This document shows, one piece after another, positions 1 through 38,746 of a stretch of 38,746 nt of DNA. Location of the stretch: positions 1-38,746 of the IMG/VR virus record IMGVR_UViG_3300043173_000166; one strand, 5' to 3'. The stretch is from a virus. Lineage: Duplodnaviria; Caudoviricetes. The position numbers were made by a program, and so were the translations under genes. Within the stretch, counting starts at the first letter, position 1, and the number at the start of each line of letters is the position of its first letter. Below the pieces are notes generated by a model. The model did no database searches, was not told the DNA's origin, and worked only from the letters and a program-made list of their open reading frames with translations.

Positions 1-1224
1 TGTGGTCATCTCGATCATCGGAACACTGATACTATTGCCCATCGCTGAAAAAGGTTGAGTGATTAACGTGCCTATGGTTTCTTCGGTGTACTCTGTGAAA
101 ATATCAGGAGTTAGCTCGCCTATTCTCCCGTCTTGAGAGTCACCGACTAATATCCTTCCATAAGCTGTGGTGAGCGAATTTACCCTCCATCGAGTGACGT
201 TCTTCTCACCTCTACCATCAATCACTACAGACTGCTTATCCTGCCATTTACCAGTGATTACGTTGTAACTAAGGGTAGTCTCAGGCAAATTGAAATCGAC
301 GAAATAAGCCCCTTTCTGTGCGTATGAGAGGGCGTGGATGTTTTGTAGCTCGGCATCAGTTAGGTTCTGTAATTTAACGTCGATGGCTGTAGTTGATATC
401 TTCTGCCCGTCTGCACCGTCAAATATCCAGATAGCGGGGGATTCATCTCTACCAGCGCCTACCCATGCAAATGTATTTTTAGTTGGAACAACGCCGAATG
501 GAGCTGATAGCCCCTGACTTAACTCAAAGCCTGCTTGTATCTGTACTGGAACACCTGAAGTCTCTACCACTGTAGCCACTTGAGTTGTTTGAGTGCCGAA
601 TAAGAATAACTGTCCTTTATGTTCTATCTGTCCTACCAATGAATCAGGGTCAGCATTAGCCTCAAAGAAATCCAGACTATTCCAAGTTAAACCATCATCG
701 CCCGCTGAAACTATCGCCCTCTTTTCGTCAGTCGTACACACGAAAAATGAACCAATATATTCAAGTGTTTGAGGTGCTCCGTGAGCCGTAAAGCCTGCTG
801 CTACAATCGTTGTTAGGGTATCTGGATCATCTACGAAGATATAACCATTACCGCCAGGCACAAGTATCATCAACTGAGAGCCGTTTGACACCATGAAGAC
901 AAAGCCTGAGCCTGCTATGGTACCTAATAACTCAATCTCGAATGTCTCAACCCCATCACCGTCTATTGTTCTATTCAGCCGTGATAATTTGGTACCGTTT
1001 ACCTGGTAAGACTGGTCTTTGAATGTCTCCATGCCGCGATTAATCTGCTGAATCGTACCGGTATTAGCTAGCTCATTAATCCCCGCCACACCTTTCAGTA
1101 CTTCTTGGGACCAAGCTGGAGCCTGCACTACATCAACGTACATATTGATTAATCTTTGTTGCGATACAGGAGAGGATTCATCTTGATACGATCCTCCGCT
1201 GATTGGCAGTGCCACTTTCGCCAT
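1..1224 (-). CDS. P22 gp10-like tail hub / DNA stabilization protein, N-terminal part (runs off window start)
   Basis: ATG at 1224 overlaps upstream TAA; begins MAKVALPISGGSYQDESSPVSQQRLINMY and reaches ...VPMIEMTT at base 1; position after gp4-like gene; continues at window end. Confidence 0.85.
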   Translation of the reverse strand, partial: MAKVALPISGGSYQDESSPVSQQRLINMYVDVVQAPAWSQEVLKGVAGINELANTGTIQQINRGMETFKDQSYQVNGTKLSRLNRTIDGDGVETFEIELLGTIAGSGFVFMVSNGSQLMILVPGGNGYIFVDDPDTLTTIVAAGFTAHGAPQTLEYIGSFFVCTTDEKRAIVSAGDDGLTWNSLDFFEANADPDSLVGQIEHKGQLFLFGTQTTQVATVVETSGVPVQIQAGFELSQGLSAPFGVVPTKNTFAWVGAGRDESPAIWIFDGADGQKISTTAIDVKLQNLTDAELQNIHALSYAQKGAYFVDFNLPETTLSYNVITGKWQDKQSVVIDGRGEKNVTRWRVNSLTTAYGRILVGDSQDGRIGELTPDIFTEYTEETIGTLITQPFSAMGNSISVPMIEMTT

Positions 1225-2777
1225 TAATTAATCCTCAATGTCGCATCCGTAACAATAATATTTACTGTCCCGTCGTTGTTCTCGGCCCACAATTCCAGGA
1301 AGTCATCCGTACTCAGCGTTACCTGCCATGCAATGGTTGTTCTGCCTGAAATTGTAGAGATGTCATTGGCAGCGCCTGAGTTCGCTATTACACTCCCATT
1401 CAGTGCGAGGTAGAACGTAACAGCGTTAGTTCCTCCGCTTGCCATTGCTGCTGTTATCGGAATAGTCACTGGGAGCCTAACGTCCTTGCCGCCGGTGTAT
1501 GTTGCCTTTCCTGTGGAATCAACGGTAAATTGAGACGCGCCTTCTTCCACCCATGTGTCACCTGTATCGACTTTAACCGGAGTGTTAATGGTTGTTATCG
1601 TGGTTTCAGTTGCATTTCCTGATAACGACATCATCGCGTCTGTTCTTGTGTCCCTAACCTCGTCATTTAGCAGGAAGTTCCAAAGCGTATCGTCTGACGT
1701 TATCCCCGACAGAGGATCACCTGCACCACTGACTCTGACGTTCGTCATCACACCCAGCGACCCGTCCGCTATATTGGCAGAGCTTGCAGCGCCTTTGAGT
1801 AAGGTTGTCCCAGCGGCAAGGAATGAAAATGAGTTAAGGAAGTTAAACCCAGAGAAAACGGCAGTGCCCAAATTGAGGAAATCACCGGCGTTTTGTACTA
1901 TAAGATTGTTTTGGACAATCATTACACCTGTTGTGCCAATAAAGCCTATCCCGTCTGTTTTGATATCCTCCCATGAAACATCTGATATCTGTACGGCACC
2001 CATTGTCTCAATAGTTCCGGCTGTATCGCACTCGGATACAGTCATATCAATCATTTGGAAAAGGTCTTGCCCGGTAGTTGATTTGGCGTTAAACGCCTCT
2101 CCATTAGGTGCAGCTAATTTGAATTTGGTTAGTTTTGAGCTTCCATCTGTGCAGTCAAACGCTGTCCCTGATCCTGTGTAGGTATAGGTTACAACAGATG
2201 AATCAACCGCTCTAAAGACAGAACTGTCTCCACAAATAAACTCATCGGGATTAGTGATATCGTTTGTCAGAAAGTAATCGGTATTATCTGCACCAAATAT
2301 CTTGCCACCAATTGCAGTAGGAAGATCAGATAACTCATTCACTAGAACGGTTTTTGTGGTTACTGGTGTTCCGCTCAACCCTATTTCGATATGGTTATCG
2401 ACAAGCGTTACAGCAAGTCCCTCAAGAGCCTCAATACTTGCAATTGTTGGCTGCGTAAGTGTTGTATTTAAAAATAATGGAACGCCTACAGGGTCTTGCA
2501 AGAAGTTATGCGATAGTGTGATGCCATTCTGTGCGCTTACAGACGATTTAACACCACTACCGTCTTCTAGGTTACGGATATTGTTTACTGTGCCCTGTGT
2601 GTCTAATACGGGCGTTGCAGTGGGGTCGCCGTCTTGTACGAGAGTTCCCGTAACACCGAATTGAGCGAGGTAATCAGCTTGGGTTATCTTAAAGTTCTCG
2701 CCGTTTTGAACTACGGTCAATAATCCATCGTCATCAACGGACGTTATGCCGATAAATTCGCTTATCTTTGTGCTCAT
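1224..2777 (-). CDS. Putative virion appendage/tail fibre protein (beta-rich)
   Basis: 517 aa, N-terminal KISEF motif, T/G/D/N-rich beta character, located between adaptor and hub genes. Confidence 0.6.
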   Translation of the reverse strand: MSTKISEFIGITSVDDDGLLTVVQNGENFKITQADYLAQFGVTGTLVQDGDPTATPVLDTQGTVNNIRNLEDGSGVKSSVSAQNGITLSHNFLQDPVGVPLFLNTTLTQPTIASIEALEGLAVTLVDNHIEIGLSGTPVTTKTVLVNELSDLPTAIGGKIFGADNTDYFLTNDITNPDEFICGDSSVFRAVDSSVVTYTYTGSGTAFDCTDGSSKLTKFKLAAPNGEAFNAKSTTGQDLFQMIDMTVSECDTAGTIETMGAVQISDVSWEDIKTDGIGFIGTTGVMIVQNNLIVQNAGDFLNLGTAVFSGFNFLNSFSFLAAGTTLLKGAASSANIADGSLGVMTNVRVSGAGDPLSGITSDDTLWNFLLNDEVRDTRTDAMMSLSGNATETTITTINTPVKVDTGDTWVEEGASQFTVDSTGKATYTGGKDVRLPVTIPITAAMASGGTNAVTFYLALNGSVIANSGAANDISTISGRTTIAWQVTLSTDDFLELWAENNDGTVNIIVTDATLRIN

Positions 2778-3250
2778 GTATTAGACTCCAGGCCGATATT
2801 CTGTCCTGTTTCAGTAATTAAGCTCTCATCAGCACCGGGGAAGAAATGATCACTGCTAAAGTTGCCATCTCCCTCATTGCCTGAGCCTACTGGAAGTGTT
2901 GAAGGGTAAGACATAGGCTCGAGAGTAATCCCTAGCTTACGCATAGCGTTTAAGCCTACCTTTGCCATTAGAATTGTTTCTTGCTGCACTGACGCGCCAA
3001 AATCAGCCGCTAGACTGATAGCCACATTGTTCACTAGGCCAAGCATCGCGCCATCTGGTATTGTGATTGGGTCGCCCAAGTCTGACACTACGGTATAGCC
3101 CAAGTTAATTCCGTTGGCTGCTTGTGCGGTCATGTAGTCATTCATTGCGGACACGGTATCTTGGAACTCTATGGGCTCCAGTTCTGACTCTGCACCATGA
3201 ACAATTATCTTGCCTAGAATCTTCTTACTTGCTGTTGCCGCCGTATCCAT
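2774..3250 (-). CDS. P22 gp4-like head-tail adaptor
   Basis: YPSTLPVGSGN motif typical of the gp4 family; follows coat gene; start probably MDTAATA at 3250. Confidence 0.85.
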   Translation of the reverse strand: MDTAATASKKILGKIIVHGAESELEPIEFQDTVSAMNDYMTAQAANGINLGYTVVSDLGDPITIPDGAMLGLVNNVAISLAADFGASVQQETILMAKVGLNAMRKLGITLEPMSYPSTLPVGSGNEGDGNFSSDHFFPGADESLITETGQNIGLESNT

Positions 3251-3404
3251 CTGCAATCATCTCTGCTTTGGTTCTGCGCTTACGTTTAGGTGGTGCTTCT
3301 TTATCTTCTATCCGTTTCCAGCCTAGCTTTTCAGCATAAGCAATTGTGACTTCCATTTCATTCGTGCTGATTGGGGTGCCACTTGGGCGCATCCAATTGA
3401 TCAT
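3225..3404 (-). CDS. Small basic hypothetical protein (59 aa)
   Basis: Read manually: MINWMRPSGTPISTNE...PPKRKRRTKAEMIADGYGGNSK; AAGG RBS; typical post-coat position. Confidence 0.7.
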   Translation of the reverse strand: MINWMRPSGTPISTNEMEVTIAYAEKLGWKRIEDKEAPPKRKRRTKAEMIADGYGGNSK

Positions 3405-3420
3405 AATTAAACCTTATTGG

Positions 3421-3442
3421 AAAAGGGGCCGCGAAGCCCCTT
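3421..3442 (-). terminator. Intrinsic terminator after coat gene
   Basis: Minus strand GGGGC-TTCGCG-GCCCC followed by TTTT. Confidence 0.7.
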
Positions 3443-3447
3443 CATGT

Positions 3448-4713
3448 TTAGCTACCCCAGCCAGTGCCAGAGAAGAATGGGTTGAATGTTGCAAATGCAG
3501 GAAGTATGTCGAAACGTACTTTCTGGGTATTCGCATCACCGTCAGCGTAGCGTGAAACACGTAAGCTGAAACCATCTGAGGTAGTGGCAACAGTGTCTGT
3601 GCTAAACAACTTGGGAAGCTTAACAGTACCAAGACCAAACGCTTGCTCATGGAAGAACAAGTTAGGCTGGTAAACAGTTGAAGCCGATCCCAGGATAGTC
3701 ACTACATCATCTTCAACAGGCGCAGAGTCAACAGTGTTGTATTGACCATCGGCCTCGAAGATTGCAGGACCAGCTACCAAGAGTGTGGCAATACCACTTG
3801 AAGCTGTACTAGCAGCCGTTACAGTTCCGCGCCAAGGGATTGCAGCACCAGTCTCATCAAATACCACTTCATTAGTATCCAAGTTAACCCGGTTGCGACC
3901 AGTGATTTGAATAACATCACCCGCAACAACAGGCAGGACGGTATCCAGCAACTTAACCACGAGAGTTTGAATCATGGTGTCCTTGTGAGCTACATAAGTA
4001 ACAACAGGGTCAGCATTCAAAGCACCTACACGATCTGAACCAGCACCAGTAGTATAAGAAGTCATGGCATTAGATGTCATTGCTCTCATTCCACCAAAGT
4101 TGCTAGAAATCTGCGCTTGTTCCCATGCTGTACGAACCAACTGATCAGCAGCCGTTAAGCCGTTCTGAGCATCAGCCAATGTACCGGCAGTGAAGGGGTT
4201 CATTACATAATTCCAGGGAGCGTCGTGCGGAACACCGATTGACTGCATCAATGCACCTGCTTGCTGTACATCGCTCCAGGCATCAGCAACAGTACCGACA
4301 GTACCGTGTGATAAGTTGGAGTTATTACGCATATAGGTCCAGAGATTAGTCTCTAGCGTGGTAATAGCTGTGCGAGCCATTGGCTGGAGTATTCTGTCCA
4401 GCTCATCAAGCTCAAGAGCCTCTTCCAAAGTAGACCATTCTGTAGCCACAGTGATCATGTTCTGGACTACGCCGGTTGCCTTGCCTGAGATGATATCGGA
4501 CTTAGTGGATGATCCAATATCACCACCAGCAGTCTCGATAGAGTTGTACATGTGTGAGCGCTTAAAGTCTACTTCATCACCAGAAGAAGGACCAAACTTG
4601 CCCGATAAGAGTTGAGTATTAACCGCTTTTGATACGACCCGCGTACTTTCTACGGCCTTGAGAAACCCTTTCGCAAGGGGGGTTGTGAAGTTACTGGATA
4701 AATTGTTAGCCAT
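3448..4713 (-). CDS. Major capsid (coat) protein, P22 gp5 family
   Basis: 421 aa, MANNL start, C-terminal RFDILPAFATFNP motif, follows scaffold. Confidence 0.93.
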   Translation of the reverse strand: MANNLSSNFTTPLAKGFLKAVESTRVVSKAVNTQLLSGKFGPSSGDEVDFKRSHMYNSIETAGGDIGSSTKSDIISGKATGVVQNMITVATEWSTLEEALELDELDRILQPMARTAITTLETNLWTYMRNNSNLSHGTVGTVADAWSDVQQAGALMQSIGVPHDAPWNYVMNPFTAGTLADAQNGLTAADQLVRTAWEQAQISSNFGGMRAMTSNAMTSYTTGAGSDRVGALNADPVVTYVAHKDTMIQTLVVKLLDTVLPVVAGDVIQITGRNRVNLDTNEVVFDETGAAIPWRGTVTAASTASSGIATLLVAGPAIFEADGQYNTVDSAPVEDDVVTILGSASTVYQPNLFFHEQAFGLGTVKLPKLFSTDTVATTSDGFSLRVSRYADGDANTQKVRFDILPAFATFNPFFSGTGWGS

Positions 4714-4725
4714 GCTATGCTACCT

Positions 4726-5505
4726 CTATTCATAAGTAGCTCCATCTGGCCCTCCATCTTTCGGTGGTGCGCCATTTCCGCTTAGTATTTCTGCGGGCGG
4801 TGGAGCTTCTGATTGCTTTGGTTTCAGTGCGGCAGCTTTGGCTTTGATATCAGCGTAGATAGTGCCTAGTGTCAGTGCATTAGCGCCGTTAAGCACCTGT
4901 ATGTCGGCTGGGTTGGTAGCTAAGTGCAAGAGAGCGAGCCCTCCTTCCTTATCGGCCATAATAGCTTGAGCAATCGCGGGGCTTAATCCGTGAGCGTCAA
5001 CCACATTTCCAGCTATTTGCAAATCTTCTAGCTTAATCCCGGCCTGCGTTGAATTGGTTACAAAGTCACTTCTGAGCTTGTTAGCCGCCTCTGCTTGCTG
5101 GTTTTGCGCTGTTACCTGAGCGTTATAGTCTGCCTCTTTTTGCTGCTCTTGCTGGTAATCCCAGACAGCAGCCTGTTGTGTGGCCTTGTCCCTTGCTGCA
5201 ATTTCCTCTGGTTCAGGAAACTCTTGAAGTTCTGGTACTGCTGGCCTGTCTACACTCTTGGGCTGATTAGCTTCTGCGAGTTGTCGCTTGAGCTCTTCGT
5301 TTTCCCGCTTGGCTTCACGTGCTTTAAAAGCATATTCTGCTGTCGCCTTCTGCTCTGGAGTAAACGTTGATTTTTCTTCGTGTTTTTCTTCACTATCTGA
5401 AACCGTTTCAGAGGTTGTTTCGGTTTGTGCTTCTTCTGTTGATTCGATTATTACATCGTCTGTTACAACAGTTTCTTGCACCTCAGCTTCTAGCTGGTCG
5501 GTCAT
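4726..5505 (-). CDS. Scaffolding protein
   Basis: Acidic, coiled-coil, C-terminal APPP; between portal and coat; start MTDQLEAE after AAGGGGA RBS. Confidence 0.85.
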   Translation of the reverse strand: MTDQLEAEVQETVVTDDVIIESTEEAQTETTSETVSDSEEKHEEKSTFTPEQKATAEYAFKAREAKRENEELKRQLAEANQPKSVDRPAVPELQEFPEPEEIAARDKATQQAAVWDYQQEQQKEADYNAQVTAQNQQAEAANKLRSDFVTNSTQAGIKLEDLQIAGNVVDAHGLSPAIAQAIMADKEGGLALLHLATNPADIQVLNGANALTLGTIYADIKAKAAALKPKQSEAPPPAEILSGNGAPPKDGGPDGATYE

Positions 5506-5558
5506 AGCATATCCCCTTGGGGTAAAATCGAGAGAGAGTCTCGTACTCATTGAGTCTG

Positions 5559-5587
5559 ATTATAATACTAAAGAAAGTTATACACAA
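5559..5587 (-). promoter_or_regulatory. Sigma70-like promoter for scaffold/coat
   Basis: Minus strand TTGTGT-N17-TATAAT, downstream of the portal terminator. Confidence 0.6.
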
Positions 5588-5664
5588 CTAATTGGGGATA
5601 AGTCTGTATATCCTGTTGATATGTGGATAAGTCTGTTGATATCGTGTGGACAGGCTGTGCATAA
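5578..5664. promoter_or_regulatory. Cluster of DnaA boxes
   Basis: TTATACACA 5578, TGGGGATAA 5593, TGTTGATAT 5614, TGTGGATAA 5622, TGTTGATAT 5634, TGTGGACAG 5645, TGTGCATAA 5656. Confidence 0.75.
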
Positions 5665-5684
5665 AAAAGACCTCCGAAGAGGCC
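5663..5684 (-). terminator. Intrinsic terminator after portal gene
   Basis: Minus strand GGCCTC-TTCG-GAGGTC followed by TTTTTT. Confidence 0.8.
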
Positions 5685-5727
5685 AAGGGTTGCGGGAAGG
5701 AAGGCCCGCTGCGGGTGGAGATACCCG

Positions 5728-7974
5728 CTAAGTCTGTGTTACATCCTCACCAATCGATGTATCCAAGCCCTGTTCTTCTTGAGCTTCTGTGATGCCTACT
5801 GCCTGATTAATGCCAGCTTCAACTAAATGTGGTCCTACGAATGTCTGCATAGCATCGGTTAAAGTCTTGAGGTTAGCAAACATATCATTGAACTGTTGTG
5901 ACTGTAACTGCTGAGTCTGGAGTATAGCATTAAACTGCTGTTGATCTGCTTTTAAATCCAAAGCCTGTTGATTCTGGTTTATTTTGGCAGCATCAAGATC
6001 AAACTTGTCATCTTTAGTAGCCAAGAATTTCTGCGTATCAAGGTCAATCTGCTTATTCCTAAGCTGTATATCTGCCATAGATATCTGCTGATTACCCTGT
6101 ATCTCATTCTGCTTGTTCTGGGCATTGAGCGTTTCAGCTTGGGCTTTCTGCATCTCTGCTTGTGCTGCTACCATTAGTGGATCGGGTTGCTGTGGTTGAT
6201 CCTGTGCCTGTTGTTGAGCCTGCTGCATCTCTTGTCGCTCTTCGTCAGTCCATTGTGATTCAGGTATCTTATTAGCTTCAAATAGCTCTCTGCGCCTACG
6301 TACACCAATCTCATCAAGACCCGGAGCGTTACTATTGTTTAGTAGAATATCGCTGCCTAGCTGTACGATAGAGGGGTCTAGCTGTGCCATCTCAACTATT
6401 GCCGCTACACTTTCCTCTTGTCTTGACGCGAATGACTTACCTACATCACACGTAACATCGTATCGACCTTTTGATAGGTCATTGAGCTTAACCATCTCGC
6501 CTGTGTTGTTATCAGCAACTAAAGACTGGTCGTTAATGGTCTTCATTTCAGAAGCGCCGTCTTCACCTAGTATACGGACTATTCGCTTAGCGTCATAAAC
6601 TCTGGGCAGTGCGTCGAGTATCACCCGGGCACCTGCACATATTGCAATCTTATGGCCGTTGTTCCAATCGATATTACCGGTATCGCCCGACTCTTTTAGC
6701 GAGTCAATAGCAACACCAGATTGTAGACCGGGATTACTGCCCATATTGGCATCGAATAAGCCTACAGACTCCTTGATAGCTTGATTGGCTGATTGTGATA
6801 TTTCGCTTAATCCTGGGTTGATCTGTGATGAGCCTATCTTAAAAGGGATTGGTTGGCCTTCTACGTGATTGTAGAATAGAACAGGGTCATTGTTCGTGTT
6901 CATGGTAGAAAGCGATTTCTGGTTGCCCTCTGCCTGCTCACGGGTCATTAGCATCTTGTCTTTCGGTGTTAACGCGCCCTCGCCTACCTTCCTTGATTCT
7001 GCATAGTTAATGACTCGGCATGGGTCCATGATCTTCTCTACAGCGCCGCGCCATATAATCTTGCTATCAGTGACCTTAAACTTGCCATACTCAGGTATTA
7101 ACGGGATTAGGGAGAATACTGTCTTCTCTTCTTCGTTCAACCAGCCACCACCGTCAAACTGCCTGATAAAGAATGTTCGCTTCTCTCTTGACCTGCGGTC
7201 TTTTACCGTAATTCCAGTCGCTGCAAGCTCATCTTTAACCTTGATATAGGACTCGTCTTCTTCATCGAATACACGACCATCGGACATTCTTAAAATATCT
7301 CGCGTGACCTTTCTGACGTAATAGAACGACCCGACGATGACATTCTCTACCTTGTTCACATAGGTTTCGGTTGTTCTGTCTTCAGATACTGACTGACCCG
7401 ACCCTTTAGGCCATTTCTCATCGTAAGCAATCTTTGAGAACGAAACCAACTTAAAGCCCCAATCTGAATCTGACCTATCCCGCTTCAGCGAGTTAGTGTC
7501 AAACCACACCGAATCTATAAAGTTTGGAACATCTTGGATTAATAAGTCTTGATCGAATGAACTATCATCTACAAATGCCTGTACAATCTCCCATCCATCA
7601 TATCCACCGGTAACTACCGAGGTTATCGCATCATCATATACATCATCAGCATTACTAATATTGTGTATATTCCTGATCATACCGTTGCGTAATTTAGCAT
7701 CATCCTCTGTTGCCTCGCCACCTGCGGGTTTAATCTTAATGCCAAAATCTTTCTGCTTAACCCTTCCTGCTATCTGGTCAACGATAGGATTGGCTTTGTC
7801 ATAAGTATACTGAGGCTGGTCTTTGAGTGCCGATGATACATGCTGCTCCCATTGGCCATCGCGCTTATCAACGAAGTCATGGGCCTCTCTTGCTGCCTCT
7901 CGATTGTCCTGATCCGCTTCTTGGGCGTCTTCTAAAAGGCTGATTGCTGTTGTGTAATCGCTAAAGTTTGGCAT
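5728..7974 (-). CDS. Portal protein, P22 gp1 family
   Basis: ~750 aa, GQW near N-terminus, SGVAI motif, Q-rich C-terminal barrel helix, follows terL (TAATG coupling at 7974). Confidence 0.92.
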   Translation of the reverse strand: MPNFSDYTTAISLLEDAQEADQDNREAAREAHDFVDKRDGQWEQHVSSALKDQPQYTYDKANPIVDQIAGRVKQKDFGIKIKPAGGEATEDDAKLRNGMIRNIHNISNADDVYDDAITSVVTGGYDGWEIVQAFVDDSSFDQDLLIQDVPNFIDSVWFDTNSLKRDRSDSDWGFKLVSFSKIAYDEKWPKGSGQSVSEDRTTETYVNKVENVIVGSFYYVRKVTRDILRMSDGRVFDEEDESYIKVKDELAATGITVKDRRSREKRTFFIRQFDGGGWLNEEEKTVFSLIPLIPEYGKFKVTDSKIIWRGAVEKIMDPCRVINYAESRKVGEGALTPKDKMLMTREQAEGNQKSLSTMNTNNDPVLFYNHVEGQPIPFKIGSSQINPGLSEISQSANQAIKESVGLFDANMGSNPGLQSGVAIDSLKESGDTGNIDWNNGHKIAICAGARVILDALPRVYDAKRIVRILGEDGASEMKTINDQSLVADNNTGEMVKLNDLSKGRYDVTCDVGKSFASRQEESVAAIVEMAQLDPSIVQLGSDILLNNSNAPGLDEIGVRRRRELFEANKIPESQWTDEERQEMQQAQQQAQDQPQQPDPLMVAAQAEMQKAQAETLNAQNKQNEIQGNQQISMADIQLRNKQIDLDTQKFLATKDDKFDLDAAKINQNQQALDLKADQQQFNAILQTQQLQSQQFNDMFANLKTLTDAMQTFVGPHLVEAGINQAVGITEAQEEQGLDTSIGEDVTQT

Positions 7975-9410
7975 TATCCCCATCCACTGAATTCAAGTTC
8001 TTCTGATATTACTGCCGCTTTTGGTTGAAATGTAGACATCATCATACAATCATACATGTTTGGTGAGGGCAATTCATACGGTTTCTTACTCATCTCAAGC
8101 TTAGTCATTACCTGGAACTTGCCGTTATTGTTCCGTTTACGTGGCACTCTGCATACTTGAGCGCGCACCTCATCGATGTTTTCTATACTCGAAGATAGGC
8201 TTATTAACTCGTCAGGGTCCATATATTCACCCTTAACCACCGCTCTCCAAGTATAGTAGAATCTCATCATTAGCCTGTGAGAGTACTGGGCTCTCTTATT
8301 CTTGAGTGATTCTTTGTTGGTCTTCCGGTCTTTCTTGCTCTTCTTCTTGTCGCTATCAACACTGACAAAAGGCTGTTCAGGGTCTTCTACGCCTTCAGAG
8401 CCCTTGAACATAAAGTATTCCATCTTCTTGCCAGATAGCTCTCTGTCCACATCTCGCTTTAGTGGTGCGCCTAATCCGTCACAATCCCATACAAACCAGT
8501 CAGCGTTATCGTTCGCAGCTCGCTCTAAAGCCCAGTCTAAGCCCTCGTTAACATCGCCCACCCTTTCCTCTCTTATATCCTCAAAGATTGAGCCATGACG
8601 CAATGAGTACCCTTTAGGGTCTGGTCCTAAGTCTGATGGGTCATGTGTTGCTATCCTCGCGCCCTCGCCTTTAAATCCAAGCTTAATATGAGCGTCAATT
8701 GATGCATCAAACCACTCTACCGGGATAATACTATCTGCTACCTCGTCATAAGGCTCACCTAACCATATATGCCGGTACATTGCACGGGTTAAGTTCTCTT
8801 CGTCGTACTGGCGCTCCTGCTCTAAGACATTGGGGAATAGAGGGTTATCGTGGTAATTAATCCAAACGATTAAATGCAAATCGTCCTCGTAGTAATGGTT
8901 CTTTCGTAGCTCTTTCTCAAAGGGCTTGAAGAATCGTTGTGAGAATGGATCGGCCATTGATCGGAGGTTGGCAGACATCCATATCTCGGAGTCTTCTGTT
9001 CTTAGTGTAGGAGTGAGGTTCTTTAATGACTCGAACGATATAGTCTGAGCTTCTTCTACCCAAAACCGTTTAAAGCCGTGCATTGACTTAACGCCTTCAG
9101 GGTTCCTGGCTAATCCTCTAAACTTAAAGACATCTTCACTGCCTGCCAGTATCTTGGTTGATTGGCACTCAAAGCCTTTTAGCTCTAACCTGTCTACCTC
9201 TGAGGTTAATAAGGATAATACTGAATCGTCTATGGTGTTTTGGTACTCGCGGAAGCAGGCTGTCTTGATTCCTTTGGTCTGAGCGTCCATTAAGCATAAA
9301 TCAGCAAAGGTCATGGACTTACCTGAACCTCTGCCGCCTATGGCTATCTTGAATCGTTTTTTCTTTTCAAGGAAGGGGAGTAACTTGGCGGGGATTTTCA
9401 TCTTAGGCAT
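7974..9410 (-). CDS. terL: Terminase large subunit (PBSX-like)
   Basis: Walker A GGRGSGKS, Walker B WVEEAQ, C-terminal nuclease domain (HDPSD...SPNMYD). Confidence 0.95.
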   Translation of the reverse strand: MPKMKIPAKLLPFLEKKKRFKIAIGGRGSGKSMTFADLCLMDAQTKGIKTACFREYQNTIDDSVLSLLTSEVDRLELKGFECQSTKILAGSEDVFKFRGLARNPEGVKSMHGFKRFWVEEAQTISFESLKNLTPTLRTEDSEIWMSANLRSMADPFSQRFFKPFEKELRKNHYYEDDLHLIVWINYHDNPLFPNVLEQERQYDEENLTRAMYRHIWLGEPYDEVADSIIPVEWFDASIDAHIKLGFKGEGARIATHDPSDLGPDPKGYSLRHGSIFEDIREERVGDVNEGLDWALERAANDNADWFVWDCDGLGAPLKRDVDRELSGKKMEYFMFKGSEGVEDPEQPFVSVDSDKKKSKKDRKTNKESLKNKRAQYSHRLMMRFYYTWRAVVKGEYMDPDELISLSSSIENIDEVRAQVCRVPRKRNNNGKFQVMTKLEMSKKPYELPSPNMYDCMMMSTFQPKAAVISEELEFSGWG

Positions 9411-9717
9411 CTTTGACTACTTCAACAGTCCAAAGCATGTCAACACCTATATCTCCTCCTCCTTCGCCGGTTAACTCTGTTGATTTAAGGTCAGGAAGAT
9501 ATTTATTGATCAATGATTTCTTTATATCTGCTGCCGCTCTGAGCCTTTGTATTTGTAATGCATCGAGTTCTTTGTTCTTGGGGTCTAGACTGCCCTCTAG
9601 ATCAGTTAATTTATTAGCAATATCAGTAACATGCTGAGCGTGCCCCTGTGAGGCTAATTGCTCCCTTAAAGCCTCTTGACGTATAGCTCTGTTCTTAGCT
9701 GCGTTAGTAGCTGCCAT
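9403..9717 (-). CDS. terS: Terminase small subunit
   Basis: Immediately upstream of terL; KYLPDLKSTELTGEGG motif. Confidence 0.75.
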   Translation of the reverse strand: MAATNAAKNRAIRQEALREQLASQGHAQHVTDIANKLTDLEGSLDPKNKELDALQIQRLRAAADIKKSLINKYLPDLKSTELTGEGGGDIGVDMLWTVEVVKDA

Positions 9718-9755
9718 TACTTCTTCTTCCTCTTAACCGTCATGATATCAATCCT

Positions 9756-9992
9756 TTACTTTCTAGCGCCAATTAATAACGTTGCAGTCGTTCCTGTGCT
9801 GAATATTTGGACTATTTCCCAAGGTAGTATCGCTCCCGCTACGACTGTGAATGATAGCACTGACCCATCTGCTGTTTTAACCTTTACGATCCCCGCCCCG
9901 CCGCAATATAGTCCCTGTGCAGGGAGTGTCAGTAATACTGTGTCGCTTTTTTGCGCTGAAGCATCAAAGCCGCCGTGCGCTACATAACTCAT
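9756..9992 (-). CDS. Head spike base protein, RcGTA Rcc01079-like
   Basis: SD..L...GLYCGGAGIVKV...G..LSF.V.AGAILP..I.QIFSTGTTAT pattern matches the family as I recall it. Confidence 0.75.
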   Translation of the reverse strand: MSYVAHGGFDASAQKSDTVLLTLPAQGLYCGGAGIVKVKTADGSVLSFTVVAGAILPWEIVQIFSTGTTATLLIGARK

Positions 9993-9993
9993 A

Positions 9994-10977
9994 TTATATA
10001 CCTATTCCGATGCCGCATGATATCTTGCAATTATAGCCCGAATAGGCGCTAGAGACTGGCGTTACTTCGAGTGTTTGTGTGGCCCAATCACCCCATGATA
10101 CGCCATCATGCGCCCTTACATCAAATGACTCGCCGTCCCATCCACCGTCAATCTCAATGGATGCGTCAGTATTTACTGTGACAGCATACCCGCTAGGCGT
10201 TGTTACCGCTTCATATTCGAGAGTATCGTCTGTTGCTAGTTCTGGAATGGCGTCTATGTAGCCATCGCCTGAGACGGGTGAAACTAGAACAACTGTGGGA
10301 TTTCCTGCCTCAGCAGCAAAGACAGCGAAAGCTACGGCAGCAACCGAATCAGCGGCATCTGTACCGTTATGACTTACTGTCCAAGTGTATGTTTCAGCCG
10401 AGGAAGCAACAACCGCATCTGCTGCGACAGCTGTTCTTAAATCGTTCAAAGGATCGTCGTTGAGTTCAGTAGCGGCTGCGCTTACAACATGATTACCACC
10501 AGAGCCTGTGTTTACATCAGCACTCACTAAGTAGGTTACCGCATACTCACCAGATTGACTATTTAGTGTGACTTGTATCGCACCGGCATCTGCAACATCA
10601 TTAGCGCCGTTTGTTGCCAAGGCGCTTAGCGGTGTTGTCTGGTGCATCCCAGTATATTCAAGAACTTCGTGGGTTATAGAATTAGGGACCGATCCACTCC
10701 AAGCAGTGTCAAGCGCGAACGGTCCTGCACCGGGGTTTTGGGCGTCAGAGAACCAACTCACTGATGTGAGAGCATCAAAAGCACCTGCGACATTGAAGTT
10801 AGCGTGAACAGTGCCACTTACGCCGTCTAATGTAATCCCGGTCAGGGTTCTATCCGAGGCCCGCAATGCTGTAGTAATAACCAAAATGCCACGAAGCGAC
10901 CCGGTTCCTACAACCGTAATTGTCTGCGGCGAAGTGCCGGGTGTGTAGATATTGTTGTCAACAGGAACTAATGCCAT
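9994..10977 (-). CDS. Putative head fibre / surface adhesin
   Basis: Beta-rich A/T/G/V composition, C-terminal ISCGIGIGI, adjacent to spike base. Confidence 0.55.
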   Translation of the reverse strand: MALVPVDNNIYTPGTSPQTITVVGTGSLRGILVITTALRASDRTLTGITLDGVSGTVHANFNVAGAFDALTSVSWFSDAQNPGAGPFALDTAWSGSVPNSITHEVLEYTGMHQTTPLSALATNGANDVADAGAIQVTLNSQSGEYAVTYLVSADVNTGSGGNHVVSAAATELNDDPLNDLRTAVAADAVVASSAETYTWTVSHNGTDAADSVAAVAFAVFAAEAGNPTVVLVSPVSGDGYIDAIPELATDDTLEYEAVTTPSGYAVTVNTDASIEIDGGWDGESFDVRAHDGVSWGDWATQTLEVTPVSSAYSGYNCKISCGIGIGI

Positions 10978-12788
10978 TACCAAGTTTTCCCTACGGTTAT
11001 GGTTTCCTCTAGCTCAGCAGGCCATTGGGTATTTATACCAAGGTCAATATCCCCGTGGGTTGGCCTGTAGAATCCATTGCTCAACACCAACAAGGGATCG
11101 GCAGCAGTTATACCGCTCGGTGTGCTGATTCCAATAGGCGTGTTCATTACAACGCCATTGAAAGTAATCCCGCTAATAGCTGAAATCCCATCGTTAATAC
11201 CAGTCGTGCAATCGTAAGCGTCCCCGAAGTGGCTATGCGTGGTGATTGGATTCGTGGATGCTGTGCGGTATGAGAGCCCGAGCCCACAATTGCGGCCAAT
11301 ATTCCCCACAAACAAACAATTTGATGAAGCGTAATAATTACTCTCATCACTTTCTCTCGACTCGAACATAGGACGCATTGTGCTTTCTGAGCTATTCAGG
11401 TTGTCCATGTAATTCAGGGCTAAAACGTGATCCCCGCCGCCAATAGAGCCATTGATCCTGATCCCGCCAGCATCATTATTTGCACCGCCATAAAACTGAT
11501 TGGTTATTAAAAAACAGCCTCGGGTTTTGCGCAGAACAAGTTGGCCGGTACTGTTGGTATATTTGTTTGACCAGAATATGTGACCATCGGATTTTACATT
11601 CGTCAAATGTATTCCACCAGCTGCCTGTGCTGTGTTGTTGTCTTCGATGTGATTATGGTCGATCATACATCCCGAGAATTCAAAATTATCCTCGTTATTT
11701 CCTGCTCGCATTGTCTCGCCAACATTGGCGTTCGGGGTGGATGCGTGCTGATAGAGCAAGTGGTTATGGTCAGCTCGGTTCATATAAGATGTTCCGGCGC
11801 TTGCATACAACCCAATAAACGCGGCCTCCCCGGTTCTATCCTCCATGGTGTTGTGATCGAGTCGGTTATATTTGCCTTCACACCGTATCCATAAATCCTG
11901 AACGGTATCATCGGAGTAATCACATCCGTCAAAATGATTATTTGTTATTCGGTTGAACTCACTGGCTTCGTCAAGCTGAAATTTGTGTAGAGTAGAGTTC
12001 GTCAGCGGAAGGGTAAACCCTGTAACAGTACATCCAGTGGCATTGATGAGATTGCATTGACCGTTTAGATTTACACTACCAAATACATCCGCAGCTACTG
12101 TTATTCCTGTCCTGCCATTTATGGTTATATCTGCGCTGTGCGTACCGGCTTCTAGAGTTAGCACAGCACCAGGCGAGGCCAAGGCTATAGCGGTGTTGAT
12201 CAAGGTCACTGTGGCGTAGGATGTCTCCCCAGTAATTACAGGAACATCAGCCCAGTATGTCGCATCATTGTCCGGTGTTGTGGGGCTGGCAATATCAATA
12301 ACTTCGTACAATTTGGGTCTTGTGGTAACAGCCACCCCTGTGGCAATCATAAACCCGCCGATCAGATAAGTTCCGCGTTTCTCATAATCTGAATGGGCCC
12401 AAGTAATGTCGTACTGGACATTGGCTGTAAATGATCGTTGCCAGATTTGACGAAGAACGCCATCAGACGGGGTAAATGTATCGGTTGTGTCGGTCCAGCC
12501 ATTACCTACTGTTAGCCATGAGGGTTTTTCATTTTGGGTATTGTCGTGGGCATAATAAACGGTCGTATTGGTATCGACCTCGATAGACGTTTGTCCACTT
12601 TGCTGGACCTGATTGAGAGCAAGAACCCTGACGCCTTGCATGGCATTGTACGGAGAGGGTAGATCACCCCATGTAACTTCGGTGTCGGCGGTCATTAACG
12701 CAGAAGAGGATTGAATCGGCAGACTACCCCATACATCACCACCATGGTCATAGCCGATATGTGATTTTGCAGTTACGTCTGTAGCCAT
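10977..12788 (-). CDS. PL6-family (chondroitinase B/alginate lyase-like) beta-helix protein with N-terminal extra domain
   Basis: AIALASPGAVLTLEAG, NRLDHN, NRADHN, GETMRAG, NVKS, LVLR, GGIRING motifs; start probably MATDV at 12788. Confidence 0.75.
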   Translation of the reverse strand: MATDVTAKSHIGYDHGGDVWGSLPIQSSSALMTADTEVTWGDLPSPYNAMQGVRVLALNQVQQSGQTSIEVDTNTTVYYAHDNTQNEKPSWLTVGNGWTDTTDTFTPSDGVLRQIWQRSFTANVQYDITWAHSDYEKRGTYLIGGFMIATGVAVTTRPKLYEVIDIASPTTPDNDATYWADVPVITGETSYATVTLINTAIALASPGAVLTLEAGTHSADITINGRTGITVAADVFGSVNLNGQCNLINATGCTVTGFTLPLTNSTLHKFQLDEASEFNRITNNHFDGCDYSDDTVQDLWIRCEGKYNRLDHNTMEDRTGEAAFIGLYASAGTSYMNRADHNHLLYQHASTPNANVGETMRAGNNEDNFEFSGCMIDHNHIEDNNTAQAAGGIHLTNVKSDGHIFWSNKYTNSTGQLVLRKTRGCFLITNQFYGGANNDAGGIRINGSIGGGDHVLALNYMDNLNSSESTMRPMFESRESDESNYYASSNCLFVGNIGRNCGLGLSYRTASTNPITTHSHFGDAYDCTTGINDGISAISGITFNGVVMNTPIGISTPSGITAADPLLVLSNGFYRPTHGDIDLGINTQWPAELEETITVGKTW

Positions 12789-12938
12789 TTTAAACCACCG
12801 TGATACTGACAATTGTGGTTGCTGTAATCGCCACCTTGATCAATAGCCATTAAGGTTGTTGTTGATTTTAGCAGGCCGCTCATATTAGCTGCTCAAAACA
12901 TAATTTATCTCATGTGCAAGGTAATACTGTAAATGCGT

Positions 12939-13298
12939 TTAATCACATACCTCGACAATAGTAACTGTGTTTTGGAATACAGGAGGAAGCTCTAATCCTG
13001 CTGAGTTGGTCACCTTGAAATTATGCTGATACTGTCCTGCGTCCATCGTCATATCAGCTTGAAGCAGGGTCGTTTGAAACACGTTGATAGGATCGCCTGC
13101 GCTATCAGTGTCTGCCACTACCGCTATTTCAGATAGGCTCAGCTTCTTTGTAACGAGTACTACGCTGCAATCCTGATTGAATATCTTATATACCGCCTCT
13201 GTGAAGTCTGACGCATCAATCGTTACTGTCGGGTCTTCTTCCTCAGTAATTTGCGTTTTGAAGGTTTGGTCGCTGTTGTTGTATAAGTTATTGGCCAT
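12939..13298 (-). CDS. Ig/BppU-N-like small structural protein
   Basis: 119 aa, beta-sandwich pattern (ADMTMDAGQYQHNFKVT). Confidence 0.5.
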   Translation of the reverse strand: MANNLYNNSDQTFKTQITEEEDPTVTIDASDFTEAVYKIFNQDCSVVLVTKKLSLSEIAVVADTDSAGDPINVFQTTLLQADMTMDAGQYQHNFKVTNSAGLELPPVFQNTVTIVEVCD

Positions 13299-14024
13299 TT
13301 AGCAGTCCGTCCGAATAGTGCCATCAAATTCTGTTGATTTTAGTGTTCCTTGGTAATTGGCGGTCTTTAAATCACCATTGAACACTGATGATACGCCAAG
13401 TATACCATTAAACTCAGTATCTGTAATTGATCCATCAATCTGTTGATCTGCTAACTTTCCGTTTAATGTAATGTCAACTAACGTGCCTGGAAAGCATGCT
13501 ACTGATACTATCGTAGCTGGCGGTCCTGTTGTGCCTATTCCCGATGTTGTTGAAGATTGGCTTTGTAATGCGCCCGATCCTGTCTTAACTACCTGTGCGA
13601 CACCGGCTGTGGTGGCATTCTGGGCCTGTAATGCCCCTGTACCGGTCTTTTCTATCTCACCTGTGCCATTTGTGCTCGCGTCTTGAGCTTGTAGCTCTCC
13701 GCTACCTATTGCGCCTGTAGATACTGTCCCTGTGCCTGCTGTGGTTGCGTCCTGAGACTGTAAAGCACCCGATCCAGTCTTTCCTACTTCAGCCGTTCCT
13801 GATGTTGTAGCTGATTGAGACTGTAATGCACCAGAGCCTGTTTTCTCTATGGCTCCTGTGCCTGCAGTAGTCGCGGCTTGTGCGGCTAACGCGCCAGAGC
13901 CTGATATTGCTACATTACCTGTGCCTGCCGTACTAGCATCTTGAGATTGTAGTGCGCCTGATCCCGTTATCCCTGGAGCTGCACCGCCTACAGCTATCCA
14001 GTGCGCTGTATGACGAATGCTCAT
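13299..14024 (-). CDS. Repeat-containing fibre protein
   Basis: Seven ~21-aa GSGALQ(S/A)Q.ATT.GTG repeats plus six 9-10 aa C-terminal repeats. Confidence 0.7.
   Translation of the reverse strand: MSIRHTAHWIAVGGAAPGITGSGALQSQDASTAGTGNVAISGSGALAAQAATTAGTGAIEKTGSGALQSQSATTSGTAEVGKTGSGALQSQDATTAGTGTVSTGAIGSGELQAQDASTNGTGEIEKTGTGALQAQNATTAGVAQVVKTGSGALQSQSSTTSGIGTTGPPATIVSVACFPGTLVDITLNGKLADQQIDGSITDTEFNGILGVSSVFNGDLKTANYQGTLKSTEFDGTIRTDC
13530..13964 (-). repeat. Degenerate ~63-bp coding tandem repeat (7 units)
   Basis: Encodes GSGALQSQDASTAGTGNVAIS-like units. Confidence 0.8.
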
Positions 14025-14351
14025 TTATGACATGTCCACTACGGCCCAATCAAAGGTGCGGCTGGTTCCTGTTGCTTGCTCTAACGTAAATACTGCTTCT
14101 TCGACCACCGATACAGGAATACTCTGAATAATAGGCTCGCCCACTACATTTTTATAGGTGGCTTGGAAGGCTAATCTAGTTGTTCCTGTTGATCTGACTT
14201 TCAGCTTCACCCGTAGAATAAGCTCATCGCCCAGAGCCAAAACATTGGTATCAACTAATAATAAGTAATTGCCTGCATCTGTAACGGTTGCAAGCGAGTG
14301 CTCTGTAGTGACTGTGGCTACTTGTGAGCCTTCCGCTTTATTACTTGGCAT
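14025..14351 (-). CDS. Small beta-sandwich hypothetical (putative adaptor)
   Basis: 108 aa ORF, translationally coupled within the cassette. Confidence 0.6.
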   Translation of the reverse strand: MPSNKAEGSQVATVTTEHSLATVTDAGNYLLLVDTNVLALGDELILRVKLKVRSTGTTRLAFQATYKNVVGEPIIQSIPVSVVEEAVFTLEQATGTSRTFDWAVVDMS

Positions 14352-15169
14352 TATAAGACTCCATTAAGGGATACTGTAAGAATCCTGTCAACAGCATCTG
14401 TTATAGTGCATTGGGACCTTACTGCTATTCTTGTTCCTGCTGGTATGCCTTGAGGTACAGGGATTGATATCTTTGTTGGTTCTTGAGCATGCTGTGCAAC
14501 AAGAATATCAGGCAATATAATCTCTTCGACTCCAGGGCCTCCTATAGCTATGTCTAAAAGCCATTTACAACTAGTATGCGCTACGTTATCCGCAGTCCCA
14601 AAACATATAATAAACTCAGTTATATCATCGCTAGTGGACGACTCCAATTCTGCGTAAGCCCCTTTCGTATTTGCTGTTCCTCCGGGATCAACCGTGGTAC
14701 CTTCACTTATTTCCGTCCCATCCATCCCATACGCAATTGTTCCCGCCCGTCCTTGTGGCGATCCAAAAGAAGCCGAGTACAGATAGAGAGCAACACCCAC
14801 ATCTATATTTACACCATCTGTTGCTGCCTGTACAGACACCCTTGATCCTTGTGGTATTGAAACAGGAATCCAAAATACCAACCCTGGAAGATCGGCTTTT
14901 ATTTGTCCATTAATAGAATCAACGATTATCTCTTCATTTCCTGCTCCACCAATACCCACATTAACGGCTATCTCGTTCATAGTCGTATCATTCAGTTCGA
15001 TAAGTAGGAGAAACCCATCTGCCTCTTGATTGGTGCTTGTGATTCTCTCTGACCACCCTCCGAAGGCATCAGCATTGCCAGAAGTAACGGTTTGCAGAAG
15101 AGATGTAGCAGTGACAACACCGCCACTTTCAGAGAACGTCATTCCTTTTGGTATGGGGAAATCGCTCAC
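14351..15169 (-). CDS. Internally duplicated two-domain beta protein
   Basis: Two copies of IGG.G.EEII...IP.G.R..V. Confidence 0.65.
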   Translation of the reverse strand: MSDFPIPKGMTFSESGGVVTATSLLQTVTSGNADAFGGWSERITSTNQEADGFLLLIELNDTTMNEIAVNVGIGGAGNEEIIVDSINGQIKADLPGLVFWIPVSIPQGSRVSVQAATDGVNIDVGVALYLYSASFGSPQGRAGTIAYGMDGTEISEGTTVDPGGTANTKGAYAELESSTSDDITEFIICFGTADNVAHTSCKWLLDIAIGGPGVEEIILPDILVAQHAQEPTKISIPVPQGIPAGTRIAVRSQCTITDAVDRILTVSLNGVL

Positions 15170-15546
15170 GCTAGAATCTCCGCTGCTCTGCCCGCTTCAT
15201 CAAGTTTCCCGGCAGATTCCATAGCGTTGACTCTATTGATTATTCTAGTGTCAGACCGGTCTATTACCTGAAAGCTCATGGCTTTTAAGAGGGCGGCAGC
15301 TTTAGGTATGGTGGCAGCAGCTTCAACGAGGTTTTCTTGTTCTGTCTCCGAGAACCTATTCCAGAATGCTTCACCAGATTCACGCATGTCAACAGGGCGG
15401 GGATCAAACGATAGTGTTGAAGTGTTCCATATTCCAGCTTCGTCGCCATCAGGTAGTGTGACTACTGATCGCCCCGGCCCGGGTGTTATTGTCGCGGCGC
15501 TGGAGCTTAGCAGTTTTCCGGTAGTTGTTTCGTATAAGTGATTCAT
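15166..15546 (-). CDS. Putative fibre assembly chaperone
   Basis: FWNRFSETEQ...AGKL...RAAEILA; resembles 31765..32127. Confidence 0.5.
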   Translation of the reverse strand: MNHLYETTTGKLLSSSAATITPGPGRSVVTLPDGDEAGIWNTSTLSFDPRPVDMRESGEAFWNRFSETEQENLVEAAATIPKAAALLKAMSFQVIDRSDTRIINRVNAMESAGKLDEAGRAAEILA

Positions 15547-15550
15547 GGCA

Positions 15551-15919
15551 TCACACAGGAGCAGTATAAGTCAACGAACTCATCGAAACAGTATCGCCAG
15601 CACCCACAGATAGACTTGATAGGTTAATATCGCCGCCCGAAGTCTGTACGTTACCTAATACTCTGGCTGTAGTGTCGTTTGATTGAATCTCAAACTTAGC
15701 CACTGTTCCACCTGTTGCGCTGGTATCGCTGGTGATTGAGTTAAACGTCAGTACTGCACCAGATACCGTGCCTGCTGGGTCTGATAGGGTTAGCGTGGCT
15801 ACTTCTACAGCTCCGCTGGTTTGAAATTCTAAAACACCAGCACCTACATCGATATCTATCTCTGCTAGTACTGCGTCGGATATTGCGTTACGTGTCAAAC
15901 TTCCGTGCGAAACTGTCAA
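15551..15919 (-). CDS. Putative fibre subunit (122 aa)
   Basis: RNAISDAV...GAGVLEF...TLTLSDPA...GGTVAKF...GDINLSS...GDTVSMSSLTYT; type often seen next to repeat proteins in phages. Confidence 0.55.
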   Translation of the reverse strand: MTVSHGSLTRNAISDAVLAEIDIDVGAGVLEFQTSGAVEVATLTLSDPAGTVSGAVLTFNSITSDTSATGGTVAKFEIQSNDTTARVLGNVQTSGGDINLSSLSVGAGDTVSMSSLTYTAPV

Positions 15920-16079
15920 GTTGTAGCCTCTCTTGCAAGATGATCTCTTGCTCGGTTTGGGTTAATTCGTTCCAGAACTCTGGAGCTATGTCGAATATGT
16001 CGTCAAACTTTGGCTTGCCGGAGCTGTCTCGAACGAGGAAGAAGCCCTTGAAAGTTCCTTTGTCTGCGCCCAGATTCAT
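15888..16079 (-). CDS. Hypothetical protein
   Basis: GGAGG RBS; LVRDSSGKPKFDD. Confidence 0.6.
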   Translation of the reverse strand: MNLGADKGTFKGFFLVRDSSGKPKFDDIFDIAPEFWNELTQTEQEIILQERLQLDSFARKFDT

Positions 16080-16114
16080 CAATAACCTCCAAATACCCTG
16101 TATTATACCGTAAA

Positions 16115-16534
16115 TTATTGAAGTGTTGTAGTCGCCGTATTGGGTGTTGATGATCGCAAGCCTTCAGCGTCAACCGTCCATAGGCTAAAAGTGATTTCAC
16201 CAGCAGGCAGTCCGTTGACAACAAAGCTAGTCTGGTCGCGCGGTATTTCAAAAGATCGATCAATATATTCTAGCAGGAAATGGGATATTTCGGAAATTGG
16301 TAGCGGGTCGCCATTCTCCCGCTGCGTCGGTGCTGTCCATGTCAGTGTTACGCTAAAGTTCTCAGGAGCCTTTTTAACGCATTTTACCGTTAACCCTGCG
16401 CCTTGTATGGTTGAGTCAGGTAAAACCACGTAGCGAGCGCCCTGCGGCCTTACAATGGATATTTGATAGCATGGAAGTATTAAGTTAACAGATTCTTGGA
16501 TTGCCTTATATTCATTTGCTGATTCAAAATCCAT
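16115..16534 (-). CDS. Fibronectin type III domain protein
   Basis: VTLTWTAPTQRENGDPL...GLPAG...TVDAEGLRS. Confidence 0.7.
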   Translation of the reverse strand: MDFESANEYKAIQESVNLILPCYQISIVRPQGARYVVLPDSTIQGAGLTVKCVKKAPENFSVTLTWTAPTQRENGDPLPISEISHFLLEYIDRSFEIPRDQTSFVVNGLPAGEITFSLWTVDAEGLRSSTPNTATTTLQ

Positions 16535-16543
16535 TTACTTCTC

Positions 16544-16990
16544 CTACAATCCTTTCATCATTTCGCTTAAAGCTTTCCTTCCTGCCTTCTTGCGCTTCGA
16601 TATCGCGCCCTGGTCGGTTATTTGCGGTGCAGGCTTGTATTGGATATAGGCTTGGGAGTTTGTCCCGTCTGGGCTGATTGTCTTCGGTAGGCATAATTGT
16701 CTGAACTCCTGCGCATTAGGTGGCCATGTGTCTTTACGGTTAACGAGATTATTTAATCCATCCTTAATTTGATCGGGTGTAACTTCCTTCAATAACAATT
16801 CCCAGCTCTCCGGTATCGTTTCCCCGTACTGGCTGACTAACTGATGCCCGTAAATCTCGGCAAGCCTCAGCCATAGGCGGTCCATCACCCTCTCGGTCTT
16901 GGCGCGCTCTCTCTCGTTGATCTCCGGCACCTTTAACCCTATCGACTGCGCTGGATCGTCTGACTTGATTAGGTTTTTGATATGCTGCAT
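16544..16990 (-). CDS. Lambda P-like helicase loader
   Basis: LW..L.EIYG...W...L...QIKDGL...WPPNAQEFRQLC; downstream of initiator-like gene. Confidence 0.65.
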   Translation of the reverse strand: MQHIKNLIKSDDPAQSIGLKVPEINERERAKTERVMDRLWLRLAEIYGHQLVSQYGETIPESWELLLKEVTPDQIKDGLNNLVNRKDTWPPNAQEFRQLCLPKTISPDGTNSQAYIQYKPAPQITDQGAISKRKKAGRKALSEMMKGL

Positions 16991-17354
16991 TACTGCCCCC
17001 TTTTAATGGGAATAATCCTTGGTAATCGTTTTGTATCGAGTTATCTATAATCTGCTGCTGTTGTTCTGGGTCGTATTCTTTGAGTAGCTTAAATTGTTTG
17101 TTCGCCGCTGCCTTCGTGATTGTTTTGTGCTTGTCTATCCTTCGGTATGCTTCCCACTCTGTCCAGGCTGCCAGGTTGATCTCTGGCGGGATTTCTAAGG
17201 CTTCTTTGGGCTTTGCCTTCATTATGCATTTAATGGGCTTGTAAGCGCTTAGGGCGGCTTCTATGTGCTTTGTAATGTCTCCGTGTTCGTTGCTTATCTG
17301 TTCTAGTGCGTCTAATAGGTTGTTGTCTATCCTGAACGTACGGACTGTTTTCAT
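16764..17354 (-). CDS. Replication initiator-like protein with N-terminal ribbon-helix-helix
   Basis: MKTVRTFRIDNNLLDALE (RHH-like); W.EW..YRR...IIDNSIQNDYQGLF (O-like C-terminal domain). Confidence 0.6.
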   Translation of the reverse strand: MKTVRTFRIDNNLLDALEQISNEHGDITKHIEAALSAYKPIKCIMKAKPKEALEIPPEINLAAWTEWEAYRRIDKHKTITKAAANKQFKLLKEYDPEQQQQIIDNSIQNDYQGLFPLKGGSNAAYQKPNQVRRSSAVDRVKGAGDQRERARQDREGDGPPMAEACRDLRASVSQPVRGNDTGELGIVIEGSYTRSN

Positions 17355-18214
17355 TTAACCTCCATTATTGCTCGGCCTATTATTTCGGGTATTTGTGGCA
17401 CTACTGCGTTTCCGAGCTGTTTAAGTCTGTGTGACCGTCTGGGAACCCCATCAGCCACTCGACCCACTGGGGATTCAATTGCCCACTGCCCTCCGATATT
17501 GCCATCTCTGTCGCAAGATCTATCTGCCGACCTTTTTCTATTCGATTCTTGTAATAAGGCATGGATTTGTTGTGATAAGAGTGCTTTCCTAGTCCCGCAT
17601 TCGGGGTTGCCCATTTTTTGTGGTGTATCGCCTGACTCAGAGTGCATCGTCCTGGGTTGTTCTCTCTGCTTGGTGACAGACCCTTCTCTGCTTTCTCGCT
17701 GGCTCTTGGGGTAGGCAATAATCCAGACCCTATCTCTGTGATGGTGCGCGCCAAGTTCGGAAGCCGATATACAATGCCATTCTGCATCGTACCCGATCGA
17801 GGCCAAGTCATAGAGAAATTGTCCAAACCACCGTCCTTGCTCTCCAGTAAGGAGTCCTGTGACGTTTTCAAAAATTGCGTATCGTGGCAAACACTCGCCA
17901 ACAATTCTAAGCATTTCCCGGTATAGGCTTGATCTTTCGCCGTCAAACCCTGCTTTTTTCCCAGCGACTGATACATCTTGACAGGGGAATCCTCCGCAGA
18001 GAACATCGATATCTGTGATTCCGTCATTGTCTAGCCTCTCTTTGGTTAATGTTCTTACATCGTCATAAATCGGAAGTCCTGGCCAGCGTTTGGCTAATAC
18101 TTTCTGAGCGTTCTTGTCAAACTCGCAAAAGGCTACAGTCTCCATTCCTGCGCGTTCAAGACCCAAACTGAAGCCGCCTATCCCGCTGAATAAATCAAGA
18201 ACCTTCATAAACAA
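17351..18214 (-). CDS. DNA (cytosine-5) methyltransferase, alpha chain
   Basis: FSGIGG (motif I), GFPCQD (IV), ENV (VI), RDRVW (VIII), LGNAV (X); motif IX not evident. Confidence 0.92.
   Translation of the reverse strand: MFMKVLDLFSGIGGFSLGLERAGMETVAFCEFDKNAQKVLAKRWPGLPIYDDVRTLTKERLDNDGITDIDVLCGGFPCQDVSVAGKKAGFDGERSSLYREMLRIVGECLPRYAIFENVTGLLTGEQGRWFGQFLYDLASIGYDAEWHCISASELGAHHHRDRVWIIAYPKSQRESREGSVTKQREQPRTMHSESGDTPQKMGNPECGTRKALLSQQIHALLQESNRKRSADRSCDRDGNIGGQWAIESPVGRVADGVPRRSHRLKQLGNAVVPQIPEIIGRAIMEVK
17401..18027 (-). CDS. Nested alternative-frame methyltransferase beta chain (motif IX)
   Basis: 208-aa ORF inside the MTase gene with WPRSG, LLPTP, WATP and LNPQWVEWLMGFP. Confidence 0.7.
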   Translation of the reverse strand: MTESQISMFSAEDSPVKMYQSLGKKQGLTAKDQAYTGKCLELLASVCHDTQFLKTSQDSLLESKDGGLDNFSMTWPRSGTMQNGIVYRLPNLARTITEIGSGLLPTPRASEKAEKGLSPSRENNPGRCTLSQAIHHKKWATPNAGLGKHSYHNKSMPYYKNRIEKGRQIDLATEMAISEGSGQLNPQWVEWLMGFPDGHTDLNSSETQ

Positions 18215-18232
18215 TCCTTATTTGTTTCACTT

Positions 18233-18261
18233 AATGTAATACGTGTATTGCAATACGTCAA
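18233..18261 (-). promoter_or_regulatory. Promoter of MTase/replication operon with palindromic operator
   Basis: TTGACG-N17-TACATT; spacer holds GTATTGCAATAC palindrome (18244-18255). Confidence 0.7.
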
Positions 18262-18320
18262 GGTAATTTATCTTATTTATTTATAATATTTCTTACTGTT
18301 AAATTTAATCCATAGAACAA

Positions 18321-18780
18321 ACAAAGGGTCGGGTGATCCCTGATATATAAATATATCCACTGGTCATAATAACTACGCTTATCAGGGTATAGTTTTACAT
18401 CTTACCGGATGCCCTTCACTTAATATCACTTGGACCCTGTTTATGCCCTGCCCCTGTGGTGAGCAGTCCACTCCCCTTTGTATCCAGGGTACTTATCGTT
18501 GAGGGAAGTATCCTTTTATCTGCTATCTTTCGATCCACAGATTAGAGCGGTAGTTATACGTTACTGCTTTGATGACCCAGTATTAGCTCTGGTGAGTGTA
18601 AAGTACCCAATGCTGGGTAGACGGGGAGAATCTGCATAGGTTGTGCTGTAGTGGGGCGATGCTAGTTACCTCATGCTGGCCTAGTAACAATTAATTACTA
18701 GTTTAACCGGCAATAACGGCTCAACCCTTACATCTTCATCCCCGCTTGCAGGGATCACTACAACACACCTATGCAAACTC
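18321..18780 (+). ncRNA. Candidate large structured ncRNA (or structured ssDNA origin)
   Basis: No long ORF; many nested long-range helices; G-U pairs mostly favour the + strand. Confidence 0.55.
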
Positions 18781-18868
18781 AAAGGAAGGCTTTAGAAAGG
18801 ATGTGTCTTGGAGGAATTTCACCTCTGCATGCCGCTATGCGGGAGCCTAGAATCTACCAGTCAGACAC

Positions 18869-19010
18869 AAAAAAGGCCAATAAATACAGACCCTAGAGAC
18901 TTGGGGCGGAATGAGAGAGACTTTGGCGGTATTTAACCTTGCTCTCTAAAACCTGTACTTATTGACCCTTTGTCTCTCTACTAATTTCCAAAGCGCCGCC
19001 AAGCGCCTAC
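18869..19010 (-). promoter_or_regulatory. Attenuator-like leader / small RNA
   Basis: Long hairpin 18872-18889/18953-18971 followed by U6 on minus; alternative TTGGCGG/CCGCCAA and GAGAGAC/GTCTCTC pairings. Confidence 0.55.
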
Positions 19011-19016
19011 CCCATT

Positions 19017-19045
19017 ATTATCATCCATAAAGGGCAATAGTGCAA
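19017..19045 (-). promoter_or_regulatory. Sigma70-like promoter
   Basis: TTGCAC-N17-GATAAT on minus strand. Confidence 0.65.
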
Positions 19046-19057
19046 GTGGGAATTAAC

Positions 19058-19080
19058 AAAAAAGCCCCAATTAAGGGGCT
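19058..19080 (-). terminator. Intrinsic terminator
   Basis: AGCCCC-TTAATT-GGGGCT followed by TTTTT. Confidence 0.8.
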
Positions 19081-19158
19081 AGTTCGAGATAGTGGCAGAC
19101 TTCGCCTGTGAACCTCCTGTCGGGTAAGGTTTAAATAATTATAGCATCAAACAGTTAA

Positions 19159-19692
19159 TTAAATAATTCCTCCATGGTTCTCGTGATAACTGTTTCTACG
19201 CTCCAGGGACTTTCTGAGACAACACGCTTCAAAAAAGTCCTTCATTCCTCTGGTTATTCTCCCATTTTCTCCAGTTATGCGAACCTCCCATATTTTATCC
19301 CTTTTGCACCAGTAAACTCCAGTTATACCGCTAGTGTTAGTATTAGATTTCTTCTGGTTTCTTGAGTTCTCAGTTTTAGTAACGTCTCTCAGGTTAATAA
19401 TCCTATTGTCAGTCTTATGTTTATTCATATGATCAATCATATTTGGCCAGCTGCCGTGCATATATAACCAAGCGAGCCTGTGACTCCTGTGATTCTTTCC
19501 GAAGAAACCTATCATAATGTAGCCAGCCCCACTAACACCTCCTGCTTCTAACCCGGGATATCTAGTGTTCCATTCCCTGTAGTCACAATCTCTTGTGAAG
19601 TATTTCCTGTGACGGTAAAGCCAGGTAAAAATACCACTATCAGGATTATAATGTAATAGCTCTTTTAGTGCTTCTTGCGTCAGCTTATCCAT
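19159..19692 (-). CDS. HNH homing endonuclease (HNH_3 + AP2-like)
   Basis: HRLAWLYMHG.WP..IDH.N....DNRI.NLR; NTSGITGVYW. Confidence 0.9.
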   Translation of the reverse strand: MDKLTQEALKELLHYNPDSGIFTWLYRHRKYFTRDCDYREWNTRYPGLEAGGVSGAGYIMIGFFGKNHRSHRLAWLYMHGSWPNMIDHMNKHKTDNRIINLRDVTKTENSRNQKKSNTNTSGITGVYWCKRDKIWEVRITGENGRITRGMKDFFEACCLRKSLERRNSYHENHGGII

Positions 19693-19703
19693 ATCTCACA
19701 CAC

Positions 19704-20093
19704 CTAATAATAAAAAAGGCTCGCTATTTTCCTCGGCATACGTTCCGGCACAATATCCTCCTCTTTCTCTGGCCTGGCTGGACCCTCTGGATGAAGCGTG
19801 TAGAGGTTGTGTGAAAGCCCAGTATTGCCGTTTAACTCGATTACAGCACTGGGTACGGGTTCTGCTTTCGGTGGTGGCTGAGTTATCCCCAGTTCATTAG
19901 CTTTCCACGTCAGGTAGATCGTGCTAAACCGTCCTGATGGCCTGTAGCTCATTAATCGACCTTCAATGCGTAATGCGGTGATAGTCGACGCCAACTTGCT
20001 GACAGCCACCCCCATGAGGTCGTGTAGGTCTTTACGGGGCAAGACACCACCAGCATTGGTTAGTATTTGTATCATTCGGTCTGCGGTAGTCAT
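19704..20093 (-). CDS. Winged-helix-like DNA-binding protein
   Basis: N-terminal wHTH-like pattern. Confidence 0.5.
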   Translation of the reverse strand: MTTADRMIQILTNAGGVLPRKDLHDLMGVAVSKLASTITALRIEGRLMSYRPSGRFSTIYLTWKANELGITQPPPKAEPVPSAVIELNGNTGLSHNLYTLHPEGPARPEKEEDIVPERMPRKIASLFYY

Positions 20094-20479
20094 ATTACAT
20101 ACTCCATATTTTTATATGGATTAGCAAAGGGTATGCCGTCAAAATCATCTTGGGGAGCCTGCTGTTGCTGCGGTGGTGGCTGCTGGAAGCTCTGTGATGC
20201 TTGCTGTGGGCTTTGCTGGTATTGCTGCTGCTGCTGGGCTGGTTGTTGTTCATCCTTCTTATAGAACACCTTACAGTTGCCCAGGATAGTCGTCTGCACC
20301 TTATTGTCTCGCTCTTCCTTCGTGACAGATTGCGATATAAAGCCGTTATTGCCATACTGATCCTGATTATCCAGATCAATAAAAGTGGTCAGGTCGAGAT
20401 ATACTCCCTTCTCACCTTTGAATAACCGTGACTTCTCGATGTCTGATACATTTATCTTGATGCTAATTCCTAATTTCAT
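20090..20479 (-). CDS. ssb: Single-stranded DNA-binding protein (phage type)
   Basis: Small OB-like N-domain, Q/P-rich linker, acidic DDFDGIPF tail. Confidence 0.7.
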   Translation of the reverse strand: MKLGISIKINVSDIEKSRLFKGEKGVYLDLTTFIDLDNQDQYGNNGFISQSVTKEERDNKVQTTILGNCKVFYKKDEQQPAQQQQQYQQSPQQASQSFQQPPPQQQQAPQDDFDGIPFANPYKNMEYVI

Positions 20480-20526
20480 GATATTAGTTCCTTATTGGTT
20501 GAAATTGGGGTAATGGTTATCGGGCG

Positions 20527-20796
20527 CTAACTCTCTATCTCATAGGTATAGTTGATGTGCTTAACCTTGCGCACCTCCCAGTTGTGGTAAGTATGTTTGA
20601 TCTTGCGTGCACCTAAAGCATAGAGCACGGCCGGGGGTGCGCGTACCGGGGTTCCTTTGGCTTGCAATATCCCGTGTAGGAACATTAAGAGGTTTGTGTG
20701 TTTCACGCCCCACAACTCAGAAGCTTTGCGGGCGCTGCCTATCTCGGCAATTGTGTCCGACAGTAATTGCTTGAATGTGGCCTCGTCAATCTCCAT
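20527..20796 (-). CDS. Hypothetical, possible HTH protein
   Basis: ORF with AAGGA RBS; SARKASELWGV. Confidence 0.55.
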   Translation of the reverse strand: MEIDEATFKQLLSDTIAEIGSARKASELWGVKHTNLLMFLHGILQAKGTPVRAPPAVLYALGARKIKHTYHNWEVRKVKHINYTYEIES

Positions 20797-20825
20797 GGCT
20801 ATGTCCTTTAATGGCTTATGGGTGG

Positions 20826-21026
20826 CTAGGCTGTATACCGATTAAACTCAATATCTTTGCTGGTTAATACAAGCTCTGCCATTAGTTCTAGCTGTAAGCT
20901 GCCTTCGCGTCTAACGTGCTCAATGAAATCTCTAAAAAGGTCGTCTTCTTCACTGTGCGCGGCCTCATAATCACCCTTAATCGAGTCGATATAATCAAGC
21001 CTTTCCTGTACGTCTGCTAGGTTCAT
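20826..21026 (-). CDS. Hypothetical protein
   Basis: GGAGAATGATATG start; GDYEAAHSEEDDL motif. Confidence 0.7.
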   Translation of the reverse strand: MNLADVQERLDYIDSIKGDYEAAHSEEDDLFRDFIEHVRREGSLQLELMAELVLTSKDIEFNRYTA

Positions 21027-21040
21027 ATCATTCTCCCTAT

Positions 21041-21286
21041 TTAAGTAATGCCCTGCTCGTGATCGTAATAAAGCAAGCCTGTATCAGTGTATATCTGGAA
21101 TCGCCAGTAGGGATGACAGCCCATAATATCTCCATTGTCATCGAATTTAACATTGAAGTTGCAAGAGTTATTGCCCCCAACAATCTCCCCCTGCCTGCCA
21201 TTTACATTACAGGGCATTCCTTTTCTTACATTGGGTACATCTCTGTACTCGCATACCATATCAATATACTTCTGCGTGTTCGGCAT
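21041..21286 (-). CDS. Hypothetical protein
   Basis: GAGGAGAATGATATG start at MPNTQK. Confidence 0.65.
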   Translation of the reverse strand: MPNTQKYIDMVCEYRDVPNVRKGMPCNVNGRQGEIVGGNNSCNFNVKFDDNGDIMGCHPYWRFQIYTDTGLLYYDHEQGIT

Positions 21287-21296
21287 ATCATTCTCC

Positions 21297-21524
21297 TCAC
21301 TCAACATAATGATTGCCGGTAGAGATTAATTTTACCTCTTCGACAAGCTTGGTTTTTAATAGCTTAGACTCCCTCACTTCATAATATTTCCCAGCCTTAA
21401 CAATCCGTATTTCGCGCTTCTCGTTCCTTGCCTGCTTAATGGCCTGTCTGCTTATGCCCCATACATCGGATGCCGATGTGACGCTATATTGTTCGATAAA
21501 ACTCTCTAAGCTCCAACTTTGCAT
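21297..21524 (-). CDS. Cro-like repressor
   Basis: L..FI......ASDVWGISRQAIKQA....R.I.I....Y.V.E.K, lambda Cro pattern; first gene of the leftward early operon. Confidence 0.7.
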   Translation of the reverse strand: MQSWSLESFIEQYSVTSASDVWGISRQAIKQARNEKREIRIVKAGKYYEVRESKLLKTKLVEEVKLISTGNHYVE

Positions 21525-21564
21525 GTAAACCTCTACTTTTTGGTTTATTTGATTTGTTACAGTT

Positions 21565-21629
21565 ATTGTAGCACTAAATCAAAATTAATGTAAAGTATTT
21601 GTTGACACCATTCACTACTGTGCTAATGT
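21565..21629. promoter_or_regulatory. Divergent early promoters
   Basis: Minus: TTTACA-N18-TACAAT with TGn extension; plus: TTGACA-N16-TAATGT. Confidence 0.6.
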
Positions 21630-21636
21630 TCATCAT

Positions 21637-21846
21637 ATGAAAACAAATCAGCACGGAAAACTAGAAATCGCCGCCCTAATCGCAATACTCATTGCGCTGG
21701 CATTTGTCGGGCCTTCAGATTTCGAGGACGAAGTAATGCAGGAAGATGTGTATTGCGAGATGACCGCTAGCGGTGCATGGCCTGAATACGATAAATCAAT
21801 TAAGTGTGATTCACACAGTTTACCCAACCGAGGAATAGAGAAATGA
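21637..21846 (+). CDS. Small membrane-anchored hypothetical protein
   Basis: N-terminal hydrophobic helix; YCEM..SGAWPEY. Confidence 0.7.
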   Translation: MKTNQHGKLEIAALIAILIALAFVGPSDFEDEVMQEDVYCEMTASGAWPEYDKSIKCDSHSLPNRGIEK

Positions 21847-22079
21847 AAGCAAATAAATCAAAACGCAATCGTCACACTGGACGAATCAATGCTTACAAGG
21901 CTAGAATTCTTGATAGCGTGGAAGCCAAAATTATCACTGATAGTGCTGGCACATTGTACGCGGTTGTTCAAAGTGGAATAAGGACGCATAGAGGGGCAAA
22001 TGGCGTCGTACTTAACACCGTTCCGGTCCACTCGTATGTCAGGGCTAGCAACGTGGAGAGATTCCGGCCGACAGCCTAA
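21843..22079 (+). CDS. Hypothetical protein
   Basis: Coupled ORF with GAGG RBS. Confidence 0.6.
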   Translation: MKANKSKRNRHTGRINAYKARILDSVEAKIITDSAGTLYAVVQSGIRTHRGANGVVLNTVPVHSYVRASNVERFRPTA

Positions 22080-22150
22080 CCCTATCCAGTCTCACTCGCC
22101 CCATCCTAACGGCTCTGGGGCTTAAGGCGGTAGAAAACTAGGAGAACATC

Positions 22151-22369
22151 ATGAGTAACCTAATCGATATACCTCTACCCAAACAACTCCTTGACGATCA
22201 GGAGACGCTTTTACAAACCATTAAAATGATGTCTGAGCGTCCTATTGGATCGCAGGACTTCCCCGCATCACAGAAGCTACACCGTGACCTGGAGTCAATT
22301 AACCATAAAATAGCCGACGCTGTAAACGGCATCTATAAAGAAATGATTGGAGAAAATAATGAGCAATAA
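22151..22369 (+). CDS. Hypothetical protein
   Basis: AGGAG RBS. Confidence 0.65.
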   Translation: MSNLIDIPLPKQLLDDQETLLQTIKMMSERPIGSQDFPASQKLHRDLESINHKIADAVNGIYKEMIGENNEQ

Positions 22370-22739
22370 AACAATAGAAGAACTGGAAGCTGTCATTAAA
22401 CGCCCTGGATTTGTCTGGGAAGCGCAGAGTGTTGATGGTGTTACATACCCATTCAGCACAAACTATTACCGGATGGATGACGACCGAAAGTCCGAAGTAC
22501 GTGCAGATGTTAACGGATTTGACGACGAACGGGAACGGCTGATAGCAAGGCACGTTATCAGCGTACTAAAAACCGGTGACAATTACGGCAGGGCCACTAA
22601 TTACTCCGCTATCGGCAGGATCATTTGTCAGCAGATTATTGACTATGCTGAAAAGGTTGAGGCGGTAGATGATACCGACTTGCTGAAGGTCGCCTTTTTC
22701 TCTGGACAGCCCGCTTTTCCGAATACTGGAGGTGAATAA
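22359..22739 (+). CDS. Hypothetical protein
   Basis: GGAG RBS, ATG at 22359. Confidence 0.65.
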   Translation: MSNKTIEELEAVIKRPGFVWEAQSVDGVTYPFSTNYYRMDDDRKSEVRADVNGFDDERERLIARHVISVLKTGDNYGRATNYSAIGRIICQQIIDYAEKVEAVDDTDLLKVAFFSGQPAFPNTGGE

Positions 22740-22897
22740 TGAAGACTAGGAACATATGGCTTCCTGTTGCACAGATGTGGCTGGTGCGCTTCTATGTTAA
22801 TAATCAGCGGCAAGAGGCAATCGACGCAAGTTTATTCAAAGCGCAAGAGCTAGCAAGAAAGGCTCAATCATGGGGAGAGATGAAAGATGGAGAGTAA
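22739..22897 (+). CDS. Hypothetical protein (52 aa)
   Basis: Read manually MKTRNIWLPV...EMKDGE; GGAGG RBS, TAATG coupling. Confidence 0.6.
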   Translation: MKTRNIWLPVAQMWLVRFYVNNQRQEAIDASLFKAQELARKAQSWGEMKDGE

Positions 22898-23483
22898 AAT
22901 GAATATTTACCAGAGAATCAACGCAGTCATGAAAGATTGCGAGTACTTGCAGAAGCAGCAAGCCCAGCAAGGCAAAGGCGTCAAGTACGACGAAGTTATT
23001 GCAATGCTGCGCGAACACCTTATTAATCACGGTGTTGTCATGGTGGTAAGGCAGACGGAAATGGAGTGTATTGGCGGCCTTGAAGGAAAGAATCAGAAAA
23101 TCTATCAGGGCAAGTACGAAATGGACCTCGTTAATATGGACAAGCCTGAAGAAATAGTAACCCATACCGTCTACGCTCAAGGGATGGATGGCGGCGACAA
23201 AGGGCCAGGAAAGGCGCACACCTACGCAATGAAGCTGATGCTCGTTAAAGGGTTTGGGCTTGAAACCGGAGAAGATGACGAAAGCAGGTCTGAAAAGATG
23301 GACAAGCAGAACCTAATTGATAAGGATCAATACGGTCGGCTGGCTAAATACTGCTTAACAGAAGACGGTAAGAATTGGTCAAAACTCGGATCAAAGCTAT
23401 CGGCGGCCTATAAAATAGCAGGGCTTGGATCATTGCCTGCCAGTAAGTTCGATGAAGCCATAAAACGATGTGAGGAATCTTAA
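22887..23483 (+). CDS. erf: ERF-family ssDNA annealing protein
   Basis: DKGPGKAHTYAMK...FGLETGEDDE motif. Confidence 0.8.
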   Translation: MESKMNIYQRINAVMKDCEYLQKQQAQQGKGVKYDEVIAMLREHLINHGVVMVVRQTEMECIGGLEGKNQKIYQGKYEMDLVNMDKPEEIVTHTVYAQGMDGGDKGPGKAHTYAMKLMLVKGFGLETGEDDESRSEKMDKQNLIDKDQYGRLAKYCLTEDGKNWSKLGSKLSAAYKIAGLGSLPASKFDEAIKRCEES

Positions 23484-23484
23484 A

Positions 23485-24093
23485 ATGGAAATAATCAAAG
23501 ATATACCGCAGGGCAGTGATGAGTGGCTTGCTCTTCGATTTGGATGGATAACGGCCAGTAAATTCAAGGATGTTTTGGCGAAAGGACAAGGAAAGACACG
23601 TAAGTCCTATATGTACCAGCTCGCAGCAGAAGCCCTTACAGGCGAACGGGTAGAAACCTATAGCAATGAGTACATGGAGTGGGGAACGCTCACTGAGCCG
23701 CAAGCTAGGGCCATGTACGAGCTTGATTCAGGAAATACTGTAGACGAAGTGTCATTTATCAAGCTGGATGAGCCAAATAAGATAGGTTGTAGTCCTGATG
23801 GCTTGATCGGCGATGATGGAATGGTTGAAATCAAATGCCCTAAAACGACAACGCAGATAGAAACATTCCTTTCTGGCAAAATGCCTAGCGGACACAGGGC
23901 GCAAGTACAAGGCCAATTATGGGTATCAGGTAGGCAGTGGACCGACTTCGTTTCCTTCGATCCGCGCATTGACGGCGAATCAAGTTATTTCTGCGTGAGG
24001 GTTGAACGCGACGAGGAGTATATCAAAGAGATTGAGCATGCATGCTTTCAATTTGCGGCCGATCTTAAGCTGATGCTAATAAGCCTTACATAA
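23485..24093 (+). CDS. YqaJ / lambda-exonuclease family
   Basis: QGSDEWL..R.G.ITAS, SPDGL, EIKCP, QVQGQLWV. Confidence 0.92.
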   Translation: MEIIKDIPQGSDEWLALRFGWITASKFKDVLAKGQGKTRKSYMYQLAAEALTGERVETYSNEYMEWGTLTEPQARAMYELDSGNTVDEVSFIKLDEPNKIGCSPDGLIGDDGMVEIKCPKTTTQIETFLSGKMPSGHRAQVQGQLWVSGRQWTDFVSFDPRIDGESSYFCVRVERDEEYIKEIEHACFQFAADLKLMLISLT

Positions 24094-24103
24094 CCAGGTG
24101 CTT

Positions 24104-24128
24104 GCCCGGCTACCATAGCGGGCCTTTT
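24104..24128 (+). terminator. Possible intrinsic terminator
   Basis: GCCC(G)GCTA-CCA-TAGCGGGC followed by CTTTT. Confidence 0.45.
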
Positions 24129-24134
24129 AGGAGA

Positions 24135-24515
24135 ATGATGATGAACAACGACTTTCCGCTATACCCAGAGCTTCCAGAAGATGGCAAGAAAGAAGCTCAG
24201 GCGCTGATTGATAATTTTAAAACAGAACTGGTTAAGGCTGCTGAGAATGCTATTGGTGATCTTTACTGCGATGTCGTAGAGCACATTGAAAGCGACTCAT
24301 GGACAAATTACCGCAATCACATAATGGATGGATTCAAGGATTACGGCAATCGTAAAATACAAGGCGAGCATGAATTCAAGGAAATTCGTCAGGCCATATA
24401 CCGTGAATTCAGGGATGAAATTATCGTTGATTTAAATCAGGACTTGGTGAAGGAGAATAACGACCTAAAAGAACAGGTAGAATTTCTACAAAAATGCGCG
24501 AGAGAAAGGTACTAG
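24135..24515 (+). CDS. Hypothetical protein
   Basis: AGGAG RBS; HIESDSWTNYRN. Confidence 0.7.
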   Translation: MMMNNDFPLYPELPEDGKKEAQALIDNFKTELVKAAENAIGDLYCDVVEHIESDSWTNYRNHIMDGFKDYGNRKIQGEHEFKEIRQAIYREFRDEIIVDLNQDLVKENNDLKEQVEFLQKCARERY

Positions 24516-24517
24516 CC

Positions 24518-24700
24518 ATGAACAAACAAGACGTTAAGGACAGAGCCATACCCGCCGCAGTTGTGCGCCAAACCGCCGAGGAGCATATTGAGATAGATCA
24601 ATTAACCCGGGAGTTTATAGCCAGGGGAGGAAAAATAGAGAAAGTTGGCACGATTATACATACACTGGAAGAGCTTAAGAGAGGGTGGACTTCACGGTGA
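24518..24700 (+). CDS. SutA-like RNA polymerase-binding small protein
   Basis: EIDQLTREFIARGGKIEKV resembles the SutA core (EEFL.RGGKV). Confidence 0.55.
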   Translation: MNKQDVKDRAIPAAVVRQTAEEHIEIDQLTREFIARGGKIEKVGTIIHTLEELKRGWTSR

Positions 24701-25146
24701 GCAGAATAGTTCTGGTAGATGTCGGAGAAAAGAACGGTCTGCGCATATATTCGCCAATGGACTCCGACGATGTAAAGGCGATAGGCGACAAGACGACGAT
24801 TGTGGCCGACATGAAAAGCGATAAGTCACACCGGACTACTTTGCAGAATCGAGCTTTGCACAAATTCTGTGCATTGCTCTCAGATGCTCTCAATGCGGCT
24901 GGATGGGATATGAAGCGAACCCTTAGTAAGCAAGCAGAGATACCCTGGAATCCCGACACGGCCAAGCACTGGCTTTGGCGGCCAATCCAGAAGGCTATGT
25001 TTGACAAGGAGTCTACTGCGTCACTTGATACGAATGAGGTTAGTCAGGTTTATGAGGTGCTGAATCGGCATACATCGGCTAAGTTTGGCGTATCGGTAGA
25101 GTTTCCGAGCAGGTTTAACGGTATGTATGATGATAATGTGGTATAA
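24697..25146 (+). CDS. ninB: NinB-like recombination protein
   Basis: RTTLQNRALH, STASL motifs; GTG start coupled to the upstream TGA. Confidence 0.65.
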   Translation: MSRIVLVDVGEKNGLRIYSPMDSDDVKAIGDKTTIVADMKSDKSHRTTLQNRALHKFCALLSDALNAAGWDMKRTLSKQAEIPWNPDTAKHWLWRPIQKAMFDKESTASLDTNEVSQVYEVLNRHTSAKFGVSVEFPSRFNGMYDDNVV

Positions 25147-25208
25147 TTCAGACAAGCCCAGCGTCAACTGGACCCATCCTAAAAATTGAAACCTATTGAG
25201 AGGCTCCA

Positions 25209-25646
25209 ATGTCTGAACCGAATTCTACTAAGAAATGCTGCAAATGTAAAAGCACTAAATTATTATCTGAGTTTCATAAAGGCCCCAGCGTGCCGGACAA
25301 GCGGCAATATGATTGCAAGGAATGCAATAGTGAATATGCAAGGAGCGAGAATGCCAAGAGAAGCAAAATCAAATATCGGAAGACCGACGCCGGAAAACTG
25401 TCTCTAGCTAATCAAGCAGTGAAATACCGATTAAAAAGCAAAGCCAAGACCAAGACACAAAACGCAGTTAACACTGAGATATTTAGCGGCCGTTTAATCA
25501 GGTCAGATAATTGTGAGGAGTGCAGTAGCACCGGCACGATAGATGGCCACCACGATGATTATGCTTTTCCGCTCGTAGTTCGCTGGTTATGCCGCAAGTG
25601 TCACAAAGCTTGGCACACTGAAAACGGACAAGGCCTGAACTCATAA
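25209..25646 (+). CDS. Zn-finger/HNH-like protein
   Basis: CCKC, CKEC, CEEC, HHDDY..PL.VRWLCRKCH. Confidence 0.75.
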   Translation: MSEPNSTKKCCKCKSTKLLSEFHKGPSVPDKRQYDCKECNSEYARSENAKRSKIKYRKTDAGKLSLANQAVKYRLKSKAKTKTQNAVNTEIFSGRLIRSDNCEECSSTGTIDGHHDDYAFPLVVRWLCRKCHKAWHTENGQGLNS

Positions 25647-25680
25647 TGGGGTACTTGTCACTGTTAATTAGGAGAAGGAC

Positions 25681-25929
25681 ATGGAAGACAAAAAAGAATA
25701 CGAAGTTTCTGAAGAGATAGTTGAGATGTTTGAGGATATGCGCAGTTATTACGACTGCAGGGACTCAGCAATAAAAAACTGTTTCACATGGAAGCGCGCC
25801 GCATATTATGCAAAGCGCGGGAATCAGGAGAGAGATAAGGCGTGGAGGGCTATTATTGAAATTTACCCCGAACTGGCAGGAGTTACTGCAAGCTTCAATT
25901 TTACCCGAAGCGTAGTGATTGTTGGGTAA
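25681..25929 (+). CDS. Hypothetical protein
   Basis: AGGAG RBS. Confidence 0.65.
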   Translation: MEDKKEYEVSEEIVEMFEDMRSYYDCRDSAIKNCFTWKRAAYYAKRGNQERDKAWRAIIEIYPELAGVTASFNFTRSVVIVG

Positions 25930-25983
25930 TTCCCTGCACAAACGCTCTGTAGGGGTTTGACACTTTAAATTAAGGAGAACGAT

Positions 25984-26244
25984 ATGAAAGATAAACTGGC
26001 ATATCTAGTTGGCGGTGAATACGATCAAACAAAGATTCAGATTAAAAATAACACGATTAATAATGATGGGCTTATACGAATGACAGAGCCTTTCAAAAAC
26101 ACTGATTATAAGCTCAACGAAAAGTCCGGCATGTATGACCAGATTAAATCACCTGATGTCCTTCTCTACGCTAAAGTGAGGGTAGAGCTAAGAAGCGGTG
26201 ATGATATCTTTGAGTTTATTGGATTAGATCAACGGTATTCATAG
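25984..26244 (+). CDS. Hypothetical protein
   Basis: AAGGAG RBS. Confidence 0.65.
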   Translation: MKDKLAYLVGGEYDQTKIQIKNNTINNDGLIRMTEPFKNTDYKLNEKSGMYDQIKSPDVLLYAKVRVELRSGDDIFEFIGLDQRYS

Positions 26245-26273
26245 CCCCTAACTCTACAAAGAAGGAGAACATT

Positions 26274-26645
26274 ATGACCAATACACCAGAGCCTAAACCG
26301 TGCCCATTTTGCGGTGAAAAGCCATCTGACTGGTTTCGGGGGACAGTAATTCATGTCTGTGATGTCATGGAGTCTAGACCGGACATAAGTATAGCCGAAT
26401 GGAACACCCGTACAGCACCGGAGTGGATAAGCGTAGATGACGAACCACATCCTACCAAGGGAGATTTTTTGGCAGCATGGACTGATGGCGAAGATGTAGA
26501 CGGAGTTGAGTGGTATGTATGGGATAGCGACAATTATTACATGAACTTAAACAGTAATAATATGAACGAACTTGGAAAGAAAGACGGTCCCCGAATGTTT
26601 ACTTACTGGATGCCGCTACCTTCACTACCCGATAAACCTGAATAG
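26274..26645 (+). CDS. Lar-like Zn-ribbon / DUF551 fusion
   Basis: KPCPFCG...WNTR followed by WISVDD.P...YWMPLP. Confidence 0.7.
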   Translation: MTNTPEPKPCPFCGEKPSDWFRGTVIHVCDVMESRPDISIAEWNTRTAPEWISVDDEPHPTKGDFLAAWTDGEDVDGVEWYVWDSDNYYMNLNSNNMNELGKKDGPRMFTYWMPLPSLPDKPE

Positions 26646-26666
26646 ACAGCTATAAGAGGGAATAAT

Positions 26667-26978
26667 GTGATGAGTGACTTATTAATACCAGAAAGCGATG
26701 TCGACTACCCGCGAGATGTTTTCCAAAAACTGATTAGCGGCAATAGCCCGTATGCGTTCTACATATTTCAGTGGGTGCCCTATCAGACAGACGCAAAAAG
26801 ATGGCGACTAAAAATGTGCCATGATGTGAAAGGGTTTGATGGTCGCATTGAGATGGGTATATGGCCCAACGGGAATGGCTGTGGCAGCTTTAAGGATGAC
26901 GAAGTAGAGTTTATCCGAATCAGTAAAAATCAGCACGGCATCGAGTGGACTGACCCGCGCGGAACCGATAATGCCTAA
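26667..26978 (+). CDS. Hypothetical protein
   Basis: ORF with RBS within the nin-like cluster. Confidence 0.6.
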   Translation: MMSDLLIPESDVDYPRDVFQKLISGNSPYAFYIFQWVPYQTDAKRWRLKMCHDVKGFDGRIEMGIWPNGNGCGSFKDDEVEFIRISKNQHGIEWTDPRGTDNA

Positions 26979-27534
26979 GCAGCCCAAATGCCGAATATGC
27001 AAGGAGCCCTTTAATCGTACATATACTACGATTCAACCAGTATGTGGAGTTAAGTGTGCAATCATCCATGCGAACCAGAAACAGGCTAAGAGCGCAAAGA
27101 AGGCGCACTCAGCAGCGAAGAAGGCAGATGCTGCTCGCAAGAGAGACTTCTACGCCAATGATACCAAGACGCGCAAGAGGGAGGCTAAAGCCGCCTGTCA
27201 CAAGTATATTAGGCTCAGAGACCTAGGAAACAAATGTATCTGCTGTAATCGCCCACTAGGGCCGAAATATGACGCCGGGCACTGGCTAGAATCAGGCAAT
27301 AACCCTTTGATTCGATACGACGAAGACAATATTCACGCGCAATCGGTCTATTGTAATCAATACAAAGGGGGTGACAGCGACGACTACGAAGGCAATTTAC
27401 GGCTAAAGATTGGCAATGAGCGGGTTGATAGGCTGAAATCAATGAAGGGTGGCACGATGAAACGTACAGCCCAGGATTACAAAGCGATTGAAGATTACTA
27501 CAAGGCTAAGATTAAATTACTGGAGGATGTATGA
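26971..27534 (+). CDS. ninG: NinG/Rap Holliday junction endonuclease
   Basis: YIRLRD...CICC...DAGHW...RYDEDNIHAQ...CN. Confidence 0.9.
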   Translation: MPKQPKCRICKEPFNRTYTTIQPVCGVKCAIIHANQKQAKSAKKAHSAAKKADAARKRDFYANDTKTRKREAKAACHKYIRLRDLGNKCICCNRPLGPKYDAGHWLESGNNPLIRYDEDNIHAQSVYCNQYKGGDSDDYEGNLRLKIGNERVDRLKSMKGGTMKRTAQDYKAIEDYYKAKIKLLEDV

Positions 27535-27830
27535 ACTTATATTTAATATCACAAGACAGCAACGATGGTTACGATACCTATGATTGTGCTGTGGTTGCCG
27601 CAACGTCGCCTGAAGACGCCAGAAAGATACACCCTTCCAGCTTTGTTACACACGTTAAAGACGGGAAATGGATGGGCACTTACTCTGGCGGAAGTAATAT
27701 TGGCGGCGAGTACCAAAACGACGAGGGGTCATGGGTTAATTTCTCCAGCATTGATTGTATAGATGTGGAATATTTGGGTAAAACCAAAAAAGAAAGAGGC
27801 GTTATTCTGTCCTCATTTAATGCTGGATAG
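27531..27830 (+). CDS. Hypothetical protein
   Basis: GYDTYD..VVAA...AR.IHP...VILSSFNAG, common phage pattern. Confidence 0.75.
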   Translation: MNLYLISQDSNDGYDTYDCAVVAATSPEDARKIHPSSFVTHVKDGKWMGTYSGGSNIGGEYQNDEGSWVNFSSIDCIDVEYLGKTKKERGVILSSFNAG

Positions 27831-27854
27831 CCCACTATAGGTAAGGAGATTGAT

Positions 27855-28046
27855 ATGAAAGGCTGGACAATTATATATATATTTTGCTTTCTGTTTGGAT
27901 TGTTTGGAGTGGGTCCGGTCTTTGTCAAGCATCTAAAAGGCGAAGAGATGCTTGCGCCAGAGCTAACGACTAAAGCCACGATAGTATCCTGCAAGGTCAT
28001 TAGTATTAATGGGGATGATGTTAAACTTAAATGTGAGGGTATGTGA
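27855..28046 (+). CDS. Small membrane protein
   Basis: AAGGAG RBS, N-terminal TM. Confidence 0.6.
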   Translation: MKGWTIIYIFCFLFGLFGVGPVFVKHLKGEEMLAPELTTKATIVSCKVISINGDDVKLKCEGM

Positions 28047-28222
28047 TGAGTGAAATTAAGCACAGCATAGATTATATCAGCATGGAATGTATTAACGGTC
28101 AGCAGATAGAGGGCTACCTAATAGATGAGCGTGGCACAATAGCTGATATTGCTAGATGGATTGTCGAGAATGACTGGCATGAAGAGATGGTGTATTTGTT
28201 GAACAATAGAGAGGAATTGTGA
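28046..28222 (+). CDS. Hypothetical protein (58 aa)
   Basis: Read manually MSEIKHSIDY...NNREEL; coupled on both sides. Confidence 0.6.
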   Translation: MSEIKHSIDYISMECINGQQIEGYLIDERGTIADIARWIVENDWHEEMVYLLNNREEL

Positions 28223-28647
28223 TGAAATTATTTATTGATGGTGAATGGAACTCTTACAAAGGATCACTTATATCAATGGCACTCGTGCCAGAAAGTGGAT
28301 CGCCATTTTATGAAGTGCTGCACTGTGCAAATCCGCATGAGTGGGTTGAAAAAAATGTAATGCCTGTCTTGAATAAAAACCCTATAAGCAGACTGGCCTT
28401 TACTAACAAGCTCAATGCTTACCTGAGTAAGTTTGATGAAATTGAGGTTATTGCTGACTGGCCTGAAGATATAGAACATTTCTGCCGTGAGGTGATAACT
28501 GGGCCGGGCGAGCGCATAGGCCCAGACAAGATGGTTTTTGTTGTAGATCGGGCCTGCGGTAACGATGATTCTGCAGTGCTGCATAATGCCCTTGAAGATG
28601 CCATAGCCATTAGAGATAGTTACGTTAAAGCGCGGAAAGAATCATAA
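28222..28647 (+). CDS. DEDDh 3'-5' exonuclease (Rv2179c-like)
   Basis: FIDGEW...LISMALV...HNALEDA. Confidence 0.75.
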   Translation: MKLFIDGEWNSYKGSLISMALVPESGSPFYEVLHCANPHEWVEKNVMPVLNKNPISRLAFTNKLNAYLSKFDEIEVIADWPEDIEHFCREVITGPGERIGPDKMVFVVDRACGNDDSAVLHNALEDAIAIRDSYVKARKES

Positions 28648-28684
28648 CACTTTACTCAACACCACAATAAACATGGAGATTGAT

Positions 28685-28849
28685 ATGGCAGCAAAAGTAA
28701 ATTTAGAAATGAGCATTAAATGCTACAAAAAACTGGCTGATTTTCTAGAGGGTCACGAGTATGAGATAGCTACCGAAGAAAACGCTTATGGAGAATTAAG
28801 GGAGCTGTTTATTCATGTTTTTGATGTCGAGCCAACCGAGGATTGTTGA
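28685..28849 (+). CDS. Hypothetical protein (54 aa)
   Basis: GGAG RBS; MAAKVNLEMS...PTEDC. Confidence 0.55.
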   Translation: MAAKVNLEMSIKCYKKLADFLEGHEYEIATEENAYGELRELFIHVFDVEPTEDC

Positions 28850-28852
28850 CGC

Positions 28853-29122
28853 TCAAGCTCTGCGATCCTCACCATCATACTTAACGGATTGCTCGAAGTT
28901 AAACTTATTCTGTTTAGCTTTATAGATCATATTAACTGCGGTTGCTATTCCGATTACGATACCAACCGCAGCAAGACAAAGAGACATAATATCACTAGCC
29001 AGGTCAATTTTTCCTGCCAAGCCCGCAGTGCCCGTTGCTGTCATGCCTGCACCCACAACACCCGGTAATGCGTCTTGTACGACATGACTCTCCATCACCT
29101 TCTGTTTGATGTGATCGATCAC
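28853..29122 (-). CDS. Putative holin
   Basis: Hydrophobic segments, charged C-terminus, end of late operon. Confidence 0.5.
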   Translation of the reverse strand: MIDHIKQKVMESHVVQDALPGVVGAGMTATGTAGLAGKIDLASDIMSLCLAAVGIVIGIATAVNMIYKAKQNKFNFEQSVKYDGEDRRA

Positions 29123-29595
29123 GGCTTTTCTCCGCGTACCAGTCCAGCGCTACGTCTATCCCTCGCACGAGGATTACGATTAATGAAATAATGCACATTA
29201 GGGAGTCGTATTCCACCGCTGTCTCCATGTAGTATAGCCATGACGCTAACAACATTGACAGCAATAAAAGCGGGCATTAACGAGTCCATATTGAGTGAAT
29301 TAGCAGCCATATAGATGGTAATAATATTAATAAGCAATGTTAATAGACCTATATTATATAACCAAAACGCTATGCTGTCATTGACATTTTGCCTGAAGTA
29401 ATAACACATGACCAAACCGGCTATGGTAAATGCACTAGCCCATAGGGTGTAGACCTGGTAGGTTTCAATGCTGTCGGCAAGATGGCCGAAATATTGACTA
29501 TGCAGATAGATCAGGGATGCATATATAAACCCCACCGGGCTTAACTTATACAGCGCAGCAACGAACATAAAGAATAACAGCAGGCTTAATATCAT
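29119..29595 (-). CDS. Multi-pass membrane protein (lysis cassette)
   Basis: About 4-5 hydrophobic helices. Confidence 0.6.
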   Translation of the reverse strand: MILSLLLFFMFVAALYKLSPVGFIYASLIYLHSQYFGHLADSIETYQVYTLWASAFTIAGLVMCYYFRQNVNDSIAFWLYNIGLLTLLINIITIYMAANSLNMDSLMPAFIAVNVVSVMAILHGDSGGIRLPNVHYFINRNPRARDRRSAGLVRGEKP

Positions 29596-29672
29596 ACCTT
29601 TCTCTTTTTCTTCTTTGGCGAAGGTGGATGCCTTACTGTTCCAGCCTTATTAGTTGCTTTCTTTTTAGCCAT
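29592..29672 (-). CDS. 26-aa basic peptide
   Basis: MAKKKATNKAGTVRHPPSPKKKKRKV; TAATG and ATGA overlaps with both neighbours. Confidence 0.55.
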   Translation of the reverse strand: MAKKKATNKAGTVRHPPSPKKKKRKV

Positions 29673-30112
29673 TACACTACCGCCTTTTCAGTTATAATCC
29701 AATCTACGGATTCACCGCTATCAATAGCGACCTTTATCATACCACAGACATCATCACTTGCTCTGCGGCTCATTTTACCATTACCATAATTGTTGTAGTT
29801 AAGTAATGGGCATCCTGCTGTATGTTCTGTGTTAGTCCCACCGTGGGCACGAATACCCGTAAAACGCACACCGTATCGCTCTACAGACATATCAGTTTGA
29901 TTGTATAGCAAGATCATCATCTTGTTGAATGTGGCGCTACGGCTGATTATGGCCTTATAGTGACCCTCGGGGATACACGTTTCACCGGGGAGCTTTACGC
30001 CAGGCGGCCTGCCAATGTCTTCGAGCACCCAACAAAACCTATACCCTCCGTCAATGAATAGCTCACTTTCGGTGTAATCTGGGTAATAGGTGCGGAACTG
30101 GTTGATGATCAT
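29672..30112 (-). CDS. DUF5675 / L,D-transpeptidase-like putative endolysin
   Basis: C..LED...ETCIPEG.Y...FTGIRAHGG....HTAGCPL. Confidence 0.75.
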   Translation of the reverse strand: MIINQFRTYYPDYTESELFIDGGYRFCWVLEDIGRPPGVKLPGETCIPEGHYKAIISRSATFNKMMILLYNQTDMSVERYGVRFTGIRAHGGTNTEHTAGCPLLNYNNYGNGKMSRRASDDVCGMIKVAIDSGESVDWIITEKAVV

Positions 30113-30501
30113 CCCTTAAAGCTCCAGCGTCCACCGATACGAACGCCCCAATATAAAGCCTTCTGCAAAGATGTAGGCGCGCCCAAGCTATCGGCACATT
30201 CCTCTAAAAGCTCGTCAATATCCTTTCTGGTCAATATTGCCTTCTCCCATGTTCCCGGCAATATTTCCTCTTCGAGTACGCCTCTATACCCCCCATCGTG
30301 CATAACAGCGGCCTCTGCATACTTTCTGGCACGAAACAGGAAGCTACGAAGAACGCCAGGAATACTAAAGAAATCAGTGAGATTGCCTTTTGGCACCCGG
30401 AACTTCCGTCCGGTAGCCGAGAAATACACCAAGTCCTCAAGTAGCAACCATTCATCCCTGCCGGGGATTGACTCTGTTTTTAATGCGGTGAGAAATTTCA
30501 T
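30109..30501 (-). CDS. DUF1353 family protein
   Basis: VPKG..TD..SIP...AAVMHD..Y...YWGVRIGG. Confidence 0.8.
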   Translation of the reverse strand: MKFLTALKTESIPGRDEWLLLEDLVYFSATGRKFRVPKGNLTDFFSIPGVLRSFLFRARKYAEAAVMHDGGYRGVLEEEILPGTWEKAILTRKDIDELLEECADSLGAPTSLQKALYWGVRIGGRWSFKG

Positions 30502-30545
30502 GCTTTAATTGTAACACGCTGAAAGGATTATGTTAGTATATGGCT

Positions 30546-30594
30546 GCGCCTAGGGCATCGAACCCGAAAAGTGAGCTAGTCACTCATAAGGCGC
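30546..30594 (+). ncRNA. c4-like three-stem RNA leader of the HNH gene
   Basis: GCGCCT/AGGCGC closing stem enclosing GGG/CCC and GTGAG/CTCAT hairpins; TGnTAGTAT just upstream. Confidence 0.45.
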
Positions 30595-30628
30595 TTAATC
30601 CTCGACTACCTTTGACAAGGAATCTATT

Positions 30629-31180
30629 ATGCTTACTCAGCAATATTTAAAAGAATGTTTTACATACAACCCTAATACTGGATCCTTAATATGGAAAACC
30701 AGACCTTTAAGCCATTTCTCGAGCAGCCAAGAAAGAAAACGATGGAACACAAGGTACGCAGGAATAGAGGCTGGAAACAAGAAAACCTGCCGCAGCAAGA
30801 AAGAATACATTTTTATAAAGCTCGAGAAAACTCTACATGCAGCTCATAGGATAGTATTCTTTATAGTTAATGGTGACTGGCCGTCTATGCAAATAGACCA
30901 TATTAACGGCTGCGGAACAGATAACAGGATAGCCAATATAAGAAATGTAACAGCGGGTGATAACTCGAGGAATAGAAGGATCCAGCACACTAACAAATCA
31001 GGAGCAAGTGATGTTGCATTTAGAAAGGACACGGGTAAATGGCGAGCGCGTATATCCTTCAACGGGGTAAGAATAAATTTAGGGCAGTTCGCAAGACTGG
31101 AAGATGCTATATCAGCAAGAAACAAAGCCGAGAATGAGCATGGATATCATCCTAATCACGGATCCGTAAGGCCGCTGTAA
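30629..31180 (+). CDS. HNH-AP2 homing endonuclease
   Basis: AHRIVF...IDHINGCGTDNRIANIR; KWRARI...LG.F. Confidence 0.9.
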   Translation: MLTQQYLKECFTYNPNTGSLIWKTRPLSHFSSSQERKRWNTRYAGIEAGNKKTCRSKKEYIFIKLEKTLHAAHRIVFFIVNGDWPSMQIDHINGCGTDNRIANIRNVTAGDNSRNRRIQHTNKSGASDVAFRKDTGKWRARISFNGVRINLGQFARLEDAISARNKAENEHGYHPNHGSVRPL

Positions 31181-31270
31181 TTACGGCCGAAAGCTCGTTT
31201 CAAAGCTAACCCCTTCGATTAATTGATACTTATAGCCCTTTCTGTATTTCATGGATCACCGCAAATTATC

Positions 31271-31762
31271 TTATTGATAAGGGACCACTATTTCACTATC
31301 AACTATCTGTGAAGAGTTAAGCATTAACCTGACTTTTTGCCAGTTTTCTAAATTAACCCCAGCGTCCAACATCCCTAGCGTCAGTAGGTAAGCAACCATT
31401 TTTGGTGTTAATTGATTGCCTATAAACCATGCGTAATTCCTTAAATCCTCGCTCTCAGAACCCATGTCCATGGTTAAATCATTATCCCAAATAGGAGGCA
31501 GTATTCCGGCAACAATCCACCCTCCAGGTGTCCATGAAATCAAAGCCAGATAAGGCGCTTCTTTGTCGTTATGGTGCGTAGGCCAGAACCCGAGAGCAAA
31601 TTTAACTGTTCCAGACATTAATTCTACTATTCCTGAATCACGATAAGTATTGTGCCTGTTAAGTTGATTGGGCTCATACGTAGATATATCGATTCTCAGC
31701 TCAGTATCAGCCATTGATATAGATGACAATAGAATTAGAGTTATAGCGATTAACTTCTTCAT
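31271..31762 (-). CDS. Exported hypothetical protein
   Basis: Sec-type signal MKKLIAITLILLSSISMA. Confidence 0.6.
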   Translation of the reverse strand: MKKLIAITLILLSSISMADTELRIDISTYEPNQLNRHNTYRDSGIVELMSGTVKFALGFWPTHHNDKEAPYLALISWTPGGWIVAGILPPIWDNDLTMDMGSESEDLRNYAWFIGNQLTPKMVAYLLTLGMLDAGVNLENWQKVRLMLNSSQIVDSEIVVPYQ

Positions 31763-31764
31763 AA

Positions 31765-32127
31765 TTACCCCGCCAGCGCATCCAGTCGTGTTTGAGTGAG
31801 TATCCCAGCATTAACCATTTGATCACCTATAGCCATATCATCAGCATCATTGAAGTCTAAGCCGTTTAGCTTAATGCTTTCAAATATAGCACCAGCATTG
31901 TCTGTTGCTCTAGCTTTGTTAATCATCAAGACCTGTTCTGAGTTTTCTAAAGCTTTCCAGAATTGAGGTCCAGTGTAGACATTCTTCATTGATACGGGGG
32001 TAGGTGGGGTAAAATATGTCTTCTTGGTAACCCTTCCGTCCTCTGTAAATCTAGCCCACTCACCATCATTAGGGAATCTCTCAGGAATAACGGCGGTATC
32101 TGTGACTTTATCCCATGCAATAATCAT
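31765..32127 (-). CDS. Putative tail fibre assembly chaperone
   Basis: Downstream of fibre genes; FWKAL..SEQ...AGILTQTRLDAL. Confidence 0.5.
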   Translation of the reverse strand: MIIAWDKVTDTAVIPERFPNDGEWARFTEDGRVTKKTYFTPPTPVSMKNVYTGPQFWKALENSEQVLMINKARATDNAGAIFESIKLNGLDFNDADDMAIGDQMVNAGILTQTRLDALAG

Positions 32128-32751
32128 TTATAAGCCCTCCGGTAAGGCTAAGGTATAGCAGGCTGCTGCGTTTAGCCGATCAGCTACAGCAGTTATATTC
32201 ACAGAACCCTGAATAGTTACTTTTAAAGTGTTGGTGAATTTAATTCCATTATTCGAGCTTGTAATCGCCTGTATAGGAGTAGTCATTAATGCCGATTGAG
32301 ATGCTATTGCATATCCATCATCGGTGACAGCCCCAACCCCAACACCTCCCGAACCACTATTTGCCAAATACCCCCTGAAATCACCGATCATAAACCGCGC
32401 ACTATTACCTATAGTTTCAGAGATAAATGTCAATACTTCTCCATCCCTTGTTACCCTGATGGTCATTGTTCCGTTACTGCCGAGTTCTGGAGCTAATACA
32501 TGCGTCAAAACTCCTTCTCCAGTAGTATCAACAATAGTCTGCTCTGTTGTGTCTGCCGCCGCTGCTAACTTAACGCTCTCCCAGCCTAAAGGAGTATGCG
32601 TGACATCAATGGCTGTCCAAAACCCTGCCAAATCAGCGGAAGTAATAGAACCCGCCGTATCCTTCATGTTTACGTCTGCCACCGCTAAAGCGGTTATACC
32701 CTGCATTACAAGGCCACCACCGGTAGAAATAGGAAAAATATTAGTGCCCAT
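32128..32751 (-). CDS. Putative receptor-binding / distal fibre protein
   Basis: Short N-terminal IFPISTGGG peptide then a beta-rich domain. Confidence 0.5.
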   Translation of the reverse strand: MGTNIFPISTGGGLVMQGITALAVADVNMKDTAGSITSADLAGFWTAIDVTHTPLGWESVKLAAAADTTEQTIVDTTGEGVLTHVLAPELGSNGTMTIRVTRDGEVLTFISETIGNSARFMIGDFRGYLANSGSGGVGVGAVTDDGYAIASQSALMTTPIQAITSSNNGIKFTNTLKVTIQGSVNITAVADRLNAAACYTLALPEGL

Positions 32752-33074
32752 CAGTCATTCTCCATTCCATAAGCTATAGCGTTCACAGTTACTACATCTG
32801 ACTCAACCACCATAAAGAAGCCTGATTCTATCGCAAGTCCTGTAAGCTCGATAAAGCCGCCTGACGCGATAGTCTGCTTGCCTGATGCAATGAGGTCACC
32901 CACTGCCTGTATCGTTGCTGTGGTGTCCGATATAGACGCCTTGACGGTTGCTGTAGCTGCGTTGTTGTTGACTATGCGTAATGTAAATACTGCACCCCCT
33001 GTCGGAGAAGCAAATACATCCGCTGCCGTTGCTGCTGACAGTGCTATTCTGCCAAATACTTTAGGTGATGCCAT
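32751..33074 (-). CDS. Putative tail fibre adaptor
   Basis: 107-aa beta-sandwich ending AYGME, coupled between fibre genes. Confidence 0.5.
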   Translation of the reverse strand: MASPKVFGRIALSAATAADVFASPTGGAVFTLRIVNNNAATATVKASISDTTATIQAVGDLIASGKQTIASGGFIELTGLAIESGFFMVVESDVVTVNAIAYGMEND

Positions 33075-33691
33075 TAGCCTGTCCCTAAGAAGAATGAAAG
33101 TGCTGGGCCTGAAGTGTCTGCGTTATTGCTTGCAGGCTTCCAATTAGTGGTATCTGTAGTCGGATTGTTGTTCAAATTCCCATTAGTCTTTGAGGAATAC
33201 AATAAGTTGTCAGACCCTTGTGCTATATCGCCAATTGAATAAGTCTCATTGGTATTATACGCGCCTATGAATTTGATTTGTGACCAGTTTATAGGCGATG
33301 CAGAGGGCGAGTTTCCCTGATTATTGTCTGTGAGAGAGATATAAAATAAGCCGTCTTCACGCACGATGTCTGAGGTGTCGAAAATAGTGAGACTATTCCA
33401 GTCTGAGAATTGACCCTCGCCACTTTCACCCCCGACAGGATCACGGTCCCATATCTGGACATCATCGGAGTCAGTCAGCTTTACCCTGGCCGAGCCATCA
33501 TAGAATATATTCGGTACTCTTCCGGCTCCAGTTAATATAACCGGGTTAGCCTGCGGAATGCTCCGATTGACATCGTTAAATATGTCCTTGAGTGTTGCGC
33601 TACCACTCTCGAAGAAATACAGCTTACCTTCTGGCAGCGGTTGGCCCGCATCGTCTCCGAATTGGGGCACCGGATTAATGAATCGAGTCAT
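33074..33691 (-). CDS. Tail appendage with tailspike head-binding-like N-domain and CBM5/12-like repeats
   Basis: PQF.D.AGQPL..GKLYF...NPVIL...GR; two W/Y....Y..GD.V...Y.S....N..N.P.....W repeats. Confidence 0.7.
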   Translation of the reverse strand: MTRFINPVPQFGDDAGQPLPEGKLYFFESGSATLKDIFNDVNRSIPQANPVILTGAGRVPNIFYDGSARVKLTDSDDVQIWDRDPVGGESGEGQFSDWNSLTIFDTSDIVREDGLFYISLTDNNQGNSPSASPINWSQIKFIGAYNTNETYSIGDIAQGSDNLLYSSKTNGNLNNNPTTDTTNWKPASNNADTSGPALSFFLGTG

Positions 33692-35320
33692 TTACTGTTC
33701 TCCTGCTAATTCTGGTGCAGCCACTACGCCGAATAATGCGCCTAAACTTCTACGCCCTTCTGCTATCTGTGCCGCTTCTTTTACTAGCTTGTTAGAACTA
33801 GCGGTTAATTTAGTTAAATCTGCCGATGGATCAAACAAGTCAGCTAATTCACTGGCGCTTCGTTTAGCCTTTGGCACTGCTGATAGATAGGCTTTAGTCA
33901 CCTGTTTAGCGTTTGGCCCAGCCCTTACTATATCATCAACAAACTGTGCTCTGTTTTTAGTAAGCACCTGAGATATCTTTCTAGCAACCTGCCCTATGGT
34001 AGTTGCAGCTACTGCCCCACTCAATGATCCACCTGTGGCAGCCAATCCTGCGCCAGCTCCAAGTGATCCACCAATAATGTTTGTAGCTCTGCCTTCAGAG
34101 AACCCAAACCGTCCGACTAATTTAGAAAAGTTTTGCGCCGTATTGCCTTTTACCACATCGCGCATGGCTACCTTTTCGGCTTCGGTAAAGAATCTTGATT
34201 GCTTCTTACTGTTTAATATCTTGTTTAGCCCAATCCTTATACCGTTTTCTTGGCCGCTCGCCTGCTGTTTGGCTATCTCGAATACATCTTGCAGCTTCTC
34301 TGACTTAGTGGCCCTGCCCCATAATTGACGGGCTGCTTTATACTTTGCGCCGACCTCTGCCGCTTCTACAGTGCCCTTGCTTAATCCCTTGGGAGATACT
34401 CTGTCTAAGAAATCATCAATGCCGTTAATAATCTGAACGCCTAATGCTTTCTCTGTAGCGTCGATGTTCTTTGCAGCAGCCTGGGCTATTTTCCTAAGCG
34501 TATCAATTTCTGTCAATGTTGGGGCTGTGCCAACTACATCTTGCATAGCCTCCAGTGCGCCCGCTGCTTTTGGTGTAGTCCTGGGATCAAGCCCTGCTTT
34601 TTTGGTAGACTTGCGAATCTTGTTAACCATACCCTCGAATACTTGAGGCTTCATTCTTACACCGGAGCTATCAAGCTCGTTGTACAAAGTCCGAGAAGCT
34701 GCCTTTAATGTATCTGAGCTGGGAGTGGCTTTCTTAATCGCCTTGTTTATTTCCCTAACGCTTGGAGCTACACGTTTAGTCGTTTTCGCCAGCGTACCGG
34801 CACCTTTAAAGCCGATTAATTCTAGTAGTGCTGTAGGGGCAGTTGCTGCAGCTGTGGCCAATAGCGGGCTTCCTGTAGCCTCTAGGGTGGCCTCGCCTAA
34901 TCCTTGCTCTACAGAGCTTATAGCTTCGCCTATTGGGGCTAGTGTTTCACCTACCGCTTGCAATGACTCCTGCCCGGCTTGCGTTCTAGGCTGAAAGGTT
35001 AATGCTTCTTGCGTACTTGCTACCGCTTCTGCGCCTGTTTGCCCGCCTGGAAGGATGCCTGCGCCGATACCGGCTAAACCAGCAATTGGTTGAGCTAAAG
35101 CGCCAGACACTATCGTTCCTGCGGCCTCTAATCCTCCGAGCACTCTGTCAGCTGTGGATAGATCAGGACTAGCATCACTAGCAGGAACATCACTAACTGG
35201 AACATCTTGGCCTCCTCGAATAGCCGCCACTTTCTGACGCAATACATCAGATTGAGGGTCTATATCATCAGGTATATTCTGTATCGTTATACCGTCTTGT
35301 GTGGTTATAGAATAAGGCAT
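33692..35320 (-). CDS. DNA ejection protein (gp16-like position)
   Basis: 542 aa, Ala/Gly-rich helical, last of the ejection genes. Confidence 0.65.
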   Translation of the reverse strand: MPYSITTQDGITIQNIPDDIDPQSDVLRQKVAAIRGGQDVPVSDVPASDASPDLSTADRVLGGLEAAGTIVSGALAQPIAGLAGIGAGILPGGQTGAEAVASTQEALTFQPRTQAGQESLQAVGETLAPIGEAISSVEQGLGEATLEATGSPLLATAAATAPTALLELIGFKGAGTLAKTTKRVAPSVREINKAIKKATPSSDTLKAASRTLYNELDSSGVRMKPQVFEGMVNKIRKSTKKAGLDPRTTPKAAGALEAMQDVVGTAPTLTEIDTLRKIAQAAAKNIDATEKALGVQIINGIDDFLDRVSPKGLSKGTVEAAEVGAKYKAARQLWGRATKSEKLQDVFEIAKQQASGQENGIRIGLNKILNSKKQSRFFTEAEKVAMRDVVKGNTAQNFSKLVGRFGFSEGRATNIIGGSLGAGAGLAATGGSLSGAVAATTIGQVARKISQVLTKNRAQFVDDIVRAGPNAKQVTKAYLSAVPKAKRSASELADLFDPSADLTKLTASSNKLVKEAAQIAEGRRSLGALFGVVAAPELAGEQ

Positions 35321-36444
35321 TAAAAATCTACCGTTACATTACGTTGCTGTCCTGCTTGCTGATCAGTCGGTGGCTGCCCCTGCTCTCTTTCTTTCTGTCT
35401 AAGAAATCCTGCAACAGTACCGCCTTTATCCAAGAATTGTATCTGCTCGTTAAAGTAAGCTCTAAGCTTTTCTTGTGCCGCTTTCCTATTCTGTAAATGC
35501 TGTATTAATTCATCCGAGTTAAGACCTGTGGGCAGGGCCACTTCTTTAGCAAGGTCAAGCTCCCCTTTAGACAAAGCACCAAAAGTTACAGCGCCAATGA
35601 CATCAAGTGCCATCGACTTCTGGATGTTATCAAGCTCAACACTAGCCGCCTTAAGTGACGGAAAGTTTTTCTCAATAGCACCAACACCGGCACCGGCACG
35701 AACAGCCACAATAGCTCTGTCAATGTTCTTAATTCCCGAGTCTATCTTTAAAATCCTATCTACACCCTTGTCAATAGCTTTCGCCCTTGATACGCCTGTA
35801 AGTTCAGCAAACTTTTCAGCTTGTCTTATTTGGGCTTTTGCGTCAGAAAGATTGCCTATATCGCCGCTTGCAATAGCAGATAAAACGGCATTACTAACTG
35901 CGCGACCCTTAAGACCTAGCTTGATAGCAATCGCCTTCTTTTGCTCCTTCTTGGGCAGTCCTTCTATTAGGCTTTCAAAAAATTGCTGCTCAGCGCCCCC
36001 TTGTCCTTCAGCAGCTTGAAATCCCTCTATTGGTGTAGCTGTCGGCTTGTCTCCGAAAGTGACTACTTGCCCATCAACTATCTGCTGTTTGGGTGCATCA
36101 GGAGTAGTTAAATCACCCGTAGCCTGCGCTCTAAGCACAAAGCCATTCAAATCACCCAAAGCCTCTTGGAATGTTTCAGGATTGGTAAGCTCCTGTACAA
36201 ACTGCTGCGCGTTGGGATCGTTAATCTCTGACAATACTTGGATGGCGTCTTGCAGGTTGCCGCCCTTGATAAGCGAGTGAGCAGCGCCCATACCACGTAT
36301 TAATGTTTTACGAGCGCCTGCTTGCTGCGTCTGTTTGACCTGTTGAGCCTGTAGTTGTTGCTGCCGGAACTGCGGCAAGGTGCCCTGTACGCCCGCAGCA
36401 AACCCGCCTAATCTTTGTGCTAGCTCATCTGATATTAATGGCAT
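35320..36444 (-). CDS. DNA ejection protein (gp20-like)
   Basis: Helical, FGALSKGEL motif, position. Confidence 0.65.
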   Translation of the reverse strand: MPLISDELAQRLGGFAAGVQGTLPQFRQQQLQAQQVKQTQQAGARKTLIRGMGAAHSLIKGGNLQDAIQVLSEINDPNAQQFVQELTNPETFQEALGDLNGFVLRAQATGDLTTPDAPKQQIVDGQVVTFGDKPTATPIEGFQAAEGQGGAEQQFFESLIEGLPKKEQKKAIAIKLGLKGRAVSNAVLSAIASGDIGNLSDAKAQIRQAEKFAELTGVSRAKAIDKGVDRILKIDSGIKNIDRAIVAVRAGAGVGAIEKNFPSLKAASVELDNIQKSMALDVIGAVTFGALSKGELDLAKEVALPTGLNSDELIQHLQNRKAAQEKLRAYFNEQIQFLDKGGTVAGFLRQKEREQGQPPTDQQAGQQRNVTVDF

Positions 36445-36447
36445 ACT

Positions 36448-37683
36448 CTAAAATCCTCCAAATCCACTAACCGCGCCCGCTACCGAAGCAGCTTGAGACA
36501 GCGCCCCTGCTGATGGCTGTAAAAATCCTGCCGCTGATGGCTGGCTTGCAAGTTGTGAGCCCTGACCTATTGATAAGTTAGATAGAATCGTAGCCAGTTG
36601 CTGTTGATCCGTAGCGCTTAAGTTACCGAATCCAGTCTGCAGGTTAGCTGCATTAATGCCAGCTCCACCTAAGATATCACTTAAGCCTGCACCACCTTGT
36701 TGCTGTAGGTTTTGCAAGTTGCTTGCGCCCTGCCCTAAAGCATTGCCCAGGTTAATACCGAAGCCTTCACGACCTCTAGCCACTTGACCTGCTGTGCCGC
36801 CTATTGCATTAGATTGATTAATGCCAAGATTGTTTAATAGGTTGCTCCCGGCCTGCCCGAAGTTAAACGCCTGCCCTGCCTGATTCTGTCCAAGATTGCC
36901 TAAAGTCTGTCCCTGTTGTCCGAATAAGCTGCCCTGTGCTTGGCCCAAGTTACCTATCAAACTAGACGATAACGCTGCTTGCTGGCCTCTTAGCTGTCCT
37001 ATCTGTCCTGATGCTTGCAGTCCTTGGCCTGACGTTTGAGCCAACCGGCCAAATTGATCACCCAGACTCTGACTTGCCAAGCCTTGTCCGAATCTTGCAG
37101 CTTCGCGTATGGTGTCACCGCTAAATCCACGTCGGCCAACGGATGAGGCTATTTGTCTCTGTCCTTGATCCTGTAAGAATTGATTAACAGGCTGAAGGTT
37201 CGCTAGTGCTTGCTGTTGAGCTTCTGGGCCTAATCCACCTGCTAAGGCGTTCTGTATATCAAACGCGCCCTGACCGCCTTGAGCAAAGCCCTGTAATGGT
37301 TGTACGCCTTGGCCTATCGCTTGATTGATGGCACCCAAACCCTGCTGCTGAGCTTGTTGTAACGCTTGCTGGCCTTGACCAAATGACCCCGATATGTCGC
37401 CTCTGGCTTGGTTAAATAGCTGGTTAGACTGATTCTGAGCGCCTTGCAAAGCACCAAATCCGGCTTGGCCGAATCTATCCAATGTGCCTAGCTGACCTTG
37501 TAACCCACCTTGCAGGGCTTGTTCTGAGCCTATCAGCCCGGTTTGCGGTACGCCAGGCGGTAGTGGCTGCTGGAATCCTTGTTGGGCTTGCAGCAATGAT
37601 TGGGGCTGACCTACCGGCTGAGGCTGTAACTGCTGCCCAAAACCTAGTGGTGGCTGTTGTAAATGTCCTGCTACGTGTGGCAT
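36448..37683 (-). CDS. DNA ejection protein (gp7-like), G/Q-rich
   Basis: G/Q/L low-complexity sequence; GRRGFSGDTIREAARFGQGLASQ motif. Confidence 0.65.
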   Translation of the reverse strand: MPHVAGHLQQPPLGFGQQLQPQPVGQPQSLLQAQQGFQQPLPPGVPQTGLIGSEQALQGGLQGQLGTLDRFGQAGFGALQGAQNQSNQLFNQARGDISGSFGQGQQALQQAQQQGLGAINQAIGQGVQPLQGFAQGGQGAFDIQNALAGGLGPEAQQQALANLQPVNQFLQDQGQRQIASSVGRRGFSGDTIREAARFGQGLASQSLGDQFGRLAQTSGQGLQASGQIGQLRGQQAALSSSLIGNLGQAQGSLFGQQGQTLGNLGQNQAGQAFNFGQAGSNLLNNLGINQSNAIGGTAGQVARGREGFGINLGNALGQGASNLQNLQQQGGAGLSDILGGAGINAANLQTGFGNLSATDQQQLATILSNLSIGQGSQLASQPSAAGFLQPSAGALSQAASVAGAVSGFGGF

Positions 37684-38279
37684 TAGAACCCACCTTTAAA
37701 AAGTTGATTTATATCAAATTGTTGAGCGAATGGATTTCCCGCTTGGCTTAAATTAACGCCGCCACTCTCACCGCCTATAGCAATGGGAGGCAGACCGGGG
37801 ACCGGAGTAGCGCCACCCGTAGGATTGAACTGACCAGCAGCAGGATTGAATGCAGGACCAGTAGTGCCCGCAATGCTAGGCTGCAACGGTTGATTCAAGA
37901 AGCTGAAATCAGGCTGAAACTGTTCTTGTGGCTGTAAAAACCCAAAGTCCACAGGTAATCCTAATAGGGCATTCTGTATTTGTTGTGGAGCTAGACCAGC
38001 GGTCGTCTGGGCTTGCAGGTTTCCCTGCTGGAACGCATTGAGTTGTTGAGGCACCGAACTAGCAAAGATATCTTGAGCTCCCTGGAAACCTTGTAGTCGA
38101 GACTGTGCCGCTTCTGGGAATAATCGATTAACGTCCTCCCTTGCCACATCGGTAGCCTGTCTAATGAATTCGCGATTAGCGGCATTTTCCTTCTGCTGAG
38201 CCTGTTGGCCGCCTCTGCCCTCATCACCGAATATAGTGTCCATTATTCCTGATAAAATACCCATTAGACTAATATCCAC
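37683..38279 (-). CDS. Putative ejection/pilot protein
   Basis: MGILSGIMDTIFG amphipathic N-terminus (start probably 38264), Q-rich. Confidence 0.55.
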   Translation of the reverse strand: MDISLMGILSGIMDTIFGDEGRGGQQAQQKENAANREFIRQATDVAREDVNRLFPEAAQSRLQGFQGAQDIFASSVPQQLNAFQQGNLQAQTTAGLAPQQIQNALLGLPVDFGFLQPQEQFQPDFSFLNQPLQPSIAGTTGPAFNPAAGQFNPTGGATPVPGLPPIAIGGESGGVNLSQAGNPFAQQFDINQLFKGGF

Positions 38280-38518
38280 CCTTTTGTTGCATCGCCCGCC
38301 CCGTCATCTGGGTCACGCTTAATGTATTTAATAGCTCCAGCTACACCTGCATCATCCATGTACTCTCTGCCCTGATCGGCTGTTACGACACCTTCAGGAC
38401 TGCCTGTTCCGATAAGTAACCCTGACTTCGTTACTTGTGTAGTAAATGCCCGCATGATCTGCGTCATTCGGCCCTGGTCGTCAGTAATAGGGTTGGCAGC
38501 GTTTAATTGGTTAATCAT
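38264..38518 (-). CDS. Short tail needle/plug-like protein (gp26 position)
   Basis: Follows hub; GTGSPEGVVTA..G..Y.D....Y.K......GW knob motif. Confidence 0.55.
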   Translation of the reverse strand: MINQLNAANPITDDQGRMTQIMRAFTTQVTKSGLLIGTGSPEGVVTADQGREYMDDAGVAGAIKYIKRDPDDGAGDATKGWILV

Positions 38519-38746
38519 CGTGAGCCCTGCCTGATATCCGCTTCCAGCTTAATAAAGACTTTCTTGGTCTTACCGCTGAATACAAACTTGAAGGTTTCAA
38601 AACGCTCTGCTCTGCCGTTTCTGTACCAAATTTGTCTAACTTGATATCTGCCACGCTTACCTACTTTTCTAGTTCTCTCATCGCCAAAAGTGTGCCCGTC
38701 TTCACTTCTGGACATCCTTACTACAGGCTCTGTATCGTCACTATTG
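38515..38746 (-). CDS. gp10-like hub, C-terminal part
   Basis: NSDDTEPVVRMSRSEDGHTFGDER...GKRGRY...WYRNG motif. Confidence 0.85.
   Translation of the reverse strand, partial: NSDDTEPVVRMSRSEDGHTFGDERTRKVGKRGRYQVRQIWYRNGRAERFETFKFVFSGKTKKVFIKLEADIRQGSR

Follow-up and report, generated by a model that had tools for sequence, protein, structure and literature searches.

A modular and apparently undescribed non-coding RNA unit of phages with a covarying kissing-loop leader, a tRNA slot, and exchangeable 3′ RNAs

Large, ornate RNAs of bacteria and their phages are rare, and what they do is an open question. In the virus record IMGVR_UViG_3300043173_000166, whose complete 38,746 nucleotides were analysed here (hereafter the window), a gene-free gap raises the following question: which element occupies the densely paired stretch between an HNH endonuclease gene and the start of a C5 methylase gene (18208), both of which lie on the minus strand? 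Rated as complete, the 38.7-kb record encodes P22-type coat, portal, and terminase proteins together with O/P-like replication genes, and the nearest cultured phage by coat protein is Pseudoalteromonas phage H6/1 (53%). Its two ends (1-1224 and 38515-38746) match the same head-closure family, which fits a circularly permuted complete genome. An earlier note on positions 18321-18780, i.e., a box within the gap, had proposed an ORF-free, plus-strand element of ~460 nt opposite to the flanking genes, possibly an undescribed large phage RNA, a ColE1 RNAII-like primer, or a folded ssDNA origin.

The element is a non-coding unit of ~700 bases that shares the minus strand with the flanking genes and runs there from 19010 to 18312; it is composed of a leader (module A), a tRNA-shaped cloverleaf, and the domains B and C (Table 1). 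The box comprises domains B and C, the back two-thirds of the unit, and its size was underestimated, as the element reaches 230 nt further, to 19010. Relatives from other metagenomes match the window to 18312 (runs X3, X5, X7, and X14) and up to 19010 (runs X5, X7, and X11) and then diverge; this comparison included 7 of 14 listed runs from seven studies, all of them DNA contigs, with coverage of 18312-18580 and 18862-19010, while 18654-18757 was uncovered in the four runs compared. Freedom from ORFs holds for the box apart from one short frame (53 aa, TTG start, plus strand, 18478-18639) that has no PHROG match, and the longest stop-free stretch on the minus strand amounts to 41 codons.

Table 1. 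Features of the RNA unit and its surroundings in the window
Feature	Position	Strand	Details
Free-standing HNH endonuclease gene, upstream neighbour	19159..19692	-	HNH_3, phrog_99; 177 aa
Intrinsic-terminator-like hairpin closing the upstream operon, after the HNH gene	19063..19080	-	Consensus scan
Predicted sigma-70 promoter	19017..19045	-	-35 box 19045-19040, 17-nt spacer, -10 box 19022-19017
Module A (leader, ~140 nt), just after the promoter	18869..19010	-	
Hairpin P1	18991-19008	-	Loop 18996-19002 pairs with 18923-18929 (PK1)
PK2	18972-18979 with 18914-18921	-	
~29-bp G-U-rich stem	~18942-18971 with 18871-18900	-	Ends in U-run 18869-18874
tRNA-shaped cloverleaf, 68 nt	18802..18869	-	7-bp acceptor-like stem from the U-run; T-like arm 18811-18825, 7-nt loop
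Pyrimidine-rich linker	18781..18801	-	Also 3′ of the tRNA slot in relatives
Domain B	18628..18780	-	~25-bp closing stem and three-way junction (long stem of the earlier note)
Domain C, ~315 nt	18312..18627	-	
Core helix of domain C, pseudoknot-type	18434-18439 with 18383-18388	-	
Conserved motifs of domain C	18392-18402, 18380-18387	-	
Covarying hairpin of domain C	18487-18513	-	
3′ end of domain C		-	Weak terminal hairpin and U-rich tail
Second promoter-like site (methylase/O/P genes), outside the RNA unit	18233..18261	-	12-bp palindrome 18245-18256
C5 DNA methyltransferase gene, next gene downstream	17351..18208	-	

All helices that had been listed for the box are present at or near their assigned positions, and the box indeed folds better than shuffled sequences, with z-scores of -4.88 on the minus and -2.71 on the plus strand. 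The strand preference is more pronounced for 18310-19015 (z = -9.09 on minus vs -1.77 on plus; 20 shuffles per strand), and among 56 tiled 700-nt strand windows, each compared with 2 shuffles, the most over-folded one was a minus-strand window overlapping the element (-28.5 kcal/mol; next, -17.0). Since none of the 120-nt windows inside the box reached a z-score of -2 on either strand, the folding signal is attributed to stems of long range, and domain C is not a strong folder by itself. The outer 14 bp of the long stem are all paired on the minus strand, with two mismatches on the plus strand, and changes of the relatives at 18433 and 18487/18513 preserve pairs on the minus strand only. A plus-strand RNA was dropped. 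Two helices of the box (18547/18567 and 18575/18618) pair better on the plus strand and are the main evidence against the minus-strand call for domain C; the former helix contains insertions in relatives, and the latter gains a further G-U on the plus strand in X11 and is without an equivalent in those Vibrio relatives that were aligned. The local hairpin 18487-94/18506-13 is supported by double changes in two lineages of relatives, but not its proposed distal alternative with 18601-08, a supposed switch or pseudoknot that was dropped and for which no covariation was detected among X5-type contigs, which end at 18561-18580, and the 15 of 24 X11 differences that are listed. The loop-loop pairings that are well supported belong to the 5′ leader and fall beyond the box.

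The predicted transcription start at ~19010 is based on a promoter read in the sequence (19017-19045), a site that the consensus promoter scan missed. A TATAAT-type box is located 5′ of module A in relatives, too; their identity with the window stops at 19010, and the letters beyond contain a different -10-like box at the same spacing. Conservation around the -35 box of the promoter of Vibrio units extends to the window, and in many Vibrio units the promoter lies inside an inverted repeat (e.g., L029, 2660-2690; L034, 1160-1197). The hairpin behind the HNH gene comes from a terminator scan that is weak taken alone (2 found vs 1.2 in shuffles). The HNH gene itself is probably a neighbour and not a component of the unit, and a functional partnership was rejected; an HNH gene is the next gene in 3 of 28 relatives. 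Another HNH gene of the same family is encoded at 30629-31180 (plus). On the downstream side, the second promoter sets the RNA apart from the next gene, which was counted in favour of an RNA unit of its own. A possible operator consists of the 12-bp palindrome together with a direct repeat of 13 nt, both of which overlap this methylase/O/P promoter (18232-18261). The C5 methylase gene contains, nested in a different frame, a 208-aa reading frame (17401-18027, minus) that matches a PHROG methyltransferase family (E = 1e-26), an arrangement resembling the two-polypeptide methylase M.EcoHK31I. Elsewhere in the window, the stretch before the packaging genes (10977-12812, minus) encodes a protein of 611 aa that has a Chondroitinase B-like domain and is likely a tailspike or depolymerase.

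Relatives of the unit were found by several routes. Scanning for neighbouring proteins returned eight loci, two of which (L015 and L016) contain a diverged copy of the element (E = 6e-8), and the whole records of five other such loci gave two weak matches only (E of 0.03 to 0.04). One weak blastn match, to Vibrio phage NF, proved to be real and led to further Vibrio and Pseudoalteromonas phages. Cultured carriers are the Vibrio phages NF and Seahorse, the Vibrio phages from Nahant, and the Pseudoalteromonas phages HS2, HS5, and BS5, in which the stretch is either unannotated or covered by small hypothetical genes; NF has two units, and the model phage PSA-HS2 carries the full unit at 18309-18790 of KF302036, with the U-run at ~18445. 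No match to cultured phages was obtained for L015, no relatives emerged from a scan with the O-like protein, and plasmids contained no real match to the unit. Exact-pattern scans recovered the known L015 and L016 in one case and four matches, including two unrelated terminators, in another; two further scans had no matches, and those of the others (4, 9, and 1) are chance. A search of the literature, with most subscription papers outside its scope, found no description of the unit.

Module A is the constant part of the unit. The leader model R1 was built from 10 relatives with the window left out, although two of the ten had first been found via the window, and it recovers the window at 19009-18862 with E = 1.3e-5 (next match, 0.27), compared with a best match of E = 0.24 across 27 mostly unrelated control loci. 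R1 matched 25 of 35 loci at the expected place, including 14 that do not belong to the modelled subtype (E of 4e-4 to 0.75), and with three further loci matched by R1, module A is present in 28 other phage loci. Sequence-only profiles missed module A of the window. Across the loci, the P1 loop pairs with a strand in the loop of a 20- to 32-bp stem that closes in a U-run, and the order of the two partner strands varies between subtypes. For PK1, Watson-Crick runs of at least 6 with the loop of the same locus were found in 24 of 25 loci vs 1.5% of 456 cross pairs, a test with P1 loops (12 distinct ones) selected by eye and with loci that are related to each other and not independent; the three later loci have runs of 6, 6, and 7, and both sides of PK1 are changed in sediment relatives. 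PK2 was recovered in 10 of 14 own pairs vs 21% of 182 cross pairs. The stems exhibit double changes in 9 of 12 pairs, a value equalled in 1 of 500 shuffles, and a covariation score reached in 0 of 500, measured on an alignment that was fitted to the model. Covariation in PK1, PK2, the stems, and the local hairpin of domain C, together with conservation confined to the element and no Rfam match at E ≤ 10, agrees with the earlier proposal of an undescribed large structured phage RNA.

In the leader, the PK2 strand ends 0 to 6 nt ahead of the long stem, and its partner sits in the far loop of that stem; A-form geometry therefore predicts that PK2 and the ~29-bp stem cannot coexist in cis. In folding predictions of window prefixes, PK2 has a probability of 0.91 to 0.98 at 107 to 131 nt and of 0.01 at 137 nt, i.e., it is dominant until the 3′ arm of the stem is nearly made, and early PK2 (at least 0.49 at some prefix) was seen in 7 of 11 relatives and was absent in 4 of 11 (L015 with its register off). 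Incompatibility combined with covariation points to either a co-transcriptional switch or an intermolecular pairing.

Directly at the U-run lies a slot with exchangeable content. Among the 28 relatives, it contains a real tRNA gene in three (L030, L031, and L033), a broken one in one, and a tRNA mimic in nine (56 to 104 nt, closed by a 7- to 8-bp stem), and it is empty in 15. The cloverleaf of the window, which has no canonical anticodon arm and was not called as a tRNA by ARAGORN or Rfam, belongs with the mimics, and its counterpart in L015 has the same size and shape. Rfam searches of the relatives yielded tRNA matches and noise only, at gathering and E-value thresholds alike. Between the pyrimidine-rich linker and the 3′ RNA, a two-hairpin piece was observed in L030 (1905-1975), L034 (1340-1390), and others; it occurs in at least two sequence types, and its size comes nearer to that of the put RNA of phage HK022 than the size of module A does.

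The 3′ RNA is likewise swapped between relatives, which carry one of several types, and the covarying core helix of domain C is common to many of them. A collinear alignment was obtained between domain C and the 3′ RNA of Vibrio phage 1.067.O, and the comparison of L050 with the window gave E = 3e-11. A shared 19-letter motif is real in 4 of 15 metagenome and 2 of 4 viral matches, with module A in four of the six. The descriptor of the C core, drawn by eye from the same sequences on which it was scored, matches the minus strand of the window, five of five C3 and seven of eight C1/C6 sequences, L078, and later HS2, with seven different helix sequences and a rate of 1 to 8.5% in shuffles; it does not match C2 (0/3), C4, C5 (0/2), the L015 tail, or the plus strand of the window. 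The C3 sequence profile finds domain C of the window at E = 1 only, and strand 18380-18388 has two possible partners. Kinship of domain C with the 3′ RNAs of relatives is hence best described as moderately supported by these comparisons. For domain B, three 6-nt motifs are common to the same slot in L015, and the only relative is L015/L016. C2 represents a second distinct conserved 3′ RNA of ~300 nt without the C core (L032, 1750-2065; L046, 920-1240) that is also present in L048 and L049 (855-1120), in the latter after a different leader. Two further unrelated types, C4 and C5, occupy the same socket (L039, 1150-1470; L040, 1195-1410; L079, 1250-1470).

The unit is located in an accessory region and not in a replication locus. 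The next gene in the 28 relatives encodes a methylase in eight (assigned through annotation or Pfam in six and through a motif in the other two), a phosphoesterase in five, an HNH protein in three, a T5orf172 protein in two, and another product in ten.

How might the unit work? The explanation that we favour, with about an even chance of being correct, is a modular minus-strand RNA with its own sigma-70 promoter that is cut by RNase P at the tRNA-shaped linker and releases B and C as trans-acting RNAs. Host polymerase would start at ~19010, and PK2 and PK1 would pair first as the leader emerges; since PK2 and the ~29-bp stem are mutually exclusive in cis, these early pairings would delay the stem-plus-U-run terminator, and part of the polymerases may read on. 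The cloverleaf would then be the processing mark for host RNase P, and the freed 3′ RNAs might represent interchangeable cargo that binds proteins of the host or the phage as a decoy or scaffold, probably directed against host defence, and this last step is the weakest of the proposal; these RNAs would act in trans during infection as accessory RNAs, as has been proposed for GOLLD and ROOL. Because 15 of the 28 relatives lack a tRNA-like piece, cutting by RNase P cannot be general, and both the single relative of domain B and the sequence profiles that miss module A would count against this explanation. A more far-reaching version, which we regard as tentative, is that marine lambdoid phages share an RNA cassette with a kissing-loop leader, a processing slot for a tRNA or its mimic, and a socket for swapped folded RNAs of 250 to 350 nt; the leader would set its own read-through or self-assemble, and the RNAs would be swapped like counter-defence genes at a hotspot, which would make the cassette an accessory-gene hotspot that consists of non-coding RNA.

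The most serious competitor, albeit a doubtful one, is a cis-acting function of the whole unit, i.e., an antiterminator or attenuator leader similar to HK022 put that controls read-through into accessory and late genes, while domain C would tune the gene that follows. In line with this reading, the unit starts at the predicted transcription start and contains a stem-plus-U-run terminator with a competing earlier pairing. In most Vibrio relatives the 3′ RNA abuts the ribosome-binding site of the next gene, which fits a cis-acting leader and counts against cargo acting in trans; moreover, the unit lies shortly before the terminase genes in NF, Seahorse, H2, and BT-1011, and among the genes of the window none was recognised as Q-like. 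The downstream genes vary across the 28 relatives, however, the next gene of the window has its own predicted promoter, and H6/1, the closest cultured phage by capsid, is devoid of module A. Moreover, put is described in the available text as ~70 nt with two adjacent stem-loops (PMC9378689), whereas module A has ~140 nt and loop-loop pairings. That the loops of module A pair between molecules and form dimers, rings, or cages, as in GOLLD, ROOL, and phi29 pRNA, is unlikely but could coexist with the favoured explanation, and the U-run would merely end a short abundant RNA. The assembly of such particles would account for a PK2 that covaries despite being impossible in cis with the long stem (linker of 0 to 6 nt), and a covarying kissing loop of ROOL that had initially been taken for a tertiary contact turned out to be intermolecular according to the accessible part of PMC12286853. 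The order of folding explains the same geometry, however. Going by pRNA biology, a phage with an ordinary P22-type terminase and portal needs no packaging RNA.

It is very unlikely that domain C is a ribozyme, either a reduced RNase P-like or an intron-derived one, that processes co-transcribed tRNAs. The pseudoknot-type core between conserved A-rich joiners and the position beside tRNAs would be in accordance with this idea, and we take the helix order of domain C to be loosely like that of RNase P P4 or intron P7; but models of RNase P, group I/II introns, and self-cleaving ribozymes had no match at E ≤ 10 or, in a further search, E ≤ 1, and the unit interrupts no gene and is often present without a tRNA. 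The same Rfam search found no tmRNA, nor did ARAGORN call one. No model supported a resemblance to CRISPR guide scaffolds or to the cores of RNase P and group I introns, and a HEARO/OMEGA RNA, which would be located directly 5′ of an IscB-type nuclease gene, was rejected because Rfam returned no match and the 177-aa HNH_3 gene lies upstream, beyond the terminator. The replication function that had been suggested for the box, a ColE1 RNAII-like primer or a folded ssDNA origin, now appears highly improbable. It was plausible insofar as the unit is upstream of the O/P-like genes in the window, the L050 unit directly precedes an O-like-looking gene (not confirmed by Pfam), the window encodes an RNase H-like protein (28219-28647, plus), and the O-like gene was found to contain no iteron array, which leaves the origin unplaced. 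None of the 28 module A relatives has a replication gene as its next gene, however; the unit precedes varied accessory genes instead, it can hold real tRNA genes (three relatives), NF carries two copies, and there is no plasmid match. The GC-skew analysis that had been recommended places the turn at ~22 kb, where it follows gene direction, and not at the element.

If the favoured explanation holds, an RNA-only read-through switch and non-coding RNAs as exchangeable phage cargo would both be new. The analysis adds a new, strongly covarying family of leaders as well as several new RNAs of 250 to 350 nt, and the natural swaps (0 to 3 tRNAs, a mimic or none, and several 3′ RNAs) provide ready-made controls. 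The published RNA-seq time course of PSA-HS2 infection already allows a check of expression and processing (PMC7082346), and in the available text of that paper the terms "non-coding," "noncoding," and "intergenic" do not occur.

Which known systems come closest to the unit? GOLLD (RF02032) and ROOL (RF03087) are highly abundant RNAs that form homo-oligomeric cages. GOLLD is similar in being a large phage or prophage RNA beside tRNA genes with two regions of unequal conservation and kissing loops, tRNAs can sit in its linker, a marine member is known, and tRNA islands of phages are found close to both GOLLD and ROOL, as far as described in the accessible part of PMC12286853. Encoding by phages near or around tRNA genes is shared by the unit, with tRNAs inside in 3 of 28 relatives and a mimic in the window, but the GOLLD covariance model of Rfam had no match at E ≤ 10. 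GOLLD keeps its 3′ region according to the same text, whereas in the present unit it is the 5′ leader that stays constant and the 3′ RNA that is exchanged, and the linker is, unlike that of GOLLD, a tRNA, a tRNA mimic, or empty. ROOL resembles the unit in size (~580 nt) and in its multi-junction, pseudoknotted architecture near phage tRNAs (PMC5737381 and PMC12286853, available parts); its Rfam model gave no match, which was likewise the case for the control genomes of the same test. Differences from ROOL are the hosts of the cultured relatives, which are marine Gammaproteobacteria, and the modular architecture.

The order of promoter, leader, terminator, and tRNA in the unit corresponds to that of the lambdoid late leader. 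In this pR′-tR′ region, a promoter and a short leader are followed by a terminator and then tRNA genes, and the leader depends on the Q protein; neither kissing pairings that are conserved nor a large RNA further downstream are known to us from a pR′-tR′ leader. HK022 put confers processive antitermination via the beta-prime zinc-binding domain. Its likeness to module A is that of a structured nascent RNA just 3′ of a lambdoid phage promoter, and it has two stem-loops and a triplex (PMC9378689, available text), whereas module A has two loop-loop pairings and a terminator-like end. Fremin et al. (2023) reported viral candidate RNAs from intergenic regions of IMG/VR, including tRNA-like structures (PMC10690425). 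With lengths of 29 to 151 nt, none of those described in the accessible text spans the unit, and module A or pieces of the unit may be among their unnamed candidates (PMC10690425). Judged against the available descriptions, the unit is apparently an undescribed modular phage RNA that would be GOLLD/ROOL-like in setting and size; it appears to add a variant to the large tRNA-associated phage RNAs and to share with put its position only.
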